Shown here: one piece after another, positions 1-64,000 of the stretch | Layout of the letters: the number at the start of each line of letters is the position of its first letter | Position numbering within the stretch: the first letter of the stretch is position 1 | NCBI GenBank assembly: GCA_040220235.1 | Contig: JAVJTO010000088.1 | DNA length: 64,000 bases | Reading direction: 5' to 3' (one strand) | Origin: Coleofasciculus sp. B1-GNL1-01 | Lineage (GTDB): Bacteria; Cyanobacteriota; Cyanobacteriia; Cyanobacteriales; Coleofasciculaceae | The notes under the pieces: model-generated | What the model was told of the DNA's origin: nothing | What the model saw: only the letters and a program-made list of their open reading frames with translations | The model's database searches: none | Position numbers and translations under genes: made by a program

Positions 1-1211
1 TAGATATCCAAACCCAACTCCAAACCCTGGATAGCCAACTGCAACAACTAAACTACAACGAACAAACCCACGCCCTCGCACGCGGAGAAGTCGATCGGTG
101 GCGATGGGCGGAAATCCGCCAAGCCAAACTCGAAGACGCCCAGCGACGCTTAGAGAAAATTCAGGAACAAAAACCCCAACTGCAAGCCCAACTCGATCAG
201 CTAAACCAATCCCTAGAGGAGTTACAAACCACCTCTCCCCTCAAACAGCAACTCGACGTGATCGAGTCACAAATTAGCGAAATTGGCTACAACTTAGACA
301 CCCACAACCAACTCCGCACCTCCCTGCGACACGCCCAATCTTGGCAACTGCGTCATCAAGAATTAACCAAAGCCCAAGAACATTATCCCCAACTCTGTCA
401 ACGATTAGACAGCCTGACTCAAACCCTCGCCCAACGACAAGGCGATCGCGAAACTCTCAATTCACAACTTGCCGAAATTGTCAAGCAATTGGAACAGTAT
501 CCCGACACCAGCCGCGACATCCAAAGCTTGGAACAGCGCATCCTTCAGCGACGCCGACAACTCGACGAACACCTATCCCAAATTGGGCGTTTACAACAGC
601 GCTTAACTCAACTGGATACCCTGAAAACTCAATATCAAGAACAAGAGGAACAAGTTAAAACCCTAAAACGGCAATATCGAGTGCATCAGGAACTCGCCAA
701 AGCCTTTGGCAAAAACGGGATTCAAACGCTGATGATTGAGAACATTTTACCGCAATTAGAGGCAGAAACCAATCAAATTTTATCCCGACTCACCGGAAAT
801 CAGTTACACGTCCAAATTGTCACCCAAAAAGCCGGAAAACGGGCATCCAAGCGAAAAAGTAAACTCATCGACACCCTGGATATTTTAATCGCCGACGCTA
901 GCGGAACCCGCCCTTATGAAACCTATTCTGGCGGTGAAGCCTTCCGGATTAACTTTGCCATTCGCCTCGCCTTAGCCCGACTCTTAGCGCAGCGGGCGGG
1001 AACCTCCTTGCAAATGCTGATTGTCGATGAAGGCTTTGGTACGCAAGACGCCGAAGGGTGCGAACGATTGATTGCGGCAATTAACGCGATCGCATCCGAC
1101 TTTGCCTGTATCTTAACCGTAACCCACATGCCCCAATTTAAGGAAGCCTTTCAGACACGAATTGAAGTGCAAAAAACCGAGCAAGGTTCACAGTTAAGTT
1201 TACTGATGTAA
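1..1211 (+). CDS. sbcC: SbcC/Rad50-type SMC ATPase, C-terminal part (5' end outside window)
   Basis: Coiled coil followed by ABC signature YSGGE, Walker B/D-loop LIVDEGFGTQD and H-loop VTH. Confidence 0.9.
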   Translation, partial: DIQTQLQTLDSQLQQLNYNEQTHALARGEVDRWRWAEIRQAKLEDAQRRLEKIQEQKPQLQAQLDQLNQSLEELQTTSPLKQQLDVIESQISEIGYNLDTHNQLRTSLRHAQSWQLRHQELTKAQEHYPQLCQRLDSLTQTLAQRQGDRETLNSQLAEIVKQLEQYPDTSRDIQSLEQRILQRRRQLDEHLSQIGRLQQRLTQLDTLKTQYQEQEEQVKTLKRQYRVHQELAKAFGKNGIQTLMIENILPQLEAETNQILSRLTGNQLHVQIVTQKAGKRASKRKSKLIDTLDILIADASGTRPYETYSGGEAFRINFAIRLALARLLAQRAGTSLQMLIVDEGFGTQDAEGCERLIAAINAIASDFACILTVTHMPQFKEAFQTRIEVQKTEQGSQLSLLM

Positions 1212-1220
1212 CGCTTAAAA

Positions 1221-1402
1221 TTATTGAGCTGGACGATTTACTCGAATCACTTTTCCCCTTAAGGAGTCTTCCAGATATAGCAAATCGCTAGGCGTGTATT
1301 TACAACTCCCGTACCTGAAGCTGAGTCCAGATGAGATGTTCGTACACACAAAGTGTAACTAGACCAGCGCGAAGCGCTATAAATGGCTTAAAGACGTGCC
1401 AT
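1221..1402 (-). pseudogene. Remnant of DUF5615/PIN-like toxin downstream of DUF433 antitoxin
   Basis: ATG at 1402 reads MARL then TAA; middle replaced by a MITE; C-terminal tail LEDSLRGKVIRVNRPAQ* at 1274-1221. Confidence 0.6.
1276..1381. mobile_element. MITE with TATAGC...GCTATA termini
   Basis: Short terminal inverted repeat with TA ends, non-coding. Confidence 0.55.
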
Positions 1403-1405
1403 TAA

Positions 1406-1732
1406 TCAATCTTCTTCGTTCTGTCGAATAACGAGTTCAATCTCATCAGCATAGACTTCAGCATAAATCCATGCATTCACTAAATCAGCAGCCGATAACG
1501 TGGGATAATCTTGTAGAAGTTGAGCTTCACTAATCCCTAAACGGCGAGCATCGGCTAACACCCAAACCGGAATGCGAGTATTGGCAATGCAGGCTGTTCC
1601 CCCACAGACACCAGGGTTTTTTTCAATTCCCTTCCAATTGTTATTGAAACTTTGGGTGAGGAGGTGAATAGCTTGAGCTTTTTCAGTTGGCTTTAGAGCA
1701 AGCAACTGCGTTTCTAACTCTTTAATGTTCAT
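1406..1732 (-). CDS. DUF433 domain antitoxin-like protein
   Basis: PGVCGGTACIANTRIPVW...LLQDYPTLS motif. Confidence 0.85.
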   Translation of the reverse strand: MNIKELETQLLALKPTEKAQAIHLLTQSFNNNWKGIEKNPGVCGGTACIANTRIPVWVLADARRLGISEAQLLQDYPTLSAADLVNAWIYAEVYADEIELVIRQNEED

Positions 1733-2043
1733 TATTATAAATTATGAATTCTGGATAAAACAGAAAGTGATACATCAGTAAGTAAGCCTTACACCCCTAC
1801 ATTCGGGTAAACATAATCGGTTTGAGAAATGCTATATTATCATTGTCCAATAAAAACGGCAATAGGGAAGTGTAAGAATGTCCTAACCTGCATTGGTAAG
1901 GTGATAAAACCCTCATCGATCAAAAGTTTGTTAATGTAGCTGTTTTTCTTTCCAGAAAACGCCGACTTTATCTGATTTTGTCATCTAGCAAGGCAAACAA
2001 ATAGCTATCCGTTAGAATTCGAGTGAGAGGAAACTTGAATCCT

Positions 2044-2445
2044 ATGACCCAAACCATTACCCTGCAAATCCCAGAGCCACTCTACCAACGGCTTGTCCAT
2101 ACTGCCCACGCTACTAACCGCCCTCTAGAGGATGTCATGCTCCACGCACTGAAAGTGGGCAGTCCCCCTGATTGGAATAATGTACCCGATGAGTTTCAGG
2201 TTGACCTAGCTGCTTTGGACAGAATGGAAGATGAGGCATTATGGAAAATTGCTCAAAGTCGAAAGACTGTAGCCGATATGGAGCGGTACAATATCCTACT
2301 CGATCGCAATCAAGAGGGTACACTGACGGATGCCGAACGAACGGAACTAACAGCACTACGAACCGAGGCAGACTGCTTCATGCTGCGGAAAGCACAGGCA
2401 GCTGCACTACTGCGCTGGCGCGGACATCATGTACCTTTGCCCTAA
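2044..2445 (+). CDS. Putative antitoxin/DNA-binding protein paired with HNH nuclease
   Basis: RHH-like N-terminus (ITLQIPEPLYQRL); 6 bp upstream of HNH gene; ATG at 2044. Confidence 0.65.
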   Translation: MTQTITLQIPEPLYQRLVHTAHATNRPLEDVMLHALKVGSPPDWNNVPDEFQVDLAALDRMEDEALWKIAQSRKTVADMERYNILLDRNQEGTLTDAERTELTALRTEADCFMLRKAQAAALLRWRGHHVPLP

Positions 2446-2451
2446 TTTCTT

Positions 2452-2877
2452 GTGTCTACCTATATCCCTGAAAGACTAAAAGCTCAAATTGAAGCGTGCG
2501 ATCGCCACCGTTGCTGCTACTGTTTGACCAGTGAAACCAATAGCGGCATTCCCATGACCTACGATCATATCTTGCCCTGCTCAAAAGGCGGAGCGACAAC
2601 CTTTGAAAATCTCTGCCTTGCTTGTCGTACCTGCAATGAATTTAAGTCTGACACCACAGAAGCCGAAGATCCGCTAACTGGAGAAACTGTGCCACTTTTC
2701 AACCCACGCACTCAGAAGTGGACTGACCACTTTACCTGGAGTCTGGACAGCACCAGAGTAGAAGGGTTAACTGCTACAGGTTGCGCCACCATTACGGCAT
2801 TGCGAATGAACAACCCCATCATTGTGTCTGCGCGTTGGCGCTGGACAATCAGTGGTTGGCATCCTCCTGCTGATTGA
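2452..2877 (+). CDS. HNH endonuclease
   Basis: CCYC...DHILPCSKGG...NLCLACRTCN; LFNPRTQKW. Confidence 0.9.
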   Translation: MSTYIPERLKAQIEACDRHRCCYCLTSETNSGIPMTYDHILPCSKGGATTFENLCLACRTCNEFKSDTTEAEDPLTGETVPLFNPRTQKWTDHFTWSLDSTRVEGLTATGCATITALRMNNPIIVSARWRWTISGWHPPAD

Positions 2878-2921
2878 CACTTGAGCGATCGCTCCTTTAG
2901 CCATTACAGCAGTTTTCAAGT

Positions 2922-3028
2922 TATAGCACTACGCATTGAGGTTAGGACAATAAAATTGGGTGAAAAGGCAACAGGCAATAGGCAATAGGCAACAGAGAAA
3001 TGTCCTAACGTATCCCCGTAGTGCTATA
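2922..3028. mobile_element. MITE family A (TATAGCACTACG TIR)
   Basis: TATAGCACTACG...CGTAGTGCTATA, internal AGGCAAT heptamers; relatives at 13733-13860 and 50877-51029. Confidence 0.75.
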
Positions 3029-3123
3029 CTAGACTACGAAAGCAATCATTTCGATTTAGCGTTAAAACCGCTTGGTATATTTCACAGGCTTGAGAACTGC
3101 TATATTAGCATTATCCATTACGA

Positions 3124-3747
3124 TCACTCTTCACGCCAAGTAAACTGAATTTGCTCATCAGCCTGTCTAAACTCAATATTAAACCGATCAAAAACAACTT
3201 CCCGCCCCAAGAGCAATTGTTCTGCACCTGTAACGCTTTGTAACCAAGCGACAGGAGCGATAAAACTGTGTCCATCAATCGTCATTTCCACATTACGCAG
3301 AACATACTCAACCGTTCCCCCAATCGTCTCCGCTAATAACGTTGATTCAGCATCCGCTAAACTGTAGCCTAAATCTTGACCTACCTTTAAAGAAATTAAA
3401 CTAATTTCCGCCCCAGAGTCCACTAACATTGTAGTAGAAACCTCCAAATCCTTATGCTTAAGCCTGACATGATAATTCGGCAACCAGTCATGGCGAGCCA
3501 CTGTGCGAAAGCGAATTGGTAAAATCTGGATAGAAGCCGTGCTGCGTGGCACTAAATAAATAGCAAACGTCTCGCCTGATGCCGTAGCTATGTCCAAAAC
3601 GTCTCGCAAACTTTCACTATGAGCAATGACACGATGGTCATTATAAGCCACATATTGATTCCGATATAAATCCAACAAAGTGTGCCGATTTTTATTCAGC
3701 CACTTCAACATTTGCTCACTTTCACGCTTAGATGGCATTTTAGTCAT
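3124..3747 (-). CDS. DUF5678-like domain fused to retropepsin-like aspartic protease
   Basis: N-terminal YRNQYVAY..VIAH module; catalytic LVDSGA; LLGRE motif. Confidence 0.75.
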   Translation of the reverse strand: MTKMPSKRESEQMLKWLNKNRHTLLDLYRNQYVAYNDHRVIAHSESLRDVLDIATASGETFAIYLVPRSTASIQILPIRFRTVARHDWLPNYHVRLKHKDLEVSTTMLVDSGAEISLISLKVGQDLGYSLADAESTLLAETIGGTVEYVLRNVEMTIDGHSFIAPVAWLQSVTGAEQLLLGREVVFDRFNIEFRQADEQIQFTWREE

Positions 3748-3920
3748 AGCTTATCAAAGGAAATCCTTTCAACTATCGAAAACGACACTATTCACCGTTG
3801 TTTCCGAACCCAATAAAATACCCTCCCAATCCGGCAAACCCCCTCTGCGTCCCTCTGCGTAAACCTCTGCGTACCTCTGCGTTAAAAAAACAAAATTATC
3901 ATCCATAAAACCCTCATCAA

Positions 3921-4694
3921 TCAAAACGGCGATAAAAACCGTAAAAGTAGTGAACCAATCCCCACAAGCGCATTCCCAAACGAAGGGCGAGAACGAACTT
4001 CCGGAGGATTTTGGGCAATTTCCACCATAGCGATCAGATTCTGTGAGGCTTGGAAACCCACCGGGTTTTCTTGAGTCGTAAACAGCTGACTCGCCACTTC
4101 AGCATCTCGGATTGCACCGCCGTGATTACTTAAGCGAAATTGGGCAATTCCCCGGGCTAAATAGGCGGGAGCAAAATCTGCTTTTAGATTCAGGGCTTGA
4201 TTATAATGTTCAATAGCCGCTTGATAGTTTCCCCGTTCAGCTTCAATCACACCCCAAGCATAAAAATCTTCAGCGGTTCCGGCATACTCAGGAAGACCAA
4301 TTGTTCCTTGAATATAAGCGCTACTGAGATCCGTACCAAACAGTTGTGCATTCACCAGATACGCATCTCTGAGATCCGTTCCCACTAAAATAGCGCCACT
4401 AAGATTCGCCCCCGTTAAGTTCGCACCATTGAGAGACGCGCCACTGAGATTTGCCCCAGTGAGATCCGCCCCCGTCAAATTTGCCCGACTCAGATTAGCG
4501 CGACTCAAATCTGCCCCACTCAAGTTTGCCCCGACTAATTCTGCCATGACTAAACCTGCATCGGCGAGATCGCATCCGGGACAGGTTTTGGTGGAGAGTA
4601 CCTTTTGGATATTTTGCAGATTTTCCGCCAAGGCGCTGGTATTCAGAGTAATGGCGGTGAAAATAGCAGCCGTGGTTATAAGTATGGGTTTCAT
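3921..4694 (-). CDS. Pentapeptide-repeat/TPR protein with signal peptide
   Basis: CPGCDL followed by A(N/D)LXX repeats, then TPR motifs. Confidence 0.9.
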
Positions 4695-4838
4695 AGCACG
4701 ATGACGGGGTGAATGGGGCTAAAGGTTCTACGCGATCGCAGTACTTGGGATTGGGGTATACCTTTGACTGAGTTAGGGCGGGTTTAGTTACATCCGGGTG
4801 ACAACCTACGATACCGATAAAACCCGCCCCTACAGAAA

Positions 4839-5429
4839 TCAACACTCAGAATTCTTGTCAGCTACACCTGCTAATAATTCTAATTCACTCACCACCCGAT
4901 CCAATTCGTCAATGATTGGCGTAGATTCCTGGGTGCGAAAGGCTTCAATTAAGGAACGGTAATACCAAAGTGTACCGTCTTTACCCCCATGAAAGCGTTG
5001 CCATAAATTATCTCCTAAAATGCGATAATCTTTAAGAATTGACCAAGCATTATGCAGCTTATCAGCAGCAGACACTAAACGCACCGAAGCCGAGGCTGTG
5101 GGAATATGGGCAATATAAGCCGCTTTGCGCTGACGCCAAGGGGGTTTAGGTGTGGTGTCAGCGTCGGTACACCCATCGACAATCTCCGTGATAGTATCCC
5201 CAAAGCGGCGGCGAATTTCCTCACGGGTTGCTGCACCACCTTGGTCTTCAATGGCATCATGGAGAAGCGCCGCGATCGCTTCCTCTTCATTTGCCCCATA
5301 TTCTAAGGCAATACTAGAAACGGCTAACAGGTGGGCGATGTAGGGAACGCCATTCCCTTTCCGGGTTTGGTTGGCGTGCAGTTCAGTAGCAAAGGTTAAG
5401 GCGTCGGTAAACCGTTGGGAGAGTTTCAT
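4839..5429 (-). CDS. HD-domain protein, Mesh1/small alarmone hydrolase-like
   Basis: HANQTRK..PYIAH..AALLHDAIED..ADKLHN. Confidence 0.85.
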   Translation of the reverse strand: MKLSQRFTDALTFATELHANQTRKGNGVPYIAHLLAVSSIALEYGANEEEAIAALLHDAIEDQGGAATREEIRRRFGDTITEIVDGCTDADTTPKPPWRQRKAAYIAHIPTASASVRLVSAADKLHNAWSILKDYRILGDNLWQRFHGGKDGTLWYYRSLIEAFRTQESTPIIDELDRVVSELELLAGVADKNSEC

Positions 5430-5470
5430 GGAAAAATTAGGACAAAATCTAACTTAAAGTAGTAACAATT

Positions 5471-5953
5471 GTGACTGAATTTCTAGCAAACAATCTACCG
5501 AAGATATGGATTGCGTCTTATTCCGAAGCCAGCCAACTCTTAGCTTCCGAGACAGGAGACGCGATCGCGCATATCATCTCGATTGGCGAACCCGGTAGTA
5601 CCCCTCCCGCCGGTTACACCCAAGTTCCTCACCGACTGCGGTTAGAGTTTGATGATATTGTGGCTTTAAATCATCATGAACCCGACTATGTTTTAGCTAC
5701 ATCTGAGCATATTCGTCAAGTCATTGACTTCGTACCGATAATTTCTCAGGAAGGCGGAGATGTTCTCATCCATTGCCAAGCTGGGATCAGCCGATCAGCC
5801 GCGATCGCTTTAACAATTTATGCCATCCTCTTGGGGGCGGGTCAAGAGGAGGAAGCCTTATCCCTAGTTCTAGAAAATAGACCTCAAGCCGTACCAAATA
5901 TTTGGATTGCCCAATTAGCCGATGAAGCCTTAGGTCGTTTGTCTAAGAATTAG
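5471..5953 (+). CDS. Predicted protein tyrosine/dual-specificity phosphatase
   Basis: HCQAGISRS P-loop; FDD acid loop; RPQAVPN. Confidence 0.85.
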   Translation: MTEFLANNLPKIWIASYSEASQLLASETGDAIAHIISIGEPGSTPPAGYTQVPHRLRLEFDDIVALNHHEPDYVLATSEHIRQVIDFVPIISQEGGDVLIHCQAGISRSAAIALTIYAILLGAGQEEEALSLVLENRPQAVPNIWIAQLADEALGRLSKN

Positions 5954-6707
5954 AGTGACAACCTTTCTGCAAAATAAAAATCATAGAAGGACTGGTTTCA
6001 CTGTTGAATTCTGAATAGGAATAATCACCATACACAGCCACTATTTTGTAACCCGCTTTCTGCGCCATTTCCTCAAAGTCTTGCTTTTGGATCAGGCAAA
6101 ACTGCATATTCAGGAGGCGCTTAGATTGCAAAAACCCATGGTGATCATAGATTTCGTAGAACTGAGTGCGATCAACAATGCAGTGATTCGATTGCTGTTT
6201 TTCCAGTCCCCAGAACAGGAGTTGTTGCTTTTCCAGACTGTACGTTCCCTCTAAACGCAGAGAACCATCGACCAATTTTAACCGGACATTAGGATTATGT
6301 AAAGTACAGATAAGTCGCCCACCTTCACGCAAATGGTTGTGAATTGATTGGAGTGTACTCTCTTGGTCTTTCTTTGACAACAGTTCCGAAAATGAATTGA
6401 ACGGAATAATCGCTAAATCAAAACACTCTTGCAGATTCAACTCTCGCACATCAGCCCGCTGAATCCTAGCAGACAACCCCTTTTGTACCAGCTTCTTTTG
6501 CAGAACAGCTAGTATTTGCGCTGAAGCATCCACACAAACCAGGGAAACGCCAGCCTCTAATAAAGGAATCGAGACGCGACCCGTTCCCGCCATCAATTCG
6601 AGGATTTGACCTGATACGTTACAGGTTTCTCGAATAAAGAAGGAAATATCAATATCACTATGGACATAGATATCATACAACTCGGCGACTCGATCCCACT
6701 CAATCAT
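5943..6707 (-). CDS. Class I SAM-dependent methyltransferase
   Basis: ILELMAGTGRV motif I. Confidence 0.85.
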   Translation of the reverse strand: MIEWDRVAELYDIYVHSDIDISFFIRETCNVSGQILELMAGTGRVSIPLLEAGVSLVCVDASAQILAVLQKKLVQKGLSARIQRADVRELNLQECFDLAIIPFNSFSELLSKKDQESTLQSIHNHLREGGRLICTLHNPNVRLKLVDGSLRLEGTYSLEKQQLLFWGLEKQQSNHCIVDRTQFYEIYDHHGFLQSKRLLNMQFCLIQKQDFEEMAQKAGYKIVAVYGDYSYSEFNSETSPSMIFILQKGCHSNS

Positions 6708-6717
6708 TTTTTTCTAG

Positions 6718-7488
6718 TTACAACGGCTGAATATCATTAAACCGAATCCTTGTATCTGCCACAGGTTTTTCTTCCGGATTTTCCTCCTTTGCATATCGAA
6801 TCGTCCGGTTCGTTAACAAATAGTAGTTGCCCACCTTTTCATGAAAATCTCGCACATCTTCTTTTTCCAGAACTTCATCGGTTTGGGCATCGCGAAACGT
6901 AGTTTTAAAGTGACTGACTAAATACCCCTCTGGCGTTTTAGTCGTACCTAGGGTGTCAACGGTTACGGCTACATCTCCAAAGCTACGATTTACTTGAGTG
7001 ATTACATCTCCTTTAACCTTATAGTATGAATTATCACCCATCTCATTAATTTTTAACGCGCCATACTCGTCTTTCCCCTTTAACTCAAAGTCATTGTTTC
7101 CATGCAACTGTTCAAATGGTATCTGGCGACGGTGAATGATTTCCATCTTAACCGTATTGGCGACCAAATCACGTAAATCTTCCGGTTCAACATTAATGAC
7201 ATCCACACTTAAATCCGGTTGAACCCGAACGATTCCTTGGTCAATATCTCCCTGGTGCGTAATCGAAACCTCTGCGGAATAACCTGGAAAATTTTTATCC
7301 CAGGTATAGCGCTGATTGTATGCATTGCGAAACGCTTCGCTGGCTGATACTGTAGCGATTTGAGTTGGATGAGTTTTTGAGATAGACTGAGCATTTACAC
7401 TTGCAGGTAGTCCAAAGACGCAGCTAATACTAGCGATAATTAAACTTAAACTCCAACAGATGATGCGATGCTGTAATTGCTGTGTCAT
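6718..7488 (-). CDS. DUF3386 family protein with signal peptide
   Basis: AFRNAYNQRYTWDKNFPGY, IHRR motifs. Confidence 0.8.
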   Translation of the reverse strand: MTQQLQHRIICWSLSLIIASISCVFGLPASVNAQSISKTHPTQIATVSASEAFRNAYNQRYTWDKNFPGYSAEVSITHQGDIDQGIVRVQPDLSVDVINVEPEDLRDLVANTVKMEIIHRRQIPFEQLHGNNDFELKGKDEYGALKINEMGDNSYYKVKGDVITQVNRSFGDVAVTVDTLGTTKTPEGYLVSHFKTTFRDAQTDEVLEKEDVRDFHEKVGNYYLLTNRTIRYAKEENPEEKPVADTRIRFNDIQPL

Positions 7489-7581
7489 GATTTTAATTGG
7501 CTATCGACATTGAGGATAAATCTCCATTTTACAAGGGGATGCCCATCAGCATGAGGTCACTGATTTTCTCCCCCATATCCC

Positions 7582-8361
7582 TTAATTATCTGGGTCTTCT
7601 CCTAACTCCCGCAATCGTGCGGCTAAACGTTCGGCGCGTTGGCGTTCAGTTTCGGCACGTTGACGTTCGGCTTCGGCGCGTTGGCGTTCAGATTCAGCCC
7701 GCTGACGTTCAGCTTCTTCGGGTAATAAAACTAAATTCCCTTCTGAGTCATAAAATCGTAACCACGGTGCTGTTTCTCGGCTTATTGTTCCTTGCCAAAT
7801 TCCTAACCATAAGCCTAAGGTTTCGCACCATAACCATCCTGACTCATTCGGAACCAACGGTTGATAACGGAAATTTGCATCCAACCGCCATCCTTGTAAA
7901 GAGTCGGGATTAAACGGGTCAAAGACGAAATAATCGGGTGTTCTAAAGGTTCCTTCGTAAATATCCTTTTTTGCCCCAATATCCGCATTGGCTGTAGACG
8001 CCGACATCAGTTCAATAATCACATCCGGGTAACGCCCTTCTTCATCCCAGACTACCCAACCTTGGCGAGAACGGCTTCCATCCACATTCAATACCACAAA
8101 AAAATCCGGTCCTCGAAAGTCCCGATTGCGTGCCTGGGTGCGACTATAATAAATGAACATATTGCCACCCACAAAATAATCCTCGCGCTGTGCCAAGACT
8201 TGGTGGGTTAACTGAATCAATAGATTCATGGCAATGCGGTGGCGGTTACTTTCCAAGGGTTCTCCATCATCAAAAATTAAATCAGTGGGTGGCATTTGGG
8301 GTTCCCAATCCACCACGGGAGGTGTTGGGGAACTTTGAGTTTGAGTTGTCTCTGTTGACAT
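7582..8361 (-). CDS. Uma2 (DUF820) family endonuclease
   Basis: DGEPLES..H, GPDFFVV, PDVIIELMS; C-terminal AERQRAE repeats. Confidence 0.9.
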   Translation of the reverse strand: MSTETTQTQSSPTPPVVDWEPQMPPTDLIFDDGEPLESNRHRIAMNLLIQLTHQVLAQREDYFVGGNMFIYYSRTQARNRDFRGPDFFVVLNVDGSRSRQGWVVWDEEGRYPDVIIELMSASTANADIGAKKDIYEGTFRTPDYFVFDPFNPDSLQGWRLDANFRYQPLVPNESGWLWCETLGLWLGIWQGTISRETAPWLRFYDSEGNLVLLPEEAERQRAESERQRAEAERQRAETERQRAERLAARLRELGEDPDN

Positions 8362-8429
8362 AATCCAACTCCTCCATCTGTAAAATTCTGTCTTCTTATG
8401 GTATCGCGTTTCTGGTAATAGGTAAGTAA

Positions 8430-8531
8430 TATCATGTCCGGTTGAATACCCATAATTACAGTGATGGGGAGTAGAGGCTTGGTTACCAGATCCCTACATT
8501 TTTATTAGGGGTGAGAAAGCCGGACATCATA
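8430..8531. mobile_element. MITE with TATCATGTCCGG termini
   Basis: TATCATGTCCGG ... CCGGACATCATA imperfect TIR; an isolated end also near 26340-26357. Confidence 0.55.
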
Positions 8532-8637
8532 TAAGTAGTCGGACAAGAGAAAACGTTACACCTACTTAGAAACTTCTGCGGTGACAGGAAAGTCTTGGTA
8601 GAAACGATGAAAGCTGATAGCGTGAGACAGAGGAAAA

Positions 8638-10491
8638 TTGGATTTGGGTGATTATACATTGAAAACCCGTTCTCATTACTGGCAACTGTTGCCTTATCTT
8701 CGCCCTCAAGGAGTTACCATTGGGCAAGCCTTAGCTTGTACTGTGGGATTTGTCGCCGTGTGGCCCCTCCTAGCTTGGCTAGCGGGGCGGATTGCGGCTT
8801 ATGTGGGACAAGGAAATGTGGGCGCGATCGCACAAGTTGCCGGAATTGCTGCTTTAATTTTCTTGGGTCAGAAGCTGGCACAGTATGGGCAAGATACCCT
8901 CATGGCAAAGGCGGCTTTGTCGATTACACTGGATTTGCGGAAAAATGTCTACGCCCACCTGCAAACCCTGAGTCTGGACTACTTTGAAACCACCAGAACC
9001 GGGGACTTATCCTATCGACTCACTGAGGACATTGACCGCATTGGTGAGGTGGTGAACAAGTTCTTTCACCAGTTTCTCCCCAGTGTCTTACAGTTGATTG
9101 CGGTCTTCGCTTATGTGGTTTACCTGAATTGGCAACTTACCCTGGGTATTATACTCATTGCCCCACTGATGGGTCTATTAATTGGCTGGTTTGGCGAACG
9201 GATGCGCCAATTTTCCCGGCGGAGTCAAAATCGGGTGTCGGATTTATCGGCGTTGCTGATTGAAGTCTTTAGTGGGATTCGGTTAGTCCAAGCGTTTGCG
9301 GCTGAAGACTACACATTAGAGCGATTTAGTCAAGAGGCAGAACACAATCGGAAAGCTAAGTATGCGGCGGAACGGTTAAAGGCGATTCAGTTTCCGGTGG
9401 TGGGGTTTCTGGAGGCGATGTGTTTGTTATTAGTCTTTTTACTGGGGGGATGGCAAATTGCCCAAGGTAACTTAACGGGGAGTGAATTTGTCAGCTACGG
9501 GGCGGCGGTTGCCATGCTCATTGATCCAATCGCGATCGTTACCAGTAACTATAACGAATTTAAGCAAGGTGAGGCATCGGTTGATCGCATCTTTGAACTG
9601 TTTGCGATTGTGCCAACGGTGATCGAAAAAGAGGGGGCGATGACTCTACCCCCGGTTACGGGTAAAGTCGAATATCGTCAGATTAGCTTTGCCTACACTC
9701 AAGCCCAAGAGAACTTAGAAAGGGCGGGTTTTGAGGAAACGTTATCATCAATCGCCAAAGATCAAGACGCGCCATGGCAAGACGTGCCATGGCACGTCTC
9801 TACAGGTAAAACGCCTTGGGTGCTAAAAGACTTAAGTTTTCTGGTTCAGCCAGGAGATGCGATCGCACTGGTTGGCGCATCGGGTGCGGGTAAAACCACA
9901 TTAGTTAATTTACTCCCCCGTTTCTATGATCCGCAAGCCGGAGAAATCCTCATCGATGGGATTAATATTCGAAACGTTACCCTAAAAAGCCTACGGCGAC
10001 AGATAGGCATTGTTCCCCAGGAAACCACCCTATTTTCTGGCACAATTGCTCAAAATATTGCCTTTGGTCAAAAAGACTTTGACCTAGACGCTGTTCAAGA
10101 CGCCGCCAAAATCGCCAATGCCCACCAATTTATTATCCAATTCTCCCAAGGGTATCACACCTGGGTGGGAGAACGGGGGATTAACCTATCTGGGGGACAA
10201 CGACAACGACTTGCGATCGCGCGGGCGGTTCTTCTGAATCCCAGTATTCTTATCTTAGATGAAGCCACCTCCGCCTTGGATTCAGAATCAGAAGCCTTAG
10301 TTCAAGAAGCCTTAGACCGGATTATGAAAGAGCGCACCGTCTTTATCATCGCGCATCGCCTCACCACGGTGCGCCGCGCTGACCGAATTTTGGTGATGGA
10401 ACAGGGACAGATTATCGAGTCAGGAACCCATGCCGAATTGTTAGAGCGAGGGGGACGTTATGCGCGATTCTATGCTCAACAGTTTACTTAG
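8638..10491 (+). CDS. ABC transporter ATP-binding/permease (MsbA-like exporter)
   Basis: TM domain, Walker A GASGAGKT, LSGGQRQ, ILDEATSALD. Confidence 0.92.
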   Translation: MDLGDYTLKTRSHYWQLLPYLRPQGVTIGQALACTVGFVAVWPLLAWLAGRIAAYVGQGNVGAIAQVAGIAALIFLGQKLAQYGQDTLMAKAALSITLDLRKNVYAHLQTLSLDYFETTRTGDLSYRLTEDIDRIGEVVNKFFHQFLPSVLQLIAVFAYVVYLNWQLTLGIILIAPLMGLLIGWFGERMRQFSRRSQNRVSDLSALLIEVFSGIRLVQAFAAEDYTLERFSQEAEHNRKAKYAAERLKAIQFPVVGFLEAMCLLLVFLLGGWQIAQGNLTGSEFVSYGAAVAMLIDPIAIVTSNYNEFKQGEASVDRIFELFAIVPTVIEKEGAMTLPPVTGKVEYRQISFAYTQAQENLERAGFEETLSSIAKDQDAPWQDVPWHVSTGKTPWVLKDLSFLVQPGDAIALVGASGAGKTTLVNLLPRFYDPQAGEILIDGINIRNVTLKSLRRQIGIVPQETTLFSGTIAQNIAFGQKDFDLDAVQDAAKIANAHQFIIQFSQGYHTWVGERGINLSGGQRQRLAIARAVLLNPSILILDEATSALDSESEALVQEALDRIMKERTVFIIAHRLTTVRRADRILVMEQGQIIESGTHAELLERGGRYARFYAQQFT

Positions 10492-10515
10492 GGTCTGCTG
10501 ATGGTGGGGTTAGAG

Positions 10516-10572
10516 AGCAGGGGAAGCTGGGGAAGCTGGGGGAGCAGGGGAAGCAGAGGGAGCTGGGGGAGA
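10516..10572 (+). repeat. 9-nt short tandem repeat (GGGGAAGCW-type STRR)
   Basis: About six imperfect copies between convergent genes. Confidence 0.8.
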
Positions 10573-10585
10573 GGAGGGCAAATCT

Positions 10586-13330
10586 TTATGGCTGAATCCC
10601 TATTACTAGGCAAACGTTATCGACAGTTGCTTGAGGGGAATGCCAAGTCAGAAGCGATCGCCGAATTGCTTCTATTACCGTCTGATCCTTTACCGATGAG
10701 GCTTTCTCGTTAATCGTTAGCTGTTGTACAAGACGTTTGCTAATGTAGAACTCGAAGACGAGAAACCCGTTAACATTTGGGGATAACTGGATCGATTGTA
10801 GGCGTTGAGTCAAACGCGCGATCGCATCTTCGTTTAATCCAGATGCACTAACAATGTGTAGGCGATTCGGAGTAGACGGAGCTGTCGGAAGCGGAGCTTT
10901 TGCCGTCGATTTCATCTTTGGAGTTCTCGATGGCGCTGGCTCAGGGGTAGGACTCCATTCCTCATCGAGTTCCATCATATTGGGACTGATCAGGGTGATA
11001 TCAAACTCATCCAGCGGTCCTGAAGGAATCTGCTCAAACTCATAGGTCGCTTCTACTTCTACATCTCCAAAAATTCCCTGATAACTAATCCCTTCCGGCA
11101 TTTCCACGGGAACTTGTACAGAAACAGAATGATTATTGGGATTGACGCGCACTTCATCACTGACAGCAATAAAAGCAGTATATTGAGACAAGAGTTGATA
11201 AGTTAAAGCCGTATCCGTGATAGTCTCTACGCCAACCTTTGTCTCTCCCTTCACCATTTGATTCATCAAGTCTTTAATCCGGTTACGACCCCAAAGTTGG
11301 GCAATCGCAGGATTTCCCGTCTCCTCAAAGTTAAGCTCAAAACTCTGCTGATACTGCTGTCCTCCAGCAATCGTTCCTGTTACTTCTAGCCTTCCCGGTA
11401 TAGCATCTTTTTTGCATCCAAATAGAACTAATGGCTGTTCAGCAAATAAATCGGGTGGAGTCGCCGGATAAATGATGGGAGGTTCACCCTCGCCTTGCCA
11501 GTACAATTGAATATTGGTCAGCACTGGATTATTAATTTGCCCGAAGAACTGTTCAGCGACTTCTTCAGTCGGCTCATCGTAGCGGACAATCCGGGAAATT
11601 CCCCGTCCAATTTCAGCAATTCGATTTAGGATAAAACGATTAACCGAACTTCCTGCACCAAAACTGTGCAAGCGATTTCCTAATTTTAAATGGCGTTGGA
11701 CTTCTGCCAGAATTTGATTTTCGTTGCCAATATAGCCGTCGGTTAGCAGTACAATACTCCGTAATCGTCCCGGATCAACCTCTGGAAAATTTAGCACCGC
11801 CTGAATCCCCCGCATCAGTTGGGTTCCGCCACTGGCGTTTAACTGATTGATATACTTCATGGCGCTGTTGCGGTTTTTTTCTGTATTCGCCAAGGGAACG
11901 GGTGAAAGTTGGCGGGTGGTATCTGAGAAATCGATAATAGTGAACGTATCGTGGGGATTGAGTCCGTTGATAAAGCGGCGCATTAATTCTTGACATTTGG
12001 TTAAGGGTTCACCACTTTGAGAACCTGATGTGTCAATCAAAAACACTACATCTTTGGGAACCAACTGATCGGGGTTATACTCAATCGCTGGAATCAAATA
12101 AACCGCAAAATGTCCGCCACGAGTATCGGTTTGAGAGAGGACTGTGGTTTGCGTGCGATCGCCTGCGACTTGATAGCGTAAAATTAGGTCTTTATTGGGA
12201 ATTGTGTCTCGTTGAGATAGCGTGACTCCCATCCGCTGTTCTTGACGCTCAATTTGAATCTGGTGTGAGGGAGAATGCACGTCTTTAATCTCAACCCCAG
12301 CCTCAATATCTACGGTTACATTAATATCATGTCCCGAACGAGTTCCGGGAGGTAGAATTGGCGCATTTAAGCGGGACGCATCTGGCACTAAATCGGTATC
12401 TTTATTCAGTGTCATTGGTGCAGGTGCTGAACCCCCACCTACCGTATTTTCATCAATCGTGGTTCCGGGAATATAACGAGGTCCCACGACCATGGGAAAG
12501 ATAAACTCGTAACTTCCCCCAACAAATTTTAGACTATCGGTATAGCGAATTATCACATCAATTTGCTCACCGGGTTGGATGTTAGCTAGGGATTGAGTAA
12601 AAATGTTAGCCCGTTCCTGTTCTAGTAATCCGGCGGTGCGTCCTTGCTTTTTGGCTTGTTCGTAAATAGCTACCGCTTCTTGGCGTTTTTTGATGTTGCC
12701 TTTGATTGTGCGATCGCCGATGCGAATCTCCATATCATCGACAGCCGCTTCATCGGGTAAGGGGAAGATATAGGTAGCTTCTAGGGGAGTGGAAAAAGGA
12801 TTCTCAAAGGTTTGTGTTACTTCTACCCGTGAGACATTTCCCGTCACCTTGGCTTGTACATCAGTATGCTTCAGGGGAAAGACTAGCGGGTTTCCTGTTT
12901 CAGATTGAACGTATAAACCACCAAATTGGGGAGGTTTGGGTAGAACGGTTGATTTAGTCTTCTTGGTCTTATATTTCATTTTCCATTGACCTGATTTTTT
13001 AAGTAGGTAGTATTTCGCACTGACATTGGGACCAAAAACAACCTCATCTTCATCTTCAAGATCATGGACTTGACATTTTTTGCTATTAACTAATAGTCCA
13101 TTAGCACTTTGCTTACCTTGGACATTACCATCAACAACTTTATAAACACAACTGCCATCGTCTCTAATTTGTCGAATTAATGTGGCATGATGGCGAGATA
13201 TAAACATTGAGTGGATGCGGATATCGCATTGTGGATCTCTACCTAGGGAATAGACTGATTCTTCCAAAGTATATTCTTTGCGCCCCTTGTCGTCTTCAAT
13301 AATCAACAAATGGGTGGATGGATTTAGCAT
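10586..13330 (-). CDS. FHA + VIT + VWA domain protein (inter-alpha-trypsin inhibitor-like)
   Basis: FHA LGRD..SRHHA..NG; VIT PLKHTDV..FPLPDEAAV; VWA DTSGS MIDAS; ATG (MLNPS) at 13330 preferred. Confidence 0.88.
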   Translation of the reverse strand: MLNPSTHLLIIEDDKGRKEYTLEESVYSLGRDPQCDIRIHSMFISRHHATLIRQIRDDGSCVYKVVDGNVQGKQSANGLLVNSKKCQVHDLEDEDEVVFGPNVSAKYYLLKKSGQWKMKYKTKKTKSTVLPKPPQFGGLYVQSETGNPLVFPLKHTDVQAKVTGNVSRVEVTQTFENPFSTPLEATYIFPLPDEAAVDDMEIRIGDRTIKGNIKKRQEAVAIYEQAKKQGRTAGLLEQERANIFTQSLANIQPGEQIDVIIRYTDSLKFVGGSYEFIFPMVVGPRYIPGTTIDENTVGGGSAPAPMTLNKDTDLVPDASRLNAPILPPGTRSGHDINVTVDIEAGVEIKDVHSPSHQIQIERQEQRMGVTLSQRDTIPNKDLILRYQVAGDRTQTTVLSQTDTRGGHFAVYLIPAIEYNPDQLVPKDVVFLIDTSGSQSGEPLTKCQELMRRFINGLNPHDTFTIIDFSDTTRQLSPVPLANTEKNRNSAMKYINQLNASGGTQLMRGIQAVLNFPEVDPGRLRSIVLLTDGYIGNENQILAEVQRHLKLGNRLHSFGAGSSVNRFILNRIAEIGRGISRIVRYDEPTEEVAEQFFGQINNPVLTNIQLYWQGEGEPPIIYPATPPDLFAEQPLVLFGCKKDAIPGRLEVTGTIAGGQQYQQSFELNFEETGNPAIAQLWGRNRIKDLMNQMVKGETKVGVETITDTALTYQLLSQYTAFIAVSDEVRVNPNNHSVSVQVPVEMPEGISYQGIFGDVEVEATYEFEQIPSGPLDEFDITLISPNMMELDEEWSPTPEPAPSRTPKMKSTAKAPLPTAPSTPNRLHIVSASGLNEDAIARLTQRLQSIQLSPNVNGFLVFEFYISKRLVQQLTINEKASSVKDQTVIEAIRRSLLTWHSPQATVDNVCLVIGIQP

Positions 13331-13363
13331 GATGGTTCTCCTTTTTTCAGTAAGCCCCGACAC

Positions 13364-13482
13364 CCGCCAAGACCTCAAGTTCTTGGCTAAAAGCTTAAGT
13401 CCATTAAAATGGACTATAATTTTTATCTAGTCAACTCGATTCTGACTTGAGCTTGGGTGCCTTGGGTTTCAATTCAAGGCGG
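13364..13482. repeat. Multi-hairpin dispersed repeat (GCCAAGAnCTCAAGTTCTTGGC / AGTCCATTAAAATGGACT)
   Basis: Copies at 25580-25701, 15078-15131 (partial) and ~18507-18558 (inverted). Confidence 0.75.
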
Positions 13483-13732
13483 TTTAACACTTTTGTCTGT
13501 CTATCCTCAGCATAAGGGCGGTTTTGAGGGGAAACTGTTCAGTCTTTGACTCACCCTTTGACTCAGTAATTGACTCAGTAGAGGTTGTGGTATCCTGTGC
13601 CTCCCCCATGGGACTGATTAGGCGTTACACTTGCTGTTGAGCTTGTTCATCAATGGCTACAGCATCTGAGTATGAAGGACACGCTCCAGTCAGCCGTTTT
13701 GGACTGGAGTTTAGACCCAATCTGAAACTACA

Positions 13733-13860
13733 TATAGCGCTACGCGCCAGGGAATAGGCAATAGGCAATAGGCAATAGTGAAGACAAAAGCTTACCTTAC
13801 AAGGGATTGAGCGATTTGAATTTTTCTTCATTTGTCCTAACCTTATTGCGTAGTGCTATA
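13733..13860. mobile_element. MITE family A
   Basis: TATAGCGCTACGC...GCGTAGTGCTATA; inverted homolog of 50877-51029. Confidence 0.8.
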
Positions 13861-14141
13861 TAGGGGGTGAGTAACGCTTACCTTCCCAGTTTAATTTTAA
13901 TTATTATTCTCATACACAGACGACCAGGAATTCAAATACATGGCTTAGTTTTCAGGGTATGTGGCGCAACGAAGGGAGGTAAGTTTTGAGTGAGAGATTG
14001 GGAGATTTGTAGATTGTGTAGGGGCGGGTTTCACTACTATCTTTTAGGTGTCACCAGAATGTGACTAAACCCGCCCCGACTCAGGTTTATAGACTTCCCG
14101 TGAAAAGTTAGAAATACATGAAGGCGTTAATTCTCTATGCA

Positions 14142-14710
14142 AAGGATGAAAAGATGATTCAATTCTTGGGGAAAATATTTAGTTGTCTGTGTCAATCTGT
14201 GTCCCCCACTATTCAGGGTTCTGTCTGCGTCATCCCTTCTGTGTCCTCTGTGTCTTTGTCAATACTTAGTCATAATTCTTCTTGTAACTTTAACAAAATA
14301 CATGCGTCCAAGGGGATATTGGGCGTGAGGCAAGAATCATGTATTATACAAAGTTTTTACGAAGATTCAAGGGGTTTATCTGTGCCTAGATTATTTTTGC
14401 CTACAAAAAACCCACCATAGATAGTATACCTGAAAACCGCACAGTCCCCTCACAATCGCTGTAACCCCTGAAATTTCGTAGCTTTTTCCCAAAAAGAGGT
14501 AAAAAACGAGCAATTATGACGTTTTGTTGAGACGAGACTTTGATTTAAAAATTTAAACTGTTCTGAGGGAAAGAATGGTTTAAATTATCAAAACTTGACA
14601 ATTTGAGCCGAAATGACATCGAGTCAAGGGAAGCATAACAGTAGCGAAGCAGAAAGAAAAAGCCAAGGGGTATTTAGTGGATAGTGGTTATCAAAAGAAG
14701 TGCGATCGCC
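14142..14710. repeat. ~570-bp dispersed non-coding element, copy A
   Basis: Colinear with 50363-51100, sharing blocks such as CTGTGTCAATCTGTG, TACAAAAAACCCACCATA, AAAAACGAGCAATTAT, TTATCAAAACTTGACAA. Confidence 0.85.
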
Positions 14711-14754
14711 AATACGAATCTCCAGGCTTTGGGGTTTTATATCAAGTATGGCTT

Positions 14755-15070
14755 TGGAACGATCGTGGTCTATAAATTTCCGCAGTTGAGTCGGCAGGAG
14801 ATTGCAGCAATGTTTGGATTGAGTGAGTTGAAGCAGACACGAGTCTATCAGGAAGCGTTGGAGGAAGGAAGGCAACGAGAGGGAGTAGCGCTGGTTCTCC
14901 GTTTGCTCAATCGTCGAGTTGGGGTAATAAGTCCAGAACTCCAAGCTCAAATTGAAGCGCTATCGCTGGAGCAAGTGGAGGCATTGGCAGAGGCGTTGTT
15001 GGATTTTTCTGGAGTGGAAGATTTGGTGAGTTGGTTGGATAGGCAGGGTGAGCATCCTTCAATGGTTTGA
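14755..15070 (+). pseudogene. C-terminal fragment of Rpn/DUF2887-DUF4351 family protein
   Basis: TIVVYKFPQLSRQEIAAMFGLSELKQTRVYQE..LEQVEALAEALLDF; N-terminal nuclease domain missing. Confidence 0.75.
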
Positions 15071-15371
15071 TAAAATTCCGCCCGGAGTTTAAACTCCGGG
15101 CTAATAGCTTAAGTCCACTTCAGTGGACTGGAAATTTTACCGAGTTCTATGCAAGAGGAGTTTTGCTACTTGCTGAGTCATTGGAGTAATCTCCTGTACG
15201 TTTTTGCTTGTCTATCCTTAGCGTAAGAGGGGTTTTGGGGGGAAAGTGTTCAGTCTTTGACTCAGTAGAGGTTTTCGTATTGTACCCTTACCCGATGTGT
15301 CACAAGGCGGATTTGCTAGAATATAGGTTCTTGACTCTCATCTAACTCTAGAAACCCACATATTTGAACGA

Positions 15372-17168
15372 GTGATTAGCGAATCTCAAGCAGAATATTT
15401 ACTGTCTCAGTGTGAGAGGTGGCTCGGCGCAAAATTACATAAACTTCGATGGCGTCTTAGAAGTGAACATGAACAGACGAAATCTCACTTATGGGAACTC
15501 ATCGTGCTACAGGCAACAGCTTCTGCGGTTATTTCAAGGCATCATAGTCGAGATGTAGCAAACTCAGAAGTTTCATCTCTAATTCAGCCTGAGGGAGAGC
15601 AAGAAGCAGTTCCTGATATTTTCTTGCAACCTGATGACGGCGCTCCTTTTTGGGTAGAAGTTGCATATATTACCCCTCGTAACCCGCAACAAGAAACTGA
15701 TATTATACATTTTCCCTCTTGGGTGAGAGAAGAATTATCCAAAAGAAAGGTGGCTGATTCACAACACCTAAGAATCAGACTTAAGCCAGCCGATACTAGC
15801 AAAGATGTACAAGTACCGCCAAAAAATTCCTGGGGACAGTTACTTAAGACAGATAAATGGAAAACCTTTGTAGCTGAGCTGTAATCGGGTAACTTAAAGT
15901 CAAATCTATTTCTTGAAGAAACTGAAAATGCAAATGTAATTGTGCTAATTGAAGGGGTAGAACAAGGGAGTTTTGTCTCTTCATCCTTTCCAACCTTAAA
16001 TGTACCAAGATGTGCTGAAGACCACCCAATTTATAAAAAAATTGAGGAAAAGGCAAAGCAAGCCAAGAAATGTGAAAAATCCGGCAAAAAGTATAAACCG
16101 CTCGTTCTTTTTCTAGGTGCTTCTGAATGCCTACATCAAATCAATGATCATGGTACACCCTCATCTATTAGTCTTGAGCAAGCTGTATACTCTGCTCTAG
16201 CAGATACGGAACAGTGGGATTTAACAACAACTTTGAATGCGATAGGAACTGCACCTTGGCCTGGGACAAAAGGACGTAGACAAAGAGTTAAAAGTTCCAG
16301 GTTGATTTCGGCTGTGGTAATCGTCACGATTAAAAATGAATATTCTGGCTTAAGGTGGAGAAAACGAGCCAGTAGACCTATCGTGATCAAGAACCCTCAT
16401 CCTGATGTAGAGTTAACGGCACAGCAGGAACAACTTCTTCATCAAATAAATCTTAATCAGGTTGAATATGGATCTGGTTGTGAAAGCTGGGAGGCACAAC
16501 AATCACAGAGAATTCCTGTAGCATTACAAAGATACAAGGAACGAGAAGGTCGTTTTGTTTTTAGCCCTGGATCAGATTTTTCTTTTAACATAGAGATTCG
16601 ATGCAATCTTGTAGCTCTGTTCCTAGCCGGAGATATTACTGATTGTGAGGTTTGGGATAATAAAAATTCAGGCAGTGATGATTATCCAACTCTCAAAAAG
16701 CGAATAGGTGATGATCTGCGGCTTGCGGCAGAACTAAACCTAAAAATAGTCAATGTTAACTTTGTAAAAGTAGATCCTAAATTGAGAGAGCAATCACGCA
16801 TCAGGTTAGAGTTTGGTGCATTCACTGCTTCTACAGAGCCTATTAATGATTCTCCTAAAGCCTACATAGAAACTGATGCTAGCGGTGCTTTTACACTCAA
16901 GCTTCCCCAGAACCTTATAACGCGCCTGTTAGCCGGAAAAATTACGGCTGATGAAGTGTGGAATATTGAGAATAATAAACAAATCGGTGATTTATTAAAA
17001 AATGCAGTGAGTAGAGGTCAAGATATTATAGATGCAAAGCTCGTTCAGGTTAGTTCTGACCCTGAAAGTGAACCTGCACTCAGCTTAAACTTCAGCGCTC
17101 CTACCGACACGACAATACGTGAGGACAAAAAAATAATTCGTGAAGAAAAAAAGCGAAGAAAAAATTAA
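15372..17168 (+). pseudogene. ~598-codon PD-(D/E)xK-like protein interrupted by one in-frame TAA
   Basis: ORFs 15372-15884 and 15942-17168 share a frame that is open except TAA at 15882-15884; VPDIFL...WVEVAYI motif. Confidence 0.65.
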
Positions 17169-17303
17169 ATATCAGAAAACTAGACAACAAGGAATAGATA
17201 AATTAAACAGGAGGAGAACGAATTAAAACAGATGAAACCACCTTAACCGCCTGAATAACCCAAAAAATTGAAGCCTTGGGAGTTGAATTGTCGGATTAAA
17301 TCT

Positions 17304-17567
17304 ATGTTAAAAGAACTCCGGTTCAGTGACCATGCTCTGTTTAAACTTGACTTGTTAAGTCAACGAGGAATTGTGATTCATCAGGACTTTGTTATTGACA
17401 CCATCCAGGCTCCGGATAGACGAGAATTAGGAGAATGAGAAAAAATCACAGCACAAAAAAAGTTAGACGATAACTTAGTGTTACGAGTTGTTTATCGAGA
17501 CTATGAGGCATTCATTTTAGTGATTACATTGTATCCAGGTAGAAGGAGTCGCTATGAAAAAAATTAG
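17304..17567 (+). pseudogene. DUF4258 family toxin with in-frame TGA
   Basis: MLKELRFSDHAL...ELGE*EKITAQK..LRVVY..LVITLYP; TGA at 17436-17438; overlaps DUF2283 gene start. Confidence 0.75.
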
Positions 17568-17751
17568 ATACAGCAAAGATGTAGATGCACTTTTGATTGA
17601 GCTTTCAGAGGATGCGATCGCCTATGCAGAAGATGAAGGACGGATAATCCTTCACTACTCACTTAATGACCAGCTCGTGCTGATTGAGATTTTAGATTTC
17701 AAGCAGTCTATGTCTGAAGAGATGATTGCTGAACTTGTTTCAACATCTTGA
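17554..17751 (+). CDS. DUF2283 family antitoxin
   Basis: IRYSKDVDALLIELS...LVLIEILD. Confidence 0.85.
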   Translation: MKKIRYSKDVDALLIELSEDAIAYAEDEGRIILHYSLNDQLVLIEILDFKQSMSEEMIAELVSTS

Positions 17752-18174
17752 TTTTTATCAATTGCGATCGCAGTACCATCGGTACTATGGTGGGCAAGGT
17801 TTAAAGGGCATTTAACTCTTACCAACAAGCAATGGTGAAACCTTGCCAACCCTAAGATGTAATTTTAGCTACCTTACCATTCTCCAAGTAATGTCAGGAT
17901 TTTAGTCGGTGTTTGTACCATTGAGTTACCTTTACAAGCAGACTGCTATTGTATCAAGCCCATAACGATTAAGGGCGGGTTTTGTTGAACAGTTATCGGC
18001 GGAGTAAGCGCATTTTAGTCCCTAAACCCGCCCCTACAATTGATAGACGTGCCAGGATATGTCTCTACATGACTTACTCTGTCTTCCCCACTACTAGCTG
18101 CTATTACTGAATCGACGCTCTAGAGTCCCCTAGCTAAACTAGAATAAGTTGAGAATTGTGGGCAGGAGAGCAAG

Positions 18175-18402
18175 ATGGATATGCCTATTTTGGATAAGCT
18201 TATTGAACAACTAAAAATTATGCCTCAAGACTTGCAGTGGCGAGTGCTGGAATTTGCACGCGCTTTAGCCAGTTCAAGAATTCAAGGTGTCCCTGGGCGA
18301 CAATTACTACGTTTTGCAGGTTCAATCCCACCCGATGATGTTAAGTTAATGCGCCAAGCAATAGAACAAGGCTGTGAACAAGTTGAACTCAATGAGTGGT
18401 AG
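18175..18402 (+). CDS. Antitoxin-like small protein (DUF2281/VapB-like)
   Basis: GVPGRQLLRFAGSIPPDD..IEQGCEQVELNEW; overlapping MSGR*LL vapC-like start. Confidence 0.65.
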   Translation: MDMPILDKLIEQLKIMPQDLQWRVLEFARALASSRIQGVPGRQLLRFAGSIPPDDVKLMRQAIEQGCEQVELNEW

Positions 18403-18552
18403 ATAGTTATTAGAAAGCAGGGGAATATAAAACATAAGTAAATCGGCATGTTTTACCGGATTAACCCATAACTAAAGTCCATAATTAATAGACAGTATAT
18501 GGATTTTAGTCCATTTTAATGGACTTGAACTATAAGCCAAGAACTTGAGTTC

Positions 18553-20106
18553 TTGGCAGATACTATCCTCATCGATCATGCTACTATGACCAACTCCCTC
18601 TCCGCATCCACAGAAGGATTAACCATTGTAGACCGAGCCAGGAAACGTCGGGGCTGGACGAAAACTAGCACCGCCTGTTGGTGGGAAGATGCACATACCT
18701 CTAGAGCTACCCTACGCCGCTTTTGGCGCGGGGAACGGATTCAACAGGATGCTTTTATTTCTATCTGTAAAGCTGTGGGGATCAGCGATTGGCAGGCGAT
18801 CGCACAATTCCCGGAACCCCTAAACCCTAATGTACCGAAACTCCCGTCTCCTCTGATTGATTGGGATGAAGCGCCGGATCTGGATCATTTCTATGGACGA
18901 ACTCAATCGTTAAATCAGTTAGAGGAATGGATTACTACAGATAATTGTAAACTCGTGGCAATCGTAGGCATGGGTGGGATTGGCAAAACCGCCCTCACCG
19001 TTGCTTTATGCGATCGCATCCAGTCGGAGTTTGATTGTCTCTTATGGCGATCGCTAACTTACCAACCCTCCTTGCTAACGCTACTCGACAGTATCCTGAA
19101 TACCTTTGAACCAACCATTGTTCAAGATATTCAGTCAGGAATCAGACAACTCAGACATCATCTACAACAACGTCGCTGTCTACTGGTTCTTGATGGATTT
19201 GATTCGGTGTTGCACCAGAAAGACAATATTGAGGACTACAGTAAATTGTGGCAAACCTTAAGCCGCAACCGCCATCAGAGTTGTATTCTAATCACCAGTC
19301 GCGAACAACTCCCCGGATTTGATGCGATCGCAGCTAACTCGAAAGGGGTTCGCTGTTTAAGGTTGCAAGGCTTAGAACAGGCTGATGCAATGGCATTACT
19401 GCAAACTGGCGGATTCACGGGTCAAGAACAGGGATTATCGGCTCTGTGCCAACTGTACCGGGGTAATCCATTGGCATTGAAAACCATAATACCGCTGATT
19501 CAGTCGATTTTTGCTGGGAATGTAAACGCATTTCGCCACCAGAATACTATCGTTGTAGGCGATCGCCTGGAAGCGTTACTCACCCAGCAATTCGACAGAT
19601 TGTCTGAATCTGAACGATCCATTGCCTACTGGCTAGCAATTTGGCAGGAACCCATCGCATTATGCCGATTACAAAGCCATTTGCTCTATGCTTCTGATCC
19701 GAGTGTCATTTTAACCGGGATTGCCGCTTTGGAGACGCGATCGCTCCTAGAAAAACGATTCAGTGCTGATACACCCTCGTTTACCCTGCAACCCATGGTG
19801 ATGAAAGTGGTAACGGATCGATTAATAGAACAAGCCGTTAGGGAAATTAATCAGGTTATCCAAAGCGATGATATCAGCCATCTGCACGTCTTGAGAACCC
19901 ACTGGCTAATGCGCCCCGGTACTGATGATATTGCAGGCGATCGCATTCTCTGTCAACTCCAGGAACAATTGTTTCGAGTGTATAGCAATTCTCTGTCTCA
20001 AACCCTGTTGCAACTTCTCTTTCGGCTACAGGATCACTCTCCTCAAATCGTGGGCTATGCCCGATGCAATCTCACAGCACTTGTGAAAAAATTAGATCTG
20101 GCGTGA
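18553..20106 (+). CDS. HTH + NB-ARC (STAND) ATPase without WD40 tail
   Basis: DWDEAPD..FYGR, Walker A GMGGIGKT, LLVLD, LITSRE, GNPLAL; true start may be ATG near 18586. Confidence 0.85.
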   Translation: MADTILIDHATMTNSLSASTEGLTIVDRARKRRGWTKTSTACWWEDAHTSRATLRRFWRGERIQQDAFISICKAVGISDWQAIAQFPEPLNPNVPKLPSPLIDWDEAPDLDHFYGRTQSLNQLEEWITTDNCKLVAIVGMGGIGKTALTVALCDRIQSEFDCLLWRSLTYQPSLLTLLDSILNTFEPTIVQDIQSGIRQLRHHLQQRRCLLVLDGFDSVLHQKDNIEDYSKLWQTLSRNRHQSCILITSREQLPGFDAIAANSKGVRCLRLQGLEQADAMALLQTGGFTGQEQGLSALCQLYRGNPLALKTIIPLIQSIFAGNVNAFRHQNTIVVGDRLEALLTQQFDRLSESERSIAYWLAIWQEPIALCRLQSHLLYASDPSVILTGIAALETRSLLEKRFSADTPSFTLQPMVMKVVTDRLIEQAVREINQVIQSDDISHLHVLRTHWLMRPGTDDIAGDRILCQLQEQLFRVYSNSLSQTLLQLLFRLQDHSPQIVGYARCNLTALVKKLDLA

Positions 20107-20288
20107 ATTCCCAAAGCGGATTGGGTATAAGACCAATAAGCGGTACATTAAGCAGTTTACGTTTGATTTTTATTTAGCAAATTCCCCCGAAATACATAGA
20201 AGAATAACGGGGGTTTTATTTACAGTTTTTCCAGGTTTAATTGGGTAAACTTTTCCTTTTTTTTGGTGTAGTTTTCCGGACTTTGCTT

Positions 20289-21284
20289 TTAAGTGCGGGA
20301 GGGGGTATACAACTGTGCTACATATTCTCCATACCCGTTATAGGGAAGTGTTTCCCGTCTTTCCCAGGAAAAATCGGGTCCCTTGCCAATAAACTTTTCC
20401 GTTGCTTGAGACCAACGCGGGTGCGGCACATCCGGATTGACATTTGCCTCAAACTTGTACTCGTAAGGAATTAACGTATTCCAAAATGTCGCGGGTTGAG
20501 TCTCCACAAATTCAATCTTGACAATAGACTTAGCCCCCTTAAACCCATATTTCCATGGCACAACCTCTCGAATTGGTGCCCCATGCTGTTTCGGCAGAAA
20601 ATGACCGTAAATCCCCACGGCAAAAAATGCCAAATCATTCGCCATTTCCTCTACCGTTAATCCTTCGGTATAGGGCCACGGTAGTTTACCACTGAATGAC
20701 CACGCCGGACCGATTCTAATTTGAGGATCATCGAAAGACGTAAACCGGACAAATTTGGCTTTAGACGTGGGTTCCACCTCTTCCATTAATAATCGCATCG
20801 GAAATCCTAGCCATGGCAATACCATCGACCAGGCTTCGACACAACGGAAGCGATAGATGCGTTCTTCTAGGGGGAATTTTTTGCGTAAATCGTCTAAATC
20901 GTAGGTGCGGGGATTTTTCACCAATCCGGTGACTTCAACCGTCCACTCATCGGTGGGTAAGGCTTGGGCGGCTTGCCATATCGATTTGCCACTGCCAAAT
21001 TCATAGAAGTTATTATATTGTCCCGCTAGTAACTGATTGGTGATAGGGCGGTCAACATTCGCAAATGCGGGATTGGTGCTAAGGGGTTTGACCGTTGGTT
21101 GATTGAGGGTAGCGGCTAGTTCCTTATTGGTTTCCGAGTCAGAGGAGGCTTGACATCCCAGGATGGGGAGAATACTCGCACCGACTAGGGTTTTGAGAAA
21201 GCGACGCCGATTGAAGTAAACGGCTTCAGGCGTGATTTGGTTTTCGGGGATTTCCCAGGATTTGGGAACGCGGATAAGGGTCAT
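20289..21284 (-). CDS. msrP: Protein-methionine-sulfoxide reductase catalytic subunit MsrP
   Basis: Tat motif NRRRFLK; YNNFYEF; RFRCVEAWSMV; PWKYGFK. Confidence 0.93.
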   Translation of the reverse strand: MTLIRVPKSWEIPENQITPEAVYFNRRRFLKTLVGASILPILGCQASSDSETNKELAATLNQPTVKPLSTNPAFANVDRPITNQLLAGQYNNFYEFGSGKSIWQAAQALPTDEWTVEVTGLVKNPRTYDLDDLRKKFPLEERIYRFRCVEAWSMVLPWLGFPMRLLMEEVEPTSKAKFVRFTSFDDPQIRIGPAWSFSGKLPWPYTEGLTVEEMANDLAFFAVGIYGHFLPKQHGAPIREVVPWKYGFKGAKSIVKIEFVETQPATFWNTLIPYEYKFEANVNPDVPHPRWSQATEKFIGKGPDFSWERRETLPYNGYGEYVAQLYTPSRT

Positions 21285-21380
21285 TGGGAAACAAGGTTGA
21301 CGGCTGATGCGGCGGCGTGACTTGAAAGAACGCCTGTATACAAATCTTAACCTGTTTCCAGTCAAACGCTAAATAAGTGT

Positions 21381-21442
21381 TGGGGGAGATGGGGGAGATG
21401 GGGAAGATGGGGGAGATGGGGAAGATGGGGGAGATGGGGGAG
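21381..21442 (+). repeat. 9-nt tandem repeat GGGGRAGAT
   Basis: About seven copies. Confidence 0.85.
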
Positions 21443-22205
21443 CAATGATATATTTTCCCTGATAGCGGTGCAAGGGTATGAAAGGGTTTTACCTTATGTC
21501 CTTGAAGATGAGCCAATGTTCATGCTACTCAAAGCTTTTATATCTAAGGGTTTTGGAGTTGTGCAGTAAACCCGAAATAGAGAATGGGAACGGTTGTTGT
21601 AGTGCGAGCGTCTCGCTCGCTACTTTGTATGAATTTTTATCTATTGAGGCAAATTGGCTGGCACTAAATAAACCTTATAATTGCCTTTAAAACCTTTATT
21701 TTTAAGGGGTTCCAGTTCTTGCAGCAAACCCTAATTAATCGTTTACGCTTCTACTTTTCTATACATAACAACAACACTCAACCTGCTCTCTGAGTGACTT
21801 CCTCTGTGTAATTAATCCTAAATAGAGTTGCTCTAAATTCGATAATTCAGATGCATTGCTCCCTACATTTCTAGTTAGAGGATGTATCAGTCTTCGCGTT
21901 GAGTGTTGCTGTTAGAAGTTGTGTCTCGGATAAGACAGATATTAGATTTAACAGAGTTTTAGACTTCCCTCCTTTCTGGTTTTTCAAGTGACATTAATAT
22001 CTGTCATTGAAGCTTTCTCTTTCGCTTCAATTACTAATTTACTACTCTCTCAGAAAAGTACAACCCTTTGCAACGCTTTTTAATGTTTCTTTTCTTTCCA
22101 TAACTTATAGACACATAAGTTTAAATTGGTGAGAGTAGCGACTTGTAAGGGTTTGAGTAAAATTCACAGAACTTAACATGGTTCAGTTTATTTCCACCGA
22201 CCTAC

Positions 22206-22922
22206 TTAATTCTCAAATGGCTGCAAAGAAAAGCTTTGCACTAACGTGGTTTTGACGACATCCTCGTGAGTCGGTTGCAGCATATCTAGCAGAACCACGA
22301 TATTACTACGGTTAGGAGATAGCCGCACCTCTCGAATCCGATAGCCTTTCACGGCATCACGGTAGTTGTTCAAAGTACCCAGAGTTAAGCGCTGATTCTG
22401 ATAGTTGATGATTAAGCGCATGGACGCCCGTTCGACTGGAGACGTACCTCCAGATAAGACGGAGGGGATACGCCTTTGTTCTAGACGCAGTTGTAACGGC
22501 TGGTTCTTTAAGCGAAATGTAACAGTTTCGCTGTCATCCGGCTGACGGGTGCTATCGATGACAGGGAGTTTAATGCCAACTTTCAGCCGATTCAGTCCTA
22601 AATCTTGTCGGAGGGTTACTGTATCTTGCAGCAAGTCGTTTTCAGCCGCTTGATTGCTGAGACTATAGGCATCGCGATTATAGTCTGTTCGCAGACAACC
22701 ATTTCTGACACAGGAATTATTGGGGATATTGATAATTTGCAGATGAGCCGTGGGAACTTCTGTTACTGAATCCCGGTAACTTTCTAGATGAATATAATGG
22801 CGATTATCAGGGGAGAATCCAGCTAAGCGAACCGAGGTGTTGAGTATGGCTGCATATCCAGGGTTGAGGAACAGGATCACACTAGCTGCGATCGCGGAAG
22901 ACCCAAGTGATACAATTTTCAT
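22206..22922 (-). CDS. DUF2259-like secreted protein
   Basis: Signal peptide, then GFSPDNRHYIHLES motif. Confidence 0.65.
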   Translation of the reverse strand: MKIVSLGSSAIAASVILFLNPGYAAILNTSVRLAGFSPDNRHYIHLESYRDSVTEVPTAHLQIINIPNNSCVRNGCLRTDYNRDAYSLSNQAAENDLLQDTVTLRQDLGLNRLKVGIKLPVIDSTRQPDDSETVTFRLKNQPLQLRLEQRRIPSVLSGGTSPVERASMRLIINYQNQRLTLGTLNNYRDAVKGYRIREVRLSPNRSNIVVLLDMLQPTHEDVVKTTLVQSFSLQPFEN

Positions 22923-23063
22923 AATAAGTAGGTGGAGACAACTAAAGTTAATGGCGGGGATTGTCTTATGTCTTATGTCTTATGTCATACTCGTGAAGTG
23001 CCAAGCCAGCTAGGTTTATGTAAGAGTTTGAGAACTCTTTACGACACAATTTGATTCTGGATT

Positions 23064-23993
23064 TTAATTGAACTGAGACTGGAGGGCGACGGCGGCTTCT
23101 GCTAGCGCTTCTCGACCTTGATCTAGAAGGTGTGCCATGCCAATAAAGCCATGAATTGTACCATCATAGCGAGTTATTCTTACAGGTACACCCGCTTTTT
23201 GCAAGCGAATCCCATAGGCTTCTCCTTCATCTCGTAGGGGATCATATTCAGCCGTGATAATTAGGGCTGGGGGTAAGTTACTCAAATCGTCCGCCAGTAA
23301 CGGTGAAGCCTGGGGATTTTGTCCATCGGCGGCTGATGGGAGGTAATGATGCCAAAACCAAACTAATAACTCGGTGGTTAACAGGTAATCTTTGCCATTT
23401 TGCCGATGGGAGTCGGTGTCAAAGCCATACTGAGTCGCGGGATAAAATAGCACTTGATAACTTAAGCTAGGAAAGTTGCGATCGCGTGACAGTAAGGCGA
23501 CAACGGCGGCTAAGTTTCCGCCAGCGCTATCTCCACCAACAGCAATGCGTTTGGGATCACCGTGGAATGACGCCGCATTTTTAGCCACCCATTCCGTAGC
23601 GGTATACGTATCCTCTACGGCGGCGGGAAACTTATGTTCGGGTGCGAGACGGTAATCCACAGACACAACAATACATCCCGCTTGATTTGCCAAGGTGCGA
23701 CAGATACTATCCACCGCATCCAAGCTACCGATAACCCAACCACCACCGTGGAAAAATACCAGAACCGGAAAGGGTGGGTTTCCGGCGGGTGTATAAATTC
23801 GGATCGGAATATCTACCGTAGAACCCGGAATGGTACGATTGTCCACCGAGGCGACAGGTTCAGGTTTATGGGAAAATTGATCCGCCTGTGCTGCTTGTTC
23901 TCTCGCCGGGATGGGGTCAAGTTCATTTAGGGGAGGCAATCCTGATTGTTTAATTTGGTCTAATACTATTTGGGTTTGGGCATTCAGTGGCAT
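23064..23993 (-). CDS. Alpha/beta hydrolase (HSL-family esterase/lipase)
   Basis: HGGG oxyanion motif, GDSAG nucleophile, DPLRDEG, HGF. Confidence 0.92.
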   Translation of the reverse strand: MPLNAQTQIVLDQIKQSGLPPLNELDPIPAREQAAQADQFSHKPEPVASVDNRTIPGSTVDIPIRIYTPAGNPPFPVLVFFHGGGWVIGSLDAVDSICRTLANQAGCIVVSVDYRLAPEHKFPAAVEDTYTATEWVAKNAASFHGDPKRIAVGGDSAGGNLAAVVALLSRDRNFPSLSYQVLFYPATQYGFDTDSHRQNGKDYLLTTELLVWFWHHYLPSAADGQNPQASPLLADDLSNLPPALIITAEYDPLRDEGEAYGIRLQKAGVPVRITRYDGTIHGFIGMAHLLDQGREALAEAAVALQSQFN

Positions 23994-24343
23994 AATTAAT
24001 TGGCTATTAAATTGGATAGACTGATGATTAAAGGTAGTGGCGTGGCACACCTTATTTGGTAGATTATATTCGGCTTGTAGTAAGGGCTTCAGCCCTATCT
24101 TTTGTTGGGTTGAGCGAAGTCGAAACCCAACCTACAACCTATTCCACTATTTTAGCTGTGTCACGCCAGTAGGTTTTGTTGAGGCGTTATTGGTGAGGAA
24201 GGGCGGGTTTTGTTGAGGCGTTATTGGTGAGTGAGGGCGGGTTTTGCTGAGACGTTATCGGTGACAAGATAATTGAGTTCCTAAACCCGCCCCTACAATT
24301 GTTCCTAAACCCGTCCCTACAATTGATGTATGATTTATGAATT

Positions 24344-25462
24344 ATGATGTATAAACCAACAATCTGTATTACATTAGGTACTCGTCCAGAGGCGATTAAA
24401 CTTGCACCCGTGATCCAACAGTTTCAAGCCTGTGATCAGTTTCAGACTCAGGTGATTTTGACGGGTCAACATCGGGAAATGGTCGATCAGGTGATGCGGC
24501 TATTTCAACTTAAAGCTGACCGCGATTTAGCAATTATGCAAGCCAAGCAAACGCTGACCGATATTACCTGTCGAAGTTTGCGAGGATTGGAGGAGTTATT
24601 TGCTGAGATTAACCCACAGTTGGTGATTGTACAAGGGGATACGACGACAGCATTTGCGGCAACTTTAGCGGCATTTTACCAAAAGATTCCTGTGGGTCAT
24701 GTGGAAGCAGGGTTACGAACGGATGATTTGTTTAATCCCTATCCCGAAGAAGCGAATCGGCGGTTGATTTCTCAGTTAGCCCAACTGAATTTTGCGCCGA
24801 CTGCTAAGGCGGTGGAGAATCTCAAAACGTCGGGGATTGTGGGCGAGATTCATCAAACTGGAAACACGGTGATTGATGCGTTACTAACCGTAGCCAAGCA
24901 GGAACCTGAATGTCCGGTTCCAGGGTTAGAATGGGACAAGTATCGGGTGTTGTTAGCCACGGTTCATCGTCGCGAAAACTGGGGTAAACCGTTAGCAGAT
25001 ATTGCCCAAGCGTTTATTCAACTGTTGGATCAGTTTCCGGATACGGCGTTATTGTTACCGTTACACCGAAATCCGACGGTTAGAGAACCCCTGAAACAAG
25101 TATTAGGTAAACATCCGCGAGTCTTTTTGACCGAACCTTTAGATTATGGCGAATTAGTGGGCGCGATCGCACGGTGTTATCTGTTGCTGACGGATTCGGG
25201 GGGATTGCAGGAGGAAGCGCCAAGTTTGGGTAAACCCGTGTTAGTGTTGCGGGAAACCACGGAACGCCCCGAGGCGATTGAGGCGGGAACCGCGAAGTTG
25301 GTGGGAACGAATCCGAGTCAAGTTGTCGCTGTAGCCAGTGAATTACTCGGAGAGGCTAAGGCGTATCAAGTGATGGCTACCGCCGTTAATCCTTTTGGGG
25401 ATGGGTACGCCGCCGAACGGATTTTGCAAGTTGTTAAAGGGTATTTGTTAGGGACAGGTTGA
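24344..25462 (+). CDS. wecB: Non-hydrolyzing UDP-N-acetylglucosamine 2-epimerase
   Basis: GTRPEAIKLAP, HVEAGLRT, TDSGGLQEEAP. Confidence 0.95.
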   Translation: MMYKPTICITLGTRPEAIKLAPVIQQFQACDQFQTQVILTGQHREMVDQVMRLFQLKADRDLAIMQAKQTLTDITCRSLRGLEELFAEINPQLVIVQGDTTTAFAATLAAFYQKIPVGHVEAGLRTDDLFNPYPEEANRRLISQLAQLNFAPTAKAVENLKTSGIVGEIHQTGNTVIDALLTVAKQEPECPVPGLEWDKYRVLLATVHRRENWGKPLADIAQAFIQLLDQFPDTALLLPLHRNPTVREPLKQVLGKHPRVFLTEPLDYGELVGAIARCYLLLTDSGGLQEEAPSLGKPVLVLRETTERPEAIEAGTAKLVGTNPSQVVAVASELLGEAKAYQVMATAVNPFGDGYAAERILQVVKGYLLGTG

Positions 25463-25766
25463 GGTACTGTAGGGGCGGGTTTAGGGAGTAACGCTACTTA
25501 AGCAGCCGACAACTGAGCAACAAAACCCGCCCTGACCCCGTTGAAACTGATAGTTTTTCACCTTTGTCAGTCCCAACACCCGCCAAGAACTCAAGTTCTT
25601 GGCTGATAGCTTAAGTCCATTAAAATGGACTAAACTTAGAAATATAGTCGGTCTTTAGACGAATGCAAGCTTTTGGTTCTTTGGGTTAAAACCAAAGGCG
25701 GTTGGCGAGACTAAGAATTAACCAACAGGATCATTTATTTCCCAGCTAGACTGCTGATAGAGTTAA

Positions 25767-26315
<549 letters not shown>

Positions 26316-26392
26316 CCAGGGATTCTAAAAGCAGTAAATATTCAACCGGACATGATAGAAGGACAGGCTAAAGTTCCCTTACTACCAACCCA

Positions 26393-27046
26393 TCACAATA
26401 ACCACGTTTTCTTCGCAAAATCCGCAGGCTTTTCACTTTCCCGTTGAATCGGTCGTCCGATAGGGCGGGTGGGAGTTCTAGCGGGAGGACGTTTGCTTTC
26501 CACGGGTGGCGCGGGTTCTATCGGTCGCTTTTGTGTGGCTTTGAGGGATTCATTCTCTTGTTTAAGACTCTCCACTTCTTGCATCAATTTCTCATTGGCT
26601 TGGGCAAGTTGAACAGCGGCTTTTTTGGCGTCCTCAAACTCACTCTTTAAATGGTCGAGTTTCTTTAATTCATTTTGCAAATTTTCAACGGATTCGTGTT
26701 GCTGTTGTAATTGGGCTTCTAACTCGGTAATTTGTTCCTTTAACTGTTGTTCTCGTTCCTCAGCTTGGGCTAAACTATCTTTTAAATTAACAACAGTGGT
26801 TTCTTGTTGTTGGGCTTCTTCGAGTGCCTGTCTCAATTCCGCAACCGTAGCTTCAAGATCAGCTTTGGTGGGAGTTGAAGATTTACTGGTACTGGTTCTC
26901 CGGCGGGTTGCCATGGTTGATTCGTCCTCTGTTTCTGTATTCGGTTCGTTAGACTCTTCAATAAATTGCTGATGGGAAGATGGCGACTTTTCCACCTCTT
27001 CCCGCAATAAATCCGTTAACTTTTTTTTGGTCATTAGCACCCCCAA
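26393..27046 (-). CDS. Coiled-coil hypothetical protein overlapping parA-family gene
   Basis: Long E/Q/K heptad region; overlaps upstream ORF end. Confidence 0.7.
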
Positions 27047-27666
27047 TGATGGTGTAGTTCATCCGCCACCCGGCGATAATCGGCTTGGGCTTCACGGGCA
27101 TTTTCTCCGCCCAATTGAGTAATCGGTATCCCCTGCAAGGCGGCGCGTTCGTGGGCTTTGTACGTCCGAATAAACGTCCCGAATGCGGGAACACCAAGTT
27201 CTCGGAGTGTGGTTTGCGCCTCTAACGCTTCCCGACGACTGCGAGAGTCTACCCGAGTTAACAATACCCGATGGGCGGTTCCCACTGGCGCGATCGCCCG
27301 CCGTACTGTTTCCATTAAAACCGCTAAGTCCATCGGTGCGGGAGGTGTGGGTAAAACTATATAATCTGCGATCGCGACTACCGCAGTCAAGGCGTCTGAA
27401 CGCAGGGCGGGCGGTGTATCTACAACAGTTAATTCGTAGTCTTTCAGGGTTTGTAGGCGACTCAAGAGTTGAGGATTGGTTTCTTGGGCGATATCAAACC
27501 CGATTTCCCCCTCACTTCGTTCTACCCACCAACTGGCTGAACCTTGGGGATCAGTATCTACTAACAAAACCTGTTTTTTTTCCGCAAGTACGGCGGCTAA
27601 GTTGACTGAGGTTGTGGTTTTGCCTACCCCTCCTTTTCCATTAATAATAGCGATTATTTTGGTCAT
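27034..27666 (-). CDS. ParA family ATPase
   Basis: Deviant Walker [18 protein letters not shown]. Confidence 0.9.
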
Positions 27667-27805
27667 TTGTCATTGGTCATTCGTCATTCGTCATCCTCGC
27701 GAAGCGAGAAGCAAGCTACGTCTTAGGGTCAGGGCGGGTTTTGTATAAACGTTATCATCAATAGCGAAACGTGATTCCCTAAACCCGCCCCTACACATTC
27801 AACAT

Positions 27806-27946
27806 TTATACCGCTTCCGGTAAGGCTCCTTTCATCTTGCTTAACCAGTCGATTAAATTCTCTAACTGTTTATTGGCGTTGAGAACTCCTAATCCCCATA
27901 CTGTTACTTTACCAGAAGAATAGACAAAGCGCGATCGCAAATGTTC
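27806..27946 (-). repeat. Duplicated 3' end of mfd (141 bp)
   Basis: Colinear with 28921-29061, ends with GAA GCG GTA TAA (EAV*). Confidence 0.92.
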
Positions 27947-28112
27947 ATTGAATTAGAGATGTCTGAGTTACTTGACGAAGCTGCTAAAGGATTTGCCGTT
28001 GCTAAACCACCTGTTCATCATTGTATAATTGTACTGATCCCATTTCCAGTTCACCAAGCATCGCTATTTTGCAGCCTGTTAGTATTTTTTGTGAATCGTG
28101 GAGGTAAATCCT

Positions 28113-28370
28113 ATGGAAGCCAACCTGAATAGCACGCTTGGAGATCTAAAGCAAATTATACAGCACCTTTCGATTAGCGAGCGTTGGGTATTACTGAAGT
28201 GGTTAGTCGAATTGCTACAACAAGAACCTTACAATCAGCAGAAAGAGAATATAAAAATCAATTTTAGTGCAGTTCATCAAATTTGTGATGAGATTAGAAG
28301 TCTACCTGTTCTTGACAACCGATCTCCTGAGGAAATCATTGGCTATAATGAGTTTGGAGGATTGGATTAG
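28113..28370 (+). CDS. VapB-like antitoxin
   Basis: C-terminal LPVLDNRSPEEIIGYNEFG typical of VapB30-like antitoxins; stop overlaps vapC start. Confidence 0.75.
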   Translation: MEANLNSTLGDLKQIIQHLSISERWVLLKWLVELLQQEPYNQQKENIKINFSAVHQICDEIRSLPVLDNRSPEEIIGYNEFGGLD

Positions 28371-28756
28371 TGGTAATAGATCCTTCTGCTATTCTGGCAA
28401 TTATCTATGCTGAACCTGAAGAAGCAAAATTTTTAGACCTCATTGATCAGAGTGAAAACCGCCTTCTTTCTTCCCCTAGCTATGTTGAAATATCGATTGT
28501 TTTAGGCACTCGGCATGGTGAACAAGGCGTCAAAAAGTTAAATCGGTTAATCGACGAATTATCAATTGTTATAGTACCGTTCAGTCGAGAACAAGCAAGA
28601 TTAGCGACTGAAGCTTTCTTAAAGTTTGGTAAAGGTCGTCATCCAGCAAAGTTGAATATGGGAGATTGCTTTTCTTATGCCTTAGCAAAGGCGATGAGTC
28701 AACCTTTGCTTTTCAAAGGTAATGACTTCATCCAAACTGATATTGATAAGGCATAA
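28370..28756 (+). CDS. vapC: VapC PIN-domain toxin
   Basis: MVIDPSA..E..FGKGRHPAKLNMGDCFSYALAK..LLFKGNDF. Confidence 0.92.
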   Translation: MVIDPSAILAIIYAEPEEAKFLDLIDQSENRLLSSPSYVEISIVLGTRHGEQGVKKLNRLIDELSIVIVPFSREQARLATEAFLKFGKGRHPAKLNMGDCFSYALAKAMSQPLLFKGNDFIQTDIDKA

Positions 28757-28881
28757 GCTGTAATGCATTTAAATTGGGTATTAGTAGCGAGCAAGATGCA
28801 AAGCCTGCGGCATGGCTTCGCTAAACGCACTACAAGGATTGCGCCATTATTGATATTAAGGTTTAAATGCCGAACAGCTTA
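28754..28881. mobile_element. 128-bp MITE family B (TAAGCTGT...ACAGCTTA)
   Basis: Near-identical inverted copy at 62392-62519; left end coincides with the vapC TAA. Confidence 0.8.
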
Positions 28882-28920
28882 ACGATATCTCCCCCATCTT
28901 CCCCATCTTCTCCAACTCCC

Positions 28921-31900
28921 TCACACTGCTTCGGGTAAAGCTCCTTTCATCTTGCTTAACCAATCGATTAAATTCTCTAACTGTTTATTGGCTTTGAGAA
29001 CCCCTAATCCCCGTACTGTTACTTTACCAGGAGAATAGACAAAGCGCGATCGCAAATGTTCGGGCAGGTTTTCTTGTAATAGCTTCCAGGCGGGTTCCTC
29101 CATTGGTGTTTCTAGGGCGATGTGCTGTTTTCCTTCGGGTTTAATTCGACTAAATCCTAGGGATTTTGCCACCTGTTTGAGTTCGACAATCCGTAATAAC
29201 TGTTCAACGGGTGCAGGTAAAGGACCATAGCGATCATGCCAATCTGCGGCTATTTGGACTAATTCCGAATGAGAATTCGCCGCCGCAACTGTTCGATAGG
29301 CACTCATTTTTTGATCTAAATCGGGAATATAATCCGCAGGGATAAAGGCAGTGAGATTTAAGTCAATTTGGGTATCATCAACTTGCGGAATTTCTTGACC
29401 CTGAATTTCGCGAATGGCTTCTTGTAACATTTCCATATACAAATCAAAGCCAATTACGTCCATTTGTCCCGATTGTTCCGCCCCGAGGAGATTTCCCACG
29501 CCTCGGATTTCCATATCTCGCGTCGCCAGTTGATACCCGGAACCTAACTGGGTAAACTCCTGAATCGCCCGTAAACGCTTGCGGGCGGCGTCGGATAGGG
29601 TTTCTTGTTTGGGATAAAATAACCAAGCATGTGCCTGCACCCCGGAACGCCCGACTCGCCCCCGCAGTTGGTAGAGTTGGGCTAAACCAAAGCGCTGGGC
29701 GTCTTCAATCAGGATGGTATTCACACGGGGAATATCTAACCCGGATTCAATAATTGTGGTACAAACCAGGATATCCGCTTCCCCGTTACTAAAGGTAAGC
29801 ATGGTGGCTTCTAATTCCCCTTCGGGCATTTGTCCATGGGCAATTGCCAGTCTCGCCCCCGGTATCATTTCCCGCAATTTCGTGGCGACTTCTTCAATTC
29901 CCTCGACTCGGGGAACCACATAAAACACCTGTCCACCGCGATCTAATTCGGTGCGAATTGCCGTGCGAACCGCTTCGGGATTATAGGGGGCTAAATGGGT
30001 TTTAATCGGACGCCGGGAAGGAGGGGGAGTGGTAATTAAACTCATTTCCCGCACCCCAGAGAGGGACATATATAAGGTACGGGGAATCGGTGTGGCGGTT
30101 AAGGTGAGGACATCAACTTGGGTTTTTAGGGTCTTAATTTTTTCCTTTTGGTTCACCCCAAAGCGCTGTTCTTCATCAACAACTAACATGCCTAAGTCAC
30201 GGAATTTAACGCTTTTGCCTAAAAGTTGATGGGTACCAACAACAACATCTAATTCTCCAGTAGAAAGGCGGCGCTGAATTTCCTTACGTTCCTGGGCGGT
30301 ACGAAACCGATTCAGTAATCCCACATGAATCGGATAGGGGGCAAAGCGTTCTTTTAACGTGTGGTAATGTTGTTGGGTAAGAATCGTGGTTGGGGCGAGG
30401 AAGGCGACTTGTTTTCCGGAGGTAATCACTTTAAAAATTGCCCGCAGTGCCACCTCAGTTTTACCAAATCCCACATCCCCACAAACCAAGCGATCCATGG
30501 GGCGATCGCTCTCTAAATCTCGCTTTACGTCTTGCACGGCTTTGAGTTGATCAGGTGTGGGTTGGTAGGGGAAGGATTCCTCTAATTCGTCTTGCCAGGA
30601 TGAATCTTCCGGAAAGGCATGACCGGATCGTTGACTGCGCTGGGCATAGAGTTTGAGTAAATCAACCGCCAGTTTTTTAATGGTTTTGCGAACCCGATTT
30701 TTGGTCTTTTCCCAGGCTTTGCTGGACATTTTATTCAGTTGCGGCGCACGGCTATCGGCACTGCGATAGCGTGATAAAACCCCGACTTGATCGGCGGCAA
30801 CTCGTAATAAGCCATCGGCATATTTGATGACTAAATATTCACGGGTTTGATGGTTAAGGGTGAGGCTTTCTAGCTTGACAAATTGACCAATTCCGTGGTT
30901 TTTATGCACCACATAATCCCCAGGAGTTAATTTATTCGGGTCAACTTGTTTCGATGCGGCGCGGCGTCGCTTCCGCACATAACTGGGGGTGGCAAGGGTA
31001 TGCTGTCCAAAAAACTCGCGATCAGTAATTACAACCAAGCGAAATGTGGGCAGGATAAAGCCTTCCAATTCCGCTAATCCGGAATATTTTACCGCCACAG
31101 GTGTTTTCTGGCTTTGCAATTTATCAATTGCCGGATAATCGCGGGGATTGGGAACAAATTGAGCCGGACAATCATGTTCCTGTAACAGAGACACCGAACG
31201 ACTCGGTTGAGCCGAAACCAGCCAAACCGAAAACTTGCGATCGCGTTCACTGCGGACAATTTCTGCAAGTTTGGCAAATTGGTGTGGTGTGGCGGGAATC
31301 GGGCGGCTGGCTAAATTCACCGCCGTCTCATTGGTGGCTTCTGCTAGTTCCGATAAATAGAGTAAGGTTTGATTGTGTAGGGGCGGGTTTAGGGATTTTT
31401 GTTTCGTTGTTGATGATAACGTTTCATCCAAACCCGCCCTGACTGGGGTTTGAGTGTTGAATAATTGATCAAATGGACGATGCAGAGGGGGAAGAGGATG
31501 GGCTAACGTATCTAAATGATCTTGAGCATGTTCCACCCAGCGATCGCAATGAGCGCGACATTGTTCGGGTTCGTCAATGGCAATCACTGTATTATCGGGC
31601 AAATAATCCAACAGAGAAGCAGGTTTATCAAACGCCATCCCCAAAAAGCGACGACTCCCTTCCAGATGTCCCCCCGCTTGCCAAAGTGCCTGTTCCTCTT
31701 CCTCTAGATGGATTTGAACCTGTTGGGCTTGGGTATCACTAAGGGCATCAGTAATAATGGGGCTAAAATCAGTAGGGGTGAGTACCAGTTGCTCAATTTT
31801 ATCCAGGGAGCGTTGGGTTGCGGGGTCAAATTCGCGCAGTTGTTCGAGTTCATCCCCGAACCATTCCAAACGCACGGGTAATTCGGCAGCAACCGGGAAA

Positions 31901-32514
31901 ATATCCACAATATCACCGCGCCGACTCCACTGACCTTCCATTTCCACCAGGGGGACTCGTTCATAACCCAAGCGTGCTAATTGTTTATCGATGTCTTTCG
32001 TATCCCAACTTACGCCTCGGTTGATTGTCAGGCAGTAGGATGCAAAGGCGGCGACGGGTGGTAAATGGGGTTGGAGTGCCGCATGAGTAGCGACAATTGC
32101 CAGTTGTCCGTTGTGCTTTGTCTGTCCATTGTCCGTTGAAGTCCGTGGGTTACCCTGATCAGGACTGGACGAATGATCAATCACCAAATCGGCTAATACC
32201 TGCATTTGTCCCCAGGTCATTTCCGATTCTGGGTCAAAAGGTTCGTAGGGTGACGCTTCTGAGGTGGGATAGAAATGAACCGTTTGCCAGTTCATGGCTT
32301 CCAGTTGCACTGCCCAGCGACTGGCTTCCTCCAACGTGGCGCAGATAACCAAAAGATTGCGCCCTGCGGCTTGGGCGATGGCAGATGAGACTAATCCCTT
32401 CGGGAGACGGGCAATCCCATTCAGGTGCAAAGACGACTGACGATTTAGTTTAGCAAGGAGTTCACCCGTCAGGGGCGATCGCTCCAGAGTCCGAATGATA
32501 GAAGAGAATGCCAT
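28921..32514 (-). CDS. mfd: Transcription-repair coupling factor Mfd
   Basis: UvrB-like N-terminus, Car[34 protein letters not shown] motif. Confidence 0.97.
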
Positions 32515-32920
32515 GATTCACCGCACGTTATTAGAAATAGACAACCCAAGCCGCCATCCATCGACTTATCCTATTGTAGAAGCCTTGGTCGGGGCAGGTT
32601 CAGTTATAGCTAGGTCAAAAAGAAATAATAATCGTGAAACTTGCCCCTACACTAAATCCCCAACCTGATTCACCCCACAGTCAATCTACCGCTCAACCCC
32701 TCTGCGCCCCTCTGCGTTAAAAAAACTAAGCTATCGCCCTCCTCAAACCTTGGTCAGGACAGGTTTCCTCCCCTAGATAGGAGTGAGTCAAAAGAACCCC
32801 CGACACCAAACCCCAGACGCTTCTCACATCACCTCTGGAACAGTCAAAACCCAGAACTCAAGTCATGCTTGATACTAGAACCTGAGAATACATCCTCTCT
32901 CATTCCCAGCCATTACACTC

Positions 32921-33048
32921 ATGTCCTCTGTCTCTCGCGAAATTGTCTTTGTCCTCTTGCTAATCGGACTCAATGGTATCTTTAGCTATGTCAGAGATGG
33001 CGATTGTTGCCGCTCGCAAGGTACGCCTGCAACAGTTAGCCAATCAAG
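32921..33048 (+). pseudogene. 5' remnant of HlyC/CorC (DUF21-CBS) hemolysin-family gene
   Basis: MSSVSREIVFVLLLIGLNGIF, +1 frameshift at ~32984, then AMSEMAIVAARKVRLQQLANQ. Confidence 0.8.
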
Positions 33049-33050
33049 AG

Positions 33051-33079
33051 TTGACAACCAAGCATTCCCAAGGTAACAT
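33051..33079 (+). promoter_or_regulatory. Sigma70-like promoter of tnpB
   Basis: TTGACA (33051-33056), 17 nt, TAACAT (33074-33079). Confidence 0.6.
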
Positions 33080-33082
33080 GAC

Positions 33083-34525
33083 ATGACATTTATCCACGCC
33101 AAGGTCGAAGCTGTGGTTAAGAAAAAAGCTAAAAAGCAATCTAAGCGAAAAAAGCCTCAAAAAGAGTCAAACATCAGAACCGATGTTTGGCAATTGGTTA
33201 TGACGCAAGAGCAGCGCCGACTAGCCGTCTTGACCGTAGCGGAATACCGACATTTTCTGAAGCCATTAGTACTTATTAGCTATTGGAATTGGGGCAACCT
33301 GTCTGGGTTGAACAGTAATGAAAGAGTTAATGCTCTAGAAAAGCTGGTTCACCAGACAGGGGATAATCCTAATCCTAAATACTATTGGTATTTCCAGAAA
33401 AGTATTGGTCGTTATCCTTCATTCCGGAAATTTCCCAGTTATCTAAGACGTGCTGCTATTCAGGAAGCATTGGGTATTGTTAGCAGCTTCGTTACTCGCT
33501 GGGATGCTTGGAAGAGGGGAGAGCGAAAACATCGTTACGACAAATCGCCCAGGTTAACCGTAATGTGCAATAGCTATCCAGCTTTGTACAAGGGTCAGCA
33601 AATCAAGTACCATTCCAACTTCAATGCAGTAGAGCTGAAAATATGGAATGGTGCTGATTGGGTTTGGATGCAAGGTGTTTCCATCAAAAAGCATGGAAAA
33701 AGTCGGCACACCAGAGAGGGAGCAAAACTGTTGTCTCCTGCTCTGGTTGCTAATAAGCGAAGTGTTCATCTTTCCATGGCCGTTGAGGTTAATCCTCAAT
33801 CTCTACCTGATTCAGATTATGTTTGTGCTATTGATATTGGCATAAACACAACAGCCACCTGCTCAATAGTTGGCTCATACGGTACTGTAAAAGCTAGGAA
33901 ATTCCTCAATCCGGCTAGAGACATAGACCGTCGCGACCAACGTAAGCAGCGCATTGCGACTAAGTCCAAACTAACTCGGAAAATTACCAACCAGGATTTA
34001 CCTAAAGGCTTCTGCCAAGGTTTGTATCGAAAGTCTAAAAACATCAACAAACATATTGCTCAAACGGTTTCTAGGCAGATTGTTGAGTTTGCACAAAAAC
34101 ATCAAGTTAACGTGATTGTGTTTGAGGACTTATCGAATTGGAAAGCTAAGGGTGGGAAGCATGGGTCTTTGCAGAAACAGCGCTTTCACCAATGGTGCAA
34201 GGATAAATTAGTTGAGCTAACCATTCAGAAATTCTCTGAGTTGGGCGCAAAGGTATGTAAAGTCAACGCTAAATACACCAGTGCTTACGCCTTTGACGGT
34301 AGTGGGAAAATTAAGCGGAGTAACAAGAAGTATTCCCAAGCCGTATTCCCAAATGGCAAGCGCTACAACGCTGACCTATCCGCTTCCTACAACATCGGTG
34401 CCAGATATTGGTACGCGGTATTAACCAATAGTAAATTCACTAGGGTCTGGGCAGGCAGAAGCTCCTCCCAGACGCTGCGAACGCCAGTGACGCTCAGTAC
34501 TCTTTGGGAGCTGAGTAAAGCCTAG
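33083..34525 (+). CDS. tnpB: TnpB-family RNA-guided nuclease (IS200/IS605 accessory)
   Basis: RuvC residues AIDIG, VFEDL, NADL present; zinc-finger cysteines absent. Confidence 0.85.
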   Translation: MTFIHAKVEAVVKKKAKKQSKRKKPQKESNIRTDVWQLVMTQEQRRLAVLTVAEYRHFLKPLVLISYWNWGNLSGLNSNERVNALEKLVHQTGDNPNPKYYWYFQKSIGRYPSFRKFPSYLRRAAIQEALGIVSSFVTRWDAWKRGERKHRYDKSPRLTVMCNSYPALYKGQQIKYHSNFNAVELKIWNGADWVWMQGVSIKKHGKSRHTREGAKLLSPALVANKRSVHLSMAVEVNPQSLPDSDYVCAIDIGINTTATCSIVGSYGTVKARKFLNPARDIDRRDQRKQRIATKSKLTRKITNQDLPKGFCQGLYRKSKNINKHIAQTVSRQIVEFAQKHQVNVIVFEDLSNWKAKGGKHGSLQKQRFHQWCKDKLVELTIQKFSELGAKVCKVNAKYTSAYAFDGSGKIKRSNKKYSQAVFPNGKRYNADLSASYNIGARYWYAVLTNSKFTRVWAGRSSSQTLRTPVTLSTLWELSKA

Positions 34526-34530
34526 CATAA

Positions 34531-34573
34531 GAATCCCCTGCTAGAATTTTTAATTTAGCTGGGGTGCGTTCAA
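34531..34573 (+). mobile_element. IS200/IS605 right end (hairpin + TTCAA)
   Basis: CCCCTGCTAGA..TTTAGCTGGGG imperfect stem, then TTCAA, followed directly by host sequence. Confidence 0.75.
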
Positions 34574-34663
34574 GTGATGGATATGGATGGCAATCGGGTG
34601 GATAAGATATTGGTGATCCCGTTGCACAAAGAGTATTATCAGCGTCCCAATGACGTGTATTAA
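34574..34663 (+). pseudogene. 3' remnant of HlyC/CorC gene
   Basis: VMDMDGNRVDKILVIP...*, the CorC_HlyC domain C-terminus. Confidence 0.8.
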
Positions 34664-34722
34664 ATCCTTTTAGTAAAGACGTTCCGGCGGAACGTCTCTA
34701 CTAATCGGGTCGCCCTATTGTT

Positions 34723-36117
34723 TTAAACGCTACCAACCATGGGTTTTTCGGGCAAGGATTGACGTAAACGATCGCCATATAAGGCTAACGCATTCCCGCC
34801 TAACAGCAGTCCCAGATGTTCCCGGTCATAATCGGCAACAGTTGCAGCATCGTGGACACAGCCGTGCAGCACACCATCCCAGTGACCATAGTCCCCAGAG
34901 AAGCAGGTTAAATGCTTGCCAATTTCACCCATCGCCACAGGTAAATACGCAGGACCCGGATCATCGGATTCAAAGGAGGTAAAAATTTGACCCCGTTCAA
35001 AATACTCGAAGGGATCACGGTGACGCAGGTCATAATGTTCATACAAGCTAGCATCCTCAATCTTCGTCGGATCATGTGCCGCATTCCACAACAAATCAAA
35101 CAGGTTTTTCGCCTGAGAGATAATGTTGACATTATCCCGACCGCCTTTTTCCTGAATCATCAACTTGGTGAATTCCATCAAAGAGGGGCGATAGGGATGT
35201 TTCGGGTCAAAGTCACGAATCCGCTTTTCCCAATGTTCGTGGAACGCATGGGCTAAATCCGGTAGCCAACCACAACCGCCTTCTAAGAAGCCAACGCGCA
35301 GGGTGGGAAATTGTTCAAACGCCCCATCAAATACCATCCGGGCTAATGCCAATTGTTGCTGGTTGCGCTGGACAAAAATGTGGTTGAGGACAAAGGTTTC
35401 TAGATGATCCGCAATGCCGCCTACCATGTAGGAACCGGGTCCACCGTGAATTCCTAAACCAATATCCAAGTCTACCGCCGCCTGTAAAATCGGACGGAAG
35501 TCAGGATGGCTAATTGCCTTACAGGTGCGAATTTCGGGGAATGCATCGGGGGCTTTGGGATGGGGAATCGGCATATTAGGCGCAACCGCGACACTAATCA
35601 TCCCCAGTTCGTTGACGCAGCGATACATTTCCTTGACCGCTTCATCGACATCCTGAAGACAAATAACCCCAATGGGTTTGAGGCGATTATCGTACCCTCG
35701 GCAATCATCCGCCATGTAACTGTTATAGGCGCGGCAGAGTGCGATCGCAAAGTCTTTATCCAGAATACTGGAAAAGATTAGATTCAGTGTGCCAAAGATA
35801 ACATGGACATCAATCCCCTCTTGATCCATGTGTTGAATCCGCACCCGATTGAACATCGCACCCAACGTGGTATCGGGATGCAGATTGCGAAAGCCGCCTT
35901 TGCCTAACCCTTGAGGTTGGGGAAACATCCGCAAAAAGTCATTTTTCCCGGTTTCTGGATTGAAGTCGATAATCTTTGCTCGTTGATCACCGAGACTATC
36001 AATTACCAAACCGACGCGATCGCGATACTCTGGTTCTAGATAATCCCGCATAATCATCGGATTCTCTAGCTTATGAGCATCCGCATCGATCACTAGCAAG
36101 TCTTGATACATTCTCAC
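34723..36117 (-). CDS. Amidohydrolase_2 family protein
   Basis: IDADAH metal motif, MDQEGID, FLEGGCGW, SGDYGHWD. Confidence 0.85.
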   Translation of the reverse strand: MRMYQDLLVIDADAHKLENPMIMRDYLEPEYRDRVGLVIDSLGDQRAKIIDFNPETGKNDFLRMFPQPQGLGKGGFRNLHPDTTLGAMFNRVRIQHMDQEGIDVHVIFGTLNLIFSSILDKDFAIALCRAYNSYMADDCRGYDNRLKPIGVICLQDVDEAVKEMYRCVNELGMISVAVAPNMPIPHPKAPDAFPEIRTCKAISHPDFRPILQAAVDLDIGLGIHGGPGSYMVGGIADHLETFVLNHIFVQRNQQQLALARMVFDGAFEQFPTLRVGFLEGGCGWLPDLAHAFHEHWEKRIRDFDPKHPYRPSLMEFTKLMIQEKGGRDNVNIISQAKNLFDLLWNAAHDPTKIEDASLYEHYDLRHRDPFEYFERGQIFTSFESDDPGPAYLPVAMGEIGKHLTCFSGDYGHWDGVLHGCVHDAATVADYDREHLGLLLGGNALALYGDRLRQSLPEKPMVGSV

Positions 36118-36139
36118 TCCTCAATGTATTGATGAAGGC

Positions 36140-36310
36140 GTGAAGTACCCCAACTTGCTTCGCTGAAGTTGGGGCTTCCAACTAGCAAGCAAGGACGGTC
36201 TTATTCGTCTTCGGGATTTCCCGTTTCATCCGCCGACGCCTCCAAAAGTTACCTTTTATTGGTCTTACTCAGCGTCCACAGGCAGCCGTCCGCCTTCCGC
36301 AGACAGTAAT
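36140..36310 (-). ncRNA. Orphan TnpB omegaRNA / IS605 right-end-like remnant
   Basis: Minus strand GCCTGTGGA..GTAAGACC..GATGAAACGGGAA..GAAGCCCCAACTT..AAGTTGGGGTACTTCAC; no tnpB ORF attached. Confidence 0.6.
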
Positions 36311-36467
36311 ATTATTGTTAGCCCGCTTGGTTAGAGCGGTTTATGGTTAGAATTCTAACCGGATAATGGCTCGCCTGGGTAGAAGGAAAAAATGCCCAAG
36401 GGATTTGGTATTACCCATCTCCCCCATCTCCCAGACGTAGCATGCTACGTCTCTACACTATGCCCAA

Positions 36468-36767
36468 TCACCCCTTCCTGGCGGGACGCAACCCAAACCA
36501 GTTCTCGAATGACCAAGACAGGGATGCGAGGATGGTGATACCCGGATATTTGCGAAACGCGGGTTCATTCTTCTCAAAGAACGCATGTCCCCCTAACGCA
36601 AAGACTTGGGTAAGGATGACGCAAATCAAGGTCAACCGCCAATCATAGAATAGTAGGATAACGGCTGCGATCGCGAGTAGGTTGGTGAGGTGGTGCAGCC
36701 TCTGATTGATCGGATGCCGATGACTGGCGATGAAATGGGCTTTGGCTTCTTGAAAGTTGTTCAACAA
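36468..36767 (-). CDS. Mpo1-like (DUF962) membrane protein
   Basis: HRHPINQRLH..GHAFFEKNEPA. Confidence 0.85.
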   Translation of the reverse strand: MLNNFQEAKAHFIASHRHPINQRLHHLTNLLAIAAVILLFYDWRLTLICVILTQVFALGGHAFFEKNEPAFRKYPGITILASLSWSFENWFGLRPARKG

Positions 36768-36848
36768 TGGGACTCTCCTACAGTGACACTCAACTCAGCA
36801 AGTTTAAATTATTGTAGTCATAATACGCGGATGTGCTAAGCGCTAAAA

Positions 36849-36920
36849 GCAGGGGGAGCAGGGGGAGCAGGGGGAGCAGGGGGAGCAGGGGGAGCAGGGG
36901 AAGCAGGGGAAGCAGGGGGA
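36849..36920 (+). repeat. 9-nt tandem repeat GCAGGGGRA x8
   Basis: Direct inspection. Confidence 0.9.
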
Positions 36921-37019
36921 GATGAGTAAGTTAACTCAACACTCTACCTTACCTATTGCCCATTGCCTATTGCCTATTCCCTGTTCCCTGACACAGGACC
37001 AATGAGAAAGGACGAATGA

Positions 37020-37844
37020 CTAATTCCACTCCAAAGGATCTAACTTATAATACTGTTTCAATTGCCGATAAAGTGCGGCATGTTTCCTTACCATTTGCTC
37101 AGGTTTTTCAAAGAACGTCTCTGTCGCTACAGCAAAAAACTCAGCCGGATCAGTCGCACCGTATTTATTCATCACTGTTTTTCTACCGCGTTGAGCATCA
37201 CGTTGTAATTGCTGATACTCTTGTGTAAATACCTGCGCCCATGTCCGATAATCCGCCTGAGAGTTCAGCTTTGGTACACCATTAATCATCCCATCGGTTT
37301 GATCAAGCTGATGGGCAAATTCATGGAGAACCACATTATGTCCATCCTGCCAATTCTGGATATCATATTCGATTTGCTGCCAAGATAGAACCAGTTGATC
37401 TCGCGTCCACGATTCCCCCAGTCTTACTTCATCTCTTTCTTCGATGATATAATCACTGATTCGCTTCGTGGGTTTGACTCGGTACGCGCTGGGATAAACC
37501 AGAATTGAAACTAAATTGGGGTAATAGTCACCGCTATCATTCAGTAAAAGCAGACAGGCTTGAGCAGCAATCGCCAGTTTTATTTCTTCAGTAATCTGTA
37601 CTCCTCTACAGCCAATAAACTGTTTTTCCGCTAAAAAAACAGCTATGTAACCCTGGAGTTTTCGTTGTCGGGATTGAGAGAGACAGTGATAAAATGGCAA
37701 AGTTTGTTTGATAACTGTTTGCCAATGCCGAGGAAACGGTTTATTTCGGATGCGGTTCCGTCGCCATTTAGTCAGAAGTGGACTTAATAGAACCCAAGCG
37801 CAAATCCCAACAATAATTACTAAAACAATAATAGCTTCAACCAT
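37020..37844 (-). CDS. M90 family zinc peptidase (MtfA-like)
   Basis: NVVLHEFAHQLD, AEFFAVATETFFE. Confidence 0.9.
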   Translation of the reverse strand: MVEAIIVLVIIVGICAWVLLSPLLTKWRRNRIRNKPFPRHWQTVIKQTLPFYHCLSQSRQRKLQGYIAVFLAEKQFIGCRGVQITEEIKLAIAAQACLLLLNDSGDYYPNLVSILVYPSAYRVKPTKRISDYIIEERDEVRLGESWTRDQLVLSWQQIEYDIQNWQDGHNVVLHEFAHQLDQTDGMINGVPKLNSQADYRTWAQVFTQEYQQLQRDAQRGRKTVMNKYGATDPAEFFAVATETFFEKPEQMVRKHAALYRQLKQYYKLDPLEWN

Positions 37845-38261
37845 ATAATTTATTTGAAGTTGTAGCCCTCACCGAATGCCCATCGCCTTTTTTAGATCCC
37901 CCTCCCGTCCCCCTTCAAAAGGGGGAAGCCAGCGGATGCTTCGCTTTTTGTTCCATGAGGGAGACCATTCAAAGCCTTCTCAAGAGCAGGAGAGAGGTTT
38001 GGAGAGAGGTTTTCCCAATCCCGTGAAAAGCAAGGTGGGCTGAGGCGGTAAAGTGACCTGCCGCGATGGACTTTGTACAATAGGATGGAGAAATGGGGAT
38101 TATTTTTATGTCATTGAACAACCAATCGATAATCCAGATCGTCCTGAAACAGCAGAGAGTTCAACAAGACTTATTGTCCGTAAAGCTTCTGAGGTAATCC
38201 TAGAAACGACAGGATTTCAATTTGTCTCTCCTTAGCCTTTGCCTAATCAAAATTATCTCCA

Positions 38262-38747
38262 TTACTCGTTAAATTCCTTACCTTTCAAACGTCCTTGCCG
38301 AACTTCAGCTTCCGAACTATCTGCATAAATACTCGTCGTAATCACGCGATTCGTGACTTCCTCTAAATAAGACCGCAGTGTCTCATCTAGTTCCTGAAAT
38401 TCGGGCCACAGGGTTTCATTCACAAAGCTAATGGGAACACGAGCCATTACTGTGGTATATTTTTGCCGATGATAGCGATATGGTTCAATCCCGTAGCGAC
38501 GCAATAACGCTAAAAATAACTTCTTTGACCACATATCCGTCAATGTGAATTTGTATTCCACTGGGGGATCAAGCTTTTGCACATCGGTGAGCTTTTCACG
38601 GATACGGTCTAGGGCGTTCGCCGCCGCCACTTTTTCCCCCGTTGTGGTTGCACCTGCAAACAAGGCTTCAATGCGTTGTAGCTTTTCAATCAGCTTTTGT
38701 TCTTCTGTCAAGATGATTTCCTCTCGGCTTCCATTCAAATTGACCAC
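38262..38747 (-). CDS. Conserved hypothetical protein
   Basis: KLQRIEALFAGATTTGE..LLRRYGIEPYRY; 161-aa open frame. Confidence 0.7.
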   Translation of the reverse strand: MVNLNGSREEIILTEEQKLIEKLQRIEALFAGATTTGEKVAAANALDRIREKLTDVQKLDPPVEYKFTLTDMWSKKLFLALLRRYGIEPYRYHRQKYTTVMARVPISFVNETLWPEFQELDETLRSYLEEVTNRVITTSIYADSSEAEVRQGRLKGKEFNE

Positions 38748-39068
38748 CGATTGTTAATATACCACTCTTGCTCCGCCTAAATAAAATCTAACGTTTCACG
38801 GCAAGTCTAGAAACTGTAGTAACGTAGGGTGGGTTAGGCGGAATTTAAACCGAAGCAATAACCCTTTAATAGAGTATCCGCCGTAACCCACCGATGTTAA
38901 CTGAGCGGTGTATTCTTTAATCAATATTTCAGATAATGACTCTTAACTTTATTGAGTTTCCTGTGTTAACCCAACCTACAACTACTAAAATTAAGGAATA
39001 GACGGTATAGTTAAATTGGGCGCACGTCAGTGCGCCCCTACCGTTTTGTTTGCCTAATCCTAATTCAT

Positions 39069-40463
39069 TTATGCTGGTTGTTTCACAGGTAAATCGGCAC
39101 TCTTCCAGGCACTCCATGAACCGGGAATATTGATAACTTTCTCAAACCCATGCTTTTGCAGCAAACTGGCAGCAATAGATGCCCGATATCCACTCCCACA
39201 GTAGGTGGCTACGGTTTTAGTTTTGTCTAACTTATCCAGTTTTTCTTCGAGATGGGGGACATAAATATGTTCAGCGCCAGGGATACAGCCACTGTGAAAT
39301 TCTTTGTCGGTTCGCACATCTAACACCGTGAGTGCTGAGTCTTCCTTGTGCTGATTTAACTCATGTACCGTCCACTCACCAACGTGTTGCAAGGGTAGCC
39401 CCGCATTTTGCCAACTTTTCATCCCATCATGGAGATAGCCAGCTAAGTTATCGTAACCCACGCGGAATAATTGTTCGGTAACAAGCGATAAATCCCGCGC
39501 ACTTTCTACGACTAATAACAACGTTTTTTCAGGTGGAATCATCCAACCCATCCAGGTAGGAAAAGCAGATTGCAGGGCAATGTTAATCGCACCCGGAATA
39601 TGTCCGCCGCCAAATGCTAGCATTGAACGGGTATCGATGACAAGGGTGTTTTCATCTGCCATCTTCTGTTGGAATTCTTGAGGAGATAAGGGTTGTAAGG
39701 TGGGTACACCCCCTTTAATCGGTGCGCCTTTAGCGTTCACTTTTTTTAAGCGGGAATAGTGAGTGGGGGCTTCTGGCATATCGCTCAGAATCCACTCGAC
39801 AAATTCGGCTTCGGTTCGTTCTTTATAGGCGTCACTAAAAACCCGTTCATTGCCGATTGTACTCTGTCGGCGATCGCCTATGGATTTACCGCAGGCTGAA
39901 CCCGCACCATGACAGGGATAAACTTCGACGCGATCGCCTAATGGGACTAATTTGTCGAATAATGAGTGATACAGTTGCGCCGCCTGTTTTTTCTCGGTTC
40001 CTGTACCGACTAAATCGGGACGTCCAACATCTAGATTAAACAGCGTGTCTCCTGTGAGTACGCCAAAGGGTTCTTTCCCCTGTTGAGCATCATGAATTAA
40101 TACACAGATATGTTCGGGTGTATGTCCCGGCGTATGCAGGGTGCGGAGGGTAACTGTACCCAGTTGGAATTCGTCTCCTTCACTGAGTTGCTGTATCTGG
40201 AACTGATAATTTTCACTCTTCCCGCCGTAAATTGTGGCGCCAGTGCGGGCTTGAAGTTCCGATGAACCGGATACAAAGTCGGCGTGGATATGAGTTTCTA
40301 AGATATGGGTAATTCTCACACCCCGCGATCGCGCGATTTGCAAATAGATATCGACGTCACGACGCGGATCAATAACGGCGGCTACACCTGCTTTATCATC
40401 CCCGACTATATAGGATAGCTGTGCCAATCCTTCGGTGTTAATTTGTTCTAAAACTAATGCCAT
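39069..40463 (-). CDS. MBL-fold metallo-hydrolase with two rhodanese domains (persulfide dioxygenase-like)
   Basis: THIHADF, TPGHT, PCHGAGSACG; GHIPGA; YCGSGYR. Confidence 0.9.
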   Translation of the reverse strand: MALVLEQINTEGLAQLSYIVGDDKAGVAAVIDPRRDVDIYLQIARSRGVRITHILETHIHADFVSGSSELQARTGATIYGGKSENYQFQIQQLSEGDEFQLGTVTLRTLHTPGHTPEHICVLIHDAQQGKEPFGVLTGDTLFNLDVGRPDLVGTGTEKKQAAQLYHSLFDKLVPLGDRVEVYPCHGAGSACGKSIGDRRQSTIGNERVFSDAYKERTEAEFVEWILSDMPEAPTHYSRLKKVNAKGAPIKGGVPTLQPLSPQEFQQKMADENTLVIDTRSMLAFGGGHIPGAINIALQSAFPTWMGWMIPPEKTLLLVVESARDLSLVTEQLFRVGYDNLAGYLHDGMKSWQNAGLPLQHVGEWTVHELNQHKEDSALTVLDVRTDKEFHSGCIPGAEHIYVPHLEEKLDKLDKTKTVATYCGSGYRASIAASLLQKHGFEKVINIPGSWSAWKSADLPVKQPA

Positions 40464-40484
40464 GATTCTTGCTCCGGGTAACTA

Positions 40485-40937
40485 TTAACTCGCTGAGGAA
40501 TGCTGTGAAATATAATTTTTGAAAAATTCTTTCATTTGAGGGGATTTTTCACAATCAAAACCCATGCTTTTGCCTTTTTCCATGGCTTGTTCGGCGGTCA
40601 TTCCTTCGCGAGTTGCCACATACATTAATGCCATCATCCCCGAACGTAACCCACTCTTGCAGTGAATTACGGCTGGCTTGGGCAGTTCCTCGATTTGTTG
40701 GAGAACTTGGCTTGCCAGTTCCTCGGTTAGGGCGTCGGGTTTAACGGGGATATTGACATAGTGCAATCCGGCGGCGGCGGCTTGCTGCTTTTCATCGCTA
40801 GCGAACCCCTCTTCCCCAGGCGATCGCAGATTCAATACCGATTTTACCCCCTCTTGAGCCGCTTGTTGCAGTTGTTCCGGTGTCACCTGATTGGTGGCTA
40901 CGGTTAAGGTATCGTTGATTTTTTTTGCGTTTTCCAT
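40485..40937 (-). CDS. DUF442 phosphatase-fold sulfur transferase
   Basis: VLNLRSPGEE, HCKSGLR; directly upstream of the MBL-rhodanese gene. Confidence 0.8.
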   Translation of the reverse strand: MENAKKINDTLTVATNQVTPEQLQQAAQEGVKSVLNLRSPGEEGFASDEKQQAAAAGLHYVNIPVKPDALTEELASQVLQQIEELPKPAVIHCKSGLRSGMMALMYVATREGMTAEQAMEKGKSMGFDCEKSPQMKEFFKNYISQHSSAS

Positions 40938-41498
40938 GAATGTCTAACTCCTTGTTAAAATGCCGATAGTGTAATTGAATTGGGTATAAATAAACACATT
41001 GATTCAGGATCGATATCCCCAAAGAACTTCTCGATCGGACTTGCAGAGATTTCATCCTAGGTGTCCCCATTCAATGTCACATTAGACACACCAATTTATT
41101 CTTAGGTCGGCTATTTATAGCCCATTCATAGTCTTGGCTGAAAATTGGCACAATTCATCTAACCTGAGAATGAGATTTATTTCTGTCTAACGATAGTTGT
41201 AATTTTGAGATTAGGCTATTTTATTAGACGCTTATGCTGTGAGTTAACAGGCGACTTCAGCTAAACGTTACCTCGCTCATAATACTAGCAGAAATTATTG
41301 TCAATAGAGTTATCTATTTTTTTCTTGACGCGGAATTTAATGTATAAATTATCTGAAAGTGTTAGTCTGAAAAGAGAGGGTGTTTGAATTAACGCCAAAC
41401 CCACACTTGAAGCGTGGCGGATATGTTCATTTAAGCAATGACACCATAGAAACAGAACTTGTCAAATACCCTCTGAGCAGACTCAAGAGGATGAAACC

Positions 41499-42161
41499 AT
41501 GAATATCAACCTACCCAATAAAGCCGTTATTGGAGCAGTAGTGATTGCGGGTTCAACCCTGTTGGCGCTGGGAACCAGTCCCTTGTGGGGAGAGAAATCG
41601 ACAGAGGCATCGACTCTACTCTCTAACCAGAATGCTGGAATCAGAGCTAACACCAATCAAGAGATAGCCCAATCGCCTCCCGACACACCTAGAGGTCGAG
41701 GACGCTGGGGACATGGACATGGACAGGGACATGGACAGGGACACCCAGGTCGAGGACGTTGGGGACAGGGACATGGACGAGGGCGACAGGAACACCCAGG
41801 TCGAAGACCCAGAGGTTTAGGTAACCGAATGTATAACCCCGATAGCGTGGAAACTATCACGGGTGAAGTGATTAGTGTAGACCGATTCACCTCCAATCGC
41901 GGCAGGTCTGAGGGTATGCGTATGCAAATGAGAACGGGTAATGAAACTGTTTCTGTCCATTTAGGTCCAGCCTGGTATTGGCAAAACCAAGGAATGACTA
42001 TTGAACCCAATGATAGAATTCAGGTTCAAGGTTCCCGAGTCAATAGGGCAGGAAACCCCGCTATGATTGCGGCTCAAGTCCAAAAAGGAAACCAAGTCCT
42101 GAGGTTAAGGAATGAAAATGGGGTTCCGGTTTGGAGTCGGCGACAATTGCCCCAGAATTAA
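41499..42161 (+). CDS. Secreted OB-fold-like protein with G/H/R-rich repeat insert
   Basis: Signal peptide; GHGHGQGHGQGHPGRGRWG repeats; YNPDSVETITGEV..VHLGPAWY. Confidence 0.7.
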   Translation: MNINLPNKAVIGAVVIAGSTLLALGTSPLWGEKSTEASTLLSNQNAGIRANTNQEIAQSPPDTPRGRGRWGHGHGQGHGQGHPGRGRWGQGHGRGRQEHPGRRPRGLGNRMYNPDSVETITGEVISVDRFTSNRGRSEGMRMQMRTGNETVSVHLGPAWYWQNQGMTIEPNDRIQVQGSRVNRAGNPAMIAAQVQKGNQVLRLRNENGVPVWSRRQLPQN

Positions 42162-42269
42162 TGCCGAGTTGCAGTAAGGAAAGTCGGGGCGGGTTTAGTC
42201 ACATCTGGGTAAAGCGATAGTTGTCAAACCCGCCCCTAAATGGGCGCTATGATGTTCTGCGATTTGGCG

Positions 42270-43331
42270 TCAGTGTTTGTGTTGATTCCTCCGGGCTTTA
42301 GTGATTTTTTTCCACTTTTCCTTCTCGGCTAAGGAGGCTTTTTGGTCTTGTTTCCTGGCTAAATAGTCAAGTTCTTTTTGCAGTTTTTGATAATTCAGGA
42401 AACGCTGATCATCAAGGGTGCCATTTTCCAAGGCTTGTTGCACAGCACAACCGGGTTCGTCTTGGTGTTTACAATTACGAAAACGACAGTGCTGGGCTAA
42501 GGTGTCGATATCGGTAAAGGTATTGGCTAAACTTTCCTCGTCTGCCCAGATCTGAAGTTCCCGCATCCCTGGAGTATCGATCAGCAAACCTCCTGAAGGC
42601 AGGGGAATCAATTGGCGATGGGTAGTGGTATGTCGCCCTTTACAATCGTCCGAACGAACTTCTCCAACCGCTTGCACGACTTGACCAATTAACTGGTTCA
42701 CCAACGTCGATTTGCCGACGCCTGAGGAACCCAGTAAAGCAACCGTTTGTCCGGGTTTTAGGTAAGGCGTTAGGGCTTCTAATCCCTGATTTTTGACCGC
42801 ACTTAAAATAATCACCGGTACACCAAAAGCGATCGCTTCAACAGCCTCTCGCTTTTCAGCAATATCTTCGCCTAAATCCGCTTTATTGAGGACAATTACA
42901 GGATTCGCGCCGCTTTCCCACACCAGAAGCAGGTAGCGTTCAATGCGCCGCAGATTAAAATCCCCATCCAAACCAGAGACCAAAAATATCGTATCGATAT
43001 TGGTGGCAATAATTTGGACTTCGGTTTTTGTGCCAACGGTTTTCCGCGAAAATTGACTTTTCCGGGGCAAAATGCTATGAATTATCGCCTGTTTACCTTC
43101 ATTGGTGAGGCGAATCACCACCCAATCCCCTACAGCCGGAAAGTCTTGGCGTCCAGTTGCTTGGTATCGCAGTTTGCCGATAACCTTTGCTGAGAGTTCG
43201 CCTTGTTCGGTGTAGAGACGATAAGTATTTTTGTACTCTAGGGCAATTCGACCAATGGTGTAGCCTTCTTGCCATTGGGGATTGAGGCTGTTGGCAAAAA
43301 ATTCACTCCAGCCTAATGAGTCTAAATTCAT
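42270..43331 (-). CDS. rsgA: Ribosome small subunit-dependent GTPase A
   Basis: Circularly permuted [33 protein letters not shown] zinc site. Confidence 0.93.
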
Positions 43332-43363
43332 TGATTTCCTCAGTGTCTGTTGCTTGATTTGAG

Positions 43364-43482
43364 CAAGGCGCACAGAGGACTTTTGACGTTCGTTAGCCTG
43401 AGAAACGACGCGATCGCGTCAAATCCTCTGTGGTTGCCTTGAGTTGTCTTATGGGGATGGAAATGGTTACAAGCTCAGACAT
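43364..43482 (-). promoter_or_regulatory. Putative attenuator: 29-aa leader ORF plus long hairpin before rsgA
   Basis: uORF 43482-43393 with GAAGGA SD; stem 43371-43432; TATAAT at 43529-43524. Confidence 0.55.
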
Positions 43483-43547
43483 AGAGTTATCCTTCTGGGT
43501 ATTTTCCAACAACAGATTTATCTATTATACTACAAAAACACTACAGT

Positions 43548-43711
43548 TAAGTAGATGGACACAATTAACGTGAACGGTTGAGATTAGGGAACACCTCGGC
43601 TTACCTCGACTTCGCTCGGTAACACGCTCGGTGTGTCACAGGGAACAGTAAGGGTTTAAGGTTGATGTACAAAACTTAATACAGTACCGTTTTCTTTTGT
43701 CTGACTACTTA
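43548..43711. mobile_element. MITE family C (TAAGTAG...CTACTTA)
   Basis: Inverted relative at 53225-53354; 37-bp minimal form at 8532-8568. Confidence 0.75.
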
Positions 43712-43763
43712 TCTCAGATTTTGCACCTGATCCAGCCGAGTAGAAACGGGTGAAATTACTAAG

Positions 43764-45091
43764 TCATAATGACTTAGTAACAGGTAGCTTAATTACAAAC
43801 TCTGTTCCTTGAGGATGATGGGAATGACATTGAAGCTGCCCCCCGTGTTTGTCTACAACAATCTGATAGCTAATTGATAATCCTAAACCGGTGCCTTGAC
43901 CGACGGGTTTTGTCGTAAAGAACGGATCAAATATTCGGGATTGAACCTCTGCGTTGATGCCAGCACCGTTGTCAGCAATACGAATAATTATCCAGTTGGG
44001 TTCAACGAATTCCGTGTGAATCCGAATCATCGGAGAAGGTTGAGGATGTGTTTTCGATGTGTCTTGAAAATCCCGCGTTTTTGTTGAAGGTAGTCCTGAT
44101 AAATAGGCAGTATCATGAGCGTCGTCAAGGGCATCAAGGGCATTGCTCAGAATATTCATAAACACTTGATTTAGTTGACCGGGATAACATTTGACTAACG
44201 GCAGTTGACCATAGTCTTTAATCAGTTGAATCGGAGGACGATTTCCCTTTTGGGTCAGTCGATGTTTTAAAATTAGTAGTGTGCTATCAATGCCTTGATG
44301 GAGATTCACCTGCTTACATTTGGCTTCATCAAGTCGGGAAAAGTGGCGTTTGCTCTCGGTGATGTCGGAAAATGAGGTGACAACGGCGTAGGGTTGGCTG
44401 TCTCCGGGATTAAACAGAGGTTGAGAATTCATGCTAATCCAGGTGATTTCATGTCTTTGTTCCTGGCAACCTTGCTGCTTCTGTCGTAATTTCAGCCCTC
44501 CGCTTTTTGCTTTGTTTCCAGCAACAGGTGAGTCGTTCACTGGACAAGGTAGGAGTGATGCTTCAGGTGGGGAAATCCCCATAATTACTCTGACTTGGGG
44601 TTTTCCTGTGCGTAAGGTTACCATCGCGGGATGCTCTTGGCTGGGGAAGGGAGAACCATCTTCCTGAATGATTTGTCCCCCCCAGTTCATCCCGATTTGT
44701 CCGAGTATCTGTTGAGCAGAGCGTCCTAAAATGTTTTCAGCACTGAGATTACAAGCAATAATCTGACCGTCGGCTTGCTGGAGTATAATTCCCTCAGACA
44801 TGGCGGTGACGACGGAACGGTATCGTTGTTCGCTGACTCGTAGTTCTTTCTCTATCCGTTGCCGCTCGATGAGTTCCGCCTGTACTCTAGAATAGAGTTC
44901 CGATTGTTGGAGTGCGATCGCGACTTGGGTGGCTAATTGCTGTAATAGCTCAATTTCGTAGGATTGCCAGTGCCGTTGACTACGACAGTGATGGACGATT
45001 AATAAACCCCAGAGTTTTTCTCCTAAAATAATTGGCACGACTAAGTTGGCGATGACTTGGAAGGGTTTAAGTAACTGGAGATGACAAGGCT
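43764..45091 (-). pseudogene. 3' part of disrupted sensor kinase (half GAF, PAS, HATPase; HisKA missing)
   Basis: PCHLQLL..NLVVPII..LWGLLIVHHC; QLNQVFMNILSNA, DNGAG, FDPFFTTK, GTGLGL; no H-box. Confidence 0.85.
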
Positions 45092-46552
45092 TTGACTTCT
45101 CCCCTGGTTAAAAACGCAGGGGATTCTAAGAGGATACTGCGGGACGGGCTAAAGCCGCGTCCCTCCGTTTCATCTTCTTAGAGTTCCAGAGGAAAACTCT
45201 GGATGGCGCAGTCAAAAACGCCCTACTGACCCTGGCTAGATTGAGACCTAGCTGTATCTCTACTTTGCGGAGGATATTAGCAGCACCGTTAGCATCGGCG
45301 TTGACGAATTCTCCTTTAAGCGTGCGGTACATTCCTCGTTTTACTCGCTTCCCACTAGCCTTCCACCCTTCCGGCTTGGAGCCGAATACAGGTAGAGTAT
45401 CGTTGTCGAGAAAACTAGCTTTAGAGGTATAACTTTCTTCAGTTTCTACGAACTGAATTCCATAGTGTTTGCACAGTTGCTCAATCCTATTTTTGAGACG
45501 GGCGGTAGGAATTTGAACAAACTCTTGATTCGTCTTTTTCCCCAGCTCAATCCCATCTTTATTGTGTCGATTCCAACCGAAAACGACTCTTCCAATTCGA
45601 TGTTGGAGGCAATGGTTGATAACGACACGAGCGGCTTTGTTAACCGCATCTCTTACTTGCCTATTGCGCCTTTCTGTGAGAAAGGCTAATTCTTCATTCC
45701 AAAATCCTTGAGCTTTCCCCAACTTAATGGTTGCCACCCGTTTGTTGTAGAGCTGATTAAGACTCTTTAATTTACGTCCATCAACAATAAAGCTGGTTCC
45801 TACATTAGAAACACAGGTCATCCAGTTGTTGAGTCCGGGGTCGATTCCTATTACCCGTGAGGAGTCTACATCTGCTGTTACAGAAGGCAGGAGGTAGACA
45901 AACTCAGCATAGAAGCAGCCGTTGCGGGGAAGGATTCTCAGCTCTTTGATGTCTTTGAAGGCAAGATTAGATGGCTTATGAATGAAGAAATCCGCTATCT
46001 TGAACCATGTCTTGACTAGCGTTCCTAGCGGTATTCTGATTTGACCATCTTTAATCTTCAAAGCTTGTTTAGGATAACTCACAACAGAAAGACCGCCCTT
46101 CTTTAAATACTTAGGTAGTCTAGGATTGTCCGCTATCTTTCCTTTTCTGAACGCCTTCATCAACCCATCAAACGACTTGAAAGATTCACTAACCGTTCTT
46201 AGCGCTTGTTGAGCTGCCTGAGAATAGAGAGCTTGGAAATGTTTGTTGTTTTTGTACTCCTTTTCTAAGTCATATTTGCCGATAATCCGCCGACACTTAA
46301 ACCAGACTTGACGAGCATAATAAATACCGCAGTTCATTAAGTTATTCGCTTCGGTGCAAATAAACTCTAGAACGGCGGTTAGATCTTGATCTGGATTTAA
46401 TAGTAATTGCTGACAACCGTACAAGAAAATCACCTCCTTGTTTAGGGTTATATTATATCACTTGAAGAAATTATTGCGGGATAAATCCCGCTGTCTTTAC
46501 GACTTGCTCGGTTTCATCCCCCGACGCTCAGTACGGGGGAGCCTGCACCATC
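45092..46552 (-). mobile_element. tnpB-only IS200/IS605 (IS1341-like) element
   Basis: Right-end hairpin TCCCCTG..CAGGGGA + GTCAA ending at 45092; left hairpin TCCCCCG..CGGGGGA near 46517-46540; no tnpA; left boundary approximate. Confidence 0.8.
45126..46424 (-). CDS. tnpB: TnpB RNA-guided nuclease
   Basis: GIDPG, VVFGWN, YTSKASFLD, NADANGAANI; TTG start after AGGAGG. Confidence 0.9.
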   Translation of the reverse strand: MYGCQQLLLNPDQDLTAVLEFICTEANNLMNCGIYYARQVWFKCRRIIGKYDLEKEYKNNKHFQALYSQAAQQALRTVSESFKSFDGLMKAFRKGKIADNPRLPKYLKKGGLSVVSYPKQALKIKDGQIRIPLGTLVKTWFKIADFFIHKPSNLAFKDIKELRILPRNGCFYAEFVYLLPSVTADVDSSRVIGIDPGLNNWMTCVSNVGTSFIVDGRKLKSLNQLYNKRVATIKLGKAQGFWNEELAFLTERRNRQVRDAVNKAARVVINHCLQHRIGRVVFGWNRHNKDGIELGKKTNQEFVQIPTARLKNRIEQLCKHYGIQFVETEESYTSKASFLDNDTLPVFGSKPEGWKASGKRVKRGMYRTLKGEFVNADANGAANILRKVEIQLGLNLARVSRAFLTAPSRVFLWNSKKMKRRDAALARPAVSS

Positions 46553-47372
46553 GCTTATACTGTAAGGCAATTGCCCCGAATAACCGTTCCCGTTGTTGCG
46601 CTGCGACGCGATCGCTGATATCTAGTAGAGTACCGAATAGTTTATGTACCTGACCCTGGGCATTGAAAATTGGTTCTCCTTGGGCGAAAAGATGGCGGAT
46701 AAACCCATCAGGGCGCAGGATACGAAATTCTAGTTGGCAGGATTTCCCCCGAACAAGCTGGTGAACTGTTTTTTTCCAAGCCTTTCTATCATTGCCATGA
46801 ATCGTTTGCCAATGTTCTCTTATGGTGGGTGTGGGTTGTCCTGGAGAGAGTCCATAAATGCGGAAGGTTTCATCGGACCAAGTAATGTTTTGGGTGGCTA
46901 AATCAAATTCCCAGCTTCCCACATGGGCAACTTTTTGAGCTTGGGCAAGGTGGGTTTTTTCCTGCCAGAGTTCCGCTTGGGCTTTTTGACGTTCCTTGAT
47001 TTCGGCTTCGAGTTGGGCGGTGCTGGGGATTGTCAGGGCTTGGGGAAGTAGTCGGACGAGTTCTGCTGCGGTTACTACGGAAATCAGGGCAGTCGAGGCT
47101 TTTATCCAACCGGATAACCAGTAATTCGGATGCCAAAGCGTCCAGATTTCCATAATATGGGTCGTACCACAGGCAATGATGAACCCACTAAATAACCAGA
47201 AAATCCAGTTAAATGGGACATCATTTCTCTTGGTGACAAAATAAGTTAGCGTTAGGGGAATGGAGTAATATGCCAATGCGGTGAGAAAATCAGAGATTAG
47301 GTGTAACCAAACTAATCCCGGCTTCCAGAGGTAGCAATGTCCGTGGGGAATGAAAAATTCTGCCAATACCAT
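46553..47372 (-). pseudogene. 5' part of ethylene-binding-domain sensor kinase (ETR1-type EBD + PAS)
   Basis: SDFLTALAYYSIP..FSGFIIACGTTH; PAS VGSWEFDL..WSDETFRIYG; frame runs into the IS. Confidence 0.85.
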
Positions 47373-47566
47373 GGTGGTTATAAAAAATTCTTAAGAAAGA
47401 GTATTAAAATGGTAGATTCAATGATTATGCTGTTATTTATACTCTACTCTTTCTTTATCCGGCAAACGGGACAAATGATTACTGTTCCCTGTAACACACC
47501 GAGCGAAGTCGAGGTGTTCCCTGTTCCCTTTCCTCACCCCTATACTTATTCAGTCAGCCCTACTTC

Positions 47567-48397
47567 TTAAACGGCAAATGATAAGGGAAAAAATAACCGC
47601 AGATAAGCTGACAAAATAGCTTCTCCCAAAAAAACTGTCAATCCAGCACCTAATGCCAAAAATGGTCCAAAGGGCATCGGTTGTCGCCGATTTAGCCAAC
47701 CCATTGCCATGGCACCTCCCCCAGCGAATGCGCCGATTGCACAGGCTAAAAACCCAGCTAATAGTAAATACTTCCATCCCAACCAAGCCCCCATCATTGC
47801 GGCTAATTTGGCATCTCCTCCGCCCATGGCGGTTTGCCCAAAGAGGATAGAACCGACTAGGGTGATGATGTCAAATAACCAAATTCCCAACACTGCACCG
47901 CTTATTCCGGTCATGAGTTGAGCTGATATATCGGAAAGTTGAGTGGTTTGGAAAAAAGCGAATGCGCCTTGAAAGAGTATACCTGCAACTAATCCGGATT
48001 GGGTGAGGGAGTTGGGGAGTGTCATGGTATCGAGGTCAATTAAGGATAGGGCTAATAACCAGCTTAAAAATGCCCAATAGCCAAAGGTTTCTAGGCTTAA
48101 GCTATAGTGTAAAAATACGAATAAAAATAATAGTCCGGTGATGGCTTCGACTAGGGGATAACGCCAAGAGATGCGACTACGACAATGGCGACAGCGCCCT
48201 TTTAACCACAACCAACCGAGGATGGGAATGTTCTCTCGTTTGCCGAGTTTGTGTAAGCAATGCGGACAACGGGAGGGGGGAAAAAGGATGGATAAGTTGG
48301 CGGGTAGGCGATAAACGACGACGTTGAGAAAGCTACCGATTGATGCGCCGAGGGCAAATACGATTAAAGAGGTGATGATGATAATTAAAGTATCCAT
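47567..48397 (-). CDS. pilD: Prepilin peptidase (A24)
   Basis: GSFLNVVVYRLP, two CxxC pairs, IDLD, MGGGDAKL, PFGPFL. Confidence 0.93.
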   Translation of the reverse strand: MDTLIIIITSLIVFALGASIGSFLNVVVYRLPANLSILFPPSRCPHCLHKLGKRENIPILGWLWLKGRCRHCRSRISWRYPLVEAITGLLFLFVFLHYSLSLETFGYWAFLSWLLALSLIDLDTMTLPNSLTQSGLVAGILFQGAFAFFQTTQLSDISAQLMTGISGAVLGIWLFDIITLVGSILFGQTAMGGGDAKLAAMMGAWLGWKYLLLAGFLACAIGAFAGGGAMAMGWLNRRQPMPFGPFLALGAGLTVFLGEAILSAYLRLFFPLSFAV

Positions 48398-48575
48398 GGT
48401 GAATTATGTTGTAGGTTGGGTGGAGGAACGACACCCAATGAGTTTGATGTTAGGTATTGTTTACTAGCCTTAAGTTGGTATGATTTAACTTATAATATTT
48501 TTTGGCTAGACTTTGAGGGAGTGAGGCAAAGGATTAGGGCGCTAAAGCGCAACTACAAGCGCAACTACAAACAAA

Positions 48576-50126
48576 CTATTCTACTCTCCATAACCAGGAT
48601 TTGGAGTTGGGTTCTTCGGTTAGTTGATGATTGGTTTGAATTCCTTGTTTCAAGGGTTCTGTGGGTCGATAGACAAAGATGGGAGAAAATGTATTTGGAA
48701 TTTGGGGAATTCCAGGGGGTAGAACCATCTGGAGATGAACGTCTGGATTTAGGGAATGACTGAGAGAAAACATAATTCCCGGAATTTTATCACTAACCAC
48801 TAGGGGATTTTTGGCTTGATTGACAATTTCAGCTACTTGGGGATTATATCGACTTTTACTATGACTTTTGTGCCACCACACCGGAAATTGGGCGCTGACG
48901 ATACAGGAGACAATAGCACAGAACAAGAGTGCGATCGCGCCGTATTGCCAGCGCTTCAGATGCTTTGTCTTGCCGTTGATTGCCGTATTTTTGGCGGTGA
49001 TTAAATAAGCGACTGCTATCTGAATTCCTAAATAACTGGGAACGGCGTATCGGGTAATACTAGAACGACGCCCCCCTAAAATGACATCGGGTCCAATCAG
49101 CGCAATTCCGGTAACACCAATTAAGGTGATAATAAATACCCAAGCGTTGAGGGAGGCTTTGCGGTAAAGGTAGTATAGCGCATAGCCGGCTAATAACGCA
49201 CTCAGATAATGCAGTGGACTAAATGGGCTGGTTCCTTGATTCACATCAAAGAAGATTCGACTCAGATTTAATCCCCAAAATAAGGGTAAAAATTCTTCTC
49301 GATTCAAGTTAACCGAGGCGGTATTGTCCACGAATTTGGAAAAATGGGTGATGACAATCCCTAGCCAGGGTAAAAATAGGAGTACCCCGACTAGGGAGGA
49401 TAATAAATATTTCGTTAGTTTGCGACTCCAGCGAAATCCTTCGGTGACTAAAACATAAATACCATGTCCAATAGACACGAAGGCGGAAAAGGGATGAGTA
49501 TAAAGTCCCAGCGCCACAGTTACTCCGTAAATTCCCCAACTCGGTAAAGTTTTTAATCGCATGGCTCGCAATAATGCGGCACTTGATAATAAAATAGTCA
49601 CTGTCCACAAACTATATTCTCGTGCTTCTTGGGCGTATAAGATATGGAACGGGGAAATCGCTAGAATAGCAACACCAACCCAACTTACTGTCGATAATCC
49701 GAAGAGTTCCCAACATAACCAGTACATACAAGGAAATGCCAGAAAACTGATTAACACGGATAGGAAGCGAATGGTGACAACTGAATGACCAAAGCGTTGC
49801 AACCAGAACCGTGCCATTAGATAATAGAGGGGCGAATGTTCGGGATTTCCGGCTAAGGCGTTAATCGTGTCATTGAGATCTTTTTCTGGCGTGGGATACT
49901 GATACCGCTCTAAGAACGTTGCAACTGGAATCACTTCACCGTCGAACGCCTGCTGGATAACTTCGGTTTGGGTATATCCAGAGATTCGCATCGAGGTCAT
50001 TGTCTCATCGTACCAGTAAACCTTGCGATCGAGGTTATAGACGCGGAAAACTATCCCCAGTACGATTACGGCAATCAGTAAATTTCGCCACCCGGTTGGA
50101 CTTAACGGTAATTTTTTTAACATCAT
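48576..50126 (-). CDS. Glycosyltransferase family 39 (GT-C/PMT-like) membrane protein
   Basis: YWYDE, EHSPLYY, YAQEAREYSL; multiple TM segments. Confidence 0.85.
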   Translation of the reverse strand: MMLKKLPLSPTGWRNLLIAVIVLGIVFRVYNLDRKVYWYDETMTSMRISGYTQTEVIQQAFDGEVIPVATFLERYQYPTPEKDLNDTINALAGNPEHSPLYYLMARFWLQRFGHSVVTIRFLSVLISFLAFPCMYWLCWELFGLSTVSWVGVAILAISPFHILYAQEAREYSLWTVTILLSSAALLRAMRLKTLPSWGIYGVTVALGLYTHPFSAFVSIGHGIYVLVTEGFRWSRKLTKYLLSSLVGVLLFLPWLGIVITHFSKFVDNTASVNLNREEFLPLFWGLNLSRIFFDVNQGTSPFSPLHYLSALLAGYALYYLYRKASLNAWVFIITLIGVTGIALIGPDVILGGRRSSITRYAVPSYLGIQIAVAYLITAKNTAINGKTKHLKRWQYGAIALLFCAIVSCIVSAQFPVWWHKSHSKSRYNPQVAEIVNQAKNPLVVSDKIPGIMFSLSHSLNPDVHLQMVLPPGIPQIPNTFSPIFVYRPTEPLKQGIQTNHQLTEEPNSKSWLWRVE

Positions 50127-50362
50127 TCATTAATCTCACCCACGCGCCTTATTATAAGATTAATCAGGCGTGCAGTTTTCATCCCAGTCTGAAATTATTT
50201 CCTCATACCCTAACCTTAATTGGCATAATTCATTTATTCAAAGAAAAATTTTATCAGATATTTGATAACACTGATTTCGCTGAGTAAGGAGCATAGGTAG
50301 TGGTGGGGACTTGGCAGGTTATTCCCACTGATTTCACAGAGGTGTTAGCTCTCAATGGGGCT

Positions 50363-51100
50363 AAGGATGAAAAGATGATTGTCCCCGGATAAAAAATGAT
50401 TAGCTTGTGGGAGGACTATTTTCTCGTCTGTGTCAATCTGTGTGCTTCACTATTTGCTGTTCTATCTGTGCTATTCCATCTGTGCAATCTGTGTTTTTGT
50501 CAAGTCTTGGTCATGATTTTTATCGTAAGTTTAAAAAAATACATGCGTTCAAGGGAACATTAGCCGTGAGGCAAAAACTAGAAATTATACAAAGTTTTAC
50601 GAGAATTCAAGGGTTTTAACGTTGTCTAGATGATTGAAACTTACAAAAAACCCACCATAAATACTATACCTGAAAACTCCACATTTTTCTCACAATCGCC
50701 GTAACCCTTGAAAATTCGTAGATTATTCGGGAAAAGGGGTCAAAAACGAGCAATTATAACGTTTTGTTGAAACAAGACTCTAATTGGAAAATTTAAACTT
50801 TTTGGGGAGGAAGGAATAGTTTAAGTTATCAAAACTTGACAAGTTGAGCTAAAACGATATTGAGTCAAGCTACAGATATAGCACTACGCATTAGGGTTAG
50901 GACAAATGAAGAAAAATCCAAATTGCTCAATCCCTTGATGAGTAAGCTTTTTTCTTCACTATTGCCTATGACACACCGAGCGAAGCCGAGGTGTTGCCTA
51001 TTGCCTATTGCCTAGCGCGTAGCGCTATATGTCAGTAGCGAAGGAGAAAGAGTAACGGGGTATGTTGTGAATCGTGGTTGTTGGCAACAGAGCGATCGCC
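50363..51100. repeat. ~570-bp dispersed non-coding element, copy B (interrupted by MITE)
   Basis: Colinear with 14142-14710 after removing 50877-51029. Confidence 0.85.
50877..51029. mobile_element. MITE family A inserted at TA
   Basis: TATAGCACTACGC...GCGTAGCGCTATA; the equivalent position in copy A has a single TA. Confidence 0.85.
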
Positions 51101-51196
51101 TGTAGTCATATCATTTGAGGGGAATGGAATTGCGGTGGTCATTTTGATATGATGAATTGTCTGTTCCCCTGTTACCTATTCCCTATTCCCTGAAAA

Positions 51197-51577
51197 ATGG
51201 AAATTGAACGCTTTAAACTCTCCAAATCAGCTAAAGACCAACTAACCAAACTCAAACGCTACACTAAAATTGATCAGTGGAATATTCTTTGCCGTTGGGC
51301 GTTTTGTCGTTCCCTGGCGGAACCGACTCAACCTTCACCTGTCCCGATTCCGGCTGACTCGAATGTGGAAATGACATGGCGGGTGTTTGGTGGCGATTTG
51401 GCTGATATTTTGTTAATGGCGCTGAAACAACGCTGTCATAATGATGGTTTAGGGTGTGATAAGGATACTCTTACCAATCAATTTCGCCTTCATCTACATC
51501 GGGGGATTGGGTATTTAGCGGGTGATCCCACGATTAGGAAAATTGAAGATTTTATCGAAATTGCCAATAAGCAATAA
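51197..51577 (+). CDS. dndE: DNA sulfur modification protein DndE
   Basis: LSKSAKDQLTKLKRYTKIDQWNILCRWAFCRSL..SNVEMTWRVFGG..FRLHLHRGIGYL. Confidence 0.92.
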   Translation: MEIERFKLSKSAKDQLTKLKRYTKIDQWNILCRWAFCRSLAEPTQPSPVPIPADSNVEMTWRVFGGDLADILLMALKQRCHNDGLGCDKDTLTNQFRLHLHRGIGYLAGDPTIRKIEDFIEIANKQ

Positions 51578-51700
51578 ATGTTCTTGGTTATTCACCTCTC
51601 TACACCCTTCCATCATGCATGTCTGGTTATTTTCGATGACATTATGTGTGATGTGTTCTGTGTTTGTTAACTCTGTAGGGGCGAGTTAGGGGTTACGGTT

Positions 51701-52599
51701 AATAGGGGTCTACAGGTCGGCACATTTTCCCATGATGAAATAGTACCTAAAATGCGCGATCGCGTCAAGTCCTAATCTTTATTTCTTTCGAGGCGATTAT
51801 CCCTTTATTTGCCATGTTCACCTGCATATCTGAAGAGGTTCATCTGTGAACAAAGGAGATGGAGACAGGGGATGTTGGTGGATTACGGTGGATAGCGAAT
51901 ATAAAGGATTAGTTAGGTCAATTGATTCCTACCTAACCCACCCCACAGGTTCCGGTGAATAGGGGTCTATAGGTCGGCACATTTTCCCATGATGAAATAG
52001 TACCTAAACTTGGCGATCGCGTCAACCCCTAATCTTTTTTCTTTCAGGACAATTATCCCTTTGATGTGCCATGTTCACCTGCATATCTGAAGGATTCATC
52101 TGTGAACAAAGGAGATGAAGCCAGGATTTTGGTGAGTTACTGTGGATAGCGAATATAAAGGATTGGTTTGGTCAATTGATTACCACCTAACCCACCCCAC
52201 AGGTTTCGGTGAATGGGGGTCTACAGGTCGGCACATTTTCCCATGATGAAATAGTACCTAACATTCGCGATCGCGTCAACCCCTAATTCTTATTTCTTTT
52301 GGGGCGATTATCCCTTTGATGTGCCATGTTCACCTGCATATCTGAAGAGGTTCATCTGTGAACAAAGGGGATGAAGACAGGGGATTTTGGTGGATTACTG
52401 TGGATAGCGAATATAAAGGATTAGTTGGGTCAATTGATTACCATCTAGCCCACCCCACAGGTTCTGGTGAATGGGGGTCTATAGGTCGGCACATTTTCCC
52501 ATGATGAAATAGTACCTAAAATGCGCGATCGCGTCAACCCCTAATCCTTATTTCTTTCGAGGCGATTATCCCTTTAATGTGCCATGTTCACCTGAACAT
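51701..52599. repeat. Tandem array of ~256-bp units (3 full + 1 partial)
   Basis: Units start at 51701, 51958, 52212 and 52470 (periods 257/254/258). Confidence 0.95.
51740..52537 (-). promoter_or_regulatory. Four sigma70-like promoters TTGACG-17-TACTAT, one per repeat unit
   Basis: -35/-10 at 51768-63/51745-40, 52025-20/52002-51997, 52279-74/52256-51 and 52537-32/52514-09. Confidence 0.7.
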
Positions 52600-53224
52600 A
52601 GGTATGATTGAGGATTTTTCCTATTCCCCTATCAAATTACGACTTGTCTTCCTCTTGAATTAACTTTTAATAAAGAATAAATTATTAGTTAACGGTTGAG
52701 ATGAGAGAACCGGAAATCGGGAACCGGAAAGAGTAATAAATTGACTTTCGTTAACATTTATTTATACAACAGACATAATTTATGTCCGGGTACTTAAAGT
52801 TACCATAAACTTGTAGGCAATCGCCATTGTGGTTGTTTAGAATATCGGTTGACTAGATTATCGGCGAGTAGAGAATTCTCCGCTCTACTAGCATGATCAC
52901 TAGATCCGGATTCTAGCGAAGAAAGACGTTGCCGTGTCTTGATTCCAGGCTGGCTGATTGAGTTACGGTGAAATGATTTATTCTTTTAGCCAAGAAATAA
53001 GACGGCAAAGGGAACCGCATCTTCTCAACAGGTGTAAGACAGATCTACCTCAAAAATCCGGACAGGTATAACAGGTTTGGGTAAGTAATAGCGTATCACT
53101 GTCAATGGCACGATAGGTCTATTCCTGTTTTCTGACTTTAGCTTAACCCTCAAAAAACCTGTCAAAAAAGAATTATTAACTTAGGGAAATCTACAACGGT
53201 GATCACAGCTTACCGTTCAATTTA

Positions 53225-53354
53225 TAAGTAGTCAGATAAAAGAAAACGGCACGGTATTAAGTTTTGCAAATAAGCCTCAAACCCTTACATAAACGAATGA
53301 CGAAGGACAAAGGACGGTCCCCACCGCCAGACTGTAATTGTGTCCACCTACTTA
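53225..53354. mobile_element. MITE family C
   Basis: TAAGTAG...CTACTTA; inverted relative of 43548-43711. Confidence 0.7.
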
Positions 53355-53448
53355 GCGCTAAAACCCAAGCCTAGTGGTTAATCGCAAGCCGCAACTGGAA
53401 TATCCTCTACTTGTTCAGGACGTCGCTCACCCCCCTATAGAGAAACCT

Positions 53449-56400
53449 ATGACACAAAAATCATTGCTAGAAATCTTTGAATATATTTCCTTGGCTGGCT
53501 CTGCTGTCGGAACTGTCGTAGCGGCGACATCTCAGCAGGTGGCTTACGCCGCAACGCCGTTAACGGTGGCGCTGGCGCTGAATCTGTTGAACCGACGTAA
53601 CATAATACAGCAGACACAGGATAGCACCAGAAGTGCGATCGGGGAAACCTATCAACTGATTCAATCCCTACATCAACAAGTCCAAGCTATCCCCACGCTG
53701 AATAATCAACTCAATAGCTTAGACCAACAATTTAATGCTCGACCCGAAAAAACGGCAATTGAGGACTTAAAAGCCTCCCTAAGTGAATTAACAGAACAAT
53801 TCACCCAACTGAGTCAAACCTTTAATACTCGCCCGGAACTACAAACCATTGAACAGTTGCAAACCACTGTTGCACAATTGACCGAACAGTTTAATAGCCT
53901 TAGCACTCAGTTCGAGCAGCTACCGACTGAGCCAGAGGTAGACTTAAGTAGCATTGAACAAGCCGTTTTTGAACTAACGGAGCAATTTAGCCAACTCTAT
54001 CAACAATTCCATAGTCGTCCCGAACTTGAGGATATTGAGCAAACTCAGGCGGCGATCGCCCAACTCCATGAACAACTCGGTACTATTACGGTTCGCCTGG
54101 ATCACTTACCTGCATCATCCGAGGTAGACTTAAGTATGCTCGAAGGCGCGATCGCCGAAATTACTAGCCAAGTTGACACCTTAACCACGCAAGTTAACAC
54201 CCTACCCAGCACCAGCGACACTGATCTCACCGGAGTAGACGCCGCACTTTCAGAACTCACCGAGGAATTTAGCCAACTCCAAGAACAGTTCCAGACTCGT
54301 CCAGAACTGCAAACCATCGCCCAACTTAGAGATCACCTTGCAACCTTGACTCATCGCTTAGATGAGTTACCCACCGCACCCCTAACCGACTTAATTAGCG
54401 TCGAAAGTGCGATCGCCGAAATTACCAGTCAAGTTGACACCTTAACCACTCAGGTTAACACCCTACCCAGCGCCAGCGACACTGATCTCACCGGAGTAGA
54501 CGCCGCACTCTCAGAACTTACCGAGGAATTTAGCCAACTCCAAGAACAGTTCCAGACTCGCCCAGAATTACAAATCATTACTGATCTGAGTGAACAACTC
54601 GAAACCCTCAGCACTCGCCTGGATCAACTTCCCACCGCACCAGCGGCTAACTTAAACGGTTTAGAACCCGTTATTGCTCAGATTACCAGTCAAATCGAAA
54701 CCTTAACCGCACGAGTCAATACCCTTCCCCTCTCCGGCGAAACCGATTTCACCGAAATTGAAGAAGCGATCGTCCAAATCCATGGTCAAATTAACACGAT
54801 TCAGCAGCAATTCCAGAATCGCCCTGAACTGCAAATTATTGAGCAATCCCAACGTGCGATCGCAGACCTAAGCGAACAACTCGAAACCCTTAGCCAGCGC
54901 CTGGATCAGCTTCCCACCGTACCCGGCGAAGAGTCAACCGCGATCGCCGAAATTACCCATCAACTAGACAGCTTAACCACTCAGGTAAACACCCTCTCCC
55001 CCGTTTCTGACACCGATTTGCGCGGGATAGAAGGTGCGATCGCGGATATCAGCGAACAACTGGAGACATTAAGCGCACGAGTTGATCATCTCCCCTTAAC
55101 CGCCACCCCCGAAGCCACCGACTTCAGTGAAATCGAAGCCGCGATCATTGATTTTAATCAACAACTGGGTCAACTCCATCAACAATTTACCACCAGACCC
55201 GAACTAGAAACCATTGAGCGATCGCAAACCGAAATTAGCCAGCTTACGGAACAATTTGCCATCCTCAATAGCCGCCTTGACCAACTCCCAACGACATCAG
55301 AGGAAGGCGTGGAACAGGTGATTGGCGAGATTCGGGGTCAAATTGAAACCCTCAGCCAACGAGTTGACCAGCTTTCCCCAGTTTCCCCAACCGATGTCAG
55401 TCAGTTAGAACAAGCCATTACTGACATTACCGCACAAATCGACAACTTAACCCAGCAAGTCAACACCCTCTCTACTCCTTCAGACACCGATCTATTTGAC
55501 GCAGAAGACACCCTGGCTCAAATTCAAAGTCAGATTAACACCCTGAATCGACAGTTCCAGACTCGACCAGAACTTCCAGAACTTGAGCAAACACAAACCG
55601 CGATCGCCCAACTGACGGAGGAACTGGAAACTCTTAGCAACCGCCTGGATCAGTTATCCACAGCACCAGAGGGTGATGGTAATGTCACCGAACAAACCAT
55701 TACTGAGATCACCGATCAGATTGAAACCTTAACCGAACGGGTAAATACCCTATCCACTCCCCCAGACACCGATGTGAGTGGAATCGAAACCGCACTGTCA
55801 GAACTCACTGACCAATTTAGCCAATTCCAGCAACAATTCCAGACTCGTCCAGAACTAGAGGAAATCCAGCAATCTCAAACCGCGATCGCCCAACTGAGTC
55901 AGCAACTGGAAACCCTTACCACGCGCCTGGATCAGTTGTCAACCACACCAGAGGGTGAGGATAGTCTCACTGAACAAACCCTGGTTGAGATTACCCGTCA
56001 AATTGACAGCCTAACCACACAGGTAAATACCCTATCCACCCCTACCGAAACCGATGTCAGTGGCGTTGAAACCGCGCTGTCAGAACTCACTGACCAATTT
56101 AGCCAATTCCAACAACAGTTCCAGACTCGTCCAGAACTAGAGGAAATCCAGCAATCTCAGAATGCGATCGCGGATCTAACTGAACAACTGGACACCCTGA
56201 GTACCCGCCTAACTCAGGTATCGACGACACCAGAGGTAGATCTGAGTGGGATTGAACAAACCATTGCCGAAATTGCGGGTCAAATTGACACCCTAACTCA
56301 ACGAGTGAATACCCTCTCCACTCCCACCGAAACCGATTTGAGTGGGGTAGAAGACTCCCTATCTCAACTAGCGGAACAATTTAGCCAACTCCAGCACCAG

Positions 56401-58074
56401 TTCCAGGAACGTCCAGAACTAGAGGAAATCCAGCAATCCCAAACCGCGATCGCGGATCTAACGCAGCGACTGGAAACCCTGAATATTCGCCTGAATCAGT
56501 TACCTATTGTTCCCGAAGTCGATCTGAGTGGGATTGAACAAACCATTGGCGAAATTACGGGTCAAGTTGAAACCTTAACCGAACGGGTGAATACCCTCTC
56601 CACTCCCACCGAAACCGATTTGAGTAGCGTCGAAGCGGCGCTGTTTGATTTAACTGAACAAGTCAGTCAACTTCAGCAACAATTCCAGGAACGTCCAGAA
56701 CTAGAGGAAATCCAGCAATCCCAACGTGCGATCGCGGATCTGACTCAACAACTGGACACCCTGAGTACCCGCCTAACTCAGTTACCGACAACGCCAGACG
56801 TCGATCGGAGTGCGACGGAACAAACCATTGCCGAGATTACCGATCAGATTGAAACCTTAACCGAACGGGTAAATACATTATCCACTCCCACAGCACCCGA
56901 TCAAAGCGGAATCGAAGCTGCACTTTCGGAACTCGCGGAACAATTAAGCCAACTCCAGCAACAGTTCCAGAATCGTCCGGAACTCCAGGAGATGGAACAG
57001 TCGCAAATCATGATTAGTCAACTGGCTGAACAACTGGAGATACTGACGAATCAGCTTGATCAAACCTCAGCGACGCCGGGAGTCGATTTGATGGAAATCG
57101 GATCAGCGATCGTTGATGTTCATGATCGCCTGGATCAACTAACGGCGCGTTTCGAGCAATTTCCGGGGACACCCGACACCGAACCCGCACCGATTCAACC
57201 CACCCTTACCGATTTAGTCGAAGAGGAGGTTGTTGCACCTCCGCCTCCCATCCCCACAATCCCCGCACTGGAACAAATTCAGCAACTTCCCGAAAATGAG
57301 GCGATCGCACCGCTTACGGATAAGCTAAAATCCCTGAACGAACAGTTTCACAATCAGCCTGCGACTCAAGCGGTTGAGGGATTAAAAATGACGCTGATTC
57401 AGTTAACGGATCACGTCAACATAATCACATCTCGTTTGGGAGGTTTACCGACAACGCCAGACCTAGATCTGAGTGGGTTAGAACAAGCGATTACCGAGGT
57501 TCACACCCAACTCGACGCCTTCAATCAACAGTTTAATGCACGACCGGAAGTTCAAGCCATTGAGCAATTGCAAGAGGCGATCAATCAGCTAGGTGAGCAG
57601 ATTTATACCACCCTGGTGCAATTTACTGAAGACTCGGAATCAATGTCCAAGAAGGAAAAAGATGACGCCCTCAAGGATATCGATTTCCAGTTAGATGCGA
57701 TGGAGTTGTGTCTAGAGAACCTACCCATGCTGGCTGACTTAGACTTCAGTGGGGTGGAAGGAGCGATCGCCGCGATCGACGAACAGCTTGACAATCTAAC
57801 TCAAACCATCGCCGAGAATCAAGCTGCACTCTTTGAAGTGGATCTCAGCGGTGGAGAGGAGGCGATCGAAGACATTAATCGTCAGATTGAGGCGCTCAAT
57901 CAAAAAATCAGTTCCCAATTAGATAAAGCGACGATAAAACAATTGGAAGACGCGATCGTTCATCTGAAAAAACAGCTTAATGCGGTTACGTTTACTTTAG
58001 AAACACTACCCGTGGCGTCCGATGATATGGACTTCGGTGGAGAAGAACCAGACATCGCTGATTTACAGTGGTGA
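53449..58074 (+). CDS. Giant acidic coiled-coil repeat protein with N-terminal hydrophobic hairpin
   Basis: 14 F..RPE(L) motifs; exact 282-nt (94-aa) period at 55741/56023/56305/56587/56869. Confidence 0.85.
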   Translation: MTQKSLLEIFEYISLAGSAVGTVVAATSQQVAYAATPLTVALALNLLNRRNIIQQTQDSTRSAIGETYQLIQSLHQQVQAIPTLNNQLNSLDQQFNARPEKTAIEDLKASLSELTEQFTQLSQTFNTRPELQTIEQLQTTVAQLTEQFNSLSTQFEQLPTEPEVDLSSIEQAVFELTEQFSQLYQQFHSRPELEDIEQTQAAIAQLHEQLGTITVRLDHLPASSEVDLSMLEGAIAEITSQVDTLTTQVNTLPSTSDTDLTGVDAALSELTEEFSQLQEQFQTRPELQTIAQLRDHLATLTHRLDELPTAPLTDLISVESAIAEITSQVDTLTTQVNTLPSASDTDLTGVDAALSELTEEFSQLQEQFQTRPELQIITDLSEQLETLSTRLDQLPTAPAANLNGLEPVIAQITSQIETLTARVNTLPLSGETDFTEIEEAIVQIHGQINTIQQQFQNRPELQIIEQSQRAIADLSEQLETLSQRLDQLPTVPGEESTAIAEITHQLDSLTTQVNTLSPVSDTDLRGIEGAIADISEQLETLSARVDHLPLTATPEATDFSEIEAAIIDFNQQLGQLHQQFTTRPELETIERSQTEISQLTEQFAILNSRLDQLPTTSEEGVEQVIGEIRGQIETLSQRVDQLSPVSPTDVSQLEQAITDITAQIDNLTQQVNTLSTPSDTDLFDAEDTLAQIQSQINTLNRQFQTRPELPELEQTQTAIAQLTEELETLSNRLDQLSTAPEGDGNVTEQTITEITDQIETLTERVNTLSTPPDTDVSGIETALSELTDQFSQFQQQFQTRPELEEIQQSQTAIAQLSQQLETLTTRLDQLSTTPEGEDSLTEQTLVEITRQIDSLTTQVNTLSTPTETDVSGVETALSELTDQFSQFQQQFQTRPELEEIQQSQNAIADLTEQLDTLSTRLTQVSTTPEVDLSGIEQTIAEIAGQIDTLTQRVNTLSTPTETDLSGVEDSLSQLAEQFSQLQHQFQERPELEEIQQSQTAIADLTQRLETLNIRLNQLPIVPEVDLSGIEQTIGEITGQVETLTERVNTLSTPTETDLSSVEAALFDLTEQVSQLQQQFQERPELEEIQQSQRAIADLTQQLDTLSTRLTQLPTTPDVDRSATEQTIAEITDQIETLTERVNTLSTPTAPDQSGIEAALSELAEQLSQLQQQFQNRPELQEMEQSQIMISQLAEQLEILTNQLDQTSATPGVDLMEIGSAIVDVHDRLDQLTARFEQFPGTPDTEPAPIQPTLTDLVEEEVVAPPPPIPTIPALEQIQQLPENEAIAPLTDKLKSLNEQFHNQPATQAVEGLKMTLIQLTDHVNIITSRLGGLPTTPDLDLSGLEQAITEVHTQLDAFNQQFNARPEVQAIEQLQEAINQLGEQIYTTLVQFTEDSESMSKKEKDDALKDIDFQLDAMELCLENLPMLADLDFSGVEGAIAAIDEQLDNLTQTIAENQAALFEVDLSGGEEAIEDINRQIEALNQKISSQLDKATIKQLEDAIVHLKKQLNAVTFTLETLPVASDDMDFGGEEPDIADLQW

Positions 58075-58616
58075 TTGGTCATTGGTCATTGGTCTTATGT
58101 CCTTTGTAAGAACCGTATAATCGTAGGGTGCGTTAGGCGGAACAACTCATATTTATGATCCTGTTAATAGGAATGTCGCCGTAACGCACCATGATTTGCA
58201 ATGTTAATCAACAACTGATTACCGAAGATATTACGCTCTATTTAATTCCTATTTTCTGATTCACTCTTGCATTTTTCCACAATCATGAGATTCTACGTCC
58301 AACCAATTTCTCGCACCAATGGTGCGAGTTTTTCAAATAGCTTCAGGCGTATGTTAATCGGGGCGGGTTTAATTACTTATAAGTGCAACCGAAAAGATAG
58401 TAGTGAAACCCGCCCCTACACAGTTTGTCGGTTGGGTTGAGTGAAGTCGAGGTAAGCCCTCACCGTCGAAGCCTCACGCGGCTCGACTGAGCTTCGCCGA
58501 ACGTCCGAAGTCCGAGGTGTTGCCTATTGCCTATTGCCACTATCGTGAGTTTCACATCTCAAAGGTAAACACTATTATAGTGAGGAAAGGAAACGCTGCG
58601 ATCGCTTAACTCCTAT

Positions 58617-59864
58617 TCAAAAAAATTCAGTTAGCCATGCATGAATGAGAATATTCAAGATGAACTCAAGTAGTCGCAGAGAAATATTAACAATTGGTAT
58701 GGACATGAGAGCAAAGGCAGGAGCTACAACGGGAATCCATCCGTATTGAGTAAAGATGAAAAAGCCAATGCCAAACACTACAATTAGCGCACCGATTGTA
58801 CTCAAACCCAAAACCAGGGGATGACGTATTTTCCAGGTCAAACTCCCCCCAACTAGCGCCCATCCTAAAATCCATAAAATCTCCTCCCATTCTGACCAAA
58901 ACCCAAGCAGGGGTCGCCCATCTAGTACCGTACTCAACAGTTGACTGACGATATGCCCATGGACAACTACTCCTGGCATTTTTTGAAGAACTTCCCCTTG
59001 GGAACTGTAGGGCGTGGAGAACAGATCATTTGCTGCCGGAGCAGAAATCCCAATCAGGACAATGCGGTCTTTAACTAAGCTCGGATCAACACGATCTTCG
59101 AGAACGTCTGTCAGGGTCACACTATCGGCTAACTTTTGGCCAGTGCGGTAATTCAACAAAATTTGATAGCCACCAGTATCCGCTTGTTGGTAACCCCCCG
59201 ATGTGGGAGATAGGGGTTTAAAGACGATATCACCCCATTTTAGATACTCCTTTCCGTTTTGCTGAATAGTTTGTGGCTCAATTCCTTTTTGTTCGAGGTA
59301 GTACCGGGCAAGTTGAAAGTTAAAAGAAAAACGGGTGGTACAACCTTCAGGAATGTCGGAATTGTGAAACAATAACGCCCGACGCACGACACCCTCTTCA
59401 TCGATTGGTAAATCCGAAAAGCCAACTTGATCCTGAGACACCCCTTCGGGTGGGGGAGTCCCTCGCCTGGTTTCGTTACCTAACCTACAAATGGGAATAA
59501 TATTATCGCTGTTTTTAAATAGTTGGGTTAATTGGGAGTTACCCGGAGGGATGGGAATATCTCGATACATATCCAAACCAACCACCGTGGGTTGATGCTG
59601 CTTTAGCTGAGAGAGGAGTTGATGCATCAGAGCATCGGTCATGGGCCACTGCTCTAGTGATTGAATATCATTCTCAGTCACTTCGACTACCAACAAACGG
59701 GGGTCTGGTGGTAAACTCGGTCGCAACTGCATCATTATATCAAAAACATTTAGTTCCCAAGGTTCTAGTCTTTCAAACTGCCGTGTTCCAAACAGTAAAA
59801 CTATCAGCGCTATGCCAGTCAATATAGTTCCTTTAAGATCTGAAATAGTTAAGTATAAGCGCAT
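58617..59864 (-). CDS. CHASE2 domain membrane protein without output domain
   Basis: DPRLLVVEVTENDI..QWP, VGLDMYRD, GFSDLPID..GVVRR, MPGVVVHGHIVSQL, three TM helices. Confidence 0.8.
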   Translation of the reverse strand: MRLYLTISDLKGTILTGIALIVLLFGTRQFERLEPWELNVFDIMMQLRPSLPPDPRLLVVEVTENDIQSLEQWPMTDALMHQLLSQLKQHQPTVVGLDMYRDIPIPPGNSQLTQLFKNSDNIIPICRLGNETRRGTPPPEGVSQDQVGFSDLPIDEEGVVRRALLFHNSDIPEGCTTRFSFNFQLARYYLEQKGIEPQTIQQNGKEYLKWGDIVFKPLSPTSGGYQQADTGGYQILLNYRTGQKLADSVTLTDVLEDRVDPSLVKDRIVLIGISAPAANDLFSTPYSSQGEVLQKMPGVVVHGHIVSQLLSTVLDGRPLLGFWSEWEEILWILGWALVGGSLTWKIRHPLVLGLSTIGALIVVFGIGFFIFTQYGWIPVVAPAFALMSIPIVNISLRLLEFILNILIHAWLTEFF

Positions 59865-60159
59865 AAGGGAAGCCTGAAAATATACAATAAACTTTACAGT
59901 GACTCAGATAGCAAAACCTGTGAGAAATGCGGCTCCAGCCCTGACAGGTTTAGTTTTTTTATTTTAGGGGGGACTAGACAAGGAGGACAAGGAAGGAAAG
60001 AAGACAAGGGGAAATTGTGAGTCCCTACAAAAGGGTTGGTTTAGCGACATTAATTTGACAAAATATATTATACCAAATCAGAGTTAGCAACCTCTGTGAT
60101 AACCCAGTCCGCGTAGGCGGACTACCCTTCGGGAAGGCTTCGCATACATCTGATGAACT

Positions 60160-60510
60160 CAATGTCTCCACATCAATCCACGGCGTCACCCCCCGCCGAA
60201 ACCAACCCATTACCGTCACCGATTCACCCACTAAATCACTGGGGCAAGTTCCCAGAGGGAGTAAGTTACCCAGAGAACCTAAAATTGAAAAGTAATGCAA
60301 TTTAACTAAACCACTATCGGTTTCAATAATTAAATCCACGCCTAACCAATTCTGCAATCCTCGCCGCCCTAAAAGTTTACCTGTAAATTCCACAAGTTGA
60401 TGGGTAGAGGGTAACGCATTCGGATCAGCTAGCATTTGTTCTAAGCTGGGTTGGTGACGAATCGCCGCAGGTTTGATATCGGGAAAGTTACCGTAGGGTG
60501 GGCAAGGGTT
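60160..60510 (-). pseudogene. Fragment of cyanobacterial HtpX/M48-type protein C-terminal domain
   Basis: NFPDI..LLGRRGLQNWLGVDL..GLVKLHY..GWFRRGVTPWIDVETL; no HExxH region upstream. Confidence 0.55.
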
Positions 60511-60552
60511 ATAAACCTTCAAATGCTTATTGGTGGGTTACTCTTGCCCACC

Positions 60553-61242
60553 CTACATAAAATCAGAGGAGAATTGTTCAATTATTTGCTGTATATATTC
60601 ATAACCCTCTGTGTCACCTTGTTGCTGAACAAGAGTGGCAGCTTGGCGAAAATCCTCAAGGGCTTTTGGTTTATCTCCTAAGTTACGGTAGGCAAAACCC
60701 CGGTTGTAGTATGCCAAAGCATCGTCAGGATTAAGTTGAATGGCTTGAGTGAAATCCGCGATCGCTCCTTGATAGTCTTCTAGCTTAAAGCGGGCAAGAC
60801 CCCGGTTGTAGTATGCCAAATCATCGTTAGGATTAAGTTGAAGCACTTGATTGTAATCCTCTATCGCCCCTTGGTAGTCTTCTAGCTTAAAGCGGGCATT
60901 ACCCCGGTTTCCGTAAGCAAAAGCATCTTCAGGATTAATTTGAATGGCTTGAGTGAAATCCGCGATCGCCCCTTGGTAATTTTCTAGCTGATAGTAAGCA
61001 TTCGCCCGTCGATGGTAAGACTCTGCATTGTTGGGACTTAGTTGTAGTGCTTGAGTTAAATCAGCAATAGCCCCCTGATAATCTCCTTTCTCTGCTTTGA
61101 TTCTTGCCGAGTTAATCAGGTTTTGAACTGTCGGTTGTTGGGCGACAACAAGATTCGTCAAAGCGACGGCAAACTGAGGCTGTACCCACACAATCGCTGT
61201 ACCGATGAGGGCGGCTGGTATGTGATTGGGAAACTTGATCAT
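60553..61242 (-). CDS. Secreted TPR protein, paralog 1
   Basis: Signal peptide; YQGAIAD(F/Y)TQAIQLNP TPR repeats. Confidence 0.9.
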   Translation of the reverse strand: MIKFPNHIPAALIGTAIVWVQPQFAVALTNLVVAQQPTVQNLINSARIKAEKGDYQGAIADLTQALQLSPNNAESYHRRANAYYQLENYQGAIADFTQAIQINPEDAFAYGNRGNARFKLEDYQGAIEDYNQVLQLNPNDDLAYYNRGLARFKLEDYQGAIADFTQAIQLNPDDALAYYNRGFAYRNLGDKPKALEDFRQAATLVQQQGDTEGYEYIQQIIEQFSSDFM

Positions 61243-61468
61243 TGTCTCGACTACTCCGCAGATTAAACGAATAATGTATTCTCCCGTTAATATTGGTGGG
61301 TTACGGCGGATACTTCATTAAATGGTTATCACTTCGATTTAGATACCGCCTAACCCACCCTACGTTACTATTTGGTATTTCCAGTTTAAGGGAGCAACAA
61401 TGTTGGCTGAGGATAAGACAGATCGGGGTATTTATACCGGAAAGGAGCCGGAAAATAATTTAAGGTCA

Positions 61469-62353
61469 TTACTGCTCAAGCCGTCTAATTATTTGCTGTG
61501 TATATTGATATTTCTCTGTGTCACCTTGTTGCTGAAAAAGAGTGGCAGCTTGGCGAAAATCTTCAAGGGCTTTTGGTTTATCTCCTAAGTTAAGATAGGC
61601 AATACCCCGACCGGTGTAGGCACCAACATAATCAGGATTAAGTTGAATCGCTTGATTGTAATCCTCTATCGCTCCTTGGTAGTCTCCTAAGTCAGAGCGG
61701 GCAAAACCTCGGTTGTAGTATGCCAAAGCATCGTTAGGATTAAGTTGAAGCACTTGATTGTAATCCTCTATCGCCCCTTGGTAGTCTCCTAGGTTAGAGC
61801 GGGCATTACCCCGGTTGCCGTAGGCACCAGCATAGTCAGGATTAAGTTTAATCGCTTGAGTGTAATCGGCGATCGCTCCTTGGTAGTCTTCTAGGTTAGA
61901 GCGAGCAATACCCCGGTTGCCGTAGGCAATAGCATCCTCAGGATTAAGTTTAATCGCTTGAGTGTAATCGGCGATCGCTCCTTGGTAGTCTCCTAAGTCA
62001 GAGCGGGCATTACCTCGACCGATGTAGGCGTAGGCAAAGTCAGGATTAAGTTGAAGCACTTGAGTGAAATCCGCGATCGCCCCTTGGTAATTTTCTAGCT
62101 GATAGTAAGCATTTGCCCGCAGATAGTAAGCCTCTAAATTGTTGGGATTCAGTTGTAGTGCTTGAGTTAAATCAGCAATAGCCCCCTGATAGTCTCCTTT
62201 CTCTGCTTTGATTCTTGCCGAGTTAATCAGGTTTTGAACTGTCGGCTGTTGGGCGACAACAAGATTCGTCAAAGCGACGGCAAACTGAGGCTGTACCAAC
62301 ACAATCGCCGTACCGATGAGGGCAGCTGGTATGTGATCGGAAAACTTGATCAT
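61469..62353 (-). CDS. Secreted TPR protein, paralog 2
   Basis: Near-identical termini to paralog 1, two extra TPR units. Confidence 0.9.
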   Translation of the reverse strand: MIKFSDHIPAALIGTAIVLVQPQFAVALTNLVVAQQPTVQNLINSARIKAEKGDYQGAIADLTQALQLNPNNLEAYYLRANAYYQLENYQGAIADFTQVLQLNPDFAYAYIGRGNARSDLGDYQGAIADYTQAIKLNPEDAIAYGNRGIARSNLEDYQGAIADYTQAIKLNPDYAGAYGNRGNARSNLGDYQGAIEDYNQVLQLNPNDALAYYNRGFARSDLGDYQGAIEDYNQAIQLNPDYVGAYTGRGIAYLNLGDKPKALEDFRQAATLFQQQGDTEKYQYTQQIIRRLEQ

Positions 62354-62391
62354 CGTCTCGACTACTCCGCAGATTAATTTGGCTGATTCAA

Positions 62392-62519
62392 TAAACTGTT
62401 CGGCATTTAAACCTTAATATCAATAACGGCGAAAGCCTTGTAGTGCGTTTAGCGAAGCCATGCCGAAGGCTTTGCATCTTGCTCGCTACTAATACCCAAT
62501 TTAAATGCATGACAGCTTA
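62392..62519. mobile_element. 128-bp MITE family B
   Basis: Inverted copy of 28754-28881. Confidence 0.8.
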
Positions 62520-63101
62520 CGACAGAGAACAGAAGGTTGTCAGGTTTTTTGTATTTACTTTATCACGAGAGCTGGACAACCTCTCTCCAAACGAAGAATG
62601 GCGTGAGTTTGACGCCTGTTGTATCAAACAAATGGTAGGGGCGCACTGACGTGCGCCCGATTTAACCCTTCGACCCTTCGGCACACTCAGGGCATCGCTT
62701 CGCGGCAATTGAGCGTTCGACTGAGCGCTCACGCGGCTCGACTGAGCATCGCCGAACGTCCGAAGTCCTGTCGAAATTCAGGGTTAACCGTGTAATCTAT
62801 TGCTTAATTTTAGGAGTTGTCGGTTGGGTTGACGCAGGAAACCCAACCAAGTTTAGGATTATTGTCTGAAATATTGATTGAATAATATTTTCTCCCGTTA
62901 ATATCGGTGGGTTACGGCGGATACTTCATTAAATGGTTATCACTTCGATTTAGATACCGCCTAACCCACCCTACGTTTTTTGATTCAAGTATTTTTCCCC
63001 TGGCTCTTTTTTTGAGAGAAAGGGGTTTTAATTTTGCTTATTATGTTATAACATTATTACAAGTAAACAGTACACTAATATAACACAAGGAAAAGAAGCT
63101 C

Positions 63102-64000
63102 ATGAAACCTTTACCGCCTCACTTCGACACCAGCCATACCGCTGAAACCTCTGCCCAGCAAGCGTTAACAGAATTTGGGATTACCCAACTCCTGTCTCTA
63201 CTCAAGCACTACCGCGATATTGATTTTGATGCGTCGCAAATGCACCTCACGGATACTGAAGTCCATGCGATCGCCCAGCTATTTATCCAGCAGTTGACCG
63301 AAAGCCTCAACGGTAAACTGATTGCTGGCGCGTTAAATACCCTGCGTCATAGTGAGGAGATAGAGAAACAGGGGAAGCCAAGGAAGCAAGGGGAGAATTT
63401 TTACAATCGCCCTCTCTCCACGCCTACCCCTCGCTATACAGAAGGCGATCGCGTTCAGTGGAAAACGAATCAGACAGACTGGGGTGTGATTGTAGGGCGC
63501 TTCTATGAATACCATCACCATCAATGGATGGTTTATTACATCATCCAACTCGCTTCTGATTCTCCTAGTGCAGCTTGGGTAACGACAGATACGGCGGCTG
63601 AAGCGGATGTGGAAAAAATACCTGATACGGTTGAATTGAATGAAGAGAATGGCAATTCTTATCGTTATCCCACCCATTCTCGCCGTGGGATACCGCCCCT
63701 ATCTCTGCATTGCCCGACGGGACGTTATAATCCTCGACGACGCCACAATCTGCGCCCGATTACTCAGCGTGAACAATACATTATTGACCTTTATTGTTAT
63801 TGTGAATTAGGGATGACGCCAAAGCAGTTTTATGCTAAATGGGATGTCACATACGAACAACTTTCTCATATCTGTTCCCGTTCCCTGGGGACAGTGCAGA
63901 ATTGGTTCAACCGAGGTCAAGGATATTATCCGCCTAAACCTAGGGATTTGCGCCATCTAGCAATTATGGATTTTTTGTTAGAACATTTTGAAGAGATACC
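63102..64000 (+). CDS. Hypothetical protein with C-terminal cyanobacterial HTH domain (runs off window)
   Basis: Open from ATG 63102 to the edge, absent from the ORF track; PRYTEGDRVQW..DWGVIVGRFY; MTPKQFYAKWDVTYEQLSHICSRSLGTVQNWF. Confidence 0.75.
   Translation, partial: MKPLPPHFDTSHTAETSAQQALTEFGITQLLSLLKHYRDIDFDASQMHLTDTEVHAIAQLFIQQLTESLNGKLIAGALNTLRHSEEIEKQGKPRKQGENFYNRPLSTPTPRYTEGDRVQWKTNQTDWGVIVGRFYEYHHHQWMVYYIIQLASDSPSAAWVTTDTAAEADVEKIPDTVELNEENGNSYRYPTHSRRGIPPLSLHCPTGRYNPRRRHNLRPITQREQYIIDLYCYCELGMTPKQFYAKWDVTYEQLSHICSRSLGTVQNWFNRGQGYYPPKPRDLRHLAIMDFLLEHFEEI

Follow-up and report, generated by a model that had tools for sequence, protein, structure and literature searches.

A dispersed promoter-plus-block module, tandemly amplified behind dndE, as a candidate small-RNA family of cyanobacteria

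What does a tandem array of promoter-like units, pointing at a gene for DNA phosphorothioation, do in a cyanobacterial genome? We addressed this question in a window of 64,000 nucleotides (the whole stretch of DNA that was analysed) from Coleofasciculus sp. B1-GNL1-01 (assembly GCA_040220235.1, contig JAVJTO010000088.1), in which the initial annotation had described promoter-plus-RNA cassettes firing toward an orphan dndE. The array is one local tandem amplification of a dispersed module composed of a promoter and a short conserved block.

The array behind dndE and the parts of its unit

The dndE gene (positions 51197 to 51577, plus strand) encodes a protein of 126 aa (PF08870, E 1.5e-43; TIGR03184, 134.9 bits with a cut-off of 71.85) and, with a single tblastn match, is the only one in the genome. 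The description as an orphan holds for the window locus, where dndE is solitary, but not for the genome, which has a full dndD on contig C105, behind an ORF that we take to be dndC-like. A second, weaker DndD-like ATPase (167.7 bits, below the cut-off) is encoded at G000:C53:19844-21790 (L228). On the other side of the array, a divergent neighbour (53374 to 58074, plus strand) encodes a repetitive, coiled-coil-like protein of 1566 aa, which is built from 261- and 282-bp repeats and matched no family above cut-off except for short spurious matches. Farther away in the window, an IS605-type TnpB gene (45126 to 46433; PF01385, PF07282) lies between two sensor-like ORFs, one with an ethylene-receptor-like N-terminal and PAS region (46497 to 47372) and the other of the GAF-PAS-histidine-kinase type (43764 to 45038), as if it had been inserted into one sensor kinase gene.

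Tandem Repeats Finder places the array at 51691 to 52594 (no strand assigned), with 3.5 units of 254 to 258 bp (period 258, 90% matches) and start-to-start distances of 257, 254 and 258, in agreement with the tandem repetition of about 256 bp that had been claimed. Four sites of the form TTGACG-N17-TACTAT are found on the minus strand, with −35 starts at 52537, 52279, 52025 and 51768, and a 23-nt block begins 7 nt behind the −10 in all four units. The first copy of this module occupies 52480 to 52537 (−35 at 52537-52532, −10 at 52514-52509, predicted +1 at 52502, block at 52502-52480), the second 52222 to 52279 (−10 ending at 52251, predicted +1 at 52244, block at 52244-52222), the third 51968 to 52025 (−10 ending at 51997, predicted +1 at 51990, block at 51990-51968), and the fourth, which has a unique tail behind it, 51711 to 51768 (−10 ending at 51740, predicted +1 at 51733), all on the minus strand; the predicted +1 sites coincide with the starts proposed initially. 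The window contains 4 matches to the combined promoter-plus-block pattern, and 100 shuffles contain none. Matches to the sigma70 consensus number 11, as against 8.4 ± 3.0 in shuffles, so that such a match alone is no evidence here.

Among the four copies, identity is 100% at the −35, the −10 and positions −6 to −1, 97% in the block, 87% in the spacer and 72% to 87% in the flanks. The invariant promoter elements and spacing and the nearly invariant downstream block of the initial annotation were thereby confirmed; its variable spacer is variable in the middle only, the first 7 and the last 5 letters being invariant.

Searches against the own genome with BLAST and nhmmer resolve the array unit into two dispersed parts, namely, the promoter-plus-block module and a repetitive extragenic palindrome (REP) of the GTAG type. 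Decayed REP copies of about 70 nt lie on the minus strand behind the first (52389 to 52458, matching the dispersed family), second (52131 to 52200) and third (51877 to 51946) module copies, with limits read from the sequences. The 15-nt REP head is present in 92 copies in the genome at no more than 1 mismatch, 9 of them with the block upstream. The window copies carry GTGG instead of GTAG, and the units of congeners retain GTAG. Hence, of the REP-like hairpin that had been claimed, the GTAG-type REP is there, but its window copies are decayed and the predicted array RNAs, over their first 120 nt, fold no better than shuffles (z of +0.96, +1.02, +0.78 and −0.33). A scan for terminator-like sites found none within the array.

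GTAG-headed palindromic REPs are an ordinary type, and the sections available of an earlier study describe REP clusters that are repeated in tandem together with their flanking DNA (PMC3733652). The GTAG head, the palindrome and the many extragenic copies characterise the second element of our unit only: this element, a GTAG-headed palindrome of a family of about 90 copies, resembles such REPs also in its tandem reiteration with flanking DNA, whereas the promoter-plus-block module lacks a folding palindrome, is mostly REP-free and forms arrays without the REP. GTAGGG is absent from the three tandem units checked at other loci, so the REP is dispensable for tandem arrays; it is a passenger in the unit of the window.

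Two further classes of repeats were considered for the array and rejected. A CRISPR array, which had already been denied, does not fit units that are alike throughout (about 90%), and no cas family is represented among the 16 ORFs between 41.5 and 63.7 kb, TnpB aside. In type I toxin-antitoxin repeats, such as Ldr/Rdl and Ibs/Sib, each unit has a small hydrophobic ORF opposite the RNA; six-frame translation of the array gives only short ORFs, none of which is both hydrophobic and conserved across units.

Conservation and distribution of the module

The module spans about 60 bp, comprising the −35, the −10 and then the 23-nt block (consensus RTGGRAAAATRTGYSNNCMTRTA), and is present in 34 copies at 19 loci of the own genome (45.5% GC, with 7011 GCGATCGC sites). 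The strict block pattern has 25 matches in the genome, with none in the reversed genome and none for three shuffles of the block. To avoid circularity, the block was searched alone and its upstream side inspected afterwards, a promoter being counted when a same-strand −10 accompanied by a −35 or an extended −10 ended 5 to 9 nt before +1. By this promoter-blind procedure, a promoter was found at all 25 copies of the own genome and at 26 of 27 full-length distinct copies from four other genera (5 genomes; 30 of 33 matches retrieved, 28 of them distinct, of which one was truncated at the end of its contig). The opposite side of the block had a promoter in 0 of 25 own copies and 0 of 28 from the other genera, and the background was 0.9% at random positions and 1.7% in AT-rich DNA. 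Because the promoter stands at a fixed spacing even when the block is found blind to it, the block most likely marks the 5′ end of a predicted transcript, and the reading of the unit as a promoter with a 5′ block is borne out.

When one copy is taken from each of the 19 own loci, identity is 0.85 in the block and 0.55 to 0.60 in the spacer and flanks, and the conservation ends sharply at +23, downstream of which identity drops to background. The initial annotation had named missing preferential conservation of the −35, −10 and 5′ block in homologs as an outcome that would count against it; the homologs came out in its favour. Copies without TTGAC mostly have an extended −10 (Fisher p 0.019 in fixed register, for copies that are not independent). 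At the genus level, five of the frequent changes are A/G exchanges in the sense strand, at +1, +5, +11, +21 and +24, as might be expected if the block paired with a partner that does not vary. A separate observation is the almost invariant A at −3 (103 of 105 genus copies and 70 of 72 outside), the neighbouring positions of which vary. All 6 genomes compared at one orthologous locus have an identical block amid flanks with substitutions and indels, and two other loci retain the block in 5 of 6 and 4 of 4 genomes; at further orthologous loci, the module is present in only 2 of 6 genomes (plus one damaged copy) and in 1 of 6. This comparison indicates that the module is under selection where it is retained, yet is gained and lost.

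The distribution was assessed mainly with a sequence-only covariance model (R1) built from 63 module copies; this model and most of the patterns derive from the family's own sequences, so column conservation in pattern-found sets is partly circular. Each of the 8 congeneric genomes has 29 to 49 model matches, counts which are partly circular because copies of the congeners were in the model. Within the order, 34 of 121 genomes, belonging to 24 of 71 genera, gave matches, a set that includes a few weak matches looking false or partial (L063, L069 and L071). In another family, 24 of 61 genomes have matches, with one copy in some genera, 6 to 15 in one genus and none detected in several. The exact genus-type pattern matches just 3 of 401 genomes of the phylum, and the module sequence thus drifts between genera. 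A looser promoter-plus-block pattern retrieved 111 loci from the GTDB collection, of which 110 bear cyanobacterial titles and 1 that of an uncultured bacterium; the closest units among named records are from Coleofasciculus, and the record titles include mat formers and Arthrospira/Limnospira. Some loci carry unusual arrangements. L074:1445-1563 has a pair of module-like promoters in head-on orientation whose 3′ parts overlap, L069 and L071 each have a 5′ half and, behind it, the inverted copy of that half, and the module at L076:169-1552 is interrupted in mid-block by a transposase ORF, the first block half being repeated on both sides.

The array had not been recognised initially as a described system, and Rfam returned a single chance match for the window stretch (snR75, E 0.3, under the gathering score) and another one for 20 further module loci. 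Searches of the open literature, including searches with the block sequence itself, yielded no description of the module, the sequence matches being to unrelated animal and plant papers, and six spellings of the motif are absent from 6 supplementary files of PMC4734099. The module is real, widespread and selected, and apparently undescribed.

Alternative readings of the block and its loci

The main rival to an RNA is a promoter bound by a repressor. The block would then serve as an operator in the DNA, or else as initially transcribed sequence, with a repressor on +1 to +23 of a near-consensus promoter; the module would be a portable regulated promoter that fires into its neighbours, sense or antisense, the RNA being irrelevant. 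We consider this unlikely, although it deserves more weight than any other alternative. The block lies right behind the −10, where repressor operators also lie, it has neither a conserved 3′ end nor a fold, and its imperfect dyad, ATRTG-N4-CAYAT at +9 to +22, is near perfect in some genera. Within the genus, however, the dyad is broken (+12/+19 are T/C in 100 of 102 copies), and changes at +9 and +10 in other genera are not mirrored at +22 and +21. Nor was an inversion or displacement of the block relative to the promoter seen in the promoter-blind set. The orientation of the neighbouring genes is likewise divided. Among the 29 of 34 own copies examined, the next ORF of at least 100 aa is co-directional in 12, as an operator would predict, convergent in 16 and absent in 1; the copies that face the 3′ end of a gene and the gene-less tandem copies are hard to fit into a regulon. 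By-eye comparison gave no fit of the block to the known LexA, NtcA, CRP and HetR boxes.

A second alternative concerns the loci rather than the block. Tandem amplification of the module is recurrent, with locus-specific bodies: another locus of the own genome has four tandem units of 276 bp with an unrelated body, congeners have units of 255 bp in seven and six copies and of about 325 bp in three, again with unrelated bodies, and module pairs 166 to 238 bp apart are present in three other genera. Arrays of 255 bp are located at L034:1950-3550 (7 copies), L041:1430-2260 (4 copies) and L252:1200-2510 (6 copies), each right after a gene that is presumably restriction-modification-like. In one subfamily, a module-headed repeat of about 330 bp (−76 to +254) separates toxin-antitoxin and XisH/XisI cassettes, which occur in both orientations and in an order that differs among six genomes, and neighbouring empty units at these loci are 321 to 324 bp apart. 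The cassette ORFs of congeners are those that we take to be of the toxin-antitoxin and XisH/XisI types; the own copies were assigned by family search. At loci L031, L032, L033, L035, L040 and L013, the repeat of about 330 bp stands between small cassettes of the toxin-antitoxin type, the order of which changes from congener to congener, with flanking genes that vary by genome. One flank of the congener cassette arrays is a gene that we assume to be phage-baseplate-like.

These loci raise the possibility that the module is a recombination-prone or hitch-hiking boundary repeat, integron- or REP/BIME-like, that captures small cassettes, the dndE array being a row of empty cassettes. Apart from the variable cassettes and the adjacent empty units, this view is favoured by the break of synteny directly behind the last block in the congener G003, by the described tandem reiteration of REP clusters with flanking DNA (PMC3733652, as far as its accessible text goes) and by toxin-antitoxin-type or nuclease genes near 10 of the 18 other own loci. 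REP-only control loci are also near such genes, in 5 of 20 cases, a comparison made over unequal windows and without a statistic (47 of 67 ORFs in the test set and 64 of 64 in the control, with test windows chosen after the genes had been seen).

Integrons are defined by cassettes with attC hairpins and a linked integrase. The module loci share with integron cassette arrays a repeated non-coding element between toxin-antitoxin cassettes in shuffled order, in one subfamily, but differ in having a promoter per repeat and both cassette orientations, and in lacking an attC-like hairpin and an adjacent integrase. Indeed, positions −20 to +26 of 50 copies, folded as DNA, gave no attC-like hairpin on either strand (mean z of −0.06 and +0.23); the two PF00589 (tyrosine recombinase) matches fall on C127 and C135, contigs that carry no module; and of the 13 Y1-transposase matches in the genome, none is close to a module. 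Homology at the cassette loci ends at the edges of the long repeats, not at one fixed base of the block. Given these edges, and with neither hairpin nor adjacent integrase or Y1 transposase, homologous recombination between long repeats is enough to account for duplication and shuffling, and probably produced them. A recombination site, moreover, would not require almost all copies to carry a promoter at a set distance, and the module has 0 matches in viral contigs (2 patterns) and plasmids. We therefore regard a boundary-repeat role as improbable.

Still less probable is a leaderless mini-mRNA, on which ribosomes would load at the first codon to make a 7-residue peptide, M-G/E-K-C/Y-A/V-x-L. 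The first three letters of the block, left free in the pattern, are ATG or GTG in 27 of 28 promoter-blind copies, 104 of 105 genus-level copies have an in-frame TAG or TAA at codon 8, and the exchanges at +15 and +21 are synonymous. Outside the genus, however, 39 of 72 copies have no such stop, and in the genus-level copies third positions are frozen (AAA in 105 of 105, T at +12 in 105 of 105 and C at +18 in 104 of 105), which shows that the block is not a conserved peptide; furthermore, codon 6 varies freely at its first two letters and several copies lack the in-frame start.

The relation to dndE, which raised the question, proved to be one of position. Of the 9 genomes in the genus, 8 have the block behind dndE, with copy numbers from 1 to 6: 4 in the own genome, 6 in G006, at least 3 in G002, 1 each in G004 and G008, and, at contig ends, at least 1 each in G001, G005 and G007. 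In the congener G003, a six-copy array stays with the coiled-coil gene and dndE is on another contig, with no block behind it in the 4 kb examined. The 18 other module loci of the own genome adjoin unrelated genes and no dnd gene, and DndE is encoded by 31 of 31 genomes with the module and by 22 of 25 genomes without a detected one. Copy number and linkage to dndE in relatives had been proposed initially as a check; with 34 copies spread over 19 own loci and six G003 copies away from the gene, a system aimed at dndE is not supported. The module is separable from dndE, and its placement there is likely incidental. That the array is a source of cis-antisense RNA tuning dndE, and hence DNA phosphorothioation, is very hard to maintain, for although the claimed convergence is real (array on the minus strand, dndE on the plus strand, the nearest predicted +1 just 156 nt from its stop) and recurs across the genus, the link is missing in G003 and at the 18 other loci, DndE does without a detected module in most genomes of that set, module matches in other genera lie far from dndE, three of the four promoters stand 400 to 900 nt away from the gene, and no complement of the block is present within it. 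The module provides no new control of DNA phosphorothioation. In a different family, the module at L054:18-1560 precedes by about 120 nt a helicase ORF, presumably of the phosphorothioation-associated restriction type.

A candidate family of sibling small RNAs

The reading that we favour, at a probability of roughly 45%, is an undescribed, very-high-copy family of sibling small RNAs. Each module copy would fire a short non-coding RNA from its predicted sigma70-type promoter; the working part of this RNA would be the unstructured 23-nt 5′ block, which would bind a protein or RNA partner and so act in trans, and tandem amplification would raise the RNA dose. From the claim of an amplified array of small-RNA or antisense units, the amplified promoter-plus-block units remain, but not an antisense system directed at dndE. 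As in known sibling small RNAs, the copies are related, each with a predicted promoter, and share a conserved seed-like block.

The sequencing runs at hand bear on copy number rather than on transcription. Eight metatranscriptome runs contained 9% to 13% of the words searched. Five RNA runs, four of them mapped on the window and four on a single-copy locus, gave a flat depth of 210 to 340 over genes and intergenic DNA; the runs consist of contigs of up to 78 kb, and summed depth on the block, about 28 to 38 times the baseline, equals the copy number. Since the runs behave like DNA, they are uninformative on starts and levels, and a gap in the cover of dndE is meaningless.

The candidate RNA appears to be unstructured in its conserved part. 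Folding of the block and module gave a mean z of about 0 and an empty RNAalifold consensus, and neither strand formed a hairpin, whether treated as DNA or as RNA. The covariation that had been put forward as a check did not emerge, the top mutual-information pairs not being complementary partners, and a 5-bp stem at +9 to +22 is not maintained by compensating changes. A search for a terminator or a conserved 3′ end at a fixed distance found neither. In a search of the start regions of 5735 ORFs for targets, the best duplex had an energy of −26.1, against −21.8 to −23.9 in shuffles (n = 5, on half the ORF set), but the duplexes at ranks 10 and 50 did not exceed the shuffle range or fell short of it, so that no target was singled out; the best match, on C91, has 16 pairs over the start codon and depends on the variable letters at +16/+17. 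No complement of the block outside the module was found in the genome at up to 1 mismatch.

In layout, the array resembles two described cyanobacterial arrays. NsiR1 of Nostoc sp. PCC 7120 is an RNA of about 60 nt with known targets; its 12 tandem copies are confined to a single locus, which lies upstream of hetF, and are driven by heterocyst promoters of the DIF1 type, according to the portion of the source at hand (PMC9045159). Both arrays consist of short tandem units with their own promoters, the end copy of which overlaps or faces a neighbour. Unlike NsiR1 as depicted in that portion, the module family has a sigma70 consensus promoter, 29 to 49 copies, many loci and only 23 nt shared among its copies. 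Identity with NsiR1 was rejected by location and promoter, the array having dndE and the coiled-coil gene as neighbours and TTGACG-N17-TACTAT as promoter.

In Trichodesmium erythraeum IMS101, the array ncf103766-ncf109467 comprises seven repeats of 736 to 973 bp giving RNAs of about 260 nt, with mapped starts and 44.7% of the primary reads, and is convergent with Tery_0080; its units carry a duplicated gene end, and the accessible parts of the paper report no similarity elsewhere (PMC4143802). Its function is given as not known in the passages of both papers on it (PMC4143802; PMC6596454). As far as these descriptions go, the two arrays share tandem promoter-plus-RNA units convergent with the gene behind, but the window units are of 254 to 258 bp and those of Trichodesmium much longer, with the gene end. 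A 30-nt Trichodesmium probe, which alone entered the comparison, scored 14 and 17 on the window array, no better than shuffles with their mean of 15.7, and in 61 genomes searched of that family no set of seven model matches about 970 bp apart was found.

Among sibling small RNAs of other bacteria, OmrA/B, Qrr1-5 and csRNA1-5 are examples, the review table listing 2 to 6 siblings, and the first 21 nt are common to OmrA and OmrB, in the excerpts consulted of that review (PMC4211561). The module family resembles such siblings, as they appear there, in having several related genes, tandem and distal, and differs in its tens of copies, purine-rich block and lack of a common terminator.

A wider extrapolation is doubtful. 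It would make the block an RNA tag of 23 nt, spread across the cyanobacteria with its own promoter, repeatedly amplified in tandem and reaching copy numbers (30 to 50 per genome) that rank with the highest of any known small-RNA family. In one genus the tag would double as the joint of an integrase-free toxin-antitoxin cassette array, all joints firing the same RNA, and it would plausibly counter RNA-cleaving toxins or phage proteins as a decoy or antidote.

Were the block an operator, it would point to an unknown regulon and its repressor. If the RNA is real, the module would represent an undescribed small-RNA family across many filamentous cyanobacterial genera, with copy numbers far above the 2 to 12 of the sibling families compared here. 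The module family also gives a defined 23-nt element, genera with a single copy and cultivable hosts in which the role of tandem promoter-RNA arrays in cyanobacteria may be approached.
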